DNA of 63,693 nucleotides, filler included, from Reticulomyxa filosa (Eukaryota; Protista; Foraminifera), in assembly GCA_000512085.1 (NCBI GenBank). It is 17 parts of 17 records of this genome, joined end to end, with 100 filler letters (N's around TTAATTAATTAA, not from the genome) between each part and the next. Parts side by side here need not be neighbours in the genome. Positions count along the whole stretch, not along the records: positions 55,048 to 60,806 come from ASPP01008960.1; 16 more parts are not named here. One strand, 5' to 3'. Numbering within the stretch: position 1 is the first letter of the stretch; each line of letters begins with the position of its first letter. The position numbers were made by a program, and so were the translations under genes. Below, one piece after another: positions 1 to 63,693 of the stretch. The notes below the pieces were generated by a model. The model was not told where the DNA came from. It saw only the letters and a program-made list of their open reading frames with translations, and ran no database searches.

Positions 1-82
1 TATATATATATGTATATATTATATTATGTATATGTATAACATATACATAATATAATATATATATATTTTTTTTTTACGAAAC

Positions 83-512
83 CGTTGATTTTCACAAACT
101 CCCGAAATTTCTTGTTACTTTTTTTCAACTCCTCCACTTTGTCGTTCCTTTCCTTGGTTTTCACAATATAGTCGGTATACACTTTAAGGTAGGGTATAAA
201 GTCTTGCATCGTCTTACCCAAACCTTCTTTCAACTCTTGTCTCCCTTTCATTCGCAGGCCCAATAAGTCACTATACAGTTTGCTGTTGGCCACATATAAC
301 GTCTCTATGTTCCCGAATATTGACACTATATCCTTTTGCTCAATGATCGCTCGCTTCAACTTTATATGCACGTTCAACCGTGTGTAAAACACTTCAAACA
401 GCTTACGCAAACTATCCTCCACATAATCACGCTCTGATGACAAAAAACCCTCAACCGCATCCAACGTCCCTTGCAAGTCTTTTTCTTCCTCTTTTGTTGG
501 GTTTTCCGTCAT
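83..512 (-). CDS. RhoGEF (Dbl-homology domain) protein, first exon; 3' part outside the window
   Basis: DH motifs E.L.SERDYV, IFGNIETLY..NSKLYSDL, G..MQDFIPYLKVYTDY and KFREFV. ATG at 512, likely GT donor at about 82 followed by an A/TA-rich intron. Confidence 0.8.
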
Positions 513-2705
513 GTTTATTAGTATTATTATCAAAATTTATTGGCCCTTTTTTCCTTCGTAGAGAAACGTACGGTCTTGTTTACATTTAAACATACAATTT
601 GTTTAAAAGCAATCATATTGAATTTTGTGACTATCATTCTATTTAAAAAGAATAAACATTCAGAAATATTTTTGAAGAAATATTTAAAAAGAAAAAAGAA
701 TTTTACAAAATTGAAATTTAATTTATGATATATTTTGAATAATCAAACAATCCAAAGTAAATATTAGTTCTGCACCAGAGTGTAAGATGAAGCTCAGGTA
801 CAGAAGTTGTAAGTGTAATACAACAGATGCTTTTATTGAAAGCAGCTTCCAATAAAACAAAAATGAGTTAAATAAAGAACAAGAAAAGAAATGGCCATTT
901 TGCCAGAATGGATTTACATCAATTGGCTTCTCCATTGTAGAAAACTATTTGCGTTTAAAAATAAAAAAGAATAAAAATATTTTGAAAGTACCAAGTAAGG
1001 CAAAAACACAGTCCAAAAATTATCCATGTTTTCCTTTGTTGGATTCCAAGTGCAATGGAATTTTTCATTCAAACCATCAAAAAACTGAATATCATTGTTG
1101 TCGATATCCCAGTTCCACACATTTTTTTTGTTTTGTTTTGCTGTGTATAAACAACAAATTGATCTTACGACTTATCAATGGATTTAATTTTGCCTTTTCC
1201 TTGCAAATCCACCAAGGCTTAATATGTCATAATAAAAATTAAAATAGCTCAATTCGCTGACTTTCAGATTGTTGTTTAAAGCAGAAATTATTGTATTAAA
1301 TCTATCTTCTCGACCTACTTTTTTGGTATTTTTTATCATCAACTTATTTTTCAATTTTTAAATATGCTCAGTGTAAGGATCGAATTGCTACTTTAAGATA
1401 CAAAAGTGTAATACGAAAATGTTGCTCTCTTGAAAGCTTTTTTAGCAAGGAAAATGCGAATGATAAAAATAACAAAGAAAGAGTATAAATAAGTAGATTT
1501 AAGAGAAAAGGTTAAAGACTTGTCCTACCTAGTGAAATTTCAATAATTTATCTGTGATAAAGTGTTAATACAAATTTTGCTTGATACGTAGCAATTGATT
1601 TCTTTGAGAAATTAATTTGAATTTGATCATCCAATTTTATGGAAGATAAATTGCTAACTGATAATTGATCTTCAGTTTTGAGAAATACATTTAAAGTTAA
1701 TCAAACTATAAAAAAAGAAATGTTTTTGTTTCAGGTTATTATTTTTATTGCATGTAATGAAATTTTTTCTTTTTCAGTTACTGAAAATTGTTGTAATGAA
1801 AAAATGCTACACTCTTTTTTGTCCTCATTTTCTCTTGTGTTTTGTTGTGGTTATACTTTTTACTTATTTTTACAAGTAATCTTTGAAGTTTTAGTTAGCA
1901 TGCACTCGCTTATCGACTTGTATACTGCTTCACACTACCAAAAGGTAGAACGAGTACAAGAAGTGCTGTTGTCTACAAGTCAAAAAAAAACGTCTCCTTC
2001 CCTAAACAGTACTGATCGTAAAAAGTTTCCCTTCTGCCAATACTCAAAGTTAACCACAGTCGGTTTAATTAAGAAGAGATGCTGTAGAATTTCAAGATAC
2101 ACTTTGAAAAGTGGCAAAACAAAAAGAAGGAGATAAGAAAAAATATCCAATATTTCCTTGCAGGAAACACTGCGAACACAACATTGAATCACAGTGTTGT
2201 ATTATGGCTAGACGAAGTTGGCAGTCCTCATCGGCCTTTGAAAACACTGTATAACTTATTGGAAGATGGCAATCCGAAAATTGCTTTTTTTTTTTTTTGG
2301 ATTAAGTAATTGGAAATTGGATGCAGTAAAGATGAATCGCAAAACATTATGCTTATCACTGAGTCTCCAGTAATGTGGAAAATCTTATTTGACAGGTCAT
2401 TTTTGGTAGCAAGTTCCCTTGGGGATATCCATTCCACTCTTTGTAAAAAAAAAGAATGTAATTGAAGATTTAAAATCGATTACAGATTGGAGAATTGATG
2501 ACTAAATAGGTTAGTGGACAACTTTTTCGAAAAGATTGTATGTTATGGGAAAAAATTAACAAATAGACATCACATAGCAAGAAGCAACTGAGACACCTTT
2601 TGTTAAATGTTTTTTTTTTTAAAAAGACGTACACACCGCAACATAAGAAGGGTCTTTCTTTTTAAAATTGAAACGAAAAAAAAAAACTACGATAGCATAT
2701 GAGAC

Positions 2706-2924
2706 ATGCAACGTGACGTAACAATCTTTGAAGCCGAGGCAACGTTATTTGAGCTCGAGAATCGAGACTGGCAAGTGCGAGGAACAGGCTTGATGACGTT
2801 TATCTTTTCGCCCGATACATATTCGCTGGCACTAAAAAACGGGGCGGGCACGAAGAAGGAGTTTAGTTACCGATTGAAGCCCCCGCATACGTAGCAAAGG
2901 TCCACGAGCATACGTGATCCGAGC
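2706..2924 (+). CDS. RanBD/EVH1-like (PH-fold) domain protein, partial, with a 1-nt frameshift in a C5 run at 2880-2884
   Basis: IFEAEATLFELENRDWQVRGTGLM resembles RanBD 'LF......W.ERG.G'. Removing one C continues the frame as LKPRIRSKGPRAYVIRA to the contig end. Confidence 0.55.
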
Positions 2925-3024
2925 NNNNNNNNNNNNNNNNNNNNNNNNNNNNNNNNNNNNNNNNNNNNTTAATTAATTAANNNNNNNNNNNNNNNNNNNN
3001 NNNNNNNNNNNNNNNNNNNNNNNN
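2925..3024. other. Artificial contig spacer N44-TTAATTAATTAA-N44 (first of 16; others start at 8859, 10103, 22825, 24528, 26889, 29523, 32994, 34257, 39108, 40899, 42311, 45257, 54948, 60807, 62588)
   Basis: Identical 100-nt block repeated 16 times. The 12-mer gives stops in all six frames, and composition and ORFs change abruptly across each block. Confidence 0.99.
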
Positions 3025-3850
3025 ATGCGATTGATGGAACTCGTGCAACTTTTTGTATCTCACCGTCGCCATCATCCATTTCAAATACACCACGTCAGAG
3101 AGGTCTCTGTTGAAGAAGATGCATGTGCATCTGCATTTGCATGTGTTGCTGCTGTGGAAGAATGATCCTCATTGATATACTGCAACTTCACATGACATAG
3201 AAAGGATTTGGCTCGGCGTTGATGACAGTAATTTTGCAACTGTGCGCCAGCTTCTTCCATTGCCCCGCGAATTATGCAAATGTCTTGCTTGCTGTTTTTT
3301 TATGTCATGCACTTTATCGACCCAAACGGTAGAATCGAATCGCCTACTCAGCAATTCATTTGTGCTTTCGTGTTTTTTGATTGCTTTTCGTCATTTATTG
3401 CTGTTGCTGTTTTATGTTGCACTTTGTCTTGGATTTCATTTTCTTTTTTCAACTTAGCTTGTCCTTCTTGTTGGCTTCATCGACTACATTTTTTTGCTGA
3501 CTCGTCAGTCTTCTCTTTCAACAGCGATTGCTTCCTTCCGATTATTCTATTGGATAATGTTTGCCCGTTTGCCTTTTCTTTTGAAAAAAAGGAAACGAAT
3601 GAGTGGCATTGGTCCTCGTCGCTGTTGTCTTTCTTTTGTTGTTGCTGTTGCTGATGATGATGGGCTCTTTGTTTTCTTGACTTTTTTCCTTTTTGACTTA
3701 GCACATTACAGCTGACGGAACATTTTCAAATGATATGCAAAACTGTGGTCAGTTTGACGGCGCAAACGAGTCGTTCATAAGCACACCAATTTGCAGATAC
3801 ATGCTACCTTCCTTGCTTGACTTGTTCGTTCACGTAAATTATGTCCACTT
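3025..3850 (-). pseudogene. Decayed low-complexity protein-coding sequence (Q/K/H-rich)
   Basis: Coding-like stretches (HHHQQQQQQKK..., SQQEGQAKLKKENEIQDK...) broken by an in-frame TGA at 3477 and by frame changes. No family recognised. Confidence 0.3.
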
Positions 3851-5077
3851 CTATATATAAACATATGTATGCATATTATATATTTACGTCATACCACTTT
3901 GTAGCAAATTTATAAATTTAACCAACGACTGCACGATGATAATAATACATATATGTAAGAATTGATTATTTACTGTAGCCTTGGGATTTGCAATACCACA
4001 CATGTTGTCATAGCCACAATTTTTAGTGCGCTAACTGTAAACATTGAAGGACTTCAGATTGTCACTGTTGATACTTCGATAGTGTATCGCTGAAAAGTGA
4101 CTTCTGTTGGCTATAAAATCTTTCTATTTTTATCTTCTTATCTTTGACACTTGCTGTCCATCTGCAATAAGTTTTCATCATTCACAAGTGTTGGCGAATA
4201 GTAATTTTGCTCCACACCAATGTCAATTCAATAGTTCTTGTTTGATCATTTATAACAATGAAAGCGTGCCTGTTAAAAATAAGTCTAATCATTCTTATGA
4301 CTCATATACTGGACTGCAATTGGTCAGGTAGTTAGGTAGTCAACACAAGAACAAATGTTTTGTAAAAATCAATTCAAGATTTTTATAGTATAAAATTTAT
4401 TTTTAACAAAGATATATGTATTCATACATTGAACTGCAAATGTCTTGAAATCCACTCATAATTTGATCTAACATGTTTCTTCCTTTCGCCGCGGTTTCAT
4501 TACTATAATGTTATAAGTATGTTTTCATATTTTTTTAAAAAAACACATAAAAATAAACTTAACTCAACACAAATAAAATAAAAATTTAAATAATCATTTT
4601 TTTTTTTTCTCTTATTCTTTTTTCTACTTATCATTTTTTTTTCTTTTCTTTATTTATTTCTTTTTCAACTTAATAAAAATTTTTATCTTTACATTTTCTT
4701 TTTATCCTTTTTTTTCCATAAAAAATTTTCTTCATTTTTATACGTTTTTTTTATATCTTTTTTTTCCCATTATTATTCTATTTTTTTTCTTATTACACCT
4801 TTTTCCCCCTTCCCCCCCACCACCACCAATTGCCCCTTAATTTTTTTTAAATTATTAAATTCTTTCTGGGACACTGGACGACATCTATATACATATTCAA
4901 AAAATTATCTTTTAATTTTTCAAAGACAAATAAAAATAAATACATAACTATACTGTGGAGCTCGGTCTCCAATACTAATTTCTTTTTTCTTTTAAAAAAA
5001 CACTCAAATTTTTTTTTTGTTTGAGGTAGGGACAAAAAAAAGATAACATAAAAAATAAAATAAATATATTTCTATTT

Positions 5078-5760
5078 GGGGGAATTCCTATTTTACACAC
5101 ACAATCAGTCACATTATATAACAAAAGAAAAACAAACACATAAATATTCAAACCTTATTTTCTTTTTTTGGACGCCGGTTTAGAGTTCAACCCCTATCAA
5201 TCTTTTTTGGCTTGTATGTGGAGGGGAACTGTTAATTGGTTGGCAAATCTTGTGTACGGAGGAATTCCTGTATTTCAAATACACAACAAGTTAATATATT
5301 TGTTTTTTAAAAAAAAGACAAACAAACCAATTGTTCTCCTTTCGGAGACGGAGTGGCTTTCTACTCCTCATCTTCTTTTTTTCTTTTGTCACTGCATTTC
5401 AATGCTAAAAAATTCACACAAACATCTTTTTTTTTTGAACAATACAAAAAATAAATATACTTAGTTAAAAAACTTTTTACTTTTATCTTGTGGACGTTGC
5501 CATTACAATTACAATCCACCACTCGCAAACACAACTCCACCTTGTAGTCATTTCCATTATCGTCATGATCGTTGGATTGTCAAGTTGTGCATGTCACAAA
5601 TACACAGTTCTATTTTTTTTTTCATAATATACACTACATATAATGTACATTAACATCATAATGTCACATTGTTTTTTTGAAAGTGGTTTTATTAAAAAAA
5701 GTATTTATATATAATTGTTTTTTATTTATATATCTTCCAACAATAGATAACGTATATTTA
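5078..5760. repeat. Dispersed palindrome-rich element, copy 1 (two ~180-bp subunits; hairpins at 5335-5348 and 5350-5367)
   Basis: Collinear blocks shared with 33312-33720: GGGGAATTCC, TAGAGTTCAACCCC, ACACAACAAGTTA, CAAACC, TCTCCTTTCGGAGACGG, ATCATAATGTCACATT and ATAACGTATAT. Confidence 0.85.
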
Positions 5761-6829
5761 AAAATCATTTACATTTGTGTGGTTATGCGCCGTGGATATT
5801 CAATTCGGCGACTTGTTGTGTTGCAGACAGCATTATAGCAAAATTTGTTTGATGTGGTTGCTGTCTTTGTGGTAGTAGTAAGTGGTGGTTAGAGTTGATG
5901 CAGTAGTGGTTGCAGCAGTTGCTGTGTATGATATTGGGGCATAGTGTGAAGTGTCATTGATAAGACACAGCCCCCCAAGACATCAGTTATTGACAATACG
6001 TAACAATGCGTCAATTTGCTATTTTTTTTCTTAGGACTTTCAACCCAGCGCCAACGATGCGTTGATTGATTTGGCGGACGTTTTTGTAAATTGCCGCTCG
6101 AGATATCATCCAGTACAAAATCGAGCATGCGAGATGTTTCTTTGCCTCAATGCTTCAATCTTTTTGGTGGTAAATCTTGCGGCCATTTCAAACAACGTGC
6201 ATGCCTCATCATGTATTGTCTGTTGTTTGTTTTAGATATTTTTTTTTTTTGTCTGGTATGTGTGAACAGTGTCTTCATTCATAATTGCATACATATTGCA
6301 AGCACTACTCACTTTCACAAAAAAAATTTATCTGTTCTCACTTCACTAAAGAAAAAGTGTGTTGTGTAATACGAGTAAACAGACGTCACTTACCTCTTAC
6401 AAAAATCTTGGAAAATGCCACAGCAACGACCACTTCTCACAACGTGCATCCCATCAATCCAAACAGAGAGCTTTGAGTGTTCCGACGTCAAAAAGGTTAC
6501 TTTTCTTATTTCTTAAAAAAAACTTCGCAATTACAAAAATTGAATAAATTTGAATTGAATTTCAAAATTGGATTGTACAAACAGTTTTGAAATGCAAAAT
6601 TATTTAAAAAAAAGATTATTTTGACATACTTTTTTTCTTTGATACAAAGGGAAAAGGAAAAAAAGAAAGTCTAGTTCTTTTATATATATTTCTGCTAAAC
6701 AAATGGCCTGTTCAAACAGTACTTTGAGCGTTCCTTGGTTCCTGACAAGCGTAGTTGTGTTGATTTCAGGCTTGTGTTGTACTTATTTTCCGAACAGACG
6801 TTGTCGAAAGCTGACGCTTTGGAAAGGAA

Positions 6830-7110
6830 GACAAGATAGCGCTTCATGGGAATATCTGGACAAAAGGGCATATTTTTGAGACGAAGCAAGATGGTATTTG
6901 ACAAACACACAAGCATAATGTATCAACAAGTGAATAGGTTATTGCAAGCGTACATAGCCAAGTCTTGGGAATATCAATTAAAGGAAATACAAGTAATGAG
7001 AATAATTGTGGTATCAATTATTGTGTGGAATATACAAGAAGTCTCCAGGATACAGCAGCACATTCATATAAGGGATTTGCTAGGCAGATGTTCTTCAGGG
7101 TTGAAGTTGT
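6830..7110 (+). mobile_element. Possible decayed non-LTR retrotransposon reverse-transcriptase C-terminal fragment
   Basis: YQQVNRLLQAYI..SW...LKEIQVMRIIV weakly resembles the LINE 'LY...IRP.LEY...VW...LE.IQ..AMR.I.G' segment. It lies about 1 kb from the repeat element. Confidence 0.25.
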
Positions 7111-9048
7111 GATCCTCATTGCCATGAATCTGGCGGAATCCTGCAACTTACTTTCGGCTTTTACCACATCCGATCACAAAGTGCTTCAATTCGAATTTAT
7201 ATTAAAACAAGACAGTCATTATACTTTGAATATTTTTTTAAAACAAAAGAAAAGGTTGGAAAGTTATGATTTCATAAATGTAATAGATTGGATCATATAT
7301 GTGCTCATTAATTGATTGTAAAATTAAGTTTTGTATTTTGAGCAAAAAATAAAAAATTTGGAAACTGAGACATCGAGACTGACTATTGACATGCTGGTGA
7401 TATACACGTTGCTTGAAAAAAGTTTGGGAAGAGAAAGCAAATGTGGTTTTGATGGCACCCAATGACAGAACAGTGCCACTATTTCGAAGGAGTGTCAACA
7501 ATCAATTGATTTGCACTCCAACAAACAAAGTGATCCACTCGTCCAAGGAGAAAATCTCAACTACAAAAAGACATTTACTATTGTTCAGAGATTCATGAAA
7601 CAATATAGTGTTGATGTCGTTGATATTAATTTTTTATTTTTATTTTTGCTTTAAAGTGATAACTTAATTTTAAAAAAAACGACCTAAAACAAGTGCACTG
7701 TCTTTTTCAAACATACATTTATCTTTTTCCTCAAAAAATAATTGAAATGTTCAATAGTCTCCTTTTTAAATTAGATCTTAACAAAAAAAAGATTTTTCTT
7801 AGAAAGAGATTGCTGAAGATGATTGAAAAGAGCGTCATCAAAATTTTCAAATGAACAAAAGTGAGACGCAATAACAAAATTACAAAAAATGATAAAAGAA
7901 TTACAAACAAAAAGAGACACCATAAATGAAAATAAATGAACAAAAAAAGCAATCATCCTTTTTTATTATTTGGGAAAGGTAAGTAGACTTGAAAAGATGG
8001 TATAAAACGTATATCTATGATTCTTTATAATCACCACTGTTCATAACATCATGTCTTTATTTTTCATTTGTAATTCTATTATTTGCTCTACAATCGACTT
8101 CACTGCTTGTATCATTAACATGTTCTAGTTCATGTATCTTTAGATAGAAGAAAACAACAACAGCAAATTAATTCAATTACTAAAACAAAAATAATAAATG
8201 TTTTTTGATAGCACACAAACAAACAAATGTTTATTTAAAAAAGCGTTTTTGAAAATGAAGACAAAACAGTTGCTTGCAATTGCACATAATATTTTGTTTC
8301 AAAGGCATCTGAATTAATTAAATGTCAAATGAGATAATCCAATCATTTCCTACTAATAATCACAGTCCTCTTGTATCGGAAATATTCCAATCACAAATAT
8401 ACCACAATTTTGGTATTTTCCATCAATCAAAACGGAGGTTATATTAATTTGCATCAGTATATGTGTGACATTGGGAATCACATACAACATACTCGACACG
8501 AATATTCAGTCAGCCGGATATTTATGCAAATTTTGCATATTAATTGCTGGAATAATTTTGGAAGTGAAAGCAGTGTGCTTTTGCAATCACAAATAACATT
8601 CTATTATTATTTGTGTTTCATTTCCATGTACAGTTTTTGAAACGCATATCAATACTTCCAACGTAATTTATTATGCCAATTGTTTTCATTTGTCTTTATC
8701 TATGTGAATTTAGACACGCCTTGCTTTTCACCATAATTTCACATTCCCCGCATCAATACGTCGTCCTCCTTCATATAATCCATTCACATTGTTTGTGATT
8801 ATATAAAAACACATGCATGCGCAAGAGAAGAATATGCAATCTCTTTATTATTTCCTCCNNNNNNNNNNNNNNNNNNNNNNNNNNNNNNNNNNNNNNNNNN
8901 NNTTAATTAATTAANNNNNNNNNNNNNNNNNNNNNNNNNNNNNNNNNNNNNNNNNNNNTTTTTTTTTTTTGCGATACTCGGATATGCGCATATATATACG
9001 TATATCATTATATTAGGAGGAAAAAAAAAAAAAAAAAAAATTGTGAAT

Positions 9049-9431
9049 TTACAACAAACTGATTTGTTTGTGTTTTTTAATTTCAATAGCGTTGACATAT
9101 TCAACGTAAGGGATCCAATGCGGCTTCCAGCAATTGTGATCTTTTTCAAAGTCCCTGCGACTGTTCGACCCTTGGTCTTCTCTCTTCTGATGCGAAAAGT
9201 ACTGGTCGTGTTCCTCTTTGGTCGCCAGCCACGTCAAGTAGTAATGGAACTTGGCGCGGAATTGTTCCTTCGTGGTGTCGATATCACTCACACGTTTGAT
9301 TTTCATATCAATGAATACAACACGACGAGAATTTTTTAGTTTCAATTTTGTTTCCTTTTTTTTTTTATTAGTTTGAAAACAACAACATAAAAATAAATAA
9401 ATAAATCTATATACATATATGTATATATGTA

Positions 9432-9470
<39 letters not shown>

Positions 9471-10048
9471 GTATATAATGTTTCTTCAATCCTCCTCCAA
9501 TTTACTTGTTTTCTCCAATTTTTGTTTTGTTTTGTTTTGTTTGTTTAAGTGGATATTAACAAACCGTGGGAGACTCCTGGTTACTCATGTTGGTATCTTG
9601 ACGTGAATGTAGACTCTGAGCATTGCTTACAATGTCCAGTGACAACTGCGTCTTCACGGCGCTTGTGTCATCTTGTCGGACTTGCAAGTTCAGCTCGTGG
9701 ATGGACCCGTACACTGGACTGTCTCTCATGCCTTTCTGTGTTGATCTGTCGTCTTCCGTCTCTTTGCATTCTATCTTCTCCTCTTCCTTGTCCGGTGGTA
9801 ACTCAACTATCTTATTATCGCCATTGATGTTGCTATTCATGTCGCTCTTCTTATTCTTATTCTTATTCTGGTTTTTCTTTAGCATGTCTTCCACCGTTAT
9901 ACGCTTCGATCTTGACCGACAAAATATCTCGCCCATTATTTCCTCCTGGTCATGGTGATATCTTTCTGTGCGCTCTGGCCATTGTTTTCGCACCTCTTCT
10001 AGGCAACGCAAATAGTTCTCCTCGTCTTCTGACGCTTCAGAGCGCGAA
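9049..10048 (-). CDS. Pentameric ligand-gated ion channel-like protein (extracellular domain start), multi-exon, truncated at both contig ends
   Basis: VFIDMKIKRVSDIDTTKEQFRAKFHYYLTW...WKPHWIPYVEYVN matches the pLGIC 'I..IDT..E.F.A.F.....W' and 'W.P.....N' pattern. A low-complexity exon (about 9560-10048) lies upstream. Confidence 0.65.
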
Positions 10049-10202
10049 CTTTTTTTTTTTTTTTTTTTTTTTTTGTGCGTATGACTTCCTTATTATTATT
10101 AANNNNNNNNNNNNNNNNNNNNNNNNNNNNNNNNNNNNNNNNNNNNTTAATTAATTAANNNNNNNNNNNNNNNNNNNNNNNNNNNNNNNNNNNNNNNNNN
10201 NN

Positions 10203-11326
10203 CATCATTGCATCCTGATATTATCACATTTAATACAATGATTAAAGGATGTTCAAACAGATGTGATATCAAACAGGCATTACTTTATTTTAATTTGATG
10301 ATTGACAAATATCATATCAATCCAAATTTAATTACTTGTATCTCATTGTTATCTGTTTGTGGTAATGCACGTGATATGAAAAGTGCAGAATTGATTTGGG
10401 ATACAATAAAAAATGATTCCAGTATTCGAATTGATGAAATTGCAATCACTTCAATGTTGAATGTATATTCTAAATGTGGTGAAATAACAAAGATGATGGA
10501 AATATTGGATTATTCTCAAAGATTTGAACAATTTATTCCAATTAATGAAATATCATGCACAACAATCATGTCAGGATTTTTAAGAACAAATAAAATTAAA
10601 GAAATGTTTGATTTTTATGATCAACAAATACCTAAATTATCATTGAATAATAAAATTAATTTGAAATGTGAAAAATTGATATCATTAAAAAGTGTAGGAC
10701 ATTTGAAAATGATGAAAATGTTGAATGAAAATGAAGAAGAAAAATTATCATTTCATCATCAACAATTTTTAAATATTTTTCAAAATGAATTATATCCAAA
10801 TATTCAATCTAAACCTATCGCTATTTCATTTCGACATATGGATTATTTAATTGAATCTTATGTATTATTTCATAAAAAATCATGGATGGAAGCAGTGCAA
10901 GATGTTGAAAGAATATTATTTCAAGAACCAAATTTTAAATATGATTTTAGTTTTTGGGATACTGATGCACGTAATAAAAATCAACTTGTGTTGAATTTTG
11001 TGTTGATGTCACCAATAACTGCATGTTTTCTATTACGTTATTTGATGACATTCCAAAGAGATGAATTAAAGGAAAAATTCAAAAATAGTCCAATTAAAAT
11101 TGTTGGAGGGAAATCACAATATTCAAAAATCACAAGAATTGGTGATTGGAGAGGAGATTATGATTCTCCACATAAGAGAATAATTGAAAATGAATTAAAG
11201 AAATGGAAAGTACCAATTCGATTAGAACAAGATAAAACAAATCCAGCAATATGGTGTTTAAATGGAGCGGATGTGTTGTTATTTTTTCAAGCTGTGCCTC
11301 CAGGTCAGGACTGTCTAAAAATGTAG
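10203..11326 (+). CDS. Pentatricopeptide-repeat protein with a C-terminal Smr-like domain, 5'-truncated
   Basis: PPR motifs PDIITFNTMIKGC, PNLITCISLLSVC, DEIAITSMLNVYSKCG and NEISCTTIMSGF. Intronless and AT-rich, paralogous to 39208-39921. Confidence 0.9.
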
Positions 11327-11815
11327 TATTTTGTATTTAGTGAACTAACAATAACGCAAAATTTTGGTGGCTGTTTTTTTCTTTTAATGTTTTACTCAGA
11401 ATGGGGATGTATAAGCATTTATAAAAATAATTTTTAGTAGAAAGATTGTTTAAAGTTAGCTTGGAATCTGAATTGGACTTCAGCAATAGTAATTTTCCCT
11501 ACCTCCAAAAAATTTGCAATGGCAACTTCTCAATATTTTTTAATTGCCAAATTTTTAGTTAAATTTTAAGCGTCCGCTCCTATGCCATTCAACACAAAAA
11601 AATAAAATTCCATGACGGCATGTTTTATTTTGCGCCAGAAAACAAAGAGAAAAACGTTTTCCACATTCACATTATTCTTGTTTGTTTTATTCGAGAGCAA
11701 GTTTGAGATATCGACAAATCTGCAACTGTCGAAATCCGTTCTTGAGGCCCTCTTTGCTCCCAAATATAAGCCTGGATTAAGCACAACTTGAGCAATGCCG
11801 TCAACCGACTGTTTT

Positions 11816-13596
11816 TCAGCTTTCTTTTTTATCGGTTACCGTTTCCTCTGTCTTTAATGAAACCTGTTGAGTGGGTGGTGGTCCCGGCGGCGGAGGAGGT
11901 TGCGTGAGCAATGAGGCCTATTCATAACAACAAAAATGCAATTATTTCATATCATTTTATTTTACGTAATCAAAAAGATGTAAACGGACCTGTTGTTGTA
12001 TTGGTGGAGGTCCGGAAGGAGGACCAGGAGGAGGACCAGAAGATAAGACAGACGGAGGTGGTGGAGGTGGCGGTTGCAACAGTGTAGTCGATGGAGGCGG
12101 GGGTGGTGGACCTCCAACGATATTAACAGAAGGAAGATGTGATTGTGTGGTGGGTGGACCTAAGGGCCTTTCGCCGGGGTCTTTCCCGCCCATGGTATTG
12201 GGCGGGAACGACCGCATTGGCGGGAAAGACATGCCGTGAATTGGAGGTGGATACAAGTGATGAGGCGGTGGCGGAGGAGGAGCAGAGAGCATCGTGTTCG
12301 GAGGACGAGGCATAAACATGGCCAAGTGCGGAGGCGGAGGAGGTTGGTTCATACCAAAGTTCGGATTCATATGTGACGGCTGACCAAACTGCGAAAGCAT
12401 TGACATATGCGGAGGAGGTGGTGCCATCATCGGGATAAAAGGACGATTTGGATGCATCGACGGAGGAGGCGGAGGAGGTCCCTGCGAATGGAAAAAGTTC
12501 TGATGCATAACAGAATCTAGAATCATTATTATTTCAAAGCAATAACAATACAATAATTAAACTTTCACGTCACAAGCATATAAACATAAAAATATATGTG
12601 TACATATAATATAAAAGATCAAAACTGGGCATTGAAGTATTGGAAATGGATACACGTGGTGCCATATTCATGGCCATGGACGGGTTGGAATTGATGTTGA
12701 TATGACTGGTGACCATGTGACTAGTCATGCCCGAGGACGATTTGAGATTGGTATCGTTGATACCATTGACCAGTTGAGTGTTGTTCATGTTCATATTCAT
12801 GTTCATGTTCAAGCTGGCATTGGCGTTCACGTTCGAATTGGTATTCACGTTGACTCCATGTGTGGCAAAGTGAGTATGCGGACGTGTTGTCATGTGCTTG
12901 GCCTGCTCTACTGCTATCAAGCGTTCCGTCTCGTCACCGTGCTTTTCACCACGCGCTCCTTCCTTCTTGTACGCATAGCCAACGTGCACCGGGCGATTGC
13001 ATAAAAACTGACCATTCATGTGCAAAATACTTTGGTCACTGCTGTCGAAATCCGCAAAATTTACAAACCCAAAGCCTCGACTTGTCACACCATCTTCTTC
13101 GTACATTACCTTTGCTGACAACACTTGCCCAAATGCGCTAAACGTATTGTACAATAGCTATTTGCACAATTTTTTTTTTGTCCCGAAATTTTTTTGAAAT
13201 TTTTTTTTTTTTTTTTTTTAAACAAAAAAAAAAAAAAAAGGGTACGAAGAAAAACTGAACTTGATCATCGACTTCAGGATCCAAGTTGCCTACAAATATG
13301 TTTGCACCAACCCCACTGTCGTCTTTGTCGTGAGTGGCTTTGTTGATTTTTATTGCTTTTCCATACAGTCTTACCATGTTCATTATTTTCATTGCGTAAT
13401 CCGCGTCATCCTCGCTCGAAAATTCGCAAAACGCGTATCCACTGTGCTCTCTACTGATTTTGTCCCTCGGTATGTTCACTGAGACCACTGGTCCAGCTTG
13501 GATCATCAATTCCCAAAGTAATTCCTCATCCACCCTCTCGTCCAGTCCACCAATCCATACCGTTGCCTCCTGATTTCTTTCTTCCACATAAGTCAT
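11816..13596 (-). CDS. SF3B4: Splicing factor 3B subunit 4 (SAP49): two RRMs and a Pro-rich tail, about 4 exons
   Basis: [55 protein letters not shown] and [27 protein letters not shown]. The 3' end is inferred from the last Pro-rich exon (about 11918-11816). Confidence 0.95.
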
Positions 13597-14142
13597 ATCG
13601 TTCTTTTTTTCACTGTCTTCACCCCTTTAGTGAAAACGTTCCAGCTGAACCTGTCCACGTCAAATGATCATTTTTTTTTAATTGTTCACCGTAGCCTGCT
13701 ATATCGCATCTATAAGTGGTAAATGAAGTTCAAGAGTAGAAAGATTTGCTCCTATAAACATTTTCGAGATGCCATCTAAAATCATTTTTTGGGCAACAGT
13801 AATCAGCAATTGCTTTGAAAAGAGAATTAATAGCCGTGCATTTGAGCTATCCACTATATATTATGCAATATAGTAAAATCTCGTCCTTTGAGTAAGTTGT
13901 TTGAAAAGTGAGAAATCCAGGGGGTCAATTTTTTTGAAACGTACGTTCGGTTGTTACAGATTTAATATAGAGAGCAAATTCGCCCGATTGTTTCCAATAT
14001 ATATGTATGTTCTCTTTTACTCTTAGGTTTATTTACGTGTGATTGCTTCACTTGAAACTCGGGAAAAAAAATGGAAAAAAGCAATTGATAAACTCGATGT
14101 GCGAATAGATTAAATACTACGCAAATTCGGATTAGTTAACAA

Positions 14143-14424
14143 ATGGCGAAGTCAAAAAACCACACAAATAAAAACCAAAGTGTCAAAGCTCATAGAAATG
14201 GCATCAAATTGCCTCAAGGTTGGAGATTGAAGATTCGATTTTTGAAATTCCGTGGCATGAAAGGCATGGACCCTAAATTTAGAAAAAATCAAAAGTATGC
14301 AAAAAAAGGAATGATTCAAGCCTACAAAAGAAAGAAACAAATTGAAAACGACAAAGCAAAAGCTGCAGCTTCCAAACCAGCCGCAGCTTCCAAACCAGCT
14401 GCAGCCAAAGAAGAGAAAAAGTAA
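14143..14424 (+). CDS. RPL29: 60S ribosomal protein L29 (eL29)
   Basis: [22 protein letters not shown] and [16 protein letters not shown], with an Ala/Lys-rich tail. Confidence 0.97.
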
Positions 14425-14894
14425 GCACCTTTGGAAAAAAAAAAATTTCGTGTTTGAAATTGATTTATTTGAGTTTTTTTTTTGTTGTGAAAAAAAGGGG
14501 ATGTAAATTTAGTATTGCCTTTTTGAATAATCTGGGCACTTTTCTACACACATCAATCATCCTTTTCATTAACGAAATTGACATACTTAAACTTTTATTG
14601 TCTTGTAGAGATTTAGAACACATCCAAAATTTTCTTGTAGTGCGACAAAAAACAAATTTTTATTGGCTATATTGTAATGTAAGCTAATACAAATGTGTTT
14701 CACATTTCCAAAAAAAATTTGAGTAATAGGAAAATAAAGTCAACAGAATGTTAAAAAAATTTATGCTGGAAATGACAAAAGTTGTTTTCTTGTTGAAATC
14801 ATTGGTATGTTCCAGATTAAATTTGCGAAAGAAATTAAAAAAAGGAAAGCTAACCCATAAAACATTAATACAGTGTTGAACAACTCTTGTAATA

Positions 14895-16780
14895 TTATTC
14901 CTGTTTCGGTGCAGTGGTTGAAGATAAATACTCCCATTGCTGTTTAGTGATAAGATACTCTGGCTTAAACACCTTACACAAGAAAGCTTTTTCTGTATCT
15001 CCTTTTCGGGTCAGGCGAAACATTTGCGATACTTGAAAGCCGGGATCATTACATGTTTCATTAACAGTTGCTTTGCAATGAAATTTAATTTTCTCAAGGA
15101 TACGATAAAACATTATCAATGTAGATTTTCGTTGTATCTTATTTTTGAAGAACTCGTCTGCTTTTAACGCTTGAATACCTGTAACTGTGGCAATATCGCT
15201 TGTGATATACCTTTTCGCTATAGTATTATATTGTAGAGCAATGGCAGTGTAATGATTATGTGCACAAATATATAAATTTATTGGAACGTGCGTATCTTTT
15301 GAATATATATGTATATAAACCTACAGAACAACAATAATAACAAAAAAGTAGTATCGAACCTCGAAAAACTTGTTCAATTCCGCTGAATAAGGTCTGAGTC
15401 CATATGGAAACAGGCATGTCACGTGATCCAAATTTGAGTTCGACAGGTTTTTCGGTATCGATATCAACCGCGTCAACTTCCGAGGCGATAAGCATGCGCA
15501 GTTTCCCTATCCTGATATCTAGCAGTTGAAAGAATTCTTGGTTTTTAGCATAAATCGGAAGCGGTACTTTCTTCTTCTTCTTTTGGCGTTCATTATTATT
15601 TCTCTTTTTTTTTTCTTTTTCTTTTTCTTCATTTCCTTCCTTTTTCATCTCTTGTGTCTCGTCATTGTCGTCATTATTTTTTTACTTCAAACTTTGTGTT
15701 GTATCGTATACAAAATTTGTTGAGTGAGTGCAGGAAGCCCGCTCCCCTTTCCCTCTCCGTTTATTAAAAAAAAAACTTCAGGTCGGTTTTGGTTAGTGCA
15801 ATACAACTCGAATTGATAACCAAAATTAGAAGTGAGAGCCGTGGGAGCGACGTTGACGTCTTCGGCGAACAAGATGCCATTGATAAGTTGGAAATTGGTG
15901 TTAAGTTGTTCACTAGCGCTGCAGATGCGTTTGATACCCGGTCGCAGTGACACAATGTCATAGTCTTCCAGTCGCAATTTATAGCGCTTCACCGCCGCTA
16001 ATGCCAATGCGTACACCGGCATCACGATCGGGTACGCAAACTTAGATTTTTTAATGTTTGCTGGGCCGTACATTTGGAAAGGAAGCGTCGGAAATTGCAA
16101 GTACGGCACGTACACACTTGGGGCCTGTATATGCTTTTCCAACTTTTCTATGTCGGCTGGATCTGTATCTTTTTCGTCAATCCTTTTTTTTTTTTTTTTT
16201 TTTTTTTTAGAGCCCTTTTTTAAACAATAAATTCTTTAAAAAATTCTTTTTTTTTTAACGGGGTCCACGACCAATCCATGTTTCCAAGCAATTTGGGCTT
16301 CAGTTCGCTTGGTTCGAGGCTCGCTTCGGCAGTATCCAACTTGTTAGCAAAGATCTCTTCTGCTATAGCTGCTTGGAATTTGTAAAAGTGAAATTCTTCC
16401 ACTGGATTCAAGTCCGTTACTTGCTTCTCTCTATAGCTCGCCCAGACATTTGATAACTTGGTATTTTTAATTTTTTTCCAGTTCTGGGATGCGTTGGCCC
16501 CATGGGAATGGAATGTAGGTTGGAACGCGTTGGCCCCATGGGAATGGAATGTAGGCTGGAACGCGCTGGCCCCATGGGAATGGAATGTAGGCTGGAACGC
16601 ACTGGCCCCATGGGAATGGAATGTAGGTTGGAACGCGTTGGCCCCATGGGAATGGAACGTAGGTTGGGACGCGTTGGCCCCATAGGGATGGAATTTAGAT
16701 CGGGGTGCATTGCCCTGCCCTCTCGCTGCACCATACTTTGTCATGGGGATATTGTCATTTGGATTAGATTTTTCAGCCAT
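14895..16780 (-). CDS. DXO/Rai1/Dom3Z-family decapping nuclease-like protein with N-terminal 12-aa tandem repeats, about 4 exons
   Basis: Ordered motifs DIVSLRPGIKRI (canonical 'RG'), FGYQFELYCT ('GYKFE'), LIASEVDA ('GEVD'), VELK ('ELKT') and WTQTLFSGI..VFRG ('W.QSFL.G'). Confidence 0.75.
16488..16692 (-). repeat. 36-bp coding tandem repeat, about 5.5 copies (PTFHSHGA[N/S]AFQ)
   Basis: The unit GCGTTGGCCCCATGGGAATGGAATGTAGGTTGGAAC recurs with few substitutions and is open in several frames. Confidence 0.95.
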
Positions 16781-17490
16781 TGATTAGTAGTACTTTTTCA
16801 AACAAAGGACTCGTGACTTTTAAACAACCCGACACACTTAAAAAAAAACTAACAAAATGATTTTCGGCTTAAACTCCAAAAAAAAGAAAGACAAAACATT
16901 GCAAAATAAAATTAAATTGTAAATTGATAATAAAACCATTAAGTATTAAAAAATCTGCGGTTGACTATATAAGATCCCAAAACTCAAGACTTTACAAAAA
17001 TTTTTAATTGAGAGCACATTTGTACACAGTTTTCGGTTTTAGTACTAAAATTTCAAAAAAGATTAACAAAAAAAGAGCATTTGTGAAAAATCAAATTTTT
17101 TAAAAAATTAGAAACGAAGTTTTTCTGAAATAAATTTTTACGAGTTATTTTTGTCATTTACTCATTGGACCATTGTCAAAAATTTGGCAATGACATTTAC
17201 ATTAATTAGGTAATATATTTTCTTCAAAGAAAAAAGAATGTGTCGAAAATCTTATGTTGATGTTCTGTAGATAGGACTAAGTTTGGGATCCATTAATTTT
17301 TCGAATTCATGAAAGATATAAACCGAGTAGTAATGCTGACCAACAAACGGTGAGGTTTTGTTTTTGAGGTACAGAGATGCTTATGTTCCAGATGCAAAAA
17401 AAAAAAAAAATCATTTGTAGCATAAACAACAGGCAAAATTTTGTCAAAAGCCACCTGTTCCTTCAAAAACGGTGGTATGCACATTGACTC

Positions 17491-19744
17491 TTAATAGGCC
17501 GCAGATGACCACATTCTGAAGGTAGAGTACCACGGCAATTCGTGAGTTGGTCCAAGGGACGCTATGGCATGATCCTGAATGAGGGGGGAAAAAAAAAGCG
17601 TTCATCAAAACAGTTTGTTTAAATAGTCAAAAAAAACAAACAACAAAAAAAAATGAAGTAACTTTGTCAATCAAATATCGGTGTGCAGCCACTTTGACAG
17701 CATTGACATCAACATCGTTAATTCTCTTAATAGCTTCAACAGGATGAATTCTTCGTCCATGAACAAGAAGCTGTCTTCCAACATCTTCCATGAGTTGTGA
17801 TGTGTTTCCTAATGATAACAATAATGTCGCTTTCAATCGTTCCCGGACATCTTCCAACATAGCCTCATTCACGTCATATCCATATCGATTCACTTCTCGT
17901 CTGGACTCTTCCAAAGCGTACTTCAAATCATAAGGATGTGTGACGGCATAAACTCCAAATAATCCAGTGTCAGTATACGGAGTGTTGAATGCCATGTAGG
18001 ATTCGGTGATTGGTCGACTGTCATCGCCATAAAAATAAGCTGTCAAGGGATTGACGTGATAACGTCCACCAGGATAGCGTTTGTCCCATTGCCCAAGCAT
18101 TTGTTGCATAAACATTAATGGATAAGTGTCTGGATGATTCCAAGGACATGTTTCGTATGCATAGGCAACATAACAGTATTCCATGTCATCCCAGCGTTCG
18201 TCATATTCACATCCGCGGAAGTATGAGGCATCTTTTTTCTTCAAGCAAGTCATGTATTTATATTTATATTTACATTGTTATCAGTTGTACCATTGCCATT
18301 ATTGTTATTATTATTTATTATTTATTATTTATAGTTTTGCACAAATTTAAATAGATTCTTTTATAGTTTACAGTTTATATTTGTCTTTTATGTTTGTGTG
18401 AATAAAATGTATTGTAATGTGAGAAAAAGCAAAACTGGTCGATGAGGATTTTTCGGTAGCACTTTTTGAAATTTCTCTTTGATCAAGTTGACAAACTTTT
18501 CGTGATCAACAGCACCAGTGGCGACAATAACCATATTGTCTGCAGTATAGTATTGATTTATGTATTCCAACAAGTCGTCGCGATTGATGCGTTGAATGTT
18601 CTCGACAGGTCCTAAAATCGTTCGGCCCAATGCACAGTCTTGAAAGCAGTTTTCATGCAAATGGTCAAATATCAGCTCTTCTTTCGTCTCAGTGTACACG
18701 TTTTCCATCTTTTCAATTTTTATTTTTTTTTTAAAAATGATATTTGTTTGCGTTTGATCGTTGGGACCCCCTTTCATCTTTTTTTTTTTTTTCTCCCCCC
18801 CCCCCTTCCCCTCCCTTCTTCCTTCTCCTCTTTGCCAAACAACAAACACACGCGTTTGTTCGCGCGCTTACGAAAAATCGCAAACATTGTTATTCCCATT
18901 TTGGTAATAGTTTTTTGTTTGTTTTTTTTTTTTTTGAAAAGAAAGAAAGAAGGAAAGAAGGAATACCTCAGTCAAAATGACAGACCTTTCTCTGTCAATG
19001 CTCTCTGGGTCCAATGTAGAATTGGTCAAAATATCGGCTAATATGTCGACGGCTTGCTCTGTGTCTTCCTTCAATGCTTGAGCGTAGTACACCGTTTGCT
19101 CTCGAGATGTGTACGCGTTCAGATGGCCGCCGATATTTTCCACTTCGATTTCCAATTGTCCGCGACTTCTCTTGTTTGTCCCCTTGAACGCCAAGTGCTC
19201 CAAGAAATGGGCACTGCCGTTATTTGCTTCTGTTTCGTAGCGACTTCCGGCGTCAATAAACACACCAACGCTTACACTATTCGTATTCCAAGGAATCGGC
19301 TCCGTCACTACGCGCAATCCGTTTTCTAAGCCTGTCACTTGGCATTGAGGCCACAGTTTCACATCTTCCATTTGCACACCTTCGCAGTCAATTGGACCCT
19401 TTTTTATTTTTTTTATTTTTTTTTGTATTTATTAAATTTTTTTTTCCCCTTTTTTTTTTATGATAAGTGTCTCTCTTCCTCTTTTTTTTTAGATTTGACT
19501 CGTGTTAAGGATCTTTCCGTATGTATTATGTCATTCAGGTTGACTATTTTTTCTCCTCCCTTTCCTAAACTTGTTGCAAGTTTGGCAGCGCGTCCTTGGA
19601 CAATGATTTGTCCGCTCGAGATGGCCACATTTGAACCTGCAAGTTTCGGTAGTTTCGGGTTCCCAAAGACGCCAATGCCGGAGGCTTCACTTGCAATTTC
19701 GACGAAGCCTTTGGCGGCTTGACCAAGAGACGAGAGAGAGACAT
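17491..19744 (-). CDS. PMPCB: Mitochondrial processing peptidase beta subunit (M16 family), 5 exons
   Basis: [31 protein letters not shown] (intact HxxEH), [31 protein letters not shown] and EDVGRQLL. Exon 1 from ATG 19744 reads [32 protein letters not shown], a presequence-like peptide missed by the ORF track. The last exon ends ...WSSAAY* at 17491. Confidence 0.95.
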
Positions 19745-20802
19745 GTGTTCTCACAAATTAACCAAAAAAGTATTAGGAGAGAATTTAAAGGTTTTCTTTT
19801 GGCAAACTTTTTCTTTAAAGTTGAATGGTACCAATTGATAGAAGATCAATATAAATCAACACAACAGAAATAACTATAGAAAATGTTGAATAAACAAATA
19901 TCATTTACTATTATTTCAGTGGAATCAAATTATCAACATAAGTAAATAAATTGTTGTAACTTTTTATTGAAAAGCTATCATGATAAAAATATATTATTGA
20001 CAAATTTTAAGTAGAAATATTTCATCCAAGATTATTAAAAAACTCGAATTTATTTCAAGATGAATGATCGAAAAGTAATTATATAGATAACATGTGAAAT
20101 AATTTCAAGATATCTTTCTCTACAAACAGCTGGTAATTTTATTTTTTGTTAAAAAAAACGAGAAAAATTAGTGCTCATAATTGAACAGAACTGTTGATGA
20201 CTGAAACTTTTGTTGGTTCTTTAAACTCTTTCATCGATCTTAATGTCAAAATCTTTTATTGTCTACTACCCTAGTTTCCAAAATATTATAAATGCAGCTT
20301 TTGTACGAATGGATTTATGTAATCTTAATTGATTCCTTTTGTTTAATAAGACCTTTTGCGTTTGAATGATTTACTCAAGTGAAAATTAATCAAAAGAAAA
20401 AGCAGGAAAATTGCCTTTAAGATTTCATCGAAATGTCATATTTCACTATTTGGACCTTGTCCTAAAAAGATGTTGCTTGAAATGAAAACACAGCAAAGCA
20501 AAGCAAACAAAAGTTGTAATAAAAGCAATGCTCCACGAAATACGTTAAAATCGTGTGCTACATTGAACTTTTGTATTTTTGGTCCATCACAAAGCGAGTC
20601 AATTGTTGTTATTTTATCTTAATTTTGTTTTACCTCTCAATTGGTGTTTGCTTTGTTTGTGTGGTTATTTCTTTTTTACACGTTGAAAAAATATTAAACG
20701 ATCTTCGGATATGAAGAAAAGGGGAAGGAGAGAATAAACAAAATAAAGGAAGTTTAGACATTTTTTTTTTTTTTTTTTGCTCTTCCTCATTTTCTCCCAA
20801 GT

Positions 20803-22140
20803 TTATGTCGCATCATTCAAAGCTACACAAGTGACAGCTTTTTTGTTATTTCCATATTCAACAATACTCGTACCAGATTTAATGTTCCATAAGCGAGCAG
20901 TTCGATCAGATGATACTATGTTGTTGTTTTTTTAATAAAAAAAGAAGAGCGATAATGTATATAATGCATATATATGTACATCGTCAATAAGTAGGCAGTG
21001 ACGAAAAGATAGAGATTTACCAGACACAATGTAAGCGGAATCGGCAGAAAAAGCCAAGTCCCAAACCCACATTTGATGGCCTTTTAAAGTTTTGATGAAT
21101 TCAAAATTTTTTTCAGCGTTCCATAGTTTGATGGTAGTATCACTGGAAGCGGTAGCCAAGATTTTATTGTCAGGGGATAATACAGACTTCAAGACATAGC
21201 TGTCATGAGACTGCCATTTGTGTAACAGCGTGAACATATCATTACTCGAGTCTTTGTCGTTGGATTTGTTCGAAGGGTTTGCATTGACATTCACAGTCAA
21301 GCTTTTCGGCATGTTCAATGATGTTTTCACATTGTCGCCCAATCCTTTGGACTCGTCCTCACTTCCAGAAGATCCATCACTAATCAATCAATATATATAT
21401 ATGTATATATGTATATATGCATATATATATATATATATATATATATGTCCATACCTTGGTTTGTAGGCATAACACACGCCTTTGTGGGTAGCCACGACCA
21501 ACACCTTTGCTAAGCTATGCATGGAAATACTACGAATTGGAACGGCTTTGCCTTCGGGTTGAAACTTGACACGTATTTTATTTGCGGACAGGTCCCAAAC
21601 ACTGACTGTCCCCTTTTCGTCGCCGCACAGAATTTCGCCTTGATTGGGGTGCAGAATTGCATCGCTAATCATCACGCGCTTGTGCTCGTTCACTTGTCGC
21701 TCCAATGAACTCACCCCGGTTCGAGGGTCCCATATCTTCATTGTCCCATCCTCACTCGCACTAAATAGCCACTTCTGATTCTTTGGATATCCCAATGATA
21801 CAATGTTGTTTGTGTGTCCTTCGAGCGTTAATGTCTAATTTTATTATTTATTTATTTTTTGTTGTTTTTGTATTTTTTTTTTTTAAATAACCTTTGAACA
21901 TACAAAAAAAAAAAAAAATGACCTCTTTCGATTTTTGTCCAATGTTGAAATTTTTATCACAGGATTACATCCTGCTGCTAGTTGAGATTTGTCCGGAGAT
22001 ATTCCTAAACAGTTGATCTGCGATTCCTGTACCACCAGCTCGCTATTGCAAATCCCTGTCGCTGCATCCCAAAACTTGATAATTCGATCATACCCGCCTG
22101 TGCATAACAGTACCGCCTCTTGTTGTATATCTTGTGCCAT
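20803..22140 (-). CDS. MLST8: TOR complex subunit LST8 (WD40), 4 exons
   Basis: [75 protein letters not shown] and final [10 protein letters not shown]. Confidence 0.95.
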
Positions 22141-22353
22141 ATTCCAATCGATATTCCAACTTCAAGTTTTTTTTTGGGTCCCAACAGGACGCTTTAACGG
22201 TTAAAGAGCAAAAAGATTAATATTAAAAATATTTTTTTTTACAAACTGCTCTCCACATATTTTAAAAAAGAAATTGAATACATGCTTGCAGAAAATGCTG
22301 TGAAGAAGCAAAGGTCAGGGGCAGAGAACAAAAAAGTTAAAAAACATTAAGCA
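22141..22353. promoter_or_regulatory. Short head-to-head intergenic region (probable bidirectional promoter) between LST8 and the U-box/SAM gene
   Basis: Divergent start codons are separated by only 213 bp. Confidence 0.5.
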
Positions 22354-22824
22354 ATGGAAGAAGTATCTGCCGAAACAGATAATCCCCCCGAAGAATATGT
22401 GTGTCCAATAACGAAAGATTTGATGGTGAGACCGGTGATGTTGTTGTCGGACGGAACAACATATGAGGAAAGAGCATTGGGGGAATGGTTGAAAGAGAAC
22501 AACACAAGCCCGTTGACAGGATTGGAGTTGACAACAAAAGAAACGAAGCCGAATTACAATTTGAGACAGGCAATAGAGACTTACAAAAAAGGGAGGTTGA
22601 ATAAGGACTCGGAAATGGTAGAGTTTTTGACAAAGCATAAATTGGAAGACTATGTGTCAATGTTGATATTGGAGGGATTCCAAGATATGAATGATTTGAG
22701 TCAAGTGACATTTGCAGATTTGATAGCAATGGATATGCCAAGAGGACATGCAAGAAGATTGTTACAGCAGTTGTCAGTGTTGAAGCAGAATGAAAGTAAA
22801 GATAATAGTAATGATAATGATAAT
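22354..22824 (+). CDS. U-box plus SAM domain protein (putative E3 ligase), 3'-truncated
   Basis: PEEYVCPITKDLMVRPVMLLSDGTTYEERAL.EWL..NTSPLTG...PNYNLRQAI is a U-box. FLTKHKLEDYVSML..EGF..DL..VT.ADL.AMDMPRGHARRLL is a SAM domain. Confidence 0.9.
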
Positions 22825-22924
22825 NNNNNNNNNNNNNNNNNNNNNNNNNNNNNNNNNNNNNNNNNNNNTTAATTAATTAANNNNNNNNNNNNNNNNNNNN
22901 NNNNNNNNNNNNNNNNNNNNNNNN

Positions 22925-24330
22925 GTGTTTCTTGTAGTATTTGTTGATTTATATATTAACCTTGATAATGGATTCCACAAACATTTCAGTAATCCCAAAT
23001 TCATGGAATACTTTTGGCACGCCAACAGAAATACCGTTCTGAATGCAATAAGATATTAGACGACATAAGATGATATAAATTTGATCTCTAAAATTTTCAG
23101 TGATAAATTTGTAGTGCTGATTATTCAACTTTTGTTTTTTTTTTTAAGCCGGCATTGCAATATCATATTCATTGTTGTCACTCTTTTCATCCAATTCTGC
23201 GAATACAGAATCGCTTTCCATTTCCCGACGGCGTCTTACTCTCAACGTTGATGCGCGTGACAGCTGAGTATGCAAATTCGTCGTTGGCAATAAAGAAGAC
23301 ACTGGCTCTGTTGCGGACAGTGTATTATCATGTTGTGATTGCAAAGAAGTTGATATATCTGTCATTGACGTATCATATTCTGCTACGTGTACTGGAATAT
23401 TGGAAGTTTCTGGTTGTGTTGTTTCGGACAGTCTTGTTCATTCGAATCATTTTGCATTGATGGAGATTGCTCTGTTAATTTTGATGTCGCGTCTTGTTCA
23501 TTCACTTTTTTATGTTCCCTTTTTTTTTTTTTTATTTACATTTGATCAATGTAATAGCCATATTGTCACGTTTTTGTAAACAACCATTTCCTTGTGAGAC
23601 AAACCTGTGATAATATCGTTTGATAAGTTCACAGATTAGAAGATCAGTTTTGGGCGCTTTCAAAATTGAGATTGACTGTTGATAAAAACGAATCGTTTCC
23701 ATGGCAACGATAAAGCATGAGCTTATTAAATTTTTTGATAGAATAACTCGATGCTATAAACAATGCAATGGTATAAAAAGGATATAGAGGCAATTTCTAA
23801 AAGACAGATGGAGATAGGGGGTGCATAAAAAAAACAAACACTCAACAAAAAACACGGTACAAACAATGGTTTTGGTCCCATGTTTTGAAAACATGTAGCT
23901 GTTCACAAATTTCCAATCTATTAAATTTGACAAGCAAGTGTTGTCTTTTTGTTTGGTGACAATGGCGTCTAATAATTTAATGGTTTCGGTTAAAACTTCA
24001 ATGTTTGTCATTTTTTCATTGCCAATTATTTGCAATAGATGTGCAATTAATCCATTCCAGTCGATGGATGTCCAATTCCCTGTGATTTGTTGTCGGAAGA
24101 TAGATGAACACAAGGTAGGGAAGTGAAAAACAAAAACTATCACATGAGCTATTCGAGCGAACGTGAGTGATAGTACAATTAACGAAATTTAAAAAATGTG
24201 GAGCTAACAACAGCGTTTTGGAATCATTGGGATCAAATTCCAAGTTACCGATAATACGTCGAATGGTTATCGCAACAAATGAGTTTTCTCCCCAAATTTC
24301 GTGCAACGAGCTCATGAAAAATGGCTGTTA
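22925..24330 (-). CDS. Hypothetical multi-exon protein (helical, ARM/HEAT-like segments), internal fragment
   Basis: Successive minus-strand coding blocks (24315-24140, 24100-23870, 23750-23550, 23365-23144) separated by AT-rich intron-like gaps. No family recognised. Confidence 0.45.
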
Positions 24331-24340
24331 TTTATTTGTT

Positions 24341-24381
24341 TGATTGATTGATTGATTGGTTGATTGGTTGATTGATTGATC

Positions 24382-24414
<33 letters not shown>

Positions 24415-24436
24415 GTTGGTTGATTGATTGATCGAT
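24341..24436. repeat. (ATTG/GTTG)n microsatellite
   Basis: Directly visible tetranucleotide array, probably intronic. Confidence 0.95.
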
Positions 24437-24715
24437 TTGATTTAAAAAAAAAAACAAAAAATAAAAAGTAGGTTGTCAACACCCATAAAATCAAAATTGC
24501 AATACCATAAAACTTTTCAATGACAAANNNNNNNNNNNNNNNNNNNNNNNNNNNNNNNNNNNNNNNNNNNNTTAATTAATTAANNNNNNNNNNNNNNNNN
24601 NNNNNNNNNNNNNNNNNNNNNNNNNNNCTATATTTAAAAAAAAAAAAAAAAACTAAAGAGGGTATGGCTGATGGATTTTGGTCTGAATTACAAATCATGA
24701 CACATAACATACAAA

Positions 24716-25434
24716 GTGCCTCCAAAGTCTTTGGATGAGGAAGACATATCATTTTTAGAAGGTATCGAGCGAGAAGAAAAAGCACGTGAGGCTTTAAGAA
24801 AAAAGCAGATTCAACAAGACATTGACGAATTCAATGTTAACATGCAATCCAAAAAAAAAAATGATATATTGACTATGCATATAAATACTGTACAATTAAA
24901 AAAAATAAAAAAAATAAAAAAAAGAATGCAGTTCGTAATCGATTGATTAAAGAAGTGAGTGACAGCCATTTGAATGAAGATTCCACACAACCAATAGTAA
25001 CGGCGGTGAAAAAATCCAATAATCTCATCATTGCTCCGAGTGTTGCCGAAAAAAGTGGGGGTCATGACGACTTATTTAATGCGAATATTGTATTGAAAAA
25101 AAGAAGAAAAAAAAGATGGTAAAACAAAAAAGAGGACAAATCTCAACCATCACTTCCTCTTCCTTCTCTTCCTTCTCTTCCTTCTCTTCCTCAGTCAAAA
25201 TTGCCTCCACGTCATGACAAATCAAAGAATGCTGTGCTGCCACACTCCACTCATGACACTCCACAAACTGATATCAAGCCCACCACCATTGGTGTTAAGA
25301 GACAACAGCTTGAAGCTGATCAAAGTGATGCCATTACATCACATCAACCAGACTTATCTACAAAAAACTTGCCAAAAAACCCAAACTTAATCCTTCAGAA
25401 TGGGAAACTGATTCTCCTTAAAATCTTATTGTGA
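24716..25434 (+). CDS. PSME3IP1/FAM192A (NIP30)-like protein, 5'-truncated; 3' frame uncertain (possible pseudogene)
   Basis: PPKSLDEEDISFLEGIEREEKAREALRKKQIQQDIDEF matches the FAM192A/Fyv6 'LDEDE..FL' coiled segment. Downstream sequence is low-complexity. Confidence 0.55.
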
Positions 25435-27139
25435 TTACTTTTTATTTGAGGAGATACCAAGTAAGACGTTTGTTTCTCACTTTCTTCCACATATGTTTTA
25501 GTTCATCATCTCAACTAGTTTCAGCAGAATCTTAATACTAAATGAATCCGTCTTTTTTCCCATTAAAAAGTTTGAGAAAACCTCGTTTTTTTTTAAGTGG
25601 GTTAATGAACATTATTCGAGCTATTATTGAAATAACATTGAAATGAGATTTGCCATATAAACTACACGATTATCTTTCTTTAAGTAAAACAGGATGTGTG
25701 GTGTAAACCATTAATACTTTCATCAACAAAAAAGTAAAAGACACCACTTTCAATGAAAACAATTTCATTGTTAAACACTCAGACACTACAAAAAAGATGT
25801 TTACAAAGTATAAATAATAGAAACTCTTCTTTGTCTTCTTTGTAAAATCAAGGAACAATAAAGAAAAAAAAAAGTCAAAAAAAAATGGTTTCTGTTTCGG
25901 TCCTGCAACTCCCAATATTCGGGTTAATGTCCGATATTCATACTTTCAAAATTCTTCTGGTTTCCAACGAATGATTTTTTCTTTTTTGTTTGTTAATGAA
26001 TCCAATTGTTTAAAGATATCTGTTTCTGTAGAAATAATCATTATTTTTGATTGAGCATATTGGAATTGGCTTTCGTTGTCAGGCAAAGCTGTAGCATTTG
26101 CTTCAATTTTTTGGTACATTTGGCTTATCATCAATTTGCTGCTTGTAGCTATACATAATACTTTAAAGAAAAAAACAAACAACAAATGAATTTAAATTGC
26201 TTAGAAAAGAAAAAGAAAAAAAAAAAATTTTAACTTGAACCACTTTGATCACATTTTGCTATTGATAGATTTTCACAGCCACAAATAAACAAACAAATAT
26301 TGATTGAATAAATTAAAAAATGAAAGTAAAGATAGAATAATTATTACATATTGATATCTTCTTTCAAATATATTTGAATTAATGGAGCATTCAATAAAAT
26401 CCAATCCAATATTACTTCACTAAAAATTATATTGGAAAAACAATAAAATCACTAATCAAATTCAAATTTTATATTTTTCCATCAAATCTAAAATGCTTCA
26501 ATACAATTATGATTTATGACATTGGGAGTCACATACTAACACCTTATCTATGTATATATGATTTTATATAACTAACTTTGGATGCGTTGTAAATTAGAAA
26601 CATGTAATAATATTCCATGGCGTTGGTGAAGTGGATATGCATTTACTATGTCTGTCTATTATATTCATCAGTCTTGTTCTGTAGGACTTGGATACATTTT
26701 GCTTCATAATAAGTATTCTTACAAATACTCAGCATCCTTTCATTTTTTACTTGAAATAGTACACACGCCACTGGTACTGTTTATCAATATTTTTGTCAAT
26801 ACTTTCTTTTCCTTTTCATTTACCATATTTTCATCAACTTCTTATTATTCTCTATCTTCTTCTTTCTTTATACTTCTTCCTTCTTTTTNNNNNNNNNNNN
26901 NNNNNNNNNNNNNNNNNNNNNNNNNNNNNNNNTTAATTAATTAANNNNNNNNNNNNNNNNNNNNNNNNNNNNNNNNNNNNNNNNNNNNCACCTCTGCAGA
27001 CTGTGTGGCTCACCTCCCCCGGGGAAGTCGCATGATCGTCGTGCTGACAAGGTTCTCAGGCTGGCTTCTACGTGCGCCGATGCGCTGGCACTGTCGACCG
27101 CACGACTACGGGACGCTGGGATTCACTGATCCTATAATT

Positions 27140-28081
27140 TTAGGTTTGTGACCGAAGACGTGATGACAAGGTCTTGGCCGCCTTGCCGACACAGTCGATG
27201 AGGCGCATCAAGACGGGTGAGGAGGCTTGGATCTTCGAGTGGTAAAGGCAGGTTCTTAGCGCGATGCGGGGGCGAAAACGACGCATCACGACACCAGGAA
27301 AGATATCCTGCGCCATCGTAAGTGAATTCATCAAGCCGATACCCACATTCCGCTGGACCAGACTGCACACGCCAACTGCGTTCGCCGCCACGATAGGCGT
27401 GATATAGGGCACACCCGCTGCCTGAAAGGCGGCGCCGATCAGCTGCGTCGTTGCGGAACTATCTGCAAGGCCGATCAGTGACTGATCCGAGAGATCTCGC
27501 GCGCGAATGACGTCTCGTTTCGCTAATGGGTGACTTTCGGGAAGAATGACCACCATTGCGGTCTCGCACAGGTCCCGGACGGAGCAGAGTCGCAAGACCC
27601 GAGCATCAATGTCGCGCACGATGGGTGTGCCAATGCCGACATCAACTTCGTTGGCAGCTACCTTGTCCAGGAGATGCCTTGTCGTATCGATTTCGACCTC
27701 CAGTCGCACATCGGGCCAGTTGGCGTGAAACTCAGCGATTGCAGCCGGCAAGATGGAGAGAAGTGCCGGACCTGCCACGCCCATGACGATGCGACCAATG
27801 TCGCCGCCGCGGAGCGCGATTGCGGCATGCCGGGCCCGATCGAGATGATCGACGGCGCGTTGCGCGAAGGGCAGAAATCGCTCGGCTTCCGGCGTGGCCG
27901 CCAAGCGCCCCTTGACGTTGCGAAACAAGGTGAGGCCAGTGTCTCGCTCGAGGCTGCGCAAGCTCTTGCTGACGGCGGCCATCGAGATTCCCAGTTTGTC
28001 CGCCGCCTCTGCCATATTTCGGCTGAGGATCATGGTCAGGAAGATCTCGCAGTGGCGGGTGGAAAGTGAGCTGGTCGACAT
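27140..28081 (-). CDS. Bacterial LysR-type transcriptional regulator
   Basis: HTH RHCEIFLTMILSRNMAEAADKLGISMAAVSKSLRSLERDTGLTLF.N..GRL..TPEA followed by a substrate-binding domain. Probable start is MSTSS at 28081. Confidence 0.95.
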   Translation of the reverse strand: MSTSSLSTRHCEIFLTMILSRNMAEAADKLGISMAAVSKSLRSLERDTGLTLFRNVKGRLAATPEAERFLPFAQRAVDHLDRARHAAIALRGGDIGRIVMGVAGPALLSILPAAIAEFHANWPDVRLEVEIDTTRHLLDKVAANEVDVGIGTPIVRDIDARVLRLCSVRDLCETAMVVILPESHPLAKRDVIRARDLSDQSLIGLADSSATTQLIGAAFQAAGVPYITPIVAANAVGVCSLVQRNVGIGLMNSLTMAQDIFPGVVMRRFRPRIALRTCLYHSKIQASSPVLMRLIDCVGKAAKTLSSRLRSQT

Positions 28082-28133
28082 ATCCTGTTCCTGGTTGGCA
28101 GATACACCAACAGCAAGTGTGGGCCCGGCCAAG

Positions 28134-28148
28134 TTAACCATAAGTTAA
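28134..28148. promoter_or_regulatory. Putative LysR recognition site TTAAC-N5-GTTAA (contains T-N11-A)
   Basis: Perfect inverted repeat in the intergenic region between the divergent LysR and cupin genes. Confidence 0.65.
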
Positions 28149-28218
28149 GTCTGTATTGCTTGCGCTTCGCGGCGCGGATGCATTTTATCCCTCCACGACT
28201 TATGAGAGGGAGCGGCTG

Positions 28219-29178
28219 ATGCCCGACGCCAACCTTGCTTCGTCCGCCGCCACCGACTTGGCGGACGGTATGCAAAGCTACATCGGCCGTTACACCGAGA
28301 AGACTTTCGACTGGGATGCTTTCCCGGGTAGTCGCGGCTTTCCCGATCTGGAGCGTGCCCAGATGCGCTACATCGGTGCTGGCGGCTCTCCCAAGACTAG
28401 CGATCCACACACGTTGAAGGCCGGGCACTTCACCTTCAGCATGGTCAACTTGCCAGTCGGCAAGTTCGCGGCTTCACACAGCCACGAGGTCGCCGAGCAT
28501 TTCATGGTCTTGCAGGGCGTGCTGACCGTGGGGTGGGTGTGGGGCGATGAGGTGATTGAGGCTAAGCTCGGTCCAAAAGACCTTGTGCTGAACACGCTCG
28601 GCCGTCCGCATGGGTTCCGGAACGACGGCATCGAGCCGGTATTGATGCAGATCACTGTGGGCAGTGGCACCCCTCTCGCTCCCGTTTACGTCTGTCATCC
28701 AAAGGACAAGGACCTCGAAATTGCGCGTGCCTTCGGGGCGCCGGGTCGAGACAAGGTCCATGCGCTGCAACTTGACGGCAGCGACTGGCGACATCGTGAG
28801 ATGGCGACGCATATCCGGCGCTATCGGGATCTTACGCCGGTGTGGAATGATGCTGGCTTTGCGACCATGACTTACGTCGGCGAGAAGGCGGTGCCACCAC
28901 AGCGCTATCGCATGGACCTCGTCCATCTGCCCCGTGGGGCCTCGATCGCGCCGTACCAGCGAGACGTGGAGGACACCTACTTCGTCATTGAGGGTGTGAT
29001 CACGGTAGGCTGGGAGGAGAAAGGCCAGGTCGTGGAGAAGCGGCTTGGACCACGCGACTTGATCCTCAATCCGGCCGGTCGGGCGCACTATTTCCGCAAC
29101 GACGGCGCGTCCGATGCAGAGTTCTCGATGGTTGTCGGGACGCCCGATCCCGAGTCGGTCGTCTTCGAGGCGACGTGA
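28219..29178 (+). CDS. Bacterial bicupin (two cupin-2 domains)
   Basis: Domain 1 has SHSHEVAEHFMVLQG...PHGFRNDG. Domain 2 has PYQRDVEDTYFVIEG...AHYFRNDG. RBS-like GAGAGGGA precedes ATG 28219. Confidence 0.9.
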   Translation: MPDANLASSAATDLADGMQSYIGRYTEKTFDWDAFPGSRGFPDLERAQMRYIGAGGSPKTSDPHTLKAGHFTFSMVNLPVGKFAASHSHEVAEHFMVLQGVLTVGWVWGDEVIEAKLGPKDLVLNTLGRPHGFRNDGIEPVLMQITVGSGTPLAPVYVCHPKDKDLEIARAFGAPGRDKVHALQLDGSDWRHREMATHIRRYRDLTPVWNDAGFATMTYVGEKAVPPQRYRMDLVHLPRGASIAPYQRDVEDTYFVIEGVITVGWEEKGQVVEKRLGPRDLILNPAGRAHYFRNDGASDAEFSMVVGTPDPESVVFEAT

Positions 29179-29522
29179 TCTTGGCGCACACGGTTTCGCG
29201 CGAGGTCGCGATTGGAAACTCCGTTCTCACCTACAGCGAGGCGGGCAGCGAGGCAAAGGGCGGTGGGCCGATCGTCTTTCTGCACGGCATCGGGTCGGCT
29301 GCGCGCGCCTTCGACGATCAGCTCACGGGCCTATCTGACCAATGGCGCATCATTGCCTGGGATGCGCCGGGCTACGGCGGTTCGACCTGTCTCGAGCCCG
29401 ACTCACCGAAAACCAGCGACTACGGAACAGTGGTGGGCGCCATGCTCGACGCGCTGGGCATCCCGGCCTGCCATCTGGTCGGACATTCGCTCGGCGCTCT
29501 GATTGCCGCATCGTTCGCGGCA
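29175..29522 (+). CDS. Bacterial alpha/beta-fold hydrolase, 3'-truncated
   Basis: VFLHGIGS oxyanion loop, AWDAPGYGGS and GHSLG nucleophile elbow. The GTG start overlaps the cupin TGA (GTGA), indicating an operon. Confidence 0.92.
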
Positions 29523-31546
29523 NNNNNNNNNNNNNNNNNNNNNNNNNNNNNNNNNNNNNNNNNNNNTTAATTAATTAANNNNNNNNNNNNNNNNNNNNNN
29601 NNNNNNNNNNNNNNNNNNNNNNCGTCAAAAAAAATAAAGGAAATTAATTATATCAATAGCCTTATTATTATTTAACTCGAATTGCTTAATAAAAAAAAGG
29701 GTGATTTTTAAACTGAATCAAAAAAGTGTTATACATAATAAATTGTTTGCAAGTGCCAACAAGAAAACTATTCTTTATTATCTTTCTATATTCCTTTGTG
29801 AAGTGATTATTCTTTATTAACTGTTTGATACTTTTTTAGAAGTACGATTTTTTTTAAACTGCTCACTTTTTACATGGTTTTAAAAAGTTTTGTATAAAGA
29901 ATCATTTTTTAAAGGGTAGAGTTTCTTAAAACAACTTTTTAAAAATAATGGAATAAATTACATTAATTCAGCAATATGCTGTTCTTCTTTTTGACTAAAT
30001 GAGCTGCTTTTTGGATATCTTCCATACTGGAGGTGTTGGTAGCTTGTTCCATGACTCGTTTCCAACAAGCATACTTGGTGCAAATGTCGCTTCCAATTTG
30101 GTAGACATTTATTTCTTACGTTTTTAATGTGTTCCTTACTGTAGAGAATCTGGAGCGAGAAAGCATGCTTTTAAGAAAAGTAATGAGTTTTTGAATTTTA
30201 AATTAAAAAGAAAATTGCAATATTTGGAGTCATACTGACTCCATTGTGACGTAAGTAGTGTCACTACATTATCTTCTTTTGTGATTGTTTTTGTTGATTT
30301 GGTCGTTCCTTTTTTTGACAAACTTTTTTTAATAAAAAATTTATTTTAAATTCATCTGGCAGTCTCCACGCCACTGTCGATAAGTGGACTTATTCCAATC
30401 TTTTCTTTCTTCAGATAGAATTAATGTTGTACCGATTTCAGAATTGTCTGTCATTTTTCTGTTAAACAAAAGTTATTGAATTCTTGACGAAACAAGAAAT
30501 TATTTTTTTCACAAACAAGTAAATTGGTACATCATTTTTTTTCTGTTTTCCAATAGTGTAATTCTTTTGTAACTGCAATCTAAATGCCACCTTATGAAGA
30601 TTATATACAATCTGAAGAAGTACAAATTTGAAAATATCATCTTAAAAAAAATTAATAAAAAAATTTTTTTCGAAAAACAGTTGAAATACTTGGGAAGATG
30701 TAGATGATGACAATTATTGTGAAAATGGTAATATTAATATGTATGAACATGACACATCACAGAATATTCGGAATCATGGCGAAAAAGAGATAAGACAATT
30801 TCAAGATTATGAATCATTGTAGGAAAAGTAATAACAATGACTCCAGAAATACAAATAAGAGAGCCACAAAAAAAAGGAAAAGAATAAAAATATTTTGTTT
30901 TAACTTGTATACGTATCAATATACACGTTTTTTTTAATGTATGCGCGTTTCTTCATGTATGTACGTTTCTTCAAGTATACGTTTTCTTTTTTTTTAAGTA
31001 TCAGCACTTGAGCATAATAATTTCAATTTTCAATGTTTCTTTTGAAATATTCAAATATAATCAAAACAATTGAAATTTTGATGAATCTTTTAAAAAAAGT
31101 TTATAAGTACTATTTTTGAAAAATGATATTTCAAATATTAAATAGAATTTCTGTTTGAATTAACTCTGATAATAAAGTATAGTATCTCCACAAAAAAAAA
31201 CATTACAAATTTATTAATTTTTTTTAAAAAATGCTTAAATAATAAAAAAAGTTTTGTTGTTCTTAAGAAGAAAAACCTCTTTTTTTATAAATAATAATAG
31301 CAATATCTGTTTTGAGAAAAAAGGAATGCAATGATTGTATCTTAACTAATAATGGAATATCTTTTTAGGGGAGAGGTTCCAATTTTAAAGAAATTTTTTT
31401 TTTTGGGATAAAAGAGCTTTAATATAGGAAGTATATATTTTTGGGAGATAATTTTTTAAAAAGTTTTTTTTTTGTTAAAGGATGGGAAAAAGGTTTTAAG
31501 TTTTTGTTGTTAAAGAAAAATTTAAGAAAAACTTTTTTTTAAAAAA

Positions 31547-32225
31547 ATGGCAAAAAAAGCAGACGATTCAAACTCAAGTGACATGATATACTTGTTGAAC
31601 AATGGAAAATAAAAAATTTAATTAAACACTTGCCACAAGCACAAGGAAACGGAACATCAATAATATCATTAGTAATACCACCAAAAGATCAAATATCCAG
31701 AATACAAAAAATGTTACAAAATGGACATGAAATATCGTCAAATATAAGATCAAGAGTAAATCGTTTATCTGTGTTATCAGCTATAAATAAAGTACCTAAA
31801 AATGGTTTATATTGTGGTACAGTAATGATAGATGATGGAAAAGAAAAAAAATGTCAATATTTTGAACCTTTAAACATATAAACACATTATTATATTTACG
31901 TGATAATAAATTTCATGTAGGTCCATTAAATGAATTATTAGAAAGTGATGCTACATTGGTTTTATAATAATAGATAGTAATGGCGGTAGTACATGTAATA
32001 TATATTACAAAAATGCCAGTAGAATTACCTAAAAAGCATGGTAGATTTGGATAATCATCAGCACGTTTTGCTAGATTACGTATGAAAAAAAGACATAATT
32101 ATTATACGTAAATGTGCAGAAACTGCTACACAACGTATTTTATAATAAATAATGGATTTAATGCAAGAAATTGCTAATGATACTAATAAATATTGATTTA
32201 GTTATCGTAATACTGTTCAACAAGA
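31547..32225 (+). pseudogene. ETF1: Eukaryotic release factor 1 (eRF1) pseudogene
   Basis: [53 protein letters not shown] and LPKKHGRFG*SSARFARLR. Several frameshifts and deletions; the GGQ Gln codon is TAA at 32052. Confidence 0.92.
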
Positions 32226-32619
32226 TGATTGATGCAACCTAGAATTATTACTACGATACGACATTCACATACTTATTCTTTCAAATAAAATTCCTTGTTG
32301 TATTCCAGACAGCTTGTGGGTCATCACTAGAAGCCAAATAATAATAAAAACAAAAAACTTGTTGGAATGTTGAAAAAGAAAAGTTTATATATAAAATTGT
32401 GACCTCAACTAAAGTAAGTCCAACATGAAAACTACCCCCTTCCAATTATTTTTGAAAATCTTTTTCTTCAAATAACTTTTCTAAATTGTTTTTACAAACT
32501 ACTTATAAAAGTGTAAACGTATATCCAGTAAACCAGAAAAAATAATCACTATTTGCTACTAAAATTTTCGTTAGAAAAACAAAAAGTTCATATTTTAGGA
32601 TTGGCTGATTTTTTTTTGT

Positions 32620-32993
32620 CACAACTGTAATCTTATTATAGCTAGTGATAAATAACAAATGATTGTCGCTTCCACCAATCACTGCACGCGCTCCAAAATA
32701 ATTTTCAGATTAATTCCAATATCACTTGGACGATTGTTATTATCTATGAAAGGAATCCATTGATTGTAATTGTTTAATTTTTTTGGTTTTTTTGATTTAT
32801 TGTTATTACTCCAAACACTTGTATATCCATTATCAATGTGTGGTTATATAATCCACCAAAAGACAACAAAGTGATCTTATTTTTATATTTGTTATTATGT
32901 ACAAGTTTTACTACACAGTGTCCATATAATCCAACGTCATTTGGATACAACAAATAAACTTATATTTGTTTTTGAGTGTATGATAAGAATAAC
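32620..32993 (-). pseudogene. Kelch-like repeat protein pseudogene fragment
   Basis: NKYKFICC..NDVGLYGHCVVKLV...ITLLSFGG, NYNQWIPFIDN and IGGSDNHLLFIT, with frame breaks. Recalled as an expanded kelch-like family in Reticulomyxa. Confidence 0.6.
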
Positions 32994-33311
32994 NNNNNNN
33001 NNNNNNNNNNNNNNNNNNNNNNNNNNNNNNNNNNNNNTTAATTAATTAANNNNNNNNNNNNNNNNNNNNNNNNNNNNNNNNNNNNNNNNNNNNCTTTCCC
33101 TTTTTTTCCAATATCCTTTTTTTTCCTCCCTTATTGATCACTTTTTTCCCTCCCCTTGTTAAAATAAATAAAATAGTTTGCAGGATCTTTGCCGATCTTT
33201 TTTCCTGTGTGAAAAACACTAACAAAATTTTTTTTGAAGGGGGGGGGGGGATAAATTAAATAAAGAAAAAACAAAAATATGTATATGTATGTATATTTTT
33301 TTTCTTTGCGA

Positions 33312-33720
33312 GGGGGAATCCCTATGACATCAAGTACACACATAATCACATTGTATAGCAAAAGGATTAATCATGAATAAATAAAAACATACAAACCTTT
33401 ATTTATTTTTTCACATGCGGGGTAGAGTTCAACCCCAGTTTGTTTTGTGTGTGTGTGGTACAGGGGCATAACATGGAACAATCTTTAGTGCAGTGGGGGA
33501 ATTCCTATTCAAACACACAACAAGTTATTATTTTTTAAAAAAGAAAAAATAAAACAAACCTTATTTTCTCCTTTCGGAGACGGGGTGGTCTTCTACCCCT
33601 TATCTTCTTTTTTTTTCATCACAGCGGGACCTATTATAAACAATACACAAATCATAATGTCACATTTTTTTATTTATTTATGTATACTTCTTTTAAAAAT
33701 TTATAACGTATATATAAAAA
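33312..33720. repeat. Dispersed palindrome-rich element, copy 2 (hairpins at 33567-33580 and 33582-33599)
   Basis: Collinear homology with 5078-5760 and the same two-subunit internal organisation. Confidence 0.85.
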
Positions 33721-34377
33721 AAAGAACAGTTTATACCTGGAAAAAATGTGTAGGCAAGTCAGCAGCATGTTGTGAGAAGGCGGGGCGTATAAAATATTTT
33801 GTGGCTAGTCGACGCTGGAGAGATTGTGGTGATTCGCAATTGAAGTTTGAATTAGAAGTTGCGAAACACTTCTTTGGATAATGCGCGAACCACCTGAAGA
33901 TAGAAAAAAGGCAATCAGCCTTTTCATCTGGAAATTGGAATACGTTGGAGGCTTCGATTGCATTGTCAATGTTGTAAGTAGCATGGGGGGGTCAGTCATA
34001 TATATCCACCAACAATATTTTCCAGTGTTGAGATCTCCCCCCAATCATGAAGCATTTGTTCTTGATTGTACTTTCCACCAATTGCTCAACGCTTTAAATA
34101 TCATTTTCAACAAGCGGAGCATATTACATTTGTTCGAACAGGTCATAGTCTATGTTATGTTTTAAATACCAAATCAACATTTTTTTTTAATAAAAAAAAA
34201 ATAATAGATTTCTTTTTTTTGTTACTAACTGGACATTTGTTTCGCCGACGCCATTGNNNNNNNNNNNNNNNNNNNNNNNNNNNNNNNNNNNNNNNNNNNN
34301 TTAATTAATTAANNNNNNNNNNNNNNNNNNNNNNNNNNNNNNNNNNNNNNNNNNNNATATATATATATATAAAAAGA

Positions 34378-34831
34378 GTCGGAAAAAATGGAGTTGCAAA
34401 TGTTGAAAGAGGAACTCGACAACAAGGAAAATGGCAATGATGCTAGTGGTAAGACTGACGATGATGACAATGAGAGCGAGAAGAAAGAGACGAGAAAAGA
34501 TAGTGATAATGAGACTGGCTATGCGAGGGGTTGCTGTGGCCATTACCACGATTTGAAAAACCTGTTTGTGTCCATTTTCAGCTGCTGCAAGCATCGCTCC
34601 ACTCAAGTCAAGCCTGGCAAATTCATTGTGAATGACACTGAAAAGTGCCGAGTTTTAAAATCTTATGACTTTATTTTTGCCTATCCTTTAGCTGTTTCCA
34701 TTGGATTGGTTTCCATACTTTTGATCTTGCTTATTCCTACCGCTTTCATTGCAGCCATTGCCGTAGTTGGTATGTCTCTATTTTTATTTTTTTATTTTTT
34801 TTTTTAAAAAAAAAAAAAAAAGGGAGCTCCA

Positions 34832-34866
<35 letters not shown>

Positions 34867-35532
34867 TCTCACTCTCTTTCTTTTTTTTCTCTTAAATAAC
34901 GAAAATAAATATATAAATAAATAAAAGTGGATCGTGGTTTGTGGACGCAGTTTTGGGAGTTTACAAGATGGCTATTGTTGAAACTGTTGAATATATTTGG
35001 CCCGATTGTAATGTTGAAATTATTTGACAAGTTTGTGATTCGAGATACAACCGCCACGATTTTGCGAAACAAACGTATCCGATGTTTTAGTATCGTGTCC
35101 GTGCTGGATACGTCAGGGATGATGGGTGCATCTTTCGCAATGGGTGTATATGACGTGTTAATTGGACGGGTGTGGTATGCACTGTATATTTTGACGTCGC
35201 ATTTGCTAAAGCCTTACCAATCGGTGTTGCCGAGTCAATACCATTTAAGTGATGACGTATACCACAGCTATGTATCGACGGTGGCGTTGATGTCATTAAG
35301 TTTATTGGAAAACAAAGAACAACGGAGGCAGTTTTTATGGAGTGAAGAGTTTGAACGCAGTGCTTTTTTTTTGGAAAAAAACAAGAGTTACGTATCCACT
35401 CCAAAACGCACACACTCCGTGCTCTGCTGCTGTCGCAACCGAGCCCGCTCTCGTAAACCTATTCTCTCTCCTTTGACTAAATTCAGTAAGTACTCTGTTG
35501 AGTTTGGAAGCCAACGTGAATTTTCATTGTAA
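34378..35532 (+). CDS. Multi-pass membrane protein C-terminal part, weakly STRA6-like; 2 exons, 5'-truncated
   Basis: Several hydrophobic helices. LRNKRIRCFSI...GV..VLIGRVWY...KP..SVLP...DDVYHSYVS resembles the spacing of the STRA6 C-terminal region. The coding call is firm, the family call is weak. Confidence 0.5.
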
Positions 35533-36282
35533 TATCTAACATTAGTTTCTTTGCTACTTTTCATTCTCCCTTTCTATAAACTGACTCCAAATCAAATAAC
35601 GCTCTTCGTTTTTTTTTTTTTTTTTTTTACGAAATTTTGATAATTAATAGGGACTTTGGTTATCATTAATTGTTTTCAATTTAATGTTTTGTTTTTTTTC
35701 TTTGTGGACGAGTTCATTAAAGTAGGTGGGGACGTTTACGTTTTTTTTTGTTTTGTTTTTGCTCGATTAATCCGAATTTGAATAAGTTTTTTTTTTTTGG
35801 GAAACGCATTAAATTCGTGTGTGTATTAAGGTTTATGTGTGTTGGCGTTGTTGTGTTGAGATTGATGACAAACCGCCAAATTCAAAATATTCAAGACCCT
35901 ATCGGCATACTTTTGTTACATGTTTACGTTTTTTTATTAATTATTATTTGTTTGGGTGAAATGACAATTTTCTCGCGCAAGAAAAAAGACATGCAAGTCG
36001 TAGACAATTTGTGACTGTAAATTGCACTGCAAAAATGCTACTTTAATGCCTCGAAATCCTCTCACTTTGAAATTTGCCGTTATCAAACAATCAGGAAAAC
36101 TCTTGCCGAAACTTAAACATTTTATTTTTTTATCGTTTTACTGCTGTAATTAATAACACTGGCACATAATTTTTTGCTTTTCCATTTCGTCAGTTTGATT
36201 CACTGCCTTTTTCGTCGGTCTGTTTTTTTTTTTAGTTGTCAGGTAGCACTCTGGCAAACTAAGTGAACGTCAACATTTAAAT

Positions 36283-37041
36283 ATGATGAGTTCATTATCG
36301 ATTTTGAATTTGTTCCGTGAGTTCTCTATTGCAGATTGGATCACTTTGCTAAATGCATTTTGTGGCGTATCTGCTATTTTATTTTGTTTAAACTACCTAG
36401 GTACCCAACGTGCTTGACTTGCCGTTCGATCTTTTTTTTGTAATGCTGTTCTGAACAGTGAACTCAAATTAGAGAAAAATTGACTAATTTGTCAACTTTG
36501 GAGAGCTAAACTAACATTTTTTAAAAAAACAGGGAACGATAATAAATTGCCATATCTTGATATGTCGTTTTTCATGTTTCCAATCGCACTAATTGCAGAC
36601 ATAATGGATGGCCAGGTTGCAAGACAACTGAAAAAGACATCGATATATGGTGGAGACTTGGACAGTCTGAGCGATGTCATATCATTTGGTGTAGCCCCTT
36701 GTGTGATGGCCTTTACATTAGGAGTAACGGGCATGTGGGATGTGATGTGTTTGTGTTTTAATGTCTTATGTGGTGTGTCTCGATTAGCACGCTTCAATGT
36801 CACCTCTGCATCAATGCGTGGTGACAAGTTTAAAAAAATGCCACGCTTTGAAGGTCTTCCCATCCCTGGAAATTTGTCACTGGTTGTTTTGTTAGCTATT
36901 GATCATTACTTTTTAAACTATTTTTTAACACAAAAATTTAAATTTCGAATCTTAGGCAAACATTTTCATCCTATTGTCTCTATTTTGTATGTTGTCTTTG
37001 GGTTTTTGATGATTAGCAAAGTCAAACTACCTCATTTGTAA
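36283..37041 (+). CDS. CDP-diacylglycerol--serine O-phosphatidyltransferase (CHO1/PssA type), 2 exons
   Basis: Exon 1 has ADWITLLNAFCG. CDP-alcohol motif DIMDGQVAR......GGDLDSLSDVISFGVAP, then SRLARFNV and FEGLPIP. Intron about 36401-36531. Confidence 0.92.
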
Positions 37042-38479
37042 ATCTTTAAAAAATCATTGTAGTAACTTGCTAGAGCTGTTCTTTGGAAAAATGTTTGTAG
37101 TCAATTCAATCTTTGTCAACTTTTATCTTTAAAAATTCGCAATTGTATTACATAGTTTAGCTTGTAAAGGATAAAAAATAGTTTTAAATTTTCAAAAAAA
37201 AAAAAAAGTGTTTTGAACGTACAAGATTATCCATATTTGATTCGCTATTTATGTATTAACTTTAGTAAAAAAATAGATATAGCAATAATGTCACATTGAC
37301 TTCGACAACAATGTTTTCCAGATCACAAATTATAAATCCAATTTTGAAATGTAATTATATACATATGAGTCCCCAAAAATCATAACATGAATTACACTTT
37401 TTACAAATTTTTTGTAAAAGAATTCAATTATCACATTTGCAGTTTAAATATCTTATACTTACAAAAAGTAGCTTAAAAACCAATTTTAGCTAATTTAGTG
37501 ATGATATGTTGATAAATTGGTAAATTGCTTTTTTTTACATTAACATTTAAGATATGCTTAAACAAAATATTAAACTAAATAACAGAATACTTCTGCTATC
37601 TTAGTTCTATTGTAAAGATTAATTTAAGAAAACAATATTATGTTGACAGCAAATCAAAAACAAAAAGATGTATTTTTTCATTTCTATTCTTTACTCTTTT
37701 CGATGGTTAACTGTCACGCTAAAAATTTATTTGCTATGTCATTCCCATATCAAAAATATGCATGTCAAATTAATGTCATCCCCTCTTCAATCTAAGAAAA
37801 GGTAAAGAGATAAGCTAGTTTTCAGCAACTAAGCTTGTTCGGTTTAACTAAAAAGAGGAATTATAAAATATACAATGTTTTTGCTTGTGAGTGTAGTTGC
37901 AATAATTATTTCTTTAGTTCCATGCGTTGTATCAACACCAAGTATTGCTATATATACATATATATACACGCTTAAAACGTAACGTTAAGCGTTCTCTGTT
38001 CTTGCTTGTTCCTTGTACGTAGGTTCCAGCCCAACGGTCACGGTCAGCCTTGGCTGGGGCGAATATGCAACGTCTAATCTATCCGTTACTGGAAACATCA
38101 CTAATCTGCAAGAAAGCTCTGATTATTTCGTTAAGCATATACAATATTTCTTATTGCTTTAGTAAACATGCGTATTCGTCTGTACATGCATTGAATTGCA
38201 ATAAAAAATTGACGACACAACGTGCAGGCGGTAATATTTTCATTTGTTGATGGTTGGTGGGGGCCCAAATCAATTGCTCAAATCGGGGGAAAGGGGCATT
38301 TTGCTGCTTCTTTGGGGGATGACAGTTTTGTTTGTTTGTTTTTTTTTTTAGGATTATAACTTTTGTGCTCGTGGCTTATTTCTCTCCCTTTGGCATTTTT
38401 TTTTAAATGTATATAACACACAACATTACCGACATGATGGCACTTTCACAAAACAGTCAACGATAAGTACACAACGAAG

Positions 38480-39040
38480 GTGGCATGTTTTATAATTTTG
38501 GACACCGAAGCGAACAAAAGAAGCGTGCGGAGATTTGAATATTCGAGAAAAGCCTACATCAACAACAATATTTTCAACAGCACTTCAATCGATTCATCTG
38601 ATATTGTTTATTTCGGCGTTTTTTTTCGCCAAGTTGTTTTATGGAAAGGTTACGAATGGTGGAAAGAGTATCTTGTTAACACTACCTCTCCAGGTTTTTT
38701 TATTTTTAAAAAAAAAAAAAAGGGGGGTGAGGGGGGTATCTTCGTGCACACGTGCACAAAAAAAAAAAAAAAGTAAGAAGAGGGGGGGGGGGATGGTAGC
38801 ACAATTTTATTAATATTAAATTATTTTTTTTTTATGTTTTCCCTTTCGAACAAATTGAAAGGAATGATTTTTTTTTTTTTTAATAAAAAAAAAAAGGTAA
38901 CAATTATTTTTCCGGTAATAGTGACTTCATTGGAGTGGTGGAATCCGACGAAACGTTGTATCTTTCAATATACCATGACAATGAAACCGACAGCACAGTT
39001 TGCACCGAGTTGATCAACTTTGCTTACCCTGGATATGGTT
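38480..39040 (+). CDS. Hypothetical protein exons, 3'-truncated
   Basis: Two coding-like blocks (about 38480-38693 and 38921-39037) flanked by homopolymer-rich introns. Confidence 0.4.
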
Positions 39041-39067
39041 TGTATTTCTGTCTGTTGACAATTTCAC

Positions 39068-39102
<35 letters not shown>

Positions 39103-39207
39103 TTTTTNNNNNNNNNNNNNNNNNNNNNNNNNNNNNNNNNNNNNNNNNNNNTTAATTAATTAANNNNNNNNNNNNNNNNNNNNNNNNNNNNNNNNNNNNN
39201 NNNNNNN

Positions 39208-39921
39208 GATTTTTATGATAATCAAATTCCAAAATTGGCTTTAAATAATAATAATAATATTGACTTACAAAATAAGGTTATGATATCATTGAGAAGTATT
39301 GGACATTTGAAAATAATGGGAACATTGAATGGAAATGAAATTGAAAAATTATCATTTCATCATCAAAAATATTTGGATATTTTTGAAAATGAGTTATATC
39401 CTGATGTCAAATCTAGACCTACTTCTATTTCATTAAAAGATATTGATAATCTGATTCAATCATATGTAGAATTAAATAAAGAATCATGGATGAAAGGAGT
39501 TAAAGATATTGAAAAAATATTATTCCAAAAATCCAATTATATTCATTCATTAAGTTTTTGGCGTCAAGATAATGATAATAAAAATCAAATGTTATTGGAT
39601 TTTACTTTCTTTTCAACTACTACAACATGTTTTATGTTGCGTTATTTGATGACATATCGAAGAGAAGACTTGAATCAAATATTTAAAAATTGTCCAATTC
39701 AAATATTTTGTGGAAAATCTTACTCCTCAAGGATGGAAACTATTAGTGGATGGACATCACAAAAAAATCAGATTATTCAAAATGAATTAAAGAAATGGAA
39801 AGTACAAATACGATTACAACAAGATAAAAAAAATTTAGCTTTATGGTATTTGAATGAAGAAGATGTGGAATTGTTTTTTGAAAAAGTACCTCCAGGTGAA
39901 GATTGTTTAAAACTTCAATAG
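39208..39921 (+). CDS. PPR-family protein C-terminal region (paralogue of 10203-11326), 5'-truncated
   Basis: Collinear similarity: ISL.S.GHLK.M..LN.NE.EKLSFHHQ, LRYLMT, NELKKWKV.IRL.QDK and VPPG.DCLK. Confidence 0.9.
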   Translation, partial: DFYDNQIPKLALNNNNNIDLQNKVMISLRSIGHLKIMGTLNGNEIEKLSFHHQKYLDIFENELYPDVKSRPTSISLKDIDNLIQSYVELNKESWMKGVKDIEKILFQKSNYIHSLSFWRQDNDNKNQMLLDFTFFSTTTTCFMLRYLMTYRREDLNQIFKNCPIQIFCGKSYSSRMETISGWTSQKNQIIQNELKKWKVQIRLQQDKKNLALWYLNEEDVELFFEKVPPGEDCLKLQ

Positions 39922-42899
39922 GAATTTATTGAATTTGAGGATGTATAGAAAAAGAGTATTATTGAAAAAATATTTTTAACTTTTGTAAAAGAGATGTTTG
40001 AATTTAATATTCTTGCTATACTGTGGTAAATTCCAATGAAATTAAATGATATTTTCCTTTTTTCTTTTTTAATTTAGATCAATTGTATTTGTTTGAATGT
40101 CTGCAAAAACTGATGAAGTTTCTTTTTTCCAATTTAATTATGTTACAATTTGTGATACCACTATGTTGTTTCAAGTATGTATCATTTCATCAAATGCTTT
40201 TGATAAGATAAATGAGATATTTTTATGGAAATGAATGGAATGCAAAAATAATGAAAGAACCATTGTCGCTTCACTACAGTCATTATTAAAATCATAAGTG
40301 TATGAAGTATTCAATGAACAATACAAGAATTGGTTATCTCTTTGCCAATTGAGCATCACTGAAAAAAGAGGCTCACAAATATGTATTTGAGTTCATAATG
40401 TTGTTTAAGTTTGTGTTGTAAATATTTTTTTTTAGTGGGAAGAATGTATTGGTTCAATGTTTTGTTGGTTACTTTTTGTAACGTATTGTATTATTTAGGT
40501 ATTCAAGTTTGAGTCAGGTGCTTGTTTTACAATATTTTCCTTATCAATTCAACAAATTAATTTTAATTTAAAATTTGTTTAGGTGAAACATCCTTTAATA
40601 TCATTTCAAAATGATTCCAATTTAATCCTCAAAACTTTTTGTGATTATCACACAGTTGATGGCCTTGACTCACTTCTGTGACGTTAGATGCTTCAAAAGT
40701 TAAATCTCAAACAAATTAAGATAAATAAAAGTAAGTATTACAAAGATAACTAATAAACAACATCTTCAACTTTCCCATACAAACAGGAATTTAATATCAT
40801 ACAAAAAACTCTTGTCTACTCTGACATTTTCACTTCAAAGTGATAAATGAAAAGAAAAATAAAGAGACATTTATTGCAAGTATTAAAAATGTATAAAANN
40901 NNNNNNNNNNNNNNNNNNNNNNNNNNNNNNNNNNNNNNNNNNTTAATTAATTAANNNNNNNNNNNNNNNNNNNNNNNNNNNNNNNNNNNNNNNNNNNNAC
41001 CGACATAATGTTTTTTAAACAAGAAATGAAAATAGTGAAGGGGGGTAATAACATTAATCAATTTTAAAAAAATATATACATATAGAATAAAAGTGGTGGA
41101 AAAATCAACGAGTTAAAATCAACGCATATGATTTGCCATCAATGGTTCCAAAAGTGAGTGAAGTGACAATGGAATTGTATGATTGTTGCATTTCCAAATT
41201 TGGAAGGTATCTTAGACACTGATTCATTGGAACGAGTTTTGTTTTCGAATTTTCTTTTTTTTAATTTTAAAAAAAAATTGTGTTGAATGAGATTTACCTA
41301 CTTTTTTCGAGGTTCACTTTTTTTTGTTTGTTTTGGAAAAAGGACCTTTTCTTTCTATAATTGCAATTTTGAATTTGTTTACAAAAAAAATGAAAGGGAT
41401 AGACAATGGAGTGGTTTTGGCAATGAGTATGCTCGCAAATCAGTAAAATTGTGTGTTGTCAGCAATCCCAACACAAATTGTTTGATATTGGCCAATAATG
41501 CGACCAATATCCCTTTGATATCATTGATTTGGCATTTTCCTTTTTTTTCCCAATTGTGCAATGCGTCTATCGTGGTCGAGACGTGTCACTGCGGTAGAGT
41601 TTTTTTACTCAATTTTGCATGTTTGTTTTCTTTTTTAATTAAAAAAAATGATATTTTAATGTATTAATTATCCCATTTTTTTTTGATCAGATGGGGTAAC
41701 CATTTCAGCAAATTCAAAATGTAGTACCAGTATAAATATTAAAATAGAAAATTTTTTTTGTTGCAAAAGATATTTTCGTGTCATAATTTTTTGTAAAGAA
41801 ATAAAAAAAAACAACCTAATTCTCGTTGCAGGATCACGAATCACAAGTCCAGAGGTCACCCACCTTGCGTACCCGCGATTAGATACGCTACCGTCCTTGT
41901 GAAACTTGTTGCTGCAAACTGAGACGTTAATGCTGTTGTTGACCTCTATATAATGATTAATCTATGTATCTGACCTAAATTTTTTATAACGCTTTTTTTG
42001 CAGGGAAAATGTTGTTTATCTTCAAAGTAAAACCTTCTTGTTGAACGTGTACAATCATTTGACTCTAAACAATGGCAGAGCTCGTGTCTCTGGAAATAAC
42101 GTTCTCAATCTTGGTGCTCCTGATGATAGTGCTTGTGAGCGTCCATATGTATATAGGTCTTCAGGAATTGAAGAACAAGTATGGTCATCGAATCAAATTA
42201 CAAGACCGATTGTGATTGTTTATAGCCGCTGAAGCTTTGCTGTTTTTAGCTTTGAAGAAGTGGACTCAAACTGAAAAGTTACAAGGAAAAGCAAACACAA
42301 CACCAAAAAGNNNNNNNNNNNNNNNNNNNNNNNNNNNNNNNNNNNNNNNNNNNNTTAATTAATTAANNNNNNNNNNNNNNNNNNNNNNNNNNNNNNNNNN
42401 NNNNNNNNNNAATAAAAAACAGATTCTCTTTCAAAATCTCTTAAAATTCATTATAGCACAAGACCAATTTTTTGTTTCCATTTTTCTGTCTTCAATTTCG
42501 TTAGCTGCACAAGGAAAGAAAAAATTGTTCAAATATGGTATAAAAAAAAACAAACAAACTAAATGACTACTGAACATAATAGAATTTCAATTTCGCAGTT
42601 TTAAAAATTTTTTTAAAAATTTACTCTAAATTTGAATATTTTTTTTTCTTTCAAAAAAAAAAAGTTGTGCCTATTGCAAACTATATTTCGTAATTTGACA
42701 AATGTATACAGTAATCAACTTGTAAAAAAAAATTTGAGATTTTTGTTGGCAGGAATAAAACAATGAAAATGGACCGAATAACATCAGCAAAAAAAAATTC
42801 TACGCGAGAATGTGGGCGGTGACGGGCGCATAATTGGTTTTGTGACTACTTTGGTCAATCATTCAAAAAAGACTAGCATCTTCCTTAAAAAGGATAAAG

Positions 42900-44730
42900 C
42901 ACAAATTTCACAACATTCAGCAACCCAACGGATCGGTTCGATACAAATGGGTTAGTGGGTGACTTGAAGCTAACAAATGAAAGACGAACAGTGTACCTTC
43001 CCGAGCCAGCAGACAACTATGTGACACTATTTAGAGAAACAGAAATTGAAGTGGGTAAATTCGAATGGTCAGTGCGAGTGGACAAAGCAGGTGATCGACA
43101 AGCAGTGATAGGAGTTGCAACGGGATCAGCATTGGCACAAATAAGCGGAAAGTTTTGCGACGAGACAACGGGGTTTGGATATGGCGTGAACGGTCTGTTT
43201 CGCAGTGGCGGCAAAATCACAGCAGGGAAAGGGCGAGACTGCAGTCTAAGCGAAGAAGACATATTGTTCATCCGCTTGGATCTGAAGTTGAAAACACTGC
43301 AATTTGCAAAAAATGGAATCCTGTTGGATATGGTCATCCCAAGGGTCGCCCCTGGAAAGTATCGCTTGGCAATTGCATTAGTTGATGAAGGTGAACAATA
43401 CACCATTGTCAATCCTACTGATTATCTTGCCAGATTTGCAAAGGTTCAATAATAATAAAAAAAAATTCAATTTCATATATGAAATTGAACTTGAGAACTT
43501 CGAAATTGAAACATTGGCATTTCTCCTCCTCCCCCCCCTTTTTTAAGTATAAAATTTTTTATTTTTTTTGTGTTGAACATGAAATATAGTTGGCGTTGCA
43601 AGATTGATTCACGTATTCGGGAACCAAATCGCAGATAATGTTTGCGATGCATAATACATGTGCGTTGCATCAACCTCCGATGAAACATGGATTCGACGAG
43701 AAGGCGCAGAAGAAAGTGATGGTGTATGAAGAAGGGGTGGACACGGCATATGGGTATCGATGGATATCCAATAAATCGTTTGAGTGGATACTGCAAATCG
43801 AAGGACAATCCAAGTTTATGACGATAGGCATTTGGGGACAAGCGGGCAACAATGAAGTGGAGTTGAAGTCGGGCCCCTTTTCCAGCGAGTTTGATAAAAC
43901 CAAATACGGCTATGTCATCACCGGCTTTGGCGAAGCTGTTCACAATATCATCGCTCACACGTCCACTGATCCCAATATTTTGGGAAAGAGTCTGACCGAA
44001 GCAAAAGCAAAGACAAACACAACCACCATTTTACGTAAAGATAATCTTCACTTAAACACTACTATTGCTGGTGTCAATAACAATAATAACAATAATTGAT
44101 CTGAAGAAAAACATGAACACTGCCGCCAAAACAATTGACTTGATTTGTGAAAGGATGCAAAAAATCCGTACTTTCAGTTTCGTCACATTATATTAGACTA
44201 TATCATATATGTACACATAATATATTATATATGTACATATATTTATTATAATTAGAAAGAATGCAAGGACAACAGACAATGATATCGAGTGGCACGTCAA
44301 ATTCGAGAGGTCAACCTCCACGCGACGATGGACAGAACAAAAGTAAGGAGTTGCCTCGCGAATTGGCAATGTATGAACCTTTGCTGAGATTGCCCGAGTT
44401 AATAAAAGCAAAGGAAATAATTGAGTCTGTGTAAAACAACGGCGTGATGTTTCGGAAGTCGGTGAGCAAATGGGTGAATATCATCCAGCCCAGTATGAAG
44501 ATACATTTTTCGTCGTGGAAAACGTGGACCAGTGATGATATCGCCGATTGGATCGTTGGCTTGGAAAATGGCAGATTTAGCAAGTATGAGTCCGTTATGC
44601 GACAGGAAATGAAAACCGCCAAAGTCGAAGGAATGCATTTACCTATGCTTACTCAAAACATCAAGTATTTGCAAAGATTTGGTATTATCGAATTTGATGA
44701 AGAAATTGCTTTGCAAAAACACATTCAATT
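42900..44730 (+). pseudogene. SPRY/B30.2-like x2 plus SAM domain gene with premature stops (intron-containing pseudogene)
   Basis: SPRY-like GKFEWSVRVD..IGVA..GYG..IRLDLKLKTLQFAKNG, then a second SPRY-like block. SAM is WTSDDIADWIVGLENGRFSKY..G..L..L..FGI..LQKHIQ. In-frame TGA at 43605 and TAA at 44432, and a frame change near 44097. Confidence 0.7.
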
Positions 44731-45559
44731 TTATTTTTCTTTTCACATATTTGCATATCGCAACGTTCAGACAAACAAATAAATAAACTTACAAATAATA
44801 TTATATATATGAACTGATCGATTGAAAGTTCCATGTCGGTGACGACGTTGCCGCTTCCAATAATAACCCTAATTCTACTATTACTTCGTACAAGTACACA
44901 AATGGAGATACACTTACCCACCCATTACATATGTCGCAGTATGCAATCTGTGGCCATCACATTAAACTGGGTTATAATATTGAACAGTCAAATGTACATT
45001 CAATCTATAACACCTGACACTCAAACTAAACTCAATGTAGCATTTGTACATCAATCCTAGTGCTTGATTTACTACAAGGAATATTTACACAATAGATAGT
45101 TTGTGTGTGACAACTAGTTGATAAATATATTATATCAAATGTTAAATAGATAATCCAAAATTTTGTTCATAAATCACGTTTTTTTTCAAAAATGAAAATA
45201 AATAAGATTTCAATTTTATAAACTAGATTTTTAGAACATGATTCTATCTTAGGATCNNNNNNNNNNNNNNNNNNNNNNNNNNNNNNNNNNNNNNNNNNNN
45301 TTAATTAATTAANNNNNNNNNNNNNNNNNNNNNNNNNNNNNNNNNNNNNNNNNNNNACCATTTGAAAGAATGTTGATTTCATCCAACAAAAAAAAAAAGT
45401 TATTAAAAAAATCAATATCATATTTAAAAACTACAAGGCTTGTAGATATTTTTTCTAAAATAAAAAAAAAATTAGGTCTAAATGTTGATTTTTCATTGAG
45501 AAAATCAATTATCATCATAAGATATGTTTTAGGCGTTCAGTTTTCTTTTCAACCTACTG

Positions 45560-46060
45560 TAGATGGCGGTGCGGTGTATGTGTGTGAAGGTGGTTTGTCA
45601 TGTGTGGGTAAAAGAGTGGTATGTAGGTGAAGGTGTATATGGATGAAAATGATGGTGTGGCGTGTGGTATATATAAGTAAAGATTGTAATGTATATTGGT
45701 AAAGAAAGTAATGTAAAGTATATAAATGAAGAATGTATTGTGGTCTATGGGTGAAGATATTAGTATGTTGAATATGGGTAAAGCTGGTGATGTGGTGTGT
45801 GAGTGAAAGTAGTGTGTATGTAAATGAAGATGGTAATGTGGTGCATGTGGGGGAAGGTGGTGTGGTGTATATAGTTGAAGATGGTGGTGTTGTGTACATT
45901 GGTGAAGGTGGTATATAGGAGAATGTCGTGGTGTGATTTATGAGTGAAGTTAATGGTTTAGAGTATGTGGGTGAACGTGGTGTTGTATGATTGAAGTTGG
46001 TGGTGTATTTTATATATGTGAATTTGATTTATATGGTTAAAATTTGTGGTCTAGTGTATT
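45560..46060. repeat. Degenerate GT-rich minisatellite (GGTGAAGGTGGTGTGGTGTAT-like units)
   Basis: Strong G/T strand bias. The minus strand reads repeated YTTPPSPT-like peptides with stops. Confidence 0.75.
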
Positions 46061-46203
46061 TGGATGAATGCGTTATAAGAGGTTGAAGTAATGTGTTATG
46101 TGATTATATTTTGTTTATATTTTATTTATGTACTGTATTAAAAAAAAATATTATTCAATAACGACGAGAAATATAAGTTATAAATAATACTTTATTTCTC
46201 TTG

Positions 46204-46283
46204 GAAGTATTTGCCATTTGGAGGCAATGTGATATTTTATCAACTTCTTTTTAGAGGACTGTGTTCGAATCCCAGATACTGCA
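46204..46283 (+). tRNA. tRNA pseudogene (degenerate; isotype not assignable)
   Basis: Acceptor GAAGTAT/ATACTGC-A (6 of 7 pairs) and T-arm CTGTG-TTCGAAT-CCCAG (4 of 5 pairs). D and anticodon arms are decayed. Confidence 0.6.
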
Positions 46284-46629
46284 TTATAAAATTGAATATT
46301 ATTTATTTTTTATGAAATATTTTTTCAGTTTGAGAAAATTGTATTAGAAAAAAAGGAATCATATTTCATAAAAGGAGAAATATGAAGTTTGAGTAAAAAT
46401 AGTATACGTTGAGTACTTTTGAAAATGAATAAGAAATTATTATCGAAAATTATTAAGATGGAGCTATTAAAAAATTTGTTTCAATCACATTGCTGTTCAT
46501 CGGTTGGATAAAGTGAAAAATATATCAAAAAATTGATGAACTTTTTTTCTTTTTTTATTTGATGACTTAGGAAAATAAATAAAAGAAATGATAATAAGAT
46601 CACAAAGTTGCAAAAAAATATTTAATATT

Positions 46630-49600
46630 TACTGTTATGGGTCATTTTATTGGATTATTTTTTTAGTTTTTTTTTTGACATGTTTTTCAAAAATGACACA
46701 GTTTTTTATTCATTCAAATAGAAAATTAATTTAAGTCAGTTATTGTGTTTTAATATGTTTTATTTTAATGAAAATTATCAATAAAATAATATATTGCAAG
46801 GAGCTTGGTCCCATTTTTTGTCTTTTGTCGATAAACAACAAGCTTACACTTAATAAGGAATATTGATGCAGTTTCTCGTTCTATAAGTAAAAGTTTTTTG
46901 TTTTTGTTTTTATATTTATTTTTAAATTCTTTTCAATTAAAATTACATTATGTCAATATAATATATTTATGATTAACAAATATTTTGCAACCAAATATTA
47001 TATTTTTTATTTTTATGTACTTTTTATTTTGCATTCAATGTATCGAATACAAATATTATTTAAAATCTCTTCACAAACAAATTCTTTTTATAAAAAAACT
47101 GGAGAATTGTTTATTGTTATTGCCAATGCCTTCATTGTGAGTGAAGAATTTTATATGTTGATTATATAAAGAGTGTTGTTCTCTGTGATGATATTTTCAA
47201 CAATTGGATAATATGTCTTTGCATTTAATAAAATATTTTTTTTCCAACAAATGCTATTTTATTCGAACTAAATTATCTCTATAAAGGAACTATTTTGTTG
47301 ATAGATTAACTTTGTAGAACCTAAAATAAATACTTTTTCCAATTTCAATAATTATGCATCATATCTGTTTTTTAAAAAATGACACAGTTTTTATTTAGCC
47401 AAATAAAAAGTTGTTTTTTTTAAAATTAAATGGTTTTTAAGTAAGCTAATTGTGTATTATTTAGTTTTTTTGGAGTGTCAATTATTTCTTCAGAAACTTC
47501 AGTATCTTTGAAAAGAGAAAAAAAAAACAAATTCTTTTTTTATCACTTGATAATTCCACGTTATTTGGTATTTGAATTGTATCTAAGAATATTTGTTGTT
47601 CTCTTTTCTCAATTTATGCATTCATCATACTGATGAATTGAATAAAACTTCTGATGCGTTTGAAGGAGGAGAGGAGAACCTTTTATACATAGAAAAAGTC
47701 TTTTAAGTTTTTTTTAACTTATTACCTTGTGAAAAAAAAAACTTTGATGTGTTGTTTGCTTTAGATAATTATATTCTCTACAATAAAACTATCTTTTTGT
47801 TTAAAAAAAAATAATATATATAAATTAAAAATAATCACTTCCCCATAATATACATTATTTTGGCCCAACTCTTACAATAATTGCACATTTGATAAGAACA
47901 GTTGTCATTTTTCATTTATTCCTTCGTATGAAACCATTTTTATCATTTCAAATAGCGATATCAAATATTTTTACTGTTTTCGTCAAGTCCAACTTAACAA
48001 GTTACTGCTGTTAAAAAACAATGTCACAAAATAATTTTGTTTTGAAAAAAAGAAGTTAGAAAAATTAGCAGCGAATTGTAATAAAAGAAAAGCTGACAAT
48101 AAACAAAAAGGATTATTAAGAACATAATTTATGTTTTGTTTCTTTTAATGATTAATTTCTGCTTTGATAATCTTTTCAAAACAAATTTAATTGATTTATT
48201 CAGAAATGTTGAACTTACATAACTATCAACAAAAAAACAAATTAAAAAAAAGTTAACAGTCAATTTGATCATTTATTGTTATTTTTTAAAATCAACAATT
48301 GATTCTTTGAATGTATAATTATAAAAAAATTCAGATAATGATTGTTTCATTTTCGTGAAACAGGTCATACAATCAATACATTTTTGATCGAAGACGAAAT
48401 AATGTAAATATCTTGGACATAGATATATAAAATATTTTTTAATAATAAATAAAAAAAAAAAAAAAAGATCATGATATTATCTTTGAATTCTTTCGATCAC
48501 TTTCGTACACAGAATCTCTTTGGCAATCTGTGAATCCCTTATAAGCTTTGGAAACAAGGACTAAAACAAATGATGCAACATAAAAAATAAAAAATCTGGG
48601 ATTAACTTATCATAATTTTTCAATTTAAAAAGATTTCTTTATTTATTCATTCATCAAATCTATGACTATTATTCGAAATAAATATGACAATAATAATAAC
48701 TGCAATTCATTATTTTTCCTTTCAAAGATTGTCAATATGCTACATGTAATAATATATTTAATCAATTTTGCAGATATGTTGACATATCTTATGTGATTAT
48801 GATATTATCTATTTTTGTCATTCAGTAATTAAAATGAAATGGCAATGATAAATATAGTTCCCTTTTTTTTTATTTTCCTCATGCTGCAATTGTTCTTTAA
48901 CCAAAAAAATGTTGCTCTTGTCAAACACGTTCAAAAAAACCAAGAATACTTTTAAGAATAATATTGAACATAATGACAAATACAAAAAAAAAATAGTCAA
49001 AACTAAAATTCTGTTGAAAAATGCAAAGACAATCAAAAACAAGCTGCTGATGTATGTATTTCCCTCTCCTCTCTTGTAATCTATTAGTTTTAATTGATAA
49101 TTTGATATAATCTTTATTTTATAAAACAAATCAAAATAGATCATTTATGATGAATCTTCCATTCAAATACATTTTTATTTTTTTGGATAAACTGAAGTAT
49201 CATGAAATAATTTTGTTTAACAATGTATTGAAATGAGTTTGCAAACATTACAATTTTCATCACAATGAAAAACAAAAAGAGTTAGAAATTATTTGTTTCA
49301 GCTTGATAAATAATAAAATTGATGAATTCTTATTCATTGGATGAATTACAAATCATTTTCTTCACATAGTACCATGAAGGTTAAAAGAGGATTTTGTCCA
49401 ATTATTGGTATTTTTACAGTTTTGTTTTTTTTTTAAATTGTGGGTCATTTTTTTAAAAAAAAATGACTATCAAACCAAAATTATATAAAATAATAAATTA
49501 AAACAATGATAGACTTTACAACCTTGTTGGAATATTGATTATTTCTTCTTGTAAAAAGAAAAGACAACAAATTACTTTTTTGTCACTTGATAATACAAAA

Positions 49601-52600
49601 CGGAAAAAATAAATATTTTTGGGTAATTTCACAAATAATGATGTTTTGTACATTGATCTACTCAAAAAATTATCGTCATAATTTTGAATAGTTTTATCTT
49701 CACATGTCGTTTAAGAATATTTAGCTTGTTTTCGTCTTCTTTTGAACAAAATAATTACGTTCATCAAACTGACGCATGTGACAAAACTTCTGAAGGTAAG
49801 TCTTTTTTGTATCTTTGATAAAAATGTTTTTTTTAAAAAATTTTCAATGAGATGTAACAATCTCAATTTTCTTTACTCACTTTTGATGGAAAAAAGTGAT
49901 CAAGATAAAAAATTAATTTTATTGGACTACTTTTGAACGCAAATACTCTGTCATCATAGTCCTCAGTTGAATGAAATGAAAAATATCAATCATGCAAATT
50001 TTAATATTTCATATGATTAATACTAATATTTAACAATAGGGATCATGTTTTTGTGTTTAAGATTCATAATTTATCAAAAAATTATGACAATTTTCAAAAG
50101 AACTTTTTTCTCCTTTTTTTTATTAGGTAACGAATGAAAACAAATAAAAGAAATGATAAAAAAACAACCATAATCAAACATTATATCAACTTTCACAGTG
50201 ACTATTTTATATATAAAAGTAACAAAAGAATATTCACGAATATTTAAGGTTGTGGGTCATTTTCTTGAACTTGTGGGTCATTTTTTAAATTTTTTGAACC
50301 TATTTTTTGAAAATGATCCAGTTTTGTTATGTAAATAGAAACTGCAAATAAGTAAATATATAAATATTTGTACAACATGTGTGATCACGTTTTGAAAATT
50401 TTTGTATAGAAAACTCGAATGTTGAAATCTTTTTGATACCGTTTGTGATTTTTTCATTGACAAAAAAACAAAAAAGGAACTGTATATTTTATTTTCACTC
50501 TTTTCAATAATTGGCTTTGTCATATAGAAAATCAAAAAAAGATTAATAATTAATTTATTATTCAAAATAAATCATACTTATGATGTCTAAAGTTTGTTAT
50601 CATGAACACATTATTGTGTTGACTGTTCTTCAGTTGGATTGATAATAGTGATGATAAATATGCAAAATGTTATCTTGTTTTTGTTTTTATTTTTAACTTT
50701 TTCAATTGGAATTACGAAAAAAACATTAAAAACTTGAATATGACACATTTATGATTGACAAACATTTCGCAATCAAATATTATATTTTTTGTTTTTATGT
50801 AATCTATTATGTCATAATCACGCTTTCAGTGATAACGAAATTTATCATATTGTATATATAAATAATCATGCATCAATCATCGTACAAACAATTACGATAC
50901 ATAATATACGGTATCCGTTCTATAAATAAAGAAAAAGATTTTACAATTTTTCTTCTTTCTGAGATGCTACTGATATTTAAAAATTCAGTAACATCTCTAA
51001 ATATAATTATAAATGAACAAGGGAATCCACAGTACATCATACACACTTCTTATATCGAAACAAAGTTTCCTTTTTTAATGTAAATGATCCAAAAAAAAAG
51101 AAAAAGCATTCACATTGCAAAAATGTTGGTTGTTATTATGTGGTCATAATATTTATTTTAAATACATTTTTTATTTGCTTATCAGTTTGATAATTGCTGT
51201 TCAATATCACAGCATACATTAACATTTTGGATTTAGCAAATTAACAAAGCATCTTCCTCAAACATGAGGACGCTTTTCAAACGAAACAATAGGAATATTA
51301 GAATGTATATTTTGTAGTTGAAGAAGATAAATATGATCAACAACAAATGGATATCGTCTAATGAAAGCTGGATGCAAATAATAAATTTCATTCGATATCC
51401 ATTTTTGACAGCAATATTTTTTTTTTGCTCACCAAAGAATACTACACATGAAAGATAGAAAAAATTAACAAAATGGAATTGATCCCTTTTTAAACAGTTT
51501 TTGTTTTGCAATTTGGTAATATAAAGTTGGAATAAAAATATTTTTATTTATTTATTGTATGTAAATAATCATCTCACTTACATTAATGTCTCCAAAACAG
51601 GATTAGATAAAAGCAAAAAAATCAGTTAAGTAAGGGGTTATGAGGGGGGGAGGGCGTAGTTCAATTTTTTTTATTTTGGCAAATGTAATATTTTTCTTTT
51701 GATAACAAGCTCAAAGATTTTGTTCCAACAAGTAAAGTTTTGAGTTTTTCTTTGCTCGACGTCAGTTACTGTTATGAAGCCTTGTGGAAAAGAATGTATG
51801 TGACTACACAAGCAACAGTTTGAGTGTGATTTGTAACCCCTTCATAATTATTTTTTAAATAATTAACATCTACAAGTGAGCACTTTTATGTGGAGGTTTG
51901 TAAATAAATTTTAGGATATGTTATATACATAAACAAGTCATAATAATCCAATCTAATGTGTATGTTTATGTCAATGATAGTATCCTATTTTTCAGTAGAA
52001 AAGATGTTCATATGATATTTGCTTCAAAAGAAGTACATAAGTACTTAGTGACAAAAAATACAACAAACTTTGATGGAGACAAAAAAAAAAAAGATCTTCG
52101 AATTGTACATAAACTTTATTCAACATAATACAAATCGAGAGAAAACAATGGGTAATAAAACTATTGCAAGTACTTTGACAGCATAAAAGTCTCTCAAAAT
52201 GGTGTTGTTAGATAAAAGTCTAAAAGTATTAAATAACTCTTTGAGTAAATCCCATAAAAAAAAAAATACTTTGAATGTGAATTCCTTTCTTGATCACTTT
52301 TTCCCTCATTTAGATAGTTTTTTTGATAATATTTGTTGTTGCTTCTGGAAGTAAACATATTTACAGTTGATAAGAAAAGAAAATATTTCAATTAGTATTC
52401 AACAATTTCCAATGATAACAAAATATGAAAGAATAACTATTTATTACTTTTATAAAAATAATCAACATGTTCAACAAGTAATCTTTTTCATTTTGATTCA
52501 TTACATAATTAAAAGAAAATGAATATTATGCGTTTTTTAAATTATGGTTCATTTTGTTTTAATTTTGGGTCATTTTTTATTTTTTTTTAACCTGTTTTAA

Positions 52601-52780
52601 AAAATGACCCAGTTTTATTTAAACATATAGAAAACTAATTTTTCTAAATTAAATATTGATCAGATAAGTCAGTTATTGTATTATGTACATGTTTTATTAA
52701 ATCAAAATCAGTTCAAAAAATTAATTAAATTAACAAGTCACAAGGGGGAACGTAGTCCCATTTTTTTTATTTTTGTTTTT
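46630..52780. repeat. Cluster of degenerate copies of an AT-rich dispersed repeat with core GGGTCATTTT...AAAATGAC(C/A)CAGTTTT (at about 46638, 47375, 49441, 50253, 52567)
   Basis: Core recurs five times in the same orientation, with shared flanks (ATAGAAAA.TAAT, AAGTCAGTTATTGT, GTCCCATTTTTT; 46968-47020 similar to 50750-50800). Confidence 0.75.
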
Positions 52781-53104
52781 GTAATGTTTTCTCTTGAAAG
52801 CAAACTACAAAGCTTTGCTGGCTTCTTGCTCCCATATCTGAAGTAAATAGCGATTATCAAGGTTTATCAAACAGTCAGAAAGTGCATGTACTCATTTTTT
52901 GTTATACGGTAGGAAAAGCTTTATTTGTTCTTATAATCACTACATATGAGAATTTCATGCTTGTATACTACACATTGGATACAATCAAGTGGAATTGTCA
53001 AAAGAGCTAAAGTTTTAATGAGTTTACTTGTTCTTAATGCAGTTTTTGTTAATGTATTTCAATAATTGTTTCCTTTTTAAAAGAATCGTTGTAGTGAGTT
53101 TCTG

Positions 53105-53430
53105 TAAAGATTTACAATGATCCCCAAATTTCAAGCACTTCTCCCAATAATACTAGTGTGTGACTTTATCCAGGTCATTTCCTCCTCCGTATTCCTTAGG
53201 ATCTGCATGCTTTCGTACATAGTAAGTCTCATTGTTGGCTGTATCCATGACATCTCAGCCTTCGTCATTATGTTTATTACATTTAATCAGATAGAAATGG
53301 CCTTTTCTTATTTTCTCGCAAAGTTCAGCCTCGACAGTGTCCCCAGTGGTATACACGTGAACGGTGCCTTCGATCAATTCTTTTTCAGTTGATGTGGTGG
53401 AGTCCTTGAATGTTTTCTTTGTTTGCACTT
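53105..53430 (-). pseudogene. Decayed fragment of a Cys/His-rich protein (GHxH...THxxYW..F.D.C type)
   Basis: One frame reads ELCEKIRKGHFYLIKCNKH..*..RKHADPKEYGGGNDLDKVTH*YYWEKCLKFGDHC with two stops. It recalls the Cys-rich region of large vWA/GTPase proteins. Confidence 0.4.
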
Positions 53431-54509
53431 TGAATTTGATGGACTAATTGTTTTCAACCACAAATATGGAATGCAACATATCTCCATGTTGTGTGTGATG
53501 TTTGTTGCTGTGTTCAAATGATTTGGTGCGATAGTGCTCATAAGTTTGATAAGTGTGCAAAATTTCGGTACATTTGTGTCTTCATTCGTGCGTTTTTTTA
53601 TATTTGGGCAACAGTTGACTGCATTTATATTTCTTACTACTAGAGCAATGAACGAATCATATTCAAACGATTTGGTCCAAGTAATCTTTGAATTAAAAAC
53701 CTTTGTTTCATTTACCACACGTTTGTACTCGACTTTGCAATTTGCTCATGGTCCTAATGAATTTTTACATATTGATTTTTATAAAAAGCTTATTTGTTGT
53801 GTTGCTCATATTTTACATGCTGCTTCTTTTCAATGATTCATTATTCATTAATTTTTTTAATTGTTTATTTTTTAATTTCAGCATAACTGGTTCAAACTGT
53901 CCGGACATTGAATACTTTAAATCATTTTTGTCATAAACTACTTGTAGCTGTTTTCCTTTCATACAGCACAAAAAAAAATTCTACTCTGGCAGATTTAGCC
54001 ATGGACTTAATTTCAAAAATGACTTGTCAAGGTCATCTTTATTTGTTGCTGTAATTTTTTTTTGGTTCAAAGTTCCCCTCCATGTCCGTTCACTGGAAAT
54101 GTATGTTAAGTGACAAGATGGGTATTATTGTAGTTTTTTTTTACAAATAAAAAAAGAAAAATGGTTTCTCTAAACCAAACCAAGCCAAACCAAACAATTG
54201 AACAGCTCTATACAACAGCAGAAAAGAAGCGATAGTATCAATTGGCATAATTTACCTAAGTTGTGTGGTGATCCCATTATTGTTCATATCATTTGCGTCA
54301 TGGTTACTTTGCAAGGAGCAAGAGAGTCCAACTCACCGATATTCATTGGCAGTGGAGACATTACAGCCCCGACGATGGAGTCTTCGTCCGTCGATAGTGA
54401 CATCATCGACAACAACAACGACGACGACGCGCGTGCGTAGCACAGATTCACAAGTAAGTCTGTTGCAATTATGTGGACATTGTAATGAGTGGTTGTATCA
54501 ATCTTATCA

Positions 54510-54690
54510 TCATTATTGTTGTTGTTGTTGTTGTTGTTATTGTTGCACTAAGTGCAATTCACATTCACATTCGCGTTCTCATTCGCATTCGCATTCGCAT
54601 TCCAATTTTCAACCACAACCACAACAACAACCACAATATACACACCATCATAATCATAATCATAATCACAATCATAATCATAATCATCAT
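54510..54690. repeat. Compound microsatellite (TTG)n, (CATTCG)n, (CAACCA)n, (CATAAT)n
   Basis: Directly visible arrays that account for the overlapping low-complexity ORFs. Confidence 0.9.
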
Positions 54691-54904
54691 CGACCAAGTA
54701 TGGAGCCACATGCACTAATACCCTCATGGCATATTTGCGTGCTGCTGAGTCTGCTGAGTGCATGTTGCTTTGTCATCGCTCAAGCCGTGTTGAACAGCTT
54801 ACACTTGTTCGGAGGAATTGCTATTTCATGTGTCCTCCGAAAGATTATTGTCATTTTTTACGTGTTGCAGCGATTGTTTCTTTATCTCTATTTCTGGGGG
54901 TTAA

Positions 54905-54937
<33 letters not shown>

Positions 54938-55096
54938 TTTTTTTTTTNNNNNNNNNNNNNNNNNNNNNNNNNNNNNNNNNNNNNNNNNNNNTTAATTAAT
55001 TAANNNNNNNNNNNNNNNNNNNNNNNNNNNNNNNNNNNNNNNNNNNNTGTATATATATAAACATAATGAGCCACAAAATTGTTAAAAAAAAAAAGG

Positions 55097-55789
55097 ACTG
55101 GGCTTGTGCCAATTGTGGAGATCCCATACGCCAAGTATCTGGACTGTGGCGCGGAATGTTTTATGAGTCGGTGATAATGAACTGGCTAAGCAATGGAAAC
55201 CAGCCCAATGGGATGCTGATTCGGCTGCAGGGATTTGGGACGGGCTTGTTTGGTGGCAACTTCCACACTCACAACAGCTTAAACTTCCCACCCGGATTGG
55301 ACGTCGTGTGCTACAGCAATGGCAGCGACTATGTGCGCGGCTGGCGATACAATATTCAACAAGCGAAAGGGGGGCGCGTTGTGATGAGCGTCGATTGCAC
55401 GAAACTGCTGAATCAAAGACATGTGTTTGAAGACATGGGATCGCGGGACTCGCTCTTGTTACTCCCACATCCAACGCCGTCTGAATACATCACTCTTGAG
55501 GATGTCATTTTGTATCCTTCGAAACGCTCCTCTCATACCCAATCTGTCGACGAACACTTTGTTGAAAAAGTTATTTGCTCCGATGTCAGCGTTGACAATA
55601 AGACCATTGTCGAAAATCACGCCTCGTATAGCTCAAACGCCGATTTACGTAGCTATTTCAACACGTCGACCAACTCCAAACCCTACGTATGCATTGTCAC
55701 CTATGGAGTCGGGGTTCCTCTGGCAAGACAAGTTTTGACTCTTTTCTTGTTCATTGTATATAGTATTGGATCATATTATATTTATGTAC

Positions 55790-55831
<42 letters not shown>

Positions 55832-56239
55832 TTACATATATACATATATATATGTTTTGCATTCTTTGTTTATTATATGTTGACATGACAACAAAAGGCC
55901 CAGGAAGTGTTATGCAAAAAATATGGCTATGAAAATGTCCTCGTTATCGACACTCCTTGTCTAAGCAAGATTCCAAACAAATTGAAACAGCTGTTTGAAA
56001 GTGTCAAAAATCAAAAGGCGGGGAAATCCGATCCACGCTTTCAAATTATGTTCGCAGATATGTGCAAAGAAATGAACGCTCCGCTGAATAATTTTGCCGT
56101 CAAACTGCAAAATGAAAGCATCTTGCAACACTTTGAATGGAAGAGTGCTGCTGCCTTGCAAACATACAACTTGTTGGGCAAAGAGGTGAGCTTCTTGTCA
56201 AGGGATGAAATTGTAAATACTGTTTTATCCATTAAATGA
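55097..56239 (+). CDS. 2-oxoacid dehydrogenase E1 beta-like / transketolase pyrimidine-binding and C-terminal domains, 5'-truncated, 1-nt frameshift at about 55155
   Basis: GLVPIVEIPYAKYLDCGA then, after the frameshift, MFYE, GGNFHTHN, PPGLDVVCYSNG, IVTYGVGV and VLVIDTPCL. Intron about 55731-55898. Confidence 0.8.
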
Positions 56240-56489
56240 AATACCTTCTCATCTTACATTTTTTAATGCTGACAATTTTTTCCTCCTTTTTTTAATGCAC
56301 CCAGTGCACTATTCTGCTATTATCTACGAGTTTCCTATTTTTGTTGCCTCCTCTCTTTTTTTTATTATTTCTTTTTTTTAAATATTCGACAAGTATTAAC
56401 TGACTCTTTAGAGTTACGTTTGAGGGTTTGTTCCGCCGCTAAAAAAAAAAGAAAACATAAAAAAGTTTTATTTTTCGTGATATATTGTA

Positions 56490-59400
56490 ATGGCAGCGAC
56501 TAATTTTTGTCGATTTTCACTGTCTTTGGCAGTGATTTTGTTGACAGCAGTAACATGGGGCGACAATCTTACCACTCCCTACGCAACGTGGATGACAGAC
56601 ATGAAGAAAAGCAGCTTTTATTATAATGGAAGTATATATTCACTGACAATATTTGATCTAATCTGGCCTGGCTCCCACCATGCTGGTCAATATTCTGTAA
56701 CCACACAGGTGAATAACAACAAAAACTGTGTAAACACACTACGTTTGTTTGCTAAAAATTTGTATACGTAAAATTGACCCACAATCAAAAGAAACCAAAA
56801 AAAAAAAAAAAAAACTTAAAGCTCAAAAAAAAAAAAAATTAAAAAAAAAATAGAGATCAAACGACCAACTTGGGCAATTATGGGTGAACACAACAGCATT
56901 TCCAATAAGCTTTCAAAAGGCGTGGTCGACTAGACAAGAATCAAACATAGCCTATCAGTTGAAAGGCGGTTCGCGATTCTTGGATTTGAGATTTGAATAT
57001 TTGTCATCTCAAGACCAGTTTTACACACATGAAGGTCTATTGGGTGCAGACATTACTTCAGTTATAACTAACTAAAGCAAAGGAATAGCATGAGGGAAAG
57101 AAAAATTTTTTTAAATCATAAGTTCCCTTTCATGTCCCCCTTTTTTTTGTTCTCCTCCCCCCTCCTTCCTCCTAACTTTACTTCAGTGACGACCGAGAAT
57201 GCTCAAGTTTATGTGTTTGTCTATAGATTCTCTCGCAAATTAAGACATTTGTAGAAAACTTGTACACTTCAGGTTTAAAAAAAAAAAAAAATGTGTACGT
57301 GGATGTGTGAATATTAAAAAAAAAAAAAAATAAGCCACAAAAAAAAAAAAAAAAAATTAACCAAAAAAAAAAAAGAAACAGTCCAAGAGGAAATAATTTT
57401 GGTGTCATTGACGAATTTTCTAATGAACGGCAATGCGGGGACGAATACAGCCCGCGTTCACAGATTATTGAATGAGATAGTGAAAGAGTTACGTCCATAT
57501 ATGGCGTCGAGGGCGGTGTTTAGTGAATTGAACGGGGTATCGTTGGAAAGCATCCGCTTGGCGGGGTACAATTTGATATTTTTTACGGACACGTTTTCGG
57601 GATCCGCAAACGACACCTTCTTTTACGATGCCAACACATACTTTGTGAACAACACGGATCTGAAGTTTGAAAACTATACCAGCACGCGAACCCAGGTCAT
57701 TGGCAAGCTGCGCTTCGGCTGGGATTATAAGCAATTCAACCGAATATTCTGGACCACGCCAATCGGAGACTTGTATTCCTTACGTCATATCTATGCGTCG
57801 TATCGAGAGTACAATCTGCCAACAACCCAAGATATCTTTCTTACCTTGCAAACCTACCCGTTTCGTTTTTTTTTTTTTTTTAATATTTGATATTTGAAGT
57901 GATAGAATGGATTATTGCAATTTTTTTTTTTTTTTGCAAATTTAAAAAAAATAGAAAAATTCGTTTCACTAACGCCTTCATAACGGACTACGTCGTTGGA
58001 TCGGGCCTTGTGGAACAAGCGATCTTGTTGAACTACAACTACCTCAACTGTCACGATGTCAATGCCTTCTGGGGAACCAATACAACACAATGTCCGTATA
58101 TAACCGGATTGGAGAGAGATTACCGCAGTGACAATATCGTTTAGTATACATATTGGTACATAAAATATAGAAAGATATAAAGATATAAATATATATTTAT
58201 ATCTTTTTATCTTTATATATTTACGTATACTATTCTAACAATTCAAAAAACAAACAAACTAAAAACAATGGACTTTGTTGTAATTTCATATTTAATTGAT
58301 CGTGTATTGAAAAATATGTGTTTGACACAAAAGAGCTCGCTGTGTGGGACAACTGAAAAAGCAGTCTGCCCACGCTCGTGTGGATTATGCCCTTATGCGA
58401 AAGGTGGCCCCGGCAGCTCGTGTGAATCGAGCAACGATTGCAACAATGCATACTACAGAGCGTATTTGGGCGCGGGTCAAAATGGCACGTGCTTTGTCGC
58501 CACGAAGAAACAGCAGTATTACATCCCGGAAGCGAGCTTTTGCGTATCTGCAAATGCCTTTGAAACGTGCCAGTCCATTAAACAAACGGAATGTGACGAG
58601 TTTCGAGATTATCTGTACGGTAACGGTTCTAACATTACTTGCAACCAATGCACCAGCAACTTTGATTGCTTGTCTTCGTACTGCAGTAGTACTTTGTACA
58701 TTTGCGCTATTGCCACGGAAATCACATTCCGAACCCCTGCCCCGACCACGTCCAACAATCACTATTCCTTTGTTGAATCCACCTGGGCCAGGCAATTCCG
58801 AGACCAAATCGCATGGCTTCGACCTGGAGACGCCAATGGCCAATACTCGTTCGCTTTTAATAACTGGTGCACATCCCAGGCCTCGTGTATTAAACTCCTG
58901 AACAAAAATGTATCATTCATTCCATTTTTGTTTTATGTCATATTTATCAGAGATAAAAATACGTATACTTTTTGTATACATATATGTATATATATATGTG
59001 TATACATTTTTATATGTATACACAATGTGTATATATGTATATTTTTATATACGTCAGTATACATACTTTTTTTGGTGCAAATTTTGCCTAACATGTGTTG
59101 TATTCAAACGAACGAAATAACTCCAATAGCCATATCTAACCTCGTTGATTGGATTTGTATTGATCCCTTTTTCGCTAGCAATTTTGATGTACTTCTTATA
59201 TTCCCTCTGCTGTCTTCCGTGGTGCGTCTGCGATCGATGTCCGAAAAAATGCTGCTGTCGTTCGTGCTTGGGAGACCCCTCCGAATCGGCCTACCGAAAA
59301 CGCGGACCCTTGGTCGCTTTGGGCATTTCATTATGCTTTGTGATATGGGGATGCTCCGAGGGAATTTATGGCAATGGCAAGTTGCACAGCGACTTGTTTG

Positions 59401-60806
59401 GCAAATCGGATTCTTTTCGAAACGTTACCTTCGATATGTTCGACACTTTTATTAACAAATTTGAGGGAATTGGCCCCGTGGCAACCTTTATTTTGTTAAG
59501 CAAGAATTTTGCTTACAACAATACTTTTTTTTTAAAACAAACTAACTATTTTATATATATACATATATATATATAAATATATAAATATATGTGGTGTTGT
59601 GACAAACGTTAGGAACAATTTGGAAACAGTGTTAAATACAGTCGACCGAGTGGTGGCAAATGACGATGTCCACAACGCCACCTATGATGTGATTCACATA
59701 ATGAATAATCTCACGGAGAAGTATGGTCGCAACATTGTGTTTTCGGCGACTATTAATTATCCCTACGACACCAGCAAGCAGATCGAATACAATATTACGT
59801 GCACATATTGCAATGACGTCGGTGACTCCATCCGATCACTGAACGGAACTTTGACTCATACAGTTGGGTGTCATCTTTTTTTGTTTGTTATCAAAGTTAT
59901 CAAACATAGATTAAATAATTTACATATATACATATATATAAATTATTTAGACGCTGACTACTCTCAACTATTTGCAAAAAACATTGAACGGGACTAAGCT
60001 ACTTAGCAATGCTCGGACATTGATCGATGATCAAGTCTCGTCCTATTACCATTCAATGAGTCGTCTGATCAATTCCATCAGCAACGCTTCGCAATCGACT
60101 CGTCGCATTTTGGACAAAGTGGAAGGCTACGATGTCAAAAGGCAAACAGGTGGGTTTGTCTTCTTCACCATTCCGTTTTCGTGGGTGGTGTTCCCCATCT
60201 TGGGAGCCGTGTTATCGAGCAAATGGTTTTTTAAAATGTTACGTATACTTTTTTTTTTAGATAAAAAAGGGACAAAATTGATAAAAATAAAAAAAATAAT
60301 AATAATAATAACAATAATAATAATAAAGAAACTGGTGCCTTGCCATGTATATCGGTGCGACAGTGATGCTGTTATTTTCATTGTTTGCAGTGACATCTGT
60401 CGGCTGGGCTGATTTTTGCGTGCGTTTGGATGACTTTGAAACGGATTTGGGATCGAGTCAATTGGGACAACTCTTGCTGAGTTTGACCCACGGAGGCAAT
60501 GTGTCACTCGGAAATAACAGTTTCACGGGCAACAATTCCAACTTTGGCATGTTCGACATTATCAACGCGTGCTTCACTGGAGAGTCACTCGTCGAAACCT
60601 TCCATTTGGACAAAGGTTTGGACTGGAACTCGCTCCGCAGCAACTTGTCGAGCTCGTTGAACTTTGATGTGAAAAAAGCATTCAAGGTTCAGCAATTGGA
60701 CGAGTTTCGTAACATTATCTCATTCTACATATTTATGTTGCAATCAAACTCTATTTCTAATGCAGTAATGGTATTGTTATTGTTATGTTTGTTTGTTTGT
60801 TTGTTT
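56490..60806 (+). CDS. Multi-exon membrane protein: signal peptide, PI-PLC X-like domain, ShK-like domain, Cys-rich region, Tweety/prominin-like TM module; 3'-truncated
   Basis: Signal peptide MAATNFCRFSLSLAVILLTAVTWG. PLC motifs WM...LIWPGSHHAG, TRQESNIAYQLKGGSRFLDLR and NAFITDYV. ShK is CHD..C..C..CPRSCGLC. TM helices carry GIYGN and ADFC. GT-AG junctions keep frame between the modules. Confidence 0.75.
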
Positions 60807-63693
60807 NNNNNNNNNNNNNNNNNNNNNNNNNNNNNNNNNNNNNNNNNNNNTTAATTAATTAANNNNNNNNNNNNNNNNNNNNNNNNNNNNNNNNNNNNNN
60901 NNNNNNAAAAAAAAAGTACAACAAAATGGGAACAAGATCTTGTATTTCTTGCATTTTTCTCATGACAGGAATCAAAGATCTGATTAATGAAGTTTGGTTT
61001 CAAGTTTGTTTTTTTCTTTTTTTTTTTTTTTGCGCATAGCAAACAAAAACGTTTTTATTTTTTACATTTAAAAAAAATTTTTTTTAATATGGTGAAATCA
61101 TTGATTGCAGAGTTTTTCGTACTGCCTTGGATAGCAAAGACAATCAAAACATTTAGCGTCGAGAGATAGTGATGATGATCAATGTAAAATTGGTCATTCA
61201 CGGCAACATTCACCCAGTTGGAATTTTAATGACATATTATTGTTTGTCATCACAATGGTTGAACTCTTCGTTGTGCAATCACGTGAAGTCATTGCAATTT
61301 GTTTAAAACGAATACTTGCATCAATACAAATAATCGTCCTCTGCTGAATACCTTTCCTATCGACTTATAGCGATTTACCAAGGTAAGATTTTGTAAATAT
61401 GCTCTTCTCTTTCTCTTTTGCTTTTGAATAATTTTTTTTATTTGTAAATGAATTAAACAGAAGGAAAGATATCAATTTGTACTACTTAACACTGCGAAAT
61501 TGTTGATCAATAATTAAAATCTGAATTTTTATGAACATTCACAAAATGTTTTTACACTGCAGAAATATCAATCAATTCAATCGATATATGAAAAAAATTG
61601 TTAAAACAAGCGCAATAAAAAATTACAACTAACAATTTTTATCAAATTAATTGGTTCATATGCTTTTAGTTTTTTCTTTTTCCTTTGGTTATTGATAAAT
61701 GAAATAACTATTTTAAACTAAACAATTGAATAGTGCAAACATGAAGAATTTCTGTTTTTTGATTCAATTATAGTACCATTGCAGAAATATATATTCTATA
61801 TGATATTTCAGAACAATATATCTCGAAATATCATTAAACATCAAAAAAAAAAGTTCTGAAAATGTAGATGATTCTGCTGGTAAAACAACTTCTGCTTTGG
61901 CATTTTTATTTTAAACAAAAAAATGTCAATTAGAAAGTAGTATTCATAGTCATGGAAAATAGGTAGTAAAGTATCAGAAGAGTAAAACAAAGAAAAAGTA
62001 AGGAATTGAGTACAAGTATTAAAGGAACAAAAAAAGACGTTTTAGTCAAAGCTCTCTTTTGTAAAAAAAAACAATAACGACTCAACTTTTAACCTTGATT
62101 ACTTGCTGCACTTTTCAAAAGTTCAGGGTACATGATATTTTGATCAGTGTCATTTTTTTATTTTTTATTTGGTGATAAATTAATCAAGAAAATACAAAAA
62201 TTTTATTTTATTTTTTTTCTGCAATAACAATAGTTTTTTTAATCTCGTGAGAAACATTTTTGAAAAAAAACAATCGAAAACAGTCAATCAATACAACTCA
62301 AAGTAAAATATATCAATTCTGCAATTTTCTTTTTTTTGATTAAATAAATGAACATTTTTTGATTAAATTATATCAAAAATTGATGTTTTCGTTCACTTAT
62401 TTTGTTTGATATAGGGATGACCCCCTTTGAGTAATGGTCAAAATGACGTGTTGCGGAAATTTTGAGACCTCCTCACAGAAAACAAAAGATAGCAAGGTGT
62501 TGGAGGTTCAGAATTTTAAATATGAAGAAATCTTTCAAAGTTATTTTGTCGGCAAAGGCCAGTCTGTTGGGCAAGTGTGGAAATCAANNNNNNNNNNNNN
62601 NNNNNNNNNNNNNNNNNNNNNNNNNNNNNNNTTAATTAATTAANNNNNNNNNNNNNNNNNNNNNNNNNNNNNNNNNNNNNNNNNNNNCCAAGTCAGTAGC
62701 AAAAAATTAAAATTAACAACTACGATTTGTTGATGAAAGTTTTGATTGCATTATCGTCGGCCATTTTACGGGCAGACAGAAGAGTTCATTTGTGACGAAT
62801 GTGAGACAAATCCCTTTCATTAAAGTTATGACTGTTCATTATTTTTTTTTGTCATTTATTGTTTTATCGCCATTTCACACTATCATTTTTATAAATAAAA
62901 ATCCTGTTTGTCGTCTTTTTTTGTTAATCTAGTACGCGCAGGTACGTAGACAGAAGGTGCAATTATTGCAAACTAAGTAATCGTTTCTGCAAACGCGTAT
63001 AATGAAAACAAAGAGTCCATTTGTATGGACTTGACTGCAAATCTTCTTGAATTCAATTTTGACATACCTGATTAATTAGCTTCATCCGCACGTGCACGCC
63101 AATCGATCAAAATATTGCGCACGTACTTTGATCCATTCGAATCTGGGCATTGGAGAATCACCAAACATTTTTTTTCTACAACAGCAAAGTAGAAAAAAAA
63201 AAGTCAAAAAATTAAGATAGCAAGATAGTAACCCTTTTACTGGAAACGGGTAGAAGGTCGAACATTGCTTGCATTAAGTGTGTTCGATGCCTTTGAGAAA
63301 TTGACAATCTCGAGGCAAAGACTCGGTTTTTTCTTTTTGGCAGGATTACGAGGGTTGGTAACTTCTACTGAACCTCGGGCAAAACCGAAAACCACTTGCT
63401 AATAACAAGGTTGTGAAAGTGATCCAGACGGCTGAGGCAAGGTGTTTTTACACTAATAGGCTATACTGCAAACCATGCTGCATGAAATTGGATCAAACAT
63501 TAAATCTAATGATAAGACAGCATGTTAACTACACTACCAGTATGCATGGTGGCATTGGAAATAATATTGGAAATGGAATTAATTATGTATTGACATGCCA
63601 GATATATGACGATATGAAGAAGGCGAAGTATTCTCGATCATAATTGCAAGTTGTTGTGTCAAGTTCAAATGTACATCACAATGACGAAAAGAC

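What the first reader, a model, noticed from the sequence alone, without database searches (positions are those of the whole stretch)
56490..60806. Apparent single gene fusing an extracellular PI-PLC X domain and an ShK domain to a Tweety/prominin-like membrane protein
Seen: plausible GT-AG joins keep frame between modules: TYP|KIRFTNAFITDYV (intron about 57860-57954), RSDNI|SSLCGTTEKAVCPRSCGLC (about 58139-58332) and IKLLNKN|PYLTSLIGFVLIP (about 58910-59129). The product would be signal peptide, PLC-X, a 6-Cys ShK-like motif, a Cys-rich linker, TM1, a Cys-rich loop (CCLPWCVCDRCPKKCCCRSC), TM2 ending GIYGN, a long N-glycosylatable ectodomain, TM3 and TM4 ending ADFC. Known: TM2-GN and TM4-DFC are Tweety/prominin-family hallmarks, and these proteins bind lipid and associate with membrane protrusions and vesicles; PLCXD/bacterial-type PI-PLCs cleave PI or GPI anchors. 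Inference: a surface lipid-remodelling or GPI-shedding enzyme tethered to a membrane-shaping scaffold, possibly relevant to reticulopodia. I do not know this architecture from other organisms.
Basis: partly seen in the sequence, partly recalled or inferred. Interest (0 to 1): 0.8.

Follow-up and report, generated by a model that had tools for sequence, protein, structure and literature searches.

The report
Foraminiferal PI-PLC-like / prominin-Tweety fusion gene
One ten-exon gene, cut off by the contig end, encodes a surface glycoprotein that joins a phospholipase-C-like outer domain to a prominin/Tweety-type membrane protein; the fusion recurs in several foraminifera and ties this membrane-shaping family to inositol-lipid handling.

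Summary
Places 56490-60703 carry ten exons joined by nine GT-AG introns, about 996 codons with no stop. Exon GC is 0.33-0.49 and intron GC 0.13-0.37. The gene is cut inside an intron at the piece's edge.

The same domain order stands in uninterrupted transcript proteins of other foraminifera: Elphidium (1374 aa), Bolivina/Nonionella (1374/1432 aa) and a 1393-aa JGI protein. It also stands on two environmental scaffolds and in a Reticulomyxa filosa paralogue split over two contigs. The window's exons map colinearly onto these, and three junctions are seamless.

- **N-terminal domain:** it has the PI-PLC fold by profile, Foldseek and VIA. Its catalytic set is incomplete and not conserved, so a binding role is at least as likely as catalysis.
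- **"ShK" motif:** only a half-match, below Pfam's threshold.
- **Membrane part:** it has the Tweety (TTYH) fold, with VIA Z 16.3-17.5 against 11.9 for the next unrelated chain. Pfam Tweety and Prominin matches are repeated and colinear but below threshold. Loop sizes and the cysteine cluster after TM1 look like prominin.

No RNA run was listed, and the joined protein was not built. I read it as a new variant of a known kind, seemingly confined to foraminifera.

The parts
56490..56708 (+). Exon 1 (phase 0 end). Signal peptide is about aa 1-24 (56490-56561). The PI-PLC-like domain starts here, and the PGSHHAG motif at 56667-56687 holds the His32 equivalent.
   Evidence: ORF and translation; aligns to the relatives' PG[AS]H motif.
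56854..57060 (+). Exon 2, core of the PI-PLC-like domain. The stretch RFLDLR...FYTHEG lies at 56974-57036 and holds the Trp47, Asp67 and Arg69 equivalents, a His at position 81 and a Glu at position 82.
   Evidence: phmmer against PDB: the 21 best hits are all bacterial PI-PLC and align to chain residues 43-85; 40% identity to P0003 30-99 and 74% to the R. filosa paralogue.
57227..57272 (+). Exon 3 (46 nt), ILSQIKTFVENLYTS plus one base of a split codon.
   Evidence: Frame bookkeeping; aligns with IITDITDFLTNTGTE of the relatives. The bounds of intron 2 (57061-57226, GC 0.37) are the least certain in the model.
57382..57859 (+). Exon 4, second half of the PI-PLC-like barrel.
   Evidence: Representative search: P0001 at E 1e-36, P0003 at 2.6e-6, P0004 and P0005; colinear with P0003 115-288.
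57955..58138 (+). Exon 5, end of the PI-PLC-like domain (FTNAFITDY, the Asp274 equivalent) and the first two Cys of the six-Cys motif, which starts at 58049.
   Evidence: Seamless with exon 4 and exon 6 on P0003 (288|289|290 and 348|349) and on P0001. The family profile aligns its equivalent stretch (rfanvvlvDf) to WLIVDY of S. aureus PI-PLC, but that second aligned stretch is itself insignificant (1.5 bits, E about 1e3); exon 5 was placed on the profile stretch by the family alignment.
58334..58909 (+). Exon 6. The C-x7-C-x3-C-x2-C end of the ShK-like motif runs to 58390, followed by a 17-Cys extracellular stalk and a conserved RPGD segment just before TM1.
   Evidence: 34% identity to P0003 349-515 and 61% to the paralogue; no Pfam family on the exon; ShK only sub-threshold in relatives.
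59130..59494 (+). Exon 7. TM1 at about 59139-59210, a cytoplasmic Cys cluster at 59208-59267, TM2 at about 59310-59375 with the conserved motif W.C.EGI..N, then the start of extracellular loop 1.
   Evidence: Hydropathy; 47% identity to P0003 546-671, E 4e-38; a Cys cluster at the TM1/IC1 boundary is described for prominin-1 (PMC10967083).
59613..59862 (+). Exon 8, extracellular loop 1 with four N-glycosylation sequons and the conserved C-x-Y-C motif.
   Evidence: 64% identity to the R. filosa paralogue, 26-28% to P0015 and P0016; alignment.
59951..60237 (+). Exon 9, a long helix leading into TM3 (about 60146-60220).
   Evidence: Pfam Prominin E 0.0012, profile positions 366-437 of 799; P0003 776-860; hydropathy.
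60329..60703 (+). Exon 10. TM4 (60330 to about 60413, ending WADFCVRLDDFE), then the start of extracellular loop 2 with four sequons.
   Evidence: 36% identity to P0003 863-967, seamless with exon 9 (860|861|862); 64% identity to the paralogue, whose next exon starts about 120 nt further on.
60704..60806 (+). Start of intron 10 (donor GTTTCG), cut by the end of the piece. The rest of loop 2, TM5 and the cytoplasmic tail (about 250 or more residues in relatives) are missing.
   Evidence: Low GC and simple sequence. In the paralogue L004 and in P0016 the protein continues through TM5.

Best explanation
This is one protein-coding gene of a foraminifer: Reticulomyxa filosa itself or a close relative. 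The nearest database proteins are R. filosa paralogues at 46-74% identity.

The product is a secreted-pathway, N-out, multi-pass glycoprotein. It consists of a signal peptide, a PI-PLC-fold (PLC-like phosphodiesterase TIM-barrel) ectodomain, a six-Cys ShK-like knot with a Cys-rich stalk, and a five-TM membrane domain of the prominin/Tweety (TTYH) superfamily. Four TM helices lie in the piece; the fifth is seen in relatives.

Shown here: the exon structure, the conservation of the fusion, the two fold assignments and the topology features.

Inferred: the prominin/TTYH-like part offers a lipid-facing extracellular helical scaffold at the cell surface. The tethered PI-PLC-like domain sits above it as a module that recognises inositol-lipid or GPI headgroups. 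Its catalytic residues are incomplete and vary among orthologues, so the conserved role is more likely binding or presentation of lipid than hydrolysis. The Reticulomyxa copies keep the His32, Arg69 and Asp274 equivalents and might retain some activity.
For: Gene model:
- Ten in-frame GT-AG exons with an exon/intron GC contrast.

Fusion conserved:
- Single ORFs: P0011 Elphidium margaritaceum 1374 aa, P0003/P0007 Bolivina/Nonionella 1374/1432 aa, and P0019 1393 aa on a 4514-bp JGI contig.
- Colinear exon mapping with contiguous junctions.
- The same order on one strand of the metagenome scaffolds L001 and L002.
- The R. filosa paralogue has the same exon pattern, split across two contigs at intron 6.

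PI-PLC fold:
- Family profile against PDB: 13 of 13 hits are bacterial PI-PLCs, best E 0.0014.
- Foldseek: every listed row (ranks 1-50) is a PI-PLC or PLC X domain, probability up to 0.99.
- VIA: all 50 listed entries are PI-PLCs, Z 7.1-9.8 over 130-167 residues.
- Language-model neighbours carry PF00388.

TTYH/prominin fold:
- Pfam Tweety E 3e-6 to 9e-4 in 7 of 9 relatives, always at profile positions about 123-280.
- Colinear Prominin hits.
- Foldseek matches TTYH1-3 with probability 0.90-1.00.
- VIA Z 16.3-17.5 over 336-356 of about 390 residues, against 11.9 for the next unrelated chain.

Topology:
- All 21 sequons lie in the predicted extracellular parts, none in the short loops.
- There is a Cys cluster after TM1, as in prominin-1.

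Functional analogy:
- TTYH has a lipid-filled extracellular pocket (PMC8361169) and speeds lipid transfer with APOE (PMC12328215).
- Prom1 and Ttyh1 both bend membranes and form vesicles (PMC11405016).
Against: - No transcript evidence for this locus: no RNA run was listed.
- Every Pfam match is below its gathering score: PI-PLC-X 11.5 against 23.1 bits, Tweety at most 26.7 against 31.8, Prominin at most 17.5 against 34.3.
- The family profile found no TTYH or prominin chain in PDB by sequence.
- Both structure models are of orthologues, not of the window's protein, and were built from shallow alignments. The C part has pLDDT 67 and pTM 0.49. The N part has pLDDT 44, with only about residues 64-225 confident.
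- Long-helix models give inflated Z-scores.
- The function is inferred purely from domain identity. No lipid, partner or location is known.
Confidence: 0.72

Rival explanations
1. One reading: the ectodomain is an active bacterial/PLCXD-type PI-PLC that cleaves PI or sheds GPI-anchored proteins at the cell surface, anchored by the prominin/Tweety-like scaffold.
For: The window and its R. filosa paralogue keep the His32, Arg69, Asp67, Trp47 and Asp274 equivalents. They also have a His next to the general-acid position, and a His at position 33 that could pair with Glu82. The fold is PI-PLC.
Against: The general-acid position His82 is Glu (window), Gln (paralogue and L002) or Asn (the other marine relatives). 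Asp33 is H, N, K or R, and Asp only in L002, which lacks His32. Arg69 is Q, P or S outside Reticulomyxa. L002 has Ala at His32. A domain conserved across the family without its catalytic set argues for a non-catalytic shared role.
Confidence: 0.22
2. There are two neighbouring genes, a secreted PLC-like Cys-rich protein and a separate prominin-like membrane protein, and the in-frame joins are coincidental or the fused transcripts are assembly chimeras.
For: No RNA evidence for this locus. NCBI annotates the R. filosa paralogue as two partial proteins, RFI_27029 and RFI_03510.
Against: Those two partial proteins sit at a contig end and a contig start, so the split is an assembly gap. Three independent transcript sources (the MMETSP Elphidium transcriptome, the near-identical Bolivina/Nonionella pair, and P0019 on a JGI contig) give one ORF. 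Exon 7 has no start codon. The exon 6 tail (the RPGD segment) runs conserved straight into TM1. All nine joins keep frame.
Confidence: 0.03
3. The membrane part is an unrelated five-helix protein that only resembles TTYH/prominin because long helical hairpins are a common arrangement.
For: Every Pfam score is below threshold. The profile search of PDB found no TTYH. TM-scores are low, 0.16-0.39. The Atlas shape search gave nothing. Helical models give high background Z (note).
Against: The same Tweety profile segment is hit in 7 of 9 relatives. Separate Prominin hits fall on the matching TM1-TM2 and loop-TM3-TM4 segments. Nine TTYH entries lead the VIA list, about 5 Z-units above the next chain, and cover about 90% of the target. 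Topology, loop glycosylation and the Cys cluster also match.
Confidence: 0.07

Closest known systems
Tweety homologues TTYH1-3 (Pfam PF04906; structures 7P5J, 7P54, 7P5C, 7RTV)
   Same: Five-TM, N-out membrane protein whose TM helices extend into an extracellular helical domain. Best fold match: VIA Z 16.3-17.5 and Foldseek probability 0.90-1.00. Best, though sub-threshold, Pfam family in relatives. There is a conserved acidic residue in TM2 (W.C.EGI). [quoted passage not shown]
   Different: The extracellular loops are much longer, about 200 and 290 aa; the literature gives about 120 aa for TTYH (PMC11405016). There is a ~520-aa N-terminal ectodomain that TTYH lacks. There is a Cys cluster after TM1. 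Pfam scores are below the gathering threshold, and sequence identity is 8-14%.
Prominin-1/CD133 family (Pfam PF05478)
   Same: Pentaspan topology with two large N-glycosylated extracellular loops and two short cytoplasmic loops. Cluster of cysteines at the TM1/first cytoplasmic loop boundary (PMC10967083). Weak but colinear Prominin profile hits. Prominin-like sequences have been curated from SAR lineages including rhizarians (PMC11405016).
   Different: Scores are far below threshold (at most 17.5 against 34.3 bits). The near-invariant TM5 tryptophan of prominins is Y, W or F in relatives and cannot be seen in the window. Prominins have only a short N-terminal ectodomain and no enzyme-like domain. 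No prominin chain appeared among the PDB matches listed.
Bacterial-type PI-PLC and eukaryotic PLCXD proteins (PLC-like phosphodiesterase TIM barrel; Pfam PF00388)
   Same: Fold and motif order: PGxH, W..xQ, RF.D.R, an xHxG-like turn, and a terminal ...D[FY] strand.
   Different: The catalytic set is incomplete and variable (see the membership test). The domain is fused to a membrane protein rather than free or secreted. Pfam gives 11.5 bits against a cut-off of 23.1.
ShK/ShKT (SXC) six-cysteine domain (Pfam PF01549)
   Same: The final C-x7/8-C-x3-C-x2-C with an RSCG core, and six cysteines in all.
   Different: The C1-C2 and C2-C3 spacings (13 and 20 residues) are far longer than I recall for the 35-37-aa domain (from memory, not checked here). 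Only profile positions 17-37 match, in 2 of 6 relatives, at most 15.6 bits against 20.9. This region of the model is of low confidence.

Membership tests
PI-PLC X / PLC-like phosphodiesterase superfamily | TIM-barrel PI-PLC fold | tested here: met
   Tested on orthologue P0007:25-590. Every listed Foldseek row (ranks 1-50) and all 50 listed VIA entries are PI-PLCs (Z 7.1-9.8 over 130-167 residues). Only model residues about 64-225 are confident. The family profile hits only PI-PLCs in PDB, best E 0.0014.
PI-PLC X / PLC-like phosphodiesterase superfamily | Pfam PF00388 at or above the gathering score | tested here: not met
   Best is 11.5 bits, E 0.24, against a cut-off of 23.1 on P0007. Nothing on the window's exons taken singly. 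The joined protein was not searched.
PI-PLC X / PLC-like phosphodiesterase superfamily | General-base histidine (His32 of Bacillus PI-PLC) with its partner Asp274 | tested here: met
   Window has PGSHHAG (His63) and FITDY. His32 was assigned by motif resemblance to the PGTHDS of PI-PLC as I recall it, since the printed PDB alignments do not cover it. Asp274 rests on an insignificant second aligned stretch of the profile hit (1.5 bits) plus the family alignment. Within the family the His is conserved except in L002, which has Ala.
PI-PLC X / PLC-like phosphodiesterase superfamily | General-acid histidine (His82) with its partner Asp33 | tested here: not met
   By the HMMER alignments, His82 aligns to Glu in the window (with a His one residue earlier), Gln in the paralogue and L002, and Asn in the other marine relatives. 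Position 33 is H, N, K or R, and Asp only in L002, which lacks His32. A one-residue shift in the alignment cannot be excluded.
PI-PLC X / PLC-like phosphodiesterase superfamily | Phosphate-stabilising Arg69 (or Asp, the Ca2+ ligand, in Ca-dependent enzymes) | tested here: inconclusive
   Arg in the window and its paralogue (RFLDLR); Gln, Pro or Ser in the other relatives.
ShK domain (PF01549) | Six cysteines with ShK spacing and a profile match at or above the gathering score | tested here: not met
   Six Cys are present but with long C1-C3 spacings. The best score in continuous relatives is 15.6 bits against 20.9, over the second half of the profile only. In the window the motif is split by intron 5, and the joined form was not searched.
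Tweety (PF04906) | Profile match at or above the gathering score | tested here: not met
   18.4-26.7 bits against 31.8 in 7 of 9 relatives, all at profile positions about 123-280 of 431. None on the window's single exons.
Tweety (PF04906) | TTYH fold: five TMs with helices extending into an extracellular helical domain | tested here: met
   Tested on orthologue P0016:40-725. VIA Z 16.3-17.5 over 336-356 residues, with the next unrelated chain at 11.9. Foldseek probability 0.90-1.00.
Prominin (PF05478) | Profile match at or above the gathering score | tested here: not met
   Window exon 9 gives 17.5 bits, E 0.0012, against 34.3. P0010 gives 17.4 bits and P0015 13.6 bits. The hits are colinear with the matching TM segments.
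Prominin (PF05478) | Pentaspan, N-out topology with two large glycosylated loops and a Cys cluster at the TM1/IC1 boundary | tested here: met
   TM1-TM4, the cluster of 11 Cys in 20 residues and the sequon distribution are seen in the window. TM5 is seen only in relatives and the paralogue. The prominin features are taken from PMC10967083 and PMC11405016.
Prominin (PF05478) | Near-invariant tryptophan in TM5 (Trp795 of human Prom1) | not testable with these tools
   TM5 lies beyond the piece. Relatives have Y, W or F at a candidate position (VIA[YWF]), but equivalence was not established.

The most novel reading that the evidence does not exclude
The fusion is a natural 'Rosetta stone'. On this reading the prominin/TTYH-type scaffold lifts outer-leaflet inositol lipids or GPI anchors out of the membrane and hands them to the tethered PI-PLC-like domain for cleavage or capture. 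That would control membrane composition and curvature of foraminiferal pseudopodia. By extension, free PLCXD-type proteins would be functional partners of prominins and TTYHs in other eukaryotes.
Probability: 0.15. Interest if true: 0.8.

Novelty: new variant of a known kind. Interest (0 to 1): 0.6.

Why it matters
Prominins and TTYHs are medically prominent: CD133, retinal dystrophy and glioma microtubes. Their molecular job is still debated, and recent work points to lipid binding, lipid transfer and membrane bending (PMC8361169, PMC12328215, PMC11405016).

A conserved natural fusion of this scaffold to a phosphoinositide/GPI-type phospholipase fold gives an independent hint, from domain co-occurrence, about which lipids and partners the superfamily works with. 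It also gives a concrete protein to test.

For foraminifera it marks a lineage-specific surface glycoprotein family with at least two paralogues in Reticulomyxa. The family is currently annotated only as fragmentary hypothetical proteins. I found no paper that mentions prominin or Tweety in foraminifera.

Tried and rejected
- **RNA evidence:** The look-up of sequencing runs listed no run.
- **Pfam exon by exon:** almost blank, with only Prominin on exon 9 at E 0.0012.
- **Exon 4 against PDB:** noise only.
- **Exon 6 homologue search** in its length band: nothing.
- **Representative search:** hits P0002 (a repeat protein) and P0006 (an AAA ATPase) are false positives.
- **C-part family profiles against PDB:** only generic helical bundles, no TTYH.
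- **Atlas shape search of the C-part model:** uninformative, TM 0.28 or less.
- **NCBIfam:** nothing.
- **Foldseek rank 1 for the C part** (Umb1 toxin particle, TM 0.17, rmsd 72): set aside as a long-helix artefact. It is not among the 50 entries listed by the VIA re-alignment.
- **His33/Glu82 as a swapped Asp33/His82 dyad:** considered, but not adopted, because the R. filosa paralogue has Gln at that place.
- the spliced protein was never joined, typed or searched. All searches used single exons by reference, or database orthologues as proxies. The window's own product therefore has no whole-protein Pfam scan or fold.


Full report
**What is in the sequence**

The piece (55048-60806) is AT-rich eukaryotic DNA with short, very AT-rich introns. 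From the ATG at 56490 I could chain ten exons on the + strand:

| Exon | Places |
|---|---|
| 1 | 56490-56708 |
| 2 | 56854-57060 |
| 3 | 57227-57272 |
| 4 | 57382-57859 |
| 5 | 57955-58138 |
| 6 | 58334-58909 |
| 7 | 59130-59494 |
| 8 | 59613-59862 |
| 9 | 59951-60237 |
| 10 | 60329-60703 |

- All nine introns are GT-AG, and most donors are of the form GTT/GTA.
- The frame is kept across every join, including four split codons.
- Exon GC is 0.41-0.49 (the 46-nt exon 3: 0.33); intron GC is 0.13-0.24 (intron 2: 0.37).
- After exon 10 a GTTTCG donor is followed by simple AT-rich sequence up to the piece's edge. The gene is therefore cut inside an intron.

Everything below rests on single exons given by reference, or on database proteins.

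**Is it one gene?**

No RNA run was listed for the locus, so the test came from relatives.

- A search of 1.8 billion representatives with exon 4 found only a handful of proteins. They include P0003, a 1374-aa protein, and P0001, a partial Reticulomyxa filosa protein (RFI_27029).
- P0003 is from the EukProt Bolivina argentea set and has a near-identical 1432-aa Nonionella stella member, P0007.
- P0011 is a 1374-aa Elphidium margaritaceum (MMETSP1385) protein. P0019 is a 1393-aa protein filling a 4514-bp JGI contig.
- These uninterrupted ORFs carry the same order of modules.
- The window's exons map onto P0003 in order: e1 to 2-20, e2 to 30-99, e4 to 115-288, e5 to 290-343, e6 to 349-515, e7 to 546-671, e9 to 776-860 and e10 to 863-967.
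- The e4/e5, e5/e6 and e9/e10 joins are seamless. Exon 3 fits in the multiple alignment, and exon 8 matches other relatives.
- Two metagenome scaffolds, L001 (5922 bp) and L002 (TARA, 9498 bp), have the same order on one strand.
- In R. filosa a paralogue (46-74% identical) has the same exon pattern. It is broken by an assembly gap in intron 6. Exons 1-6 lie at the end of ASPP01023513.1 (RFI_27029). Exons 7-10 plus loop 2 and TM5 lie at the start of ASPP01003277.1 (RFI_03510).

I regard the single-gene reading as established by homology, though not by transcripts of this locus.

**The N-terminal domain**

- Single exons give no Pfam family.
- Exon 2 alone finds only bacterial PI-PLCs in PDB: the 21 best hits, at E about 0.4-0.9. 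It aligns to residues 43-85 of the Bacillus enzyme.
- Family profiles sharpen this to E 0.0014, with 13 of 13 hits being PI-PLCs.
- An AlphaFold model of the orthologue P0007:25-590 is poor overall (pLDDT 44), but residues about 64-225 are confident.
- With that model, every listed Foldseek row (ranks 1-50) and all 50 listed VIA entries are PI-PLCs or PLC X domains (Z 7.1-9.8 over 130-167 residues).
- Language-model neighbours carry PF00388.

The fold assignment is therefore sound. Enzyme status is not, as the residue pattern shows (Bacillus numbering):

| Position | Window | R. filosa paralogue | Other relatives |
|---|---|---|---|
| Trp47, Asp67 | kept | kept | Trp47 kept; Asp67 replaced by Glu (L001) or Gln (L002) |
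| His32 | kept (PGSHHAG) | kept | kept, except Ala in L002 |
| Asp33 | His | His | N, K or R; Asp in L002, which lacks His32 |
| Arg69 | Arg | Arg | Q, P or S |
| His82 | Glu, with a His one residue earlier | Gln | Asn; Gln in L002 |
| Asp274 | kept (FITDY) | kept | kept |

The His32 and Asp274 assignments are weaker than the rest. His32 rests on motif resemblance recalled from memory, because the printed PDB alignments do not cover it. Asp274 rests on an insignificant second aligned stretch of the profile hit (1.5 bits).

A domain that stays 30-50% identical across the family while its catalytic residues drift looks more like a binding module than an obligatory hydrolase. The Reticulomyxa copies may be an exception.

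**The "ShK" motif and stalk**

- Six cysteines span the exon 5/6 join and end in CPRSCGLC.
- In continuous relatives, Pfam ShK matches only the second half of its profile. This happens in 2 of 6 sequences, at best 15.6 bits against a cut-off of 20.9.
- The first spacings are much longer than I recall for a ShK domain (from memory, not checked here).
- I call it ShK-like and no more.
- The remaining 17-Cys exon 6 has no family, and its model is of low confidence.

**The membrane part**

*Topology in the window*

- Hydropathy gives TM1, a 20-residue loop with 11 cysteines, and TM2.
- A loop of about 190 aa follows, with 7 sequons and a conserved C-x-Y-C motif.
- Then come TM3, a very short loop, TM4 and the start of a second sequon-rich loop.
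- Relatives add about 290 aa of loop 2, TM5 and a low-complexity tail.

*Sequence-profile evidence*

- Pfam gives a weak Prominin hit on exon 9 (E 0.0012, profile positions 366-437 of 799).
- In 7 of 9 relatives it gives Tweety hits at E 3e-6 to 9e-4, always on profile positions about 123-280.
- Further Prominin hits fall on the matching TM1-TM2 and loop-TM3-TM4 segments.
- All of these are below the gathering scores.

*Fold evidence*

- A model of P0016:40-725 (pLDDT 67, pTM 0.49) shows the long TM-continuing helices.
- By Foldseek it matches TTYH1-3 with probability 0.90-1.00.
- By VIA-align it matches at Z 16.3-17.5 over 336-356 of about 390 residues. The next unrelated chain is at 11.9.
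- Profile searches of PDB by sequence, and the Atlas shape search, gave nothing.

*Comparison with the literature*

- The loop sizes and the cysteine cluster at the TM1/IC1 boundary are prominin traits (PMC10967083).
- TTYH and prominin are regarded as homologous membrane-remodelling proteins (PMC11405016).

I place the protein in the prominin/TTYH superfamily and in neither Pfam family.

**How it probably works**

Shown: an N-out glycoprotein whose PI-PLC-fold domain and Cys-rich stalk sit outside the cell on a prominin/TTYH-type scaffold.

Inferred: TTYHs hold lipids in an extracellular pocket rising from the outer leaflet and accelerate lipid transfer with a bound carrier (PMC8361169 and PMC12328215). 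Prom1 and Ttyh1 bend membranes. A tethered domain that recognises inositol-lipid headgroups fits a role in capturing or presenting outer-leaflet PI or GPI lipids. Hydrolysis is possible only where the residues allow.

My rough odds:
- about 0.7 that the architecture and superfamily assignments are right;
- about 0.2-0.25 that the ectodomain is a true lipase in Reticulomyxa.

**Novelty**

Both halves are of known kinds. I found the fusion only in foraminiferal and environmental sequences, annotated as hypothetical proteins. No paper in the searchable library links prominin with Reticulomyxa, or Tweety with foraminifera. I rate it a new variant of a known kind and moderately interesting.

Noticed in passing
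window 55066-56239 (+): An upstream gene on the same strand with two open stretches (55066 to about 55740, and 55907-56239), separated by a (TA)n-rich probable intron. It has no Pfam, NCBIfam or meaningful PDB match. The only hit is a spurious zinc-finger-like one on a low-complexity stretch.
   Followed up: partly
L003 9974-12109 and L004 101-2475 (R. filosa ASPP01023513.1 and ASPP01003277.1): The partial proteins RFI_27029 and RFI_03510 look like the two halves of one paralogous fusion gene, separated by an assembly gap in intron 6. Both NCBI models read through A-rich or AT-rich introns, giving KKKKKK runs, and RFI_27029 thereby loses the PGSHHAG motif that is present in the DNA.
   Followed up: partly
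P0003 and P0007 (EukProt Bolivina argentea and Nonionella stella): The two proteins are nearly identical over more than 1300 residues, although they are assigned to different genera. This suggests cross-contamination or a shared source in those transcriptomes, so I counted them as one independent witness.
   Followed up: no
window 56673-56678 and 57031-57033; L003 equivalents: The Reticulomyxa copies have His-His where Bacillus PI-PLC has His32-Asp33. They have Glu (window) or Gln (paralogue) where it has His82. In the window this could be a swapped His/carboxylate pair, but that is not supported by the paralogue.
   Followed up: partly
P0003 about 1337-1356, and P0010, P0011, P0013, P0014 tails: The otherwise low-complexity cytoplasmic tails of the marine relatives share short conserved motifs (AES[DE], then Y, then [FY]D, then EPD), possibly a sorting or docking signal. 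The corresponding part of the window's gene lies beyond the piece.
   Followed up: no
L002 3942-4055: The TARA relative has PGSADPG in place of PGxH, so it lacks even the first catalytic histidine while keeping the rest of the architecture.
   Followed up: no
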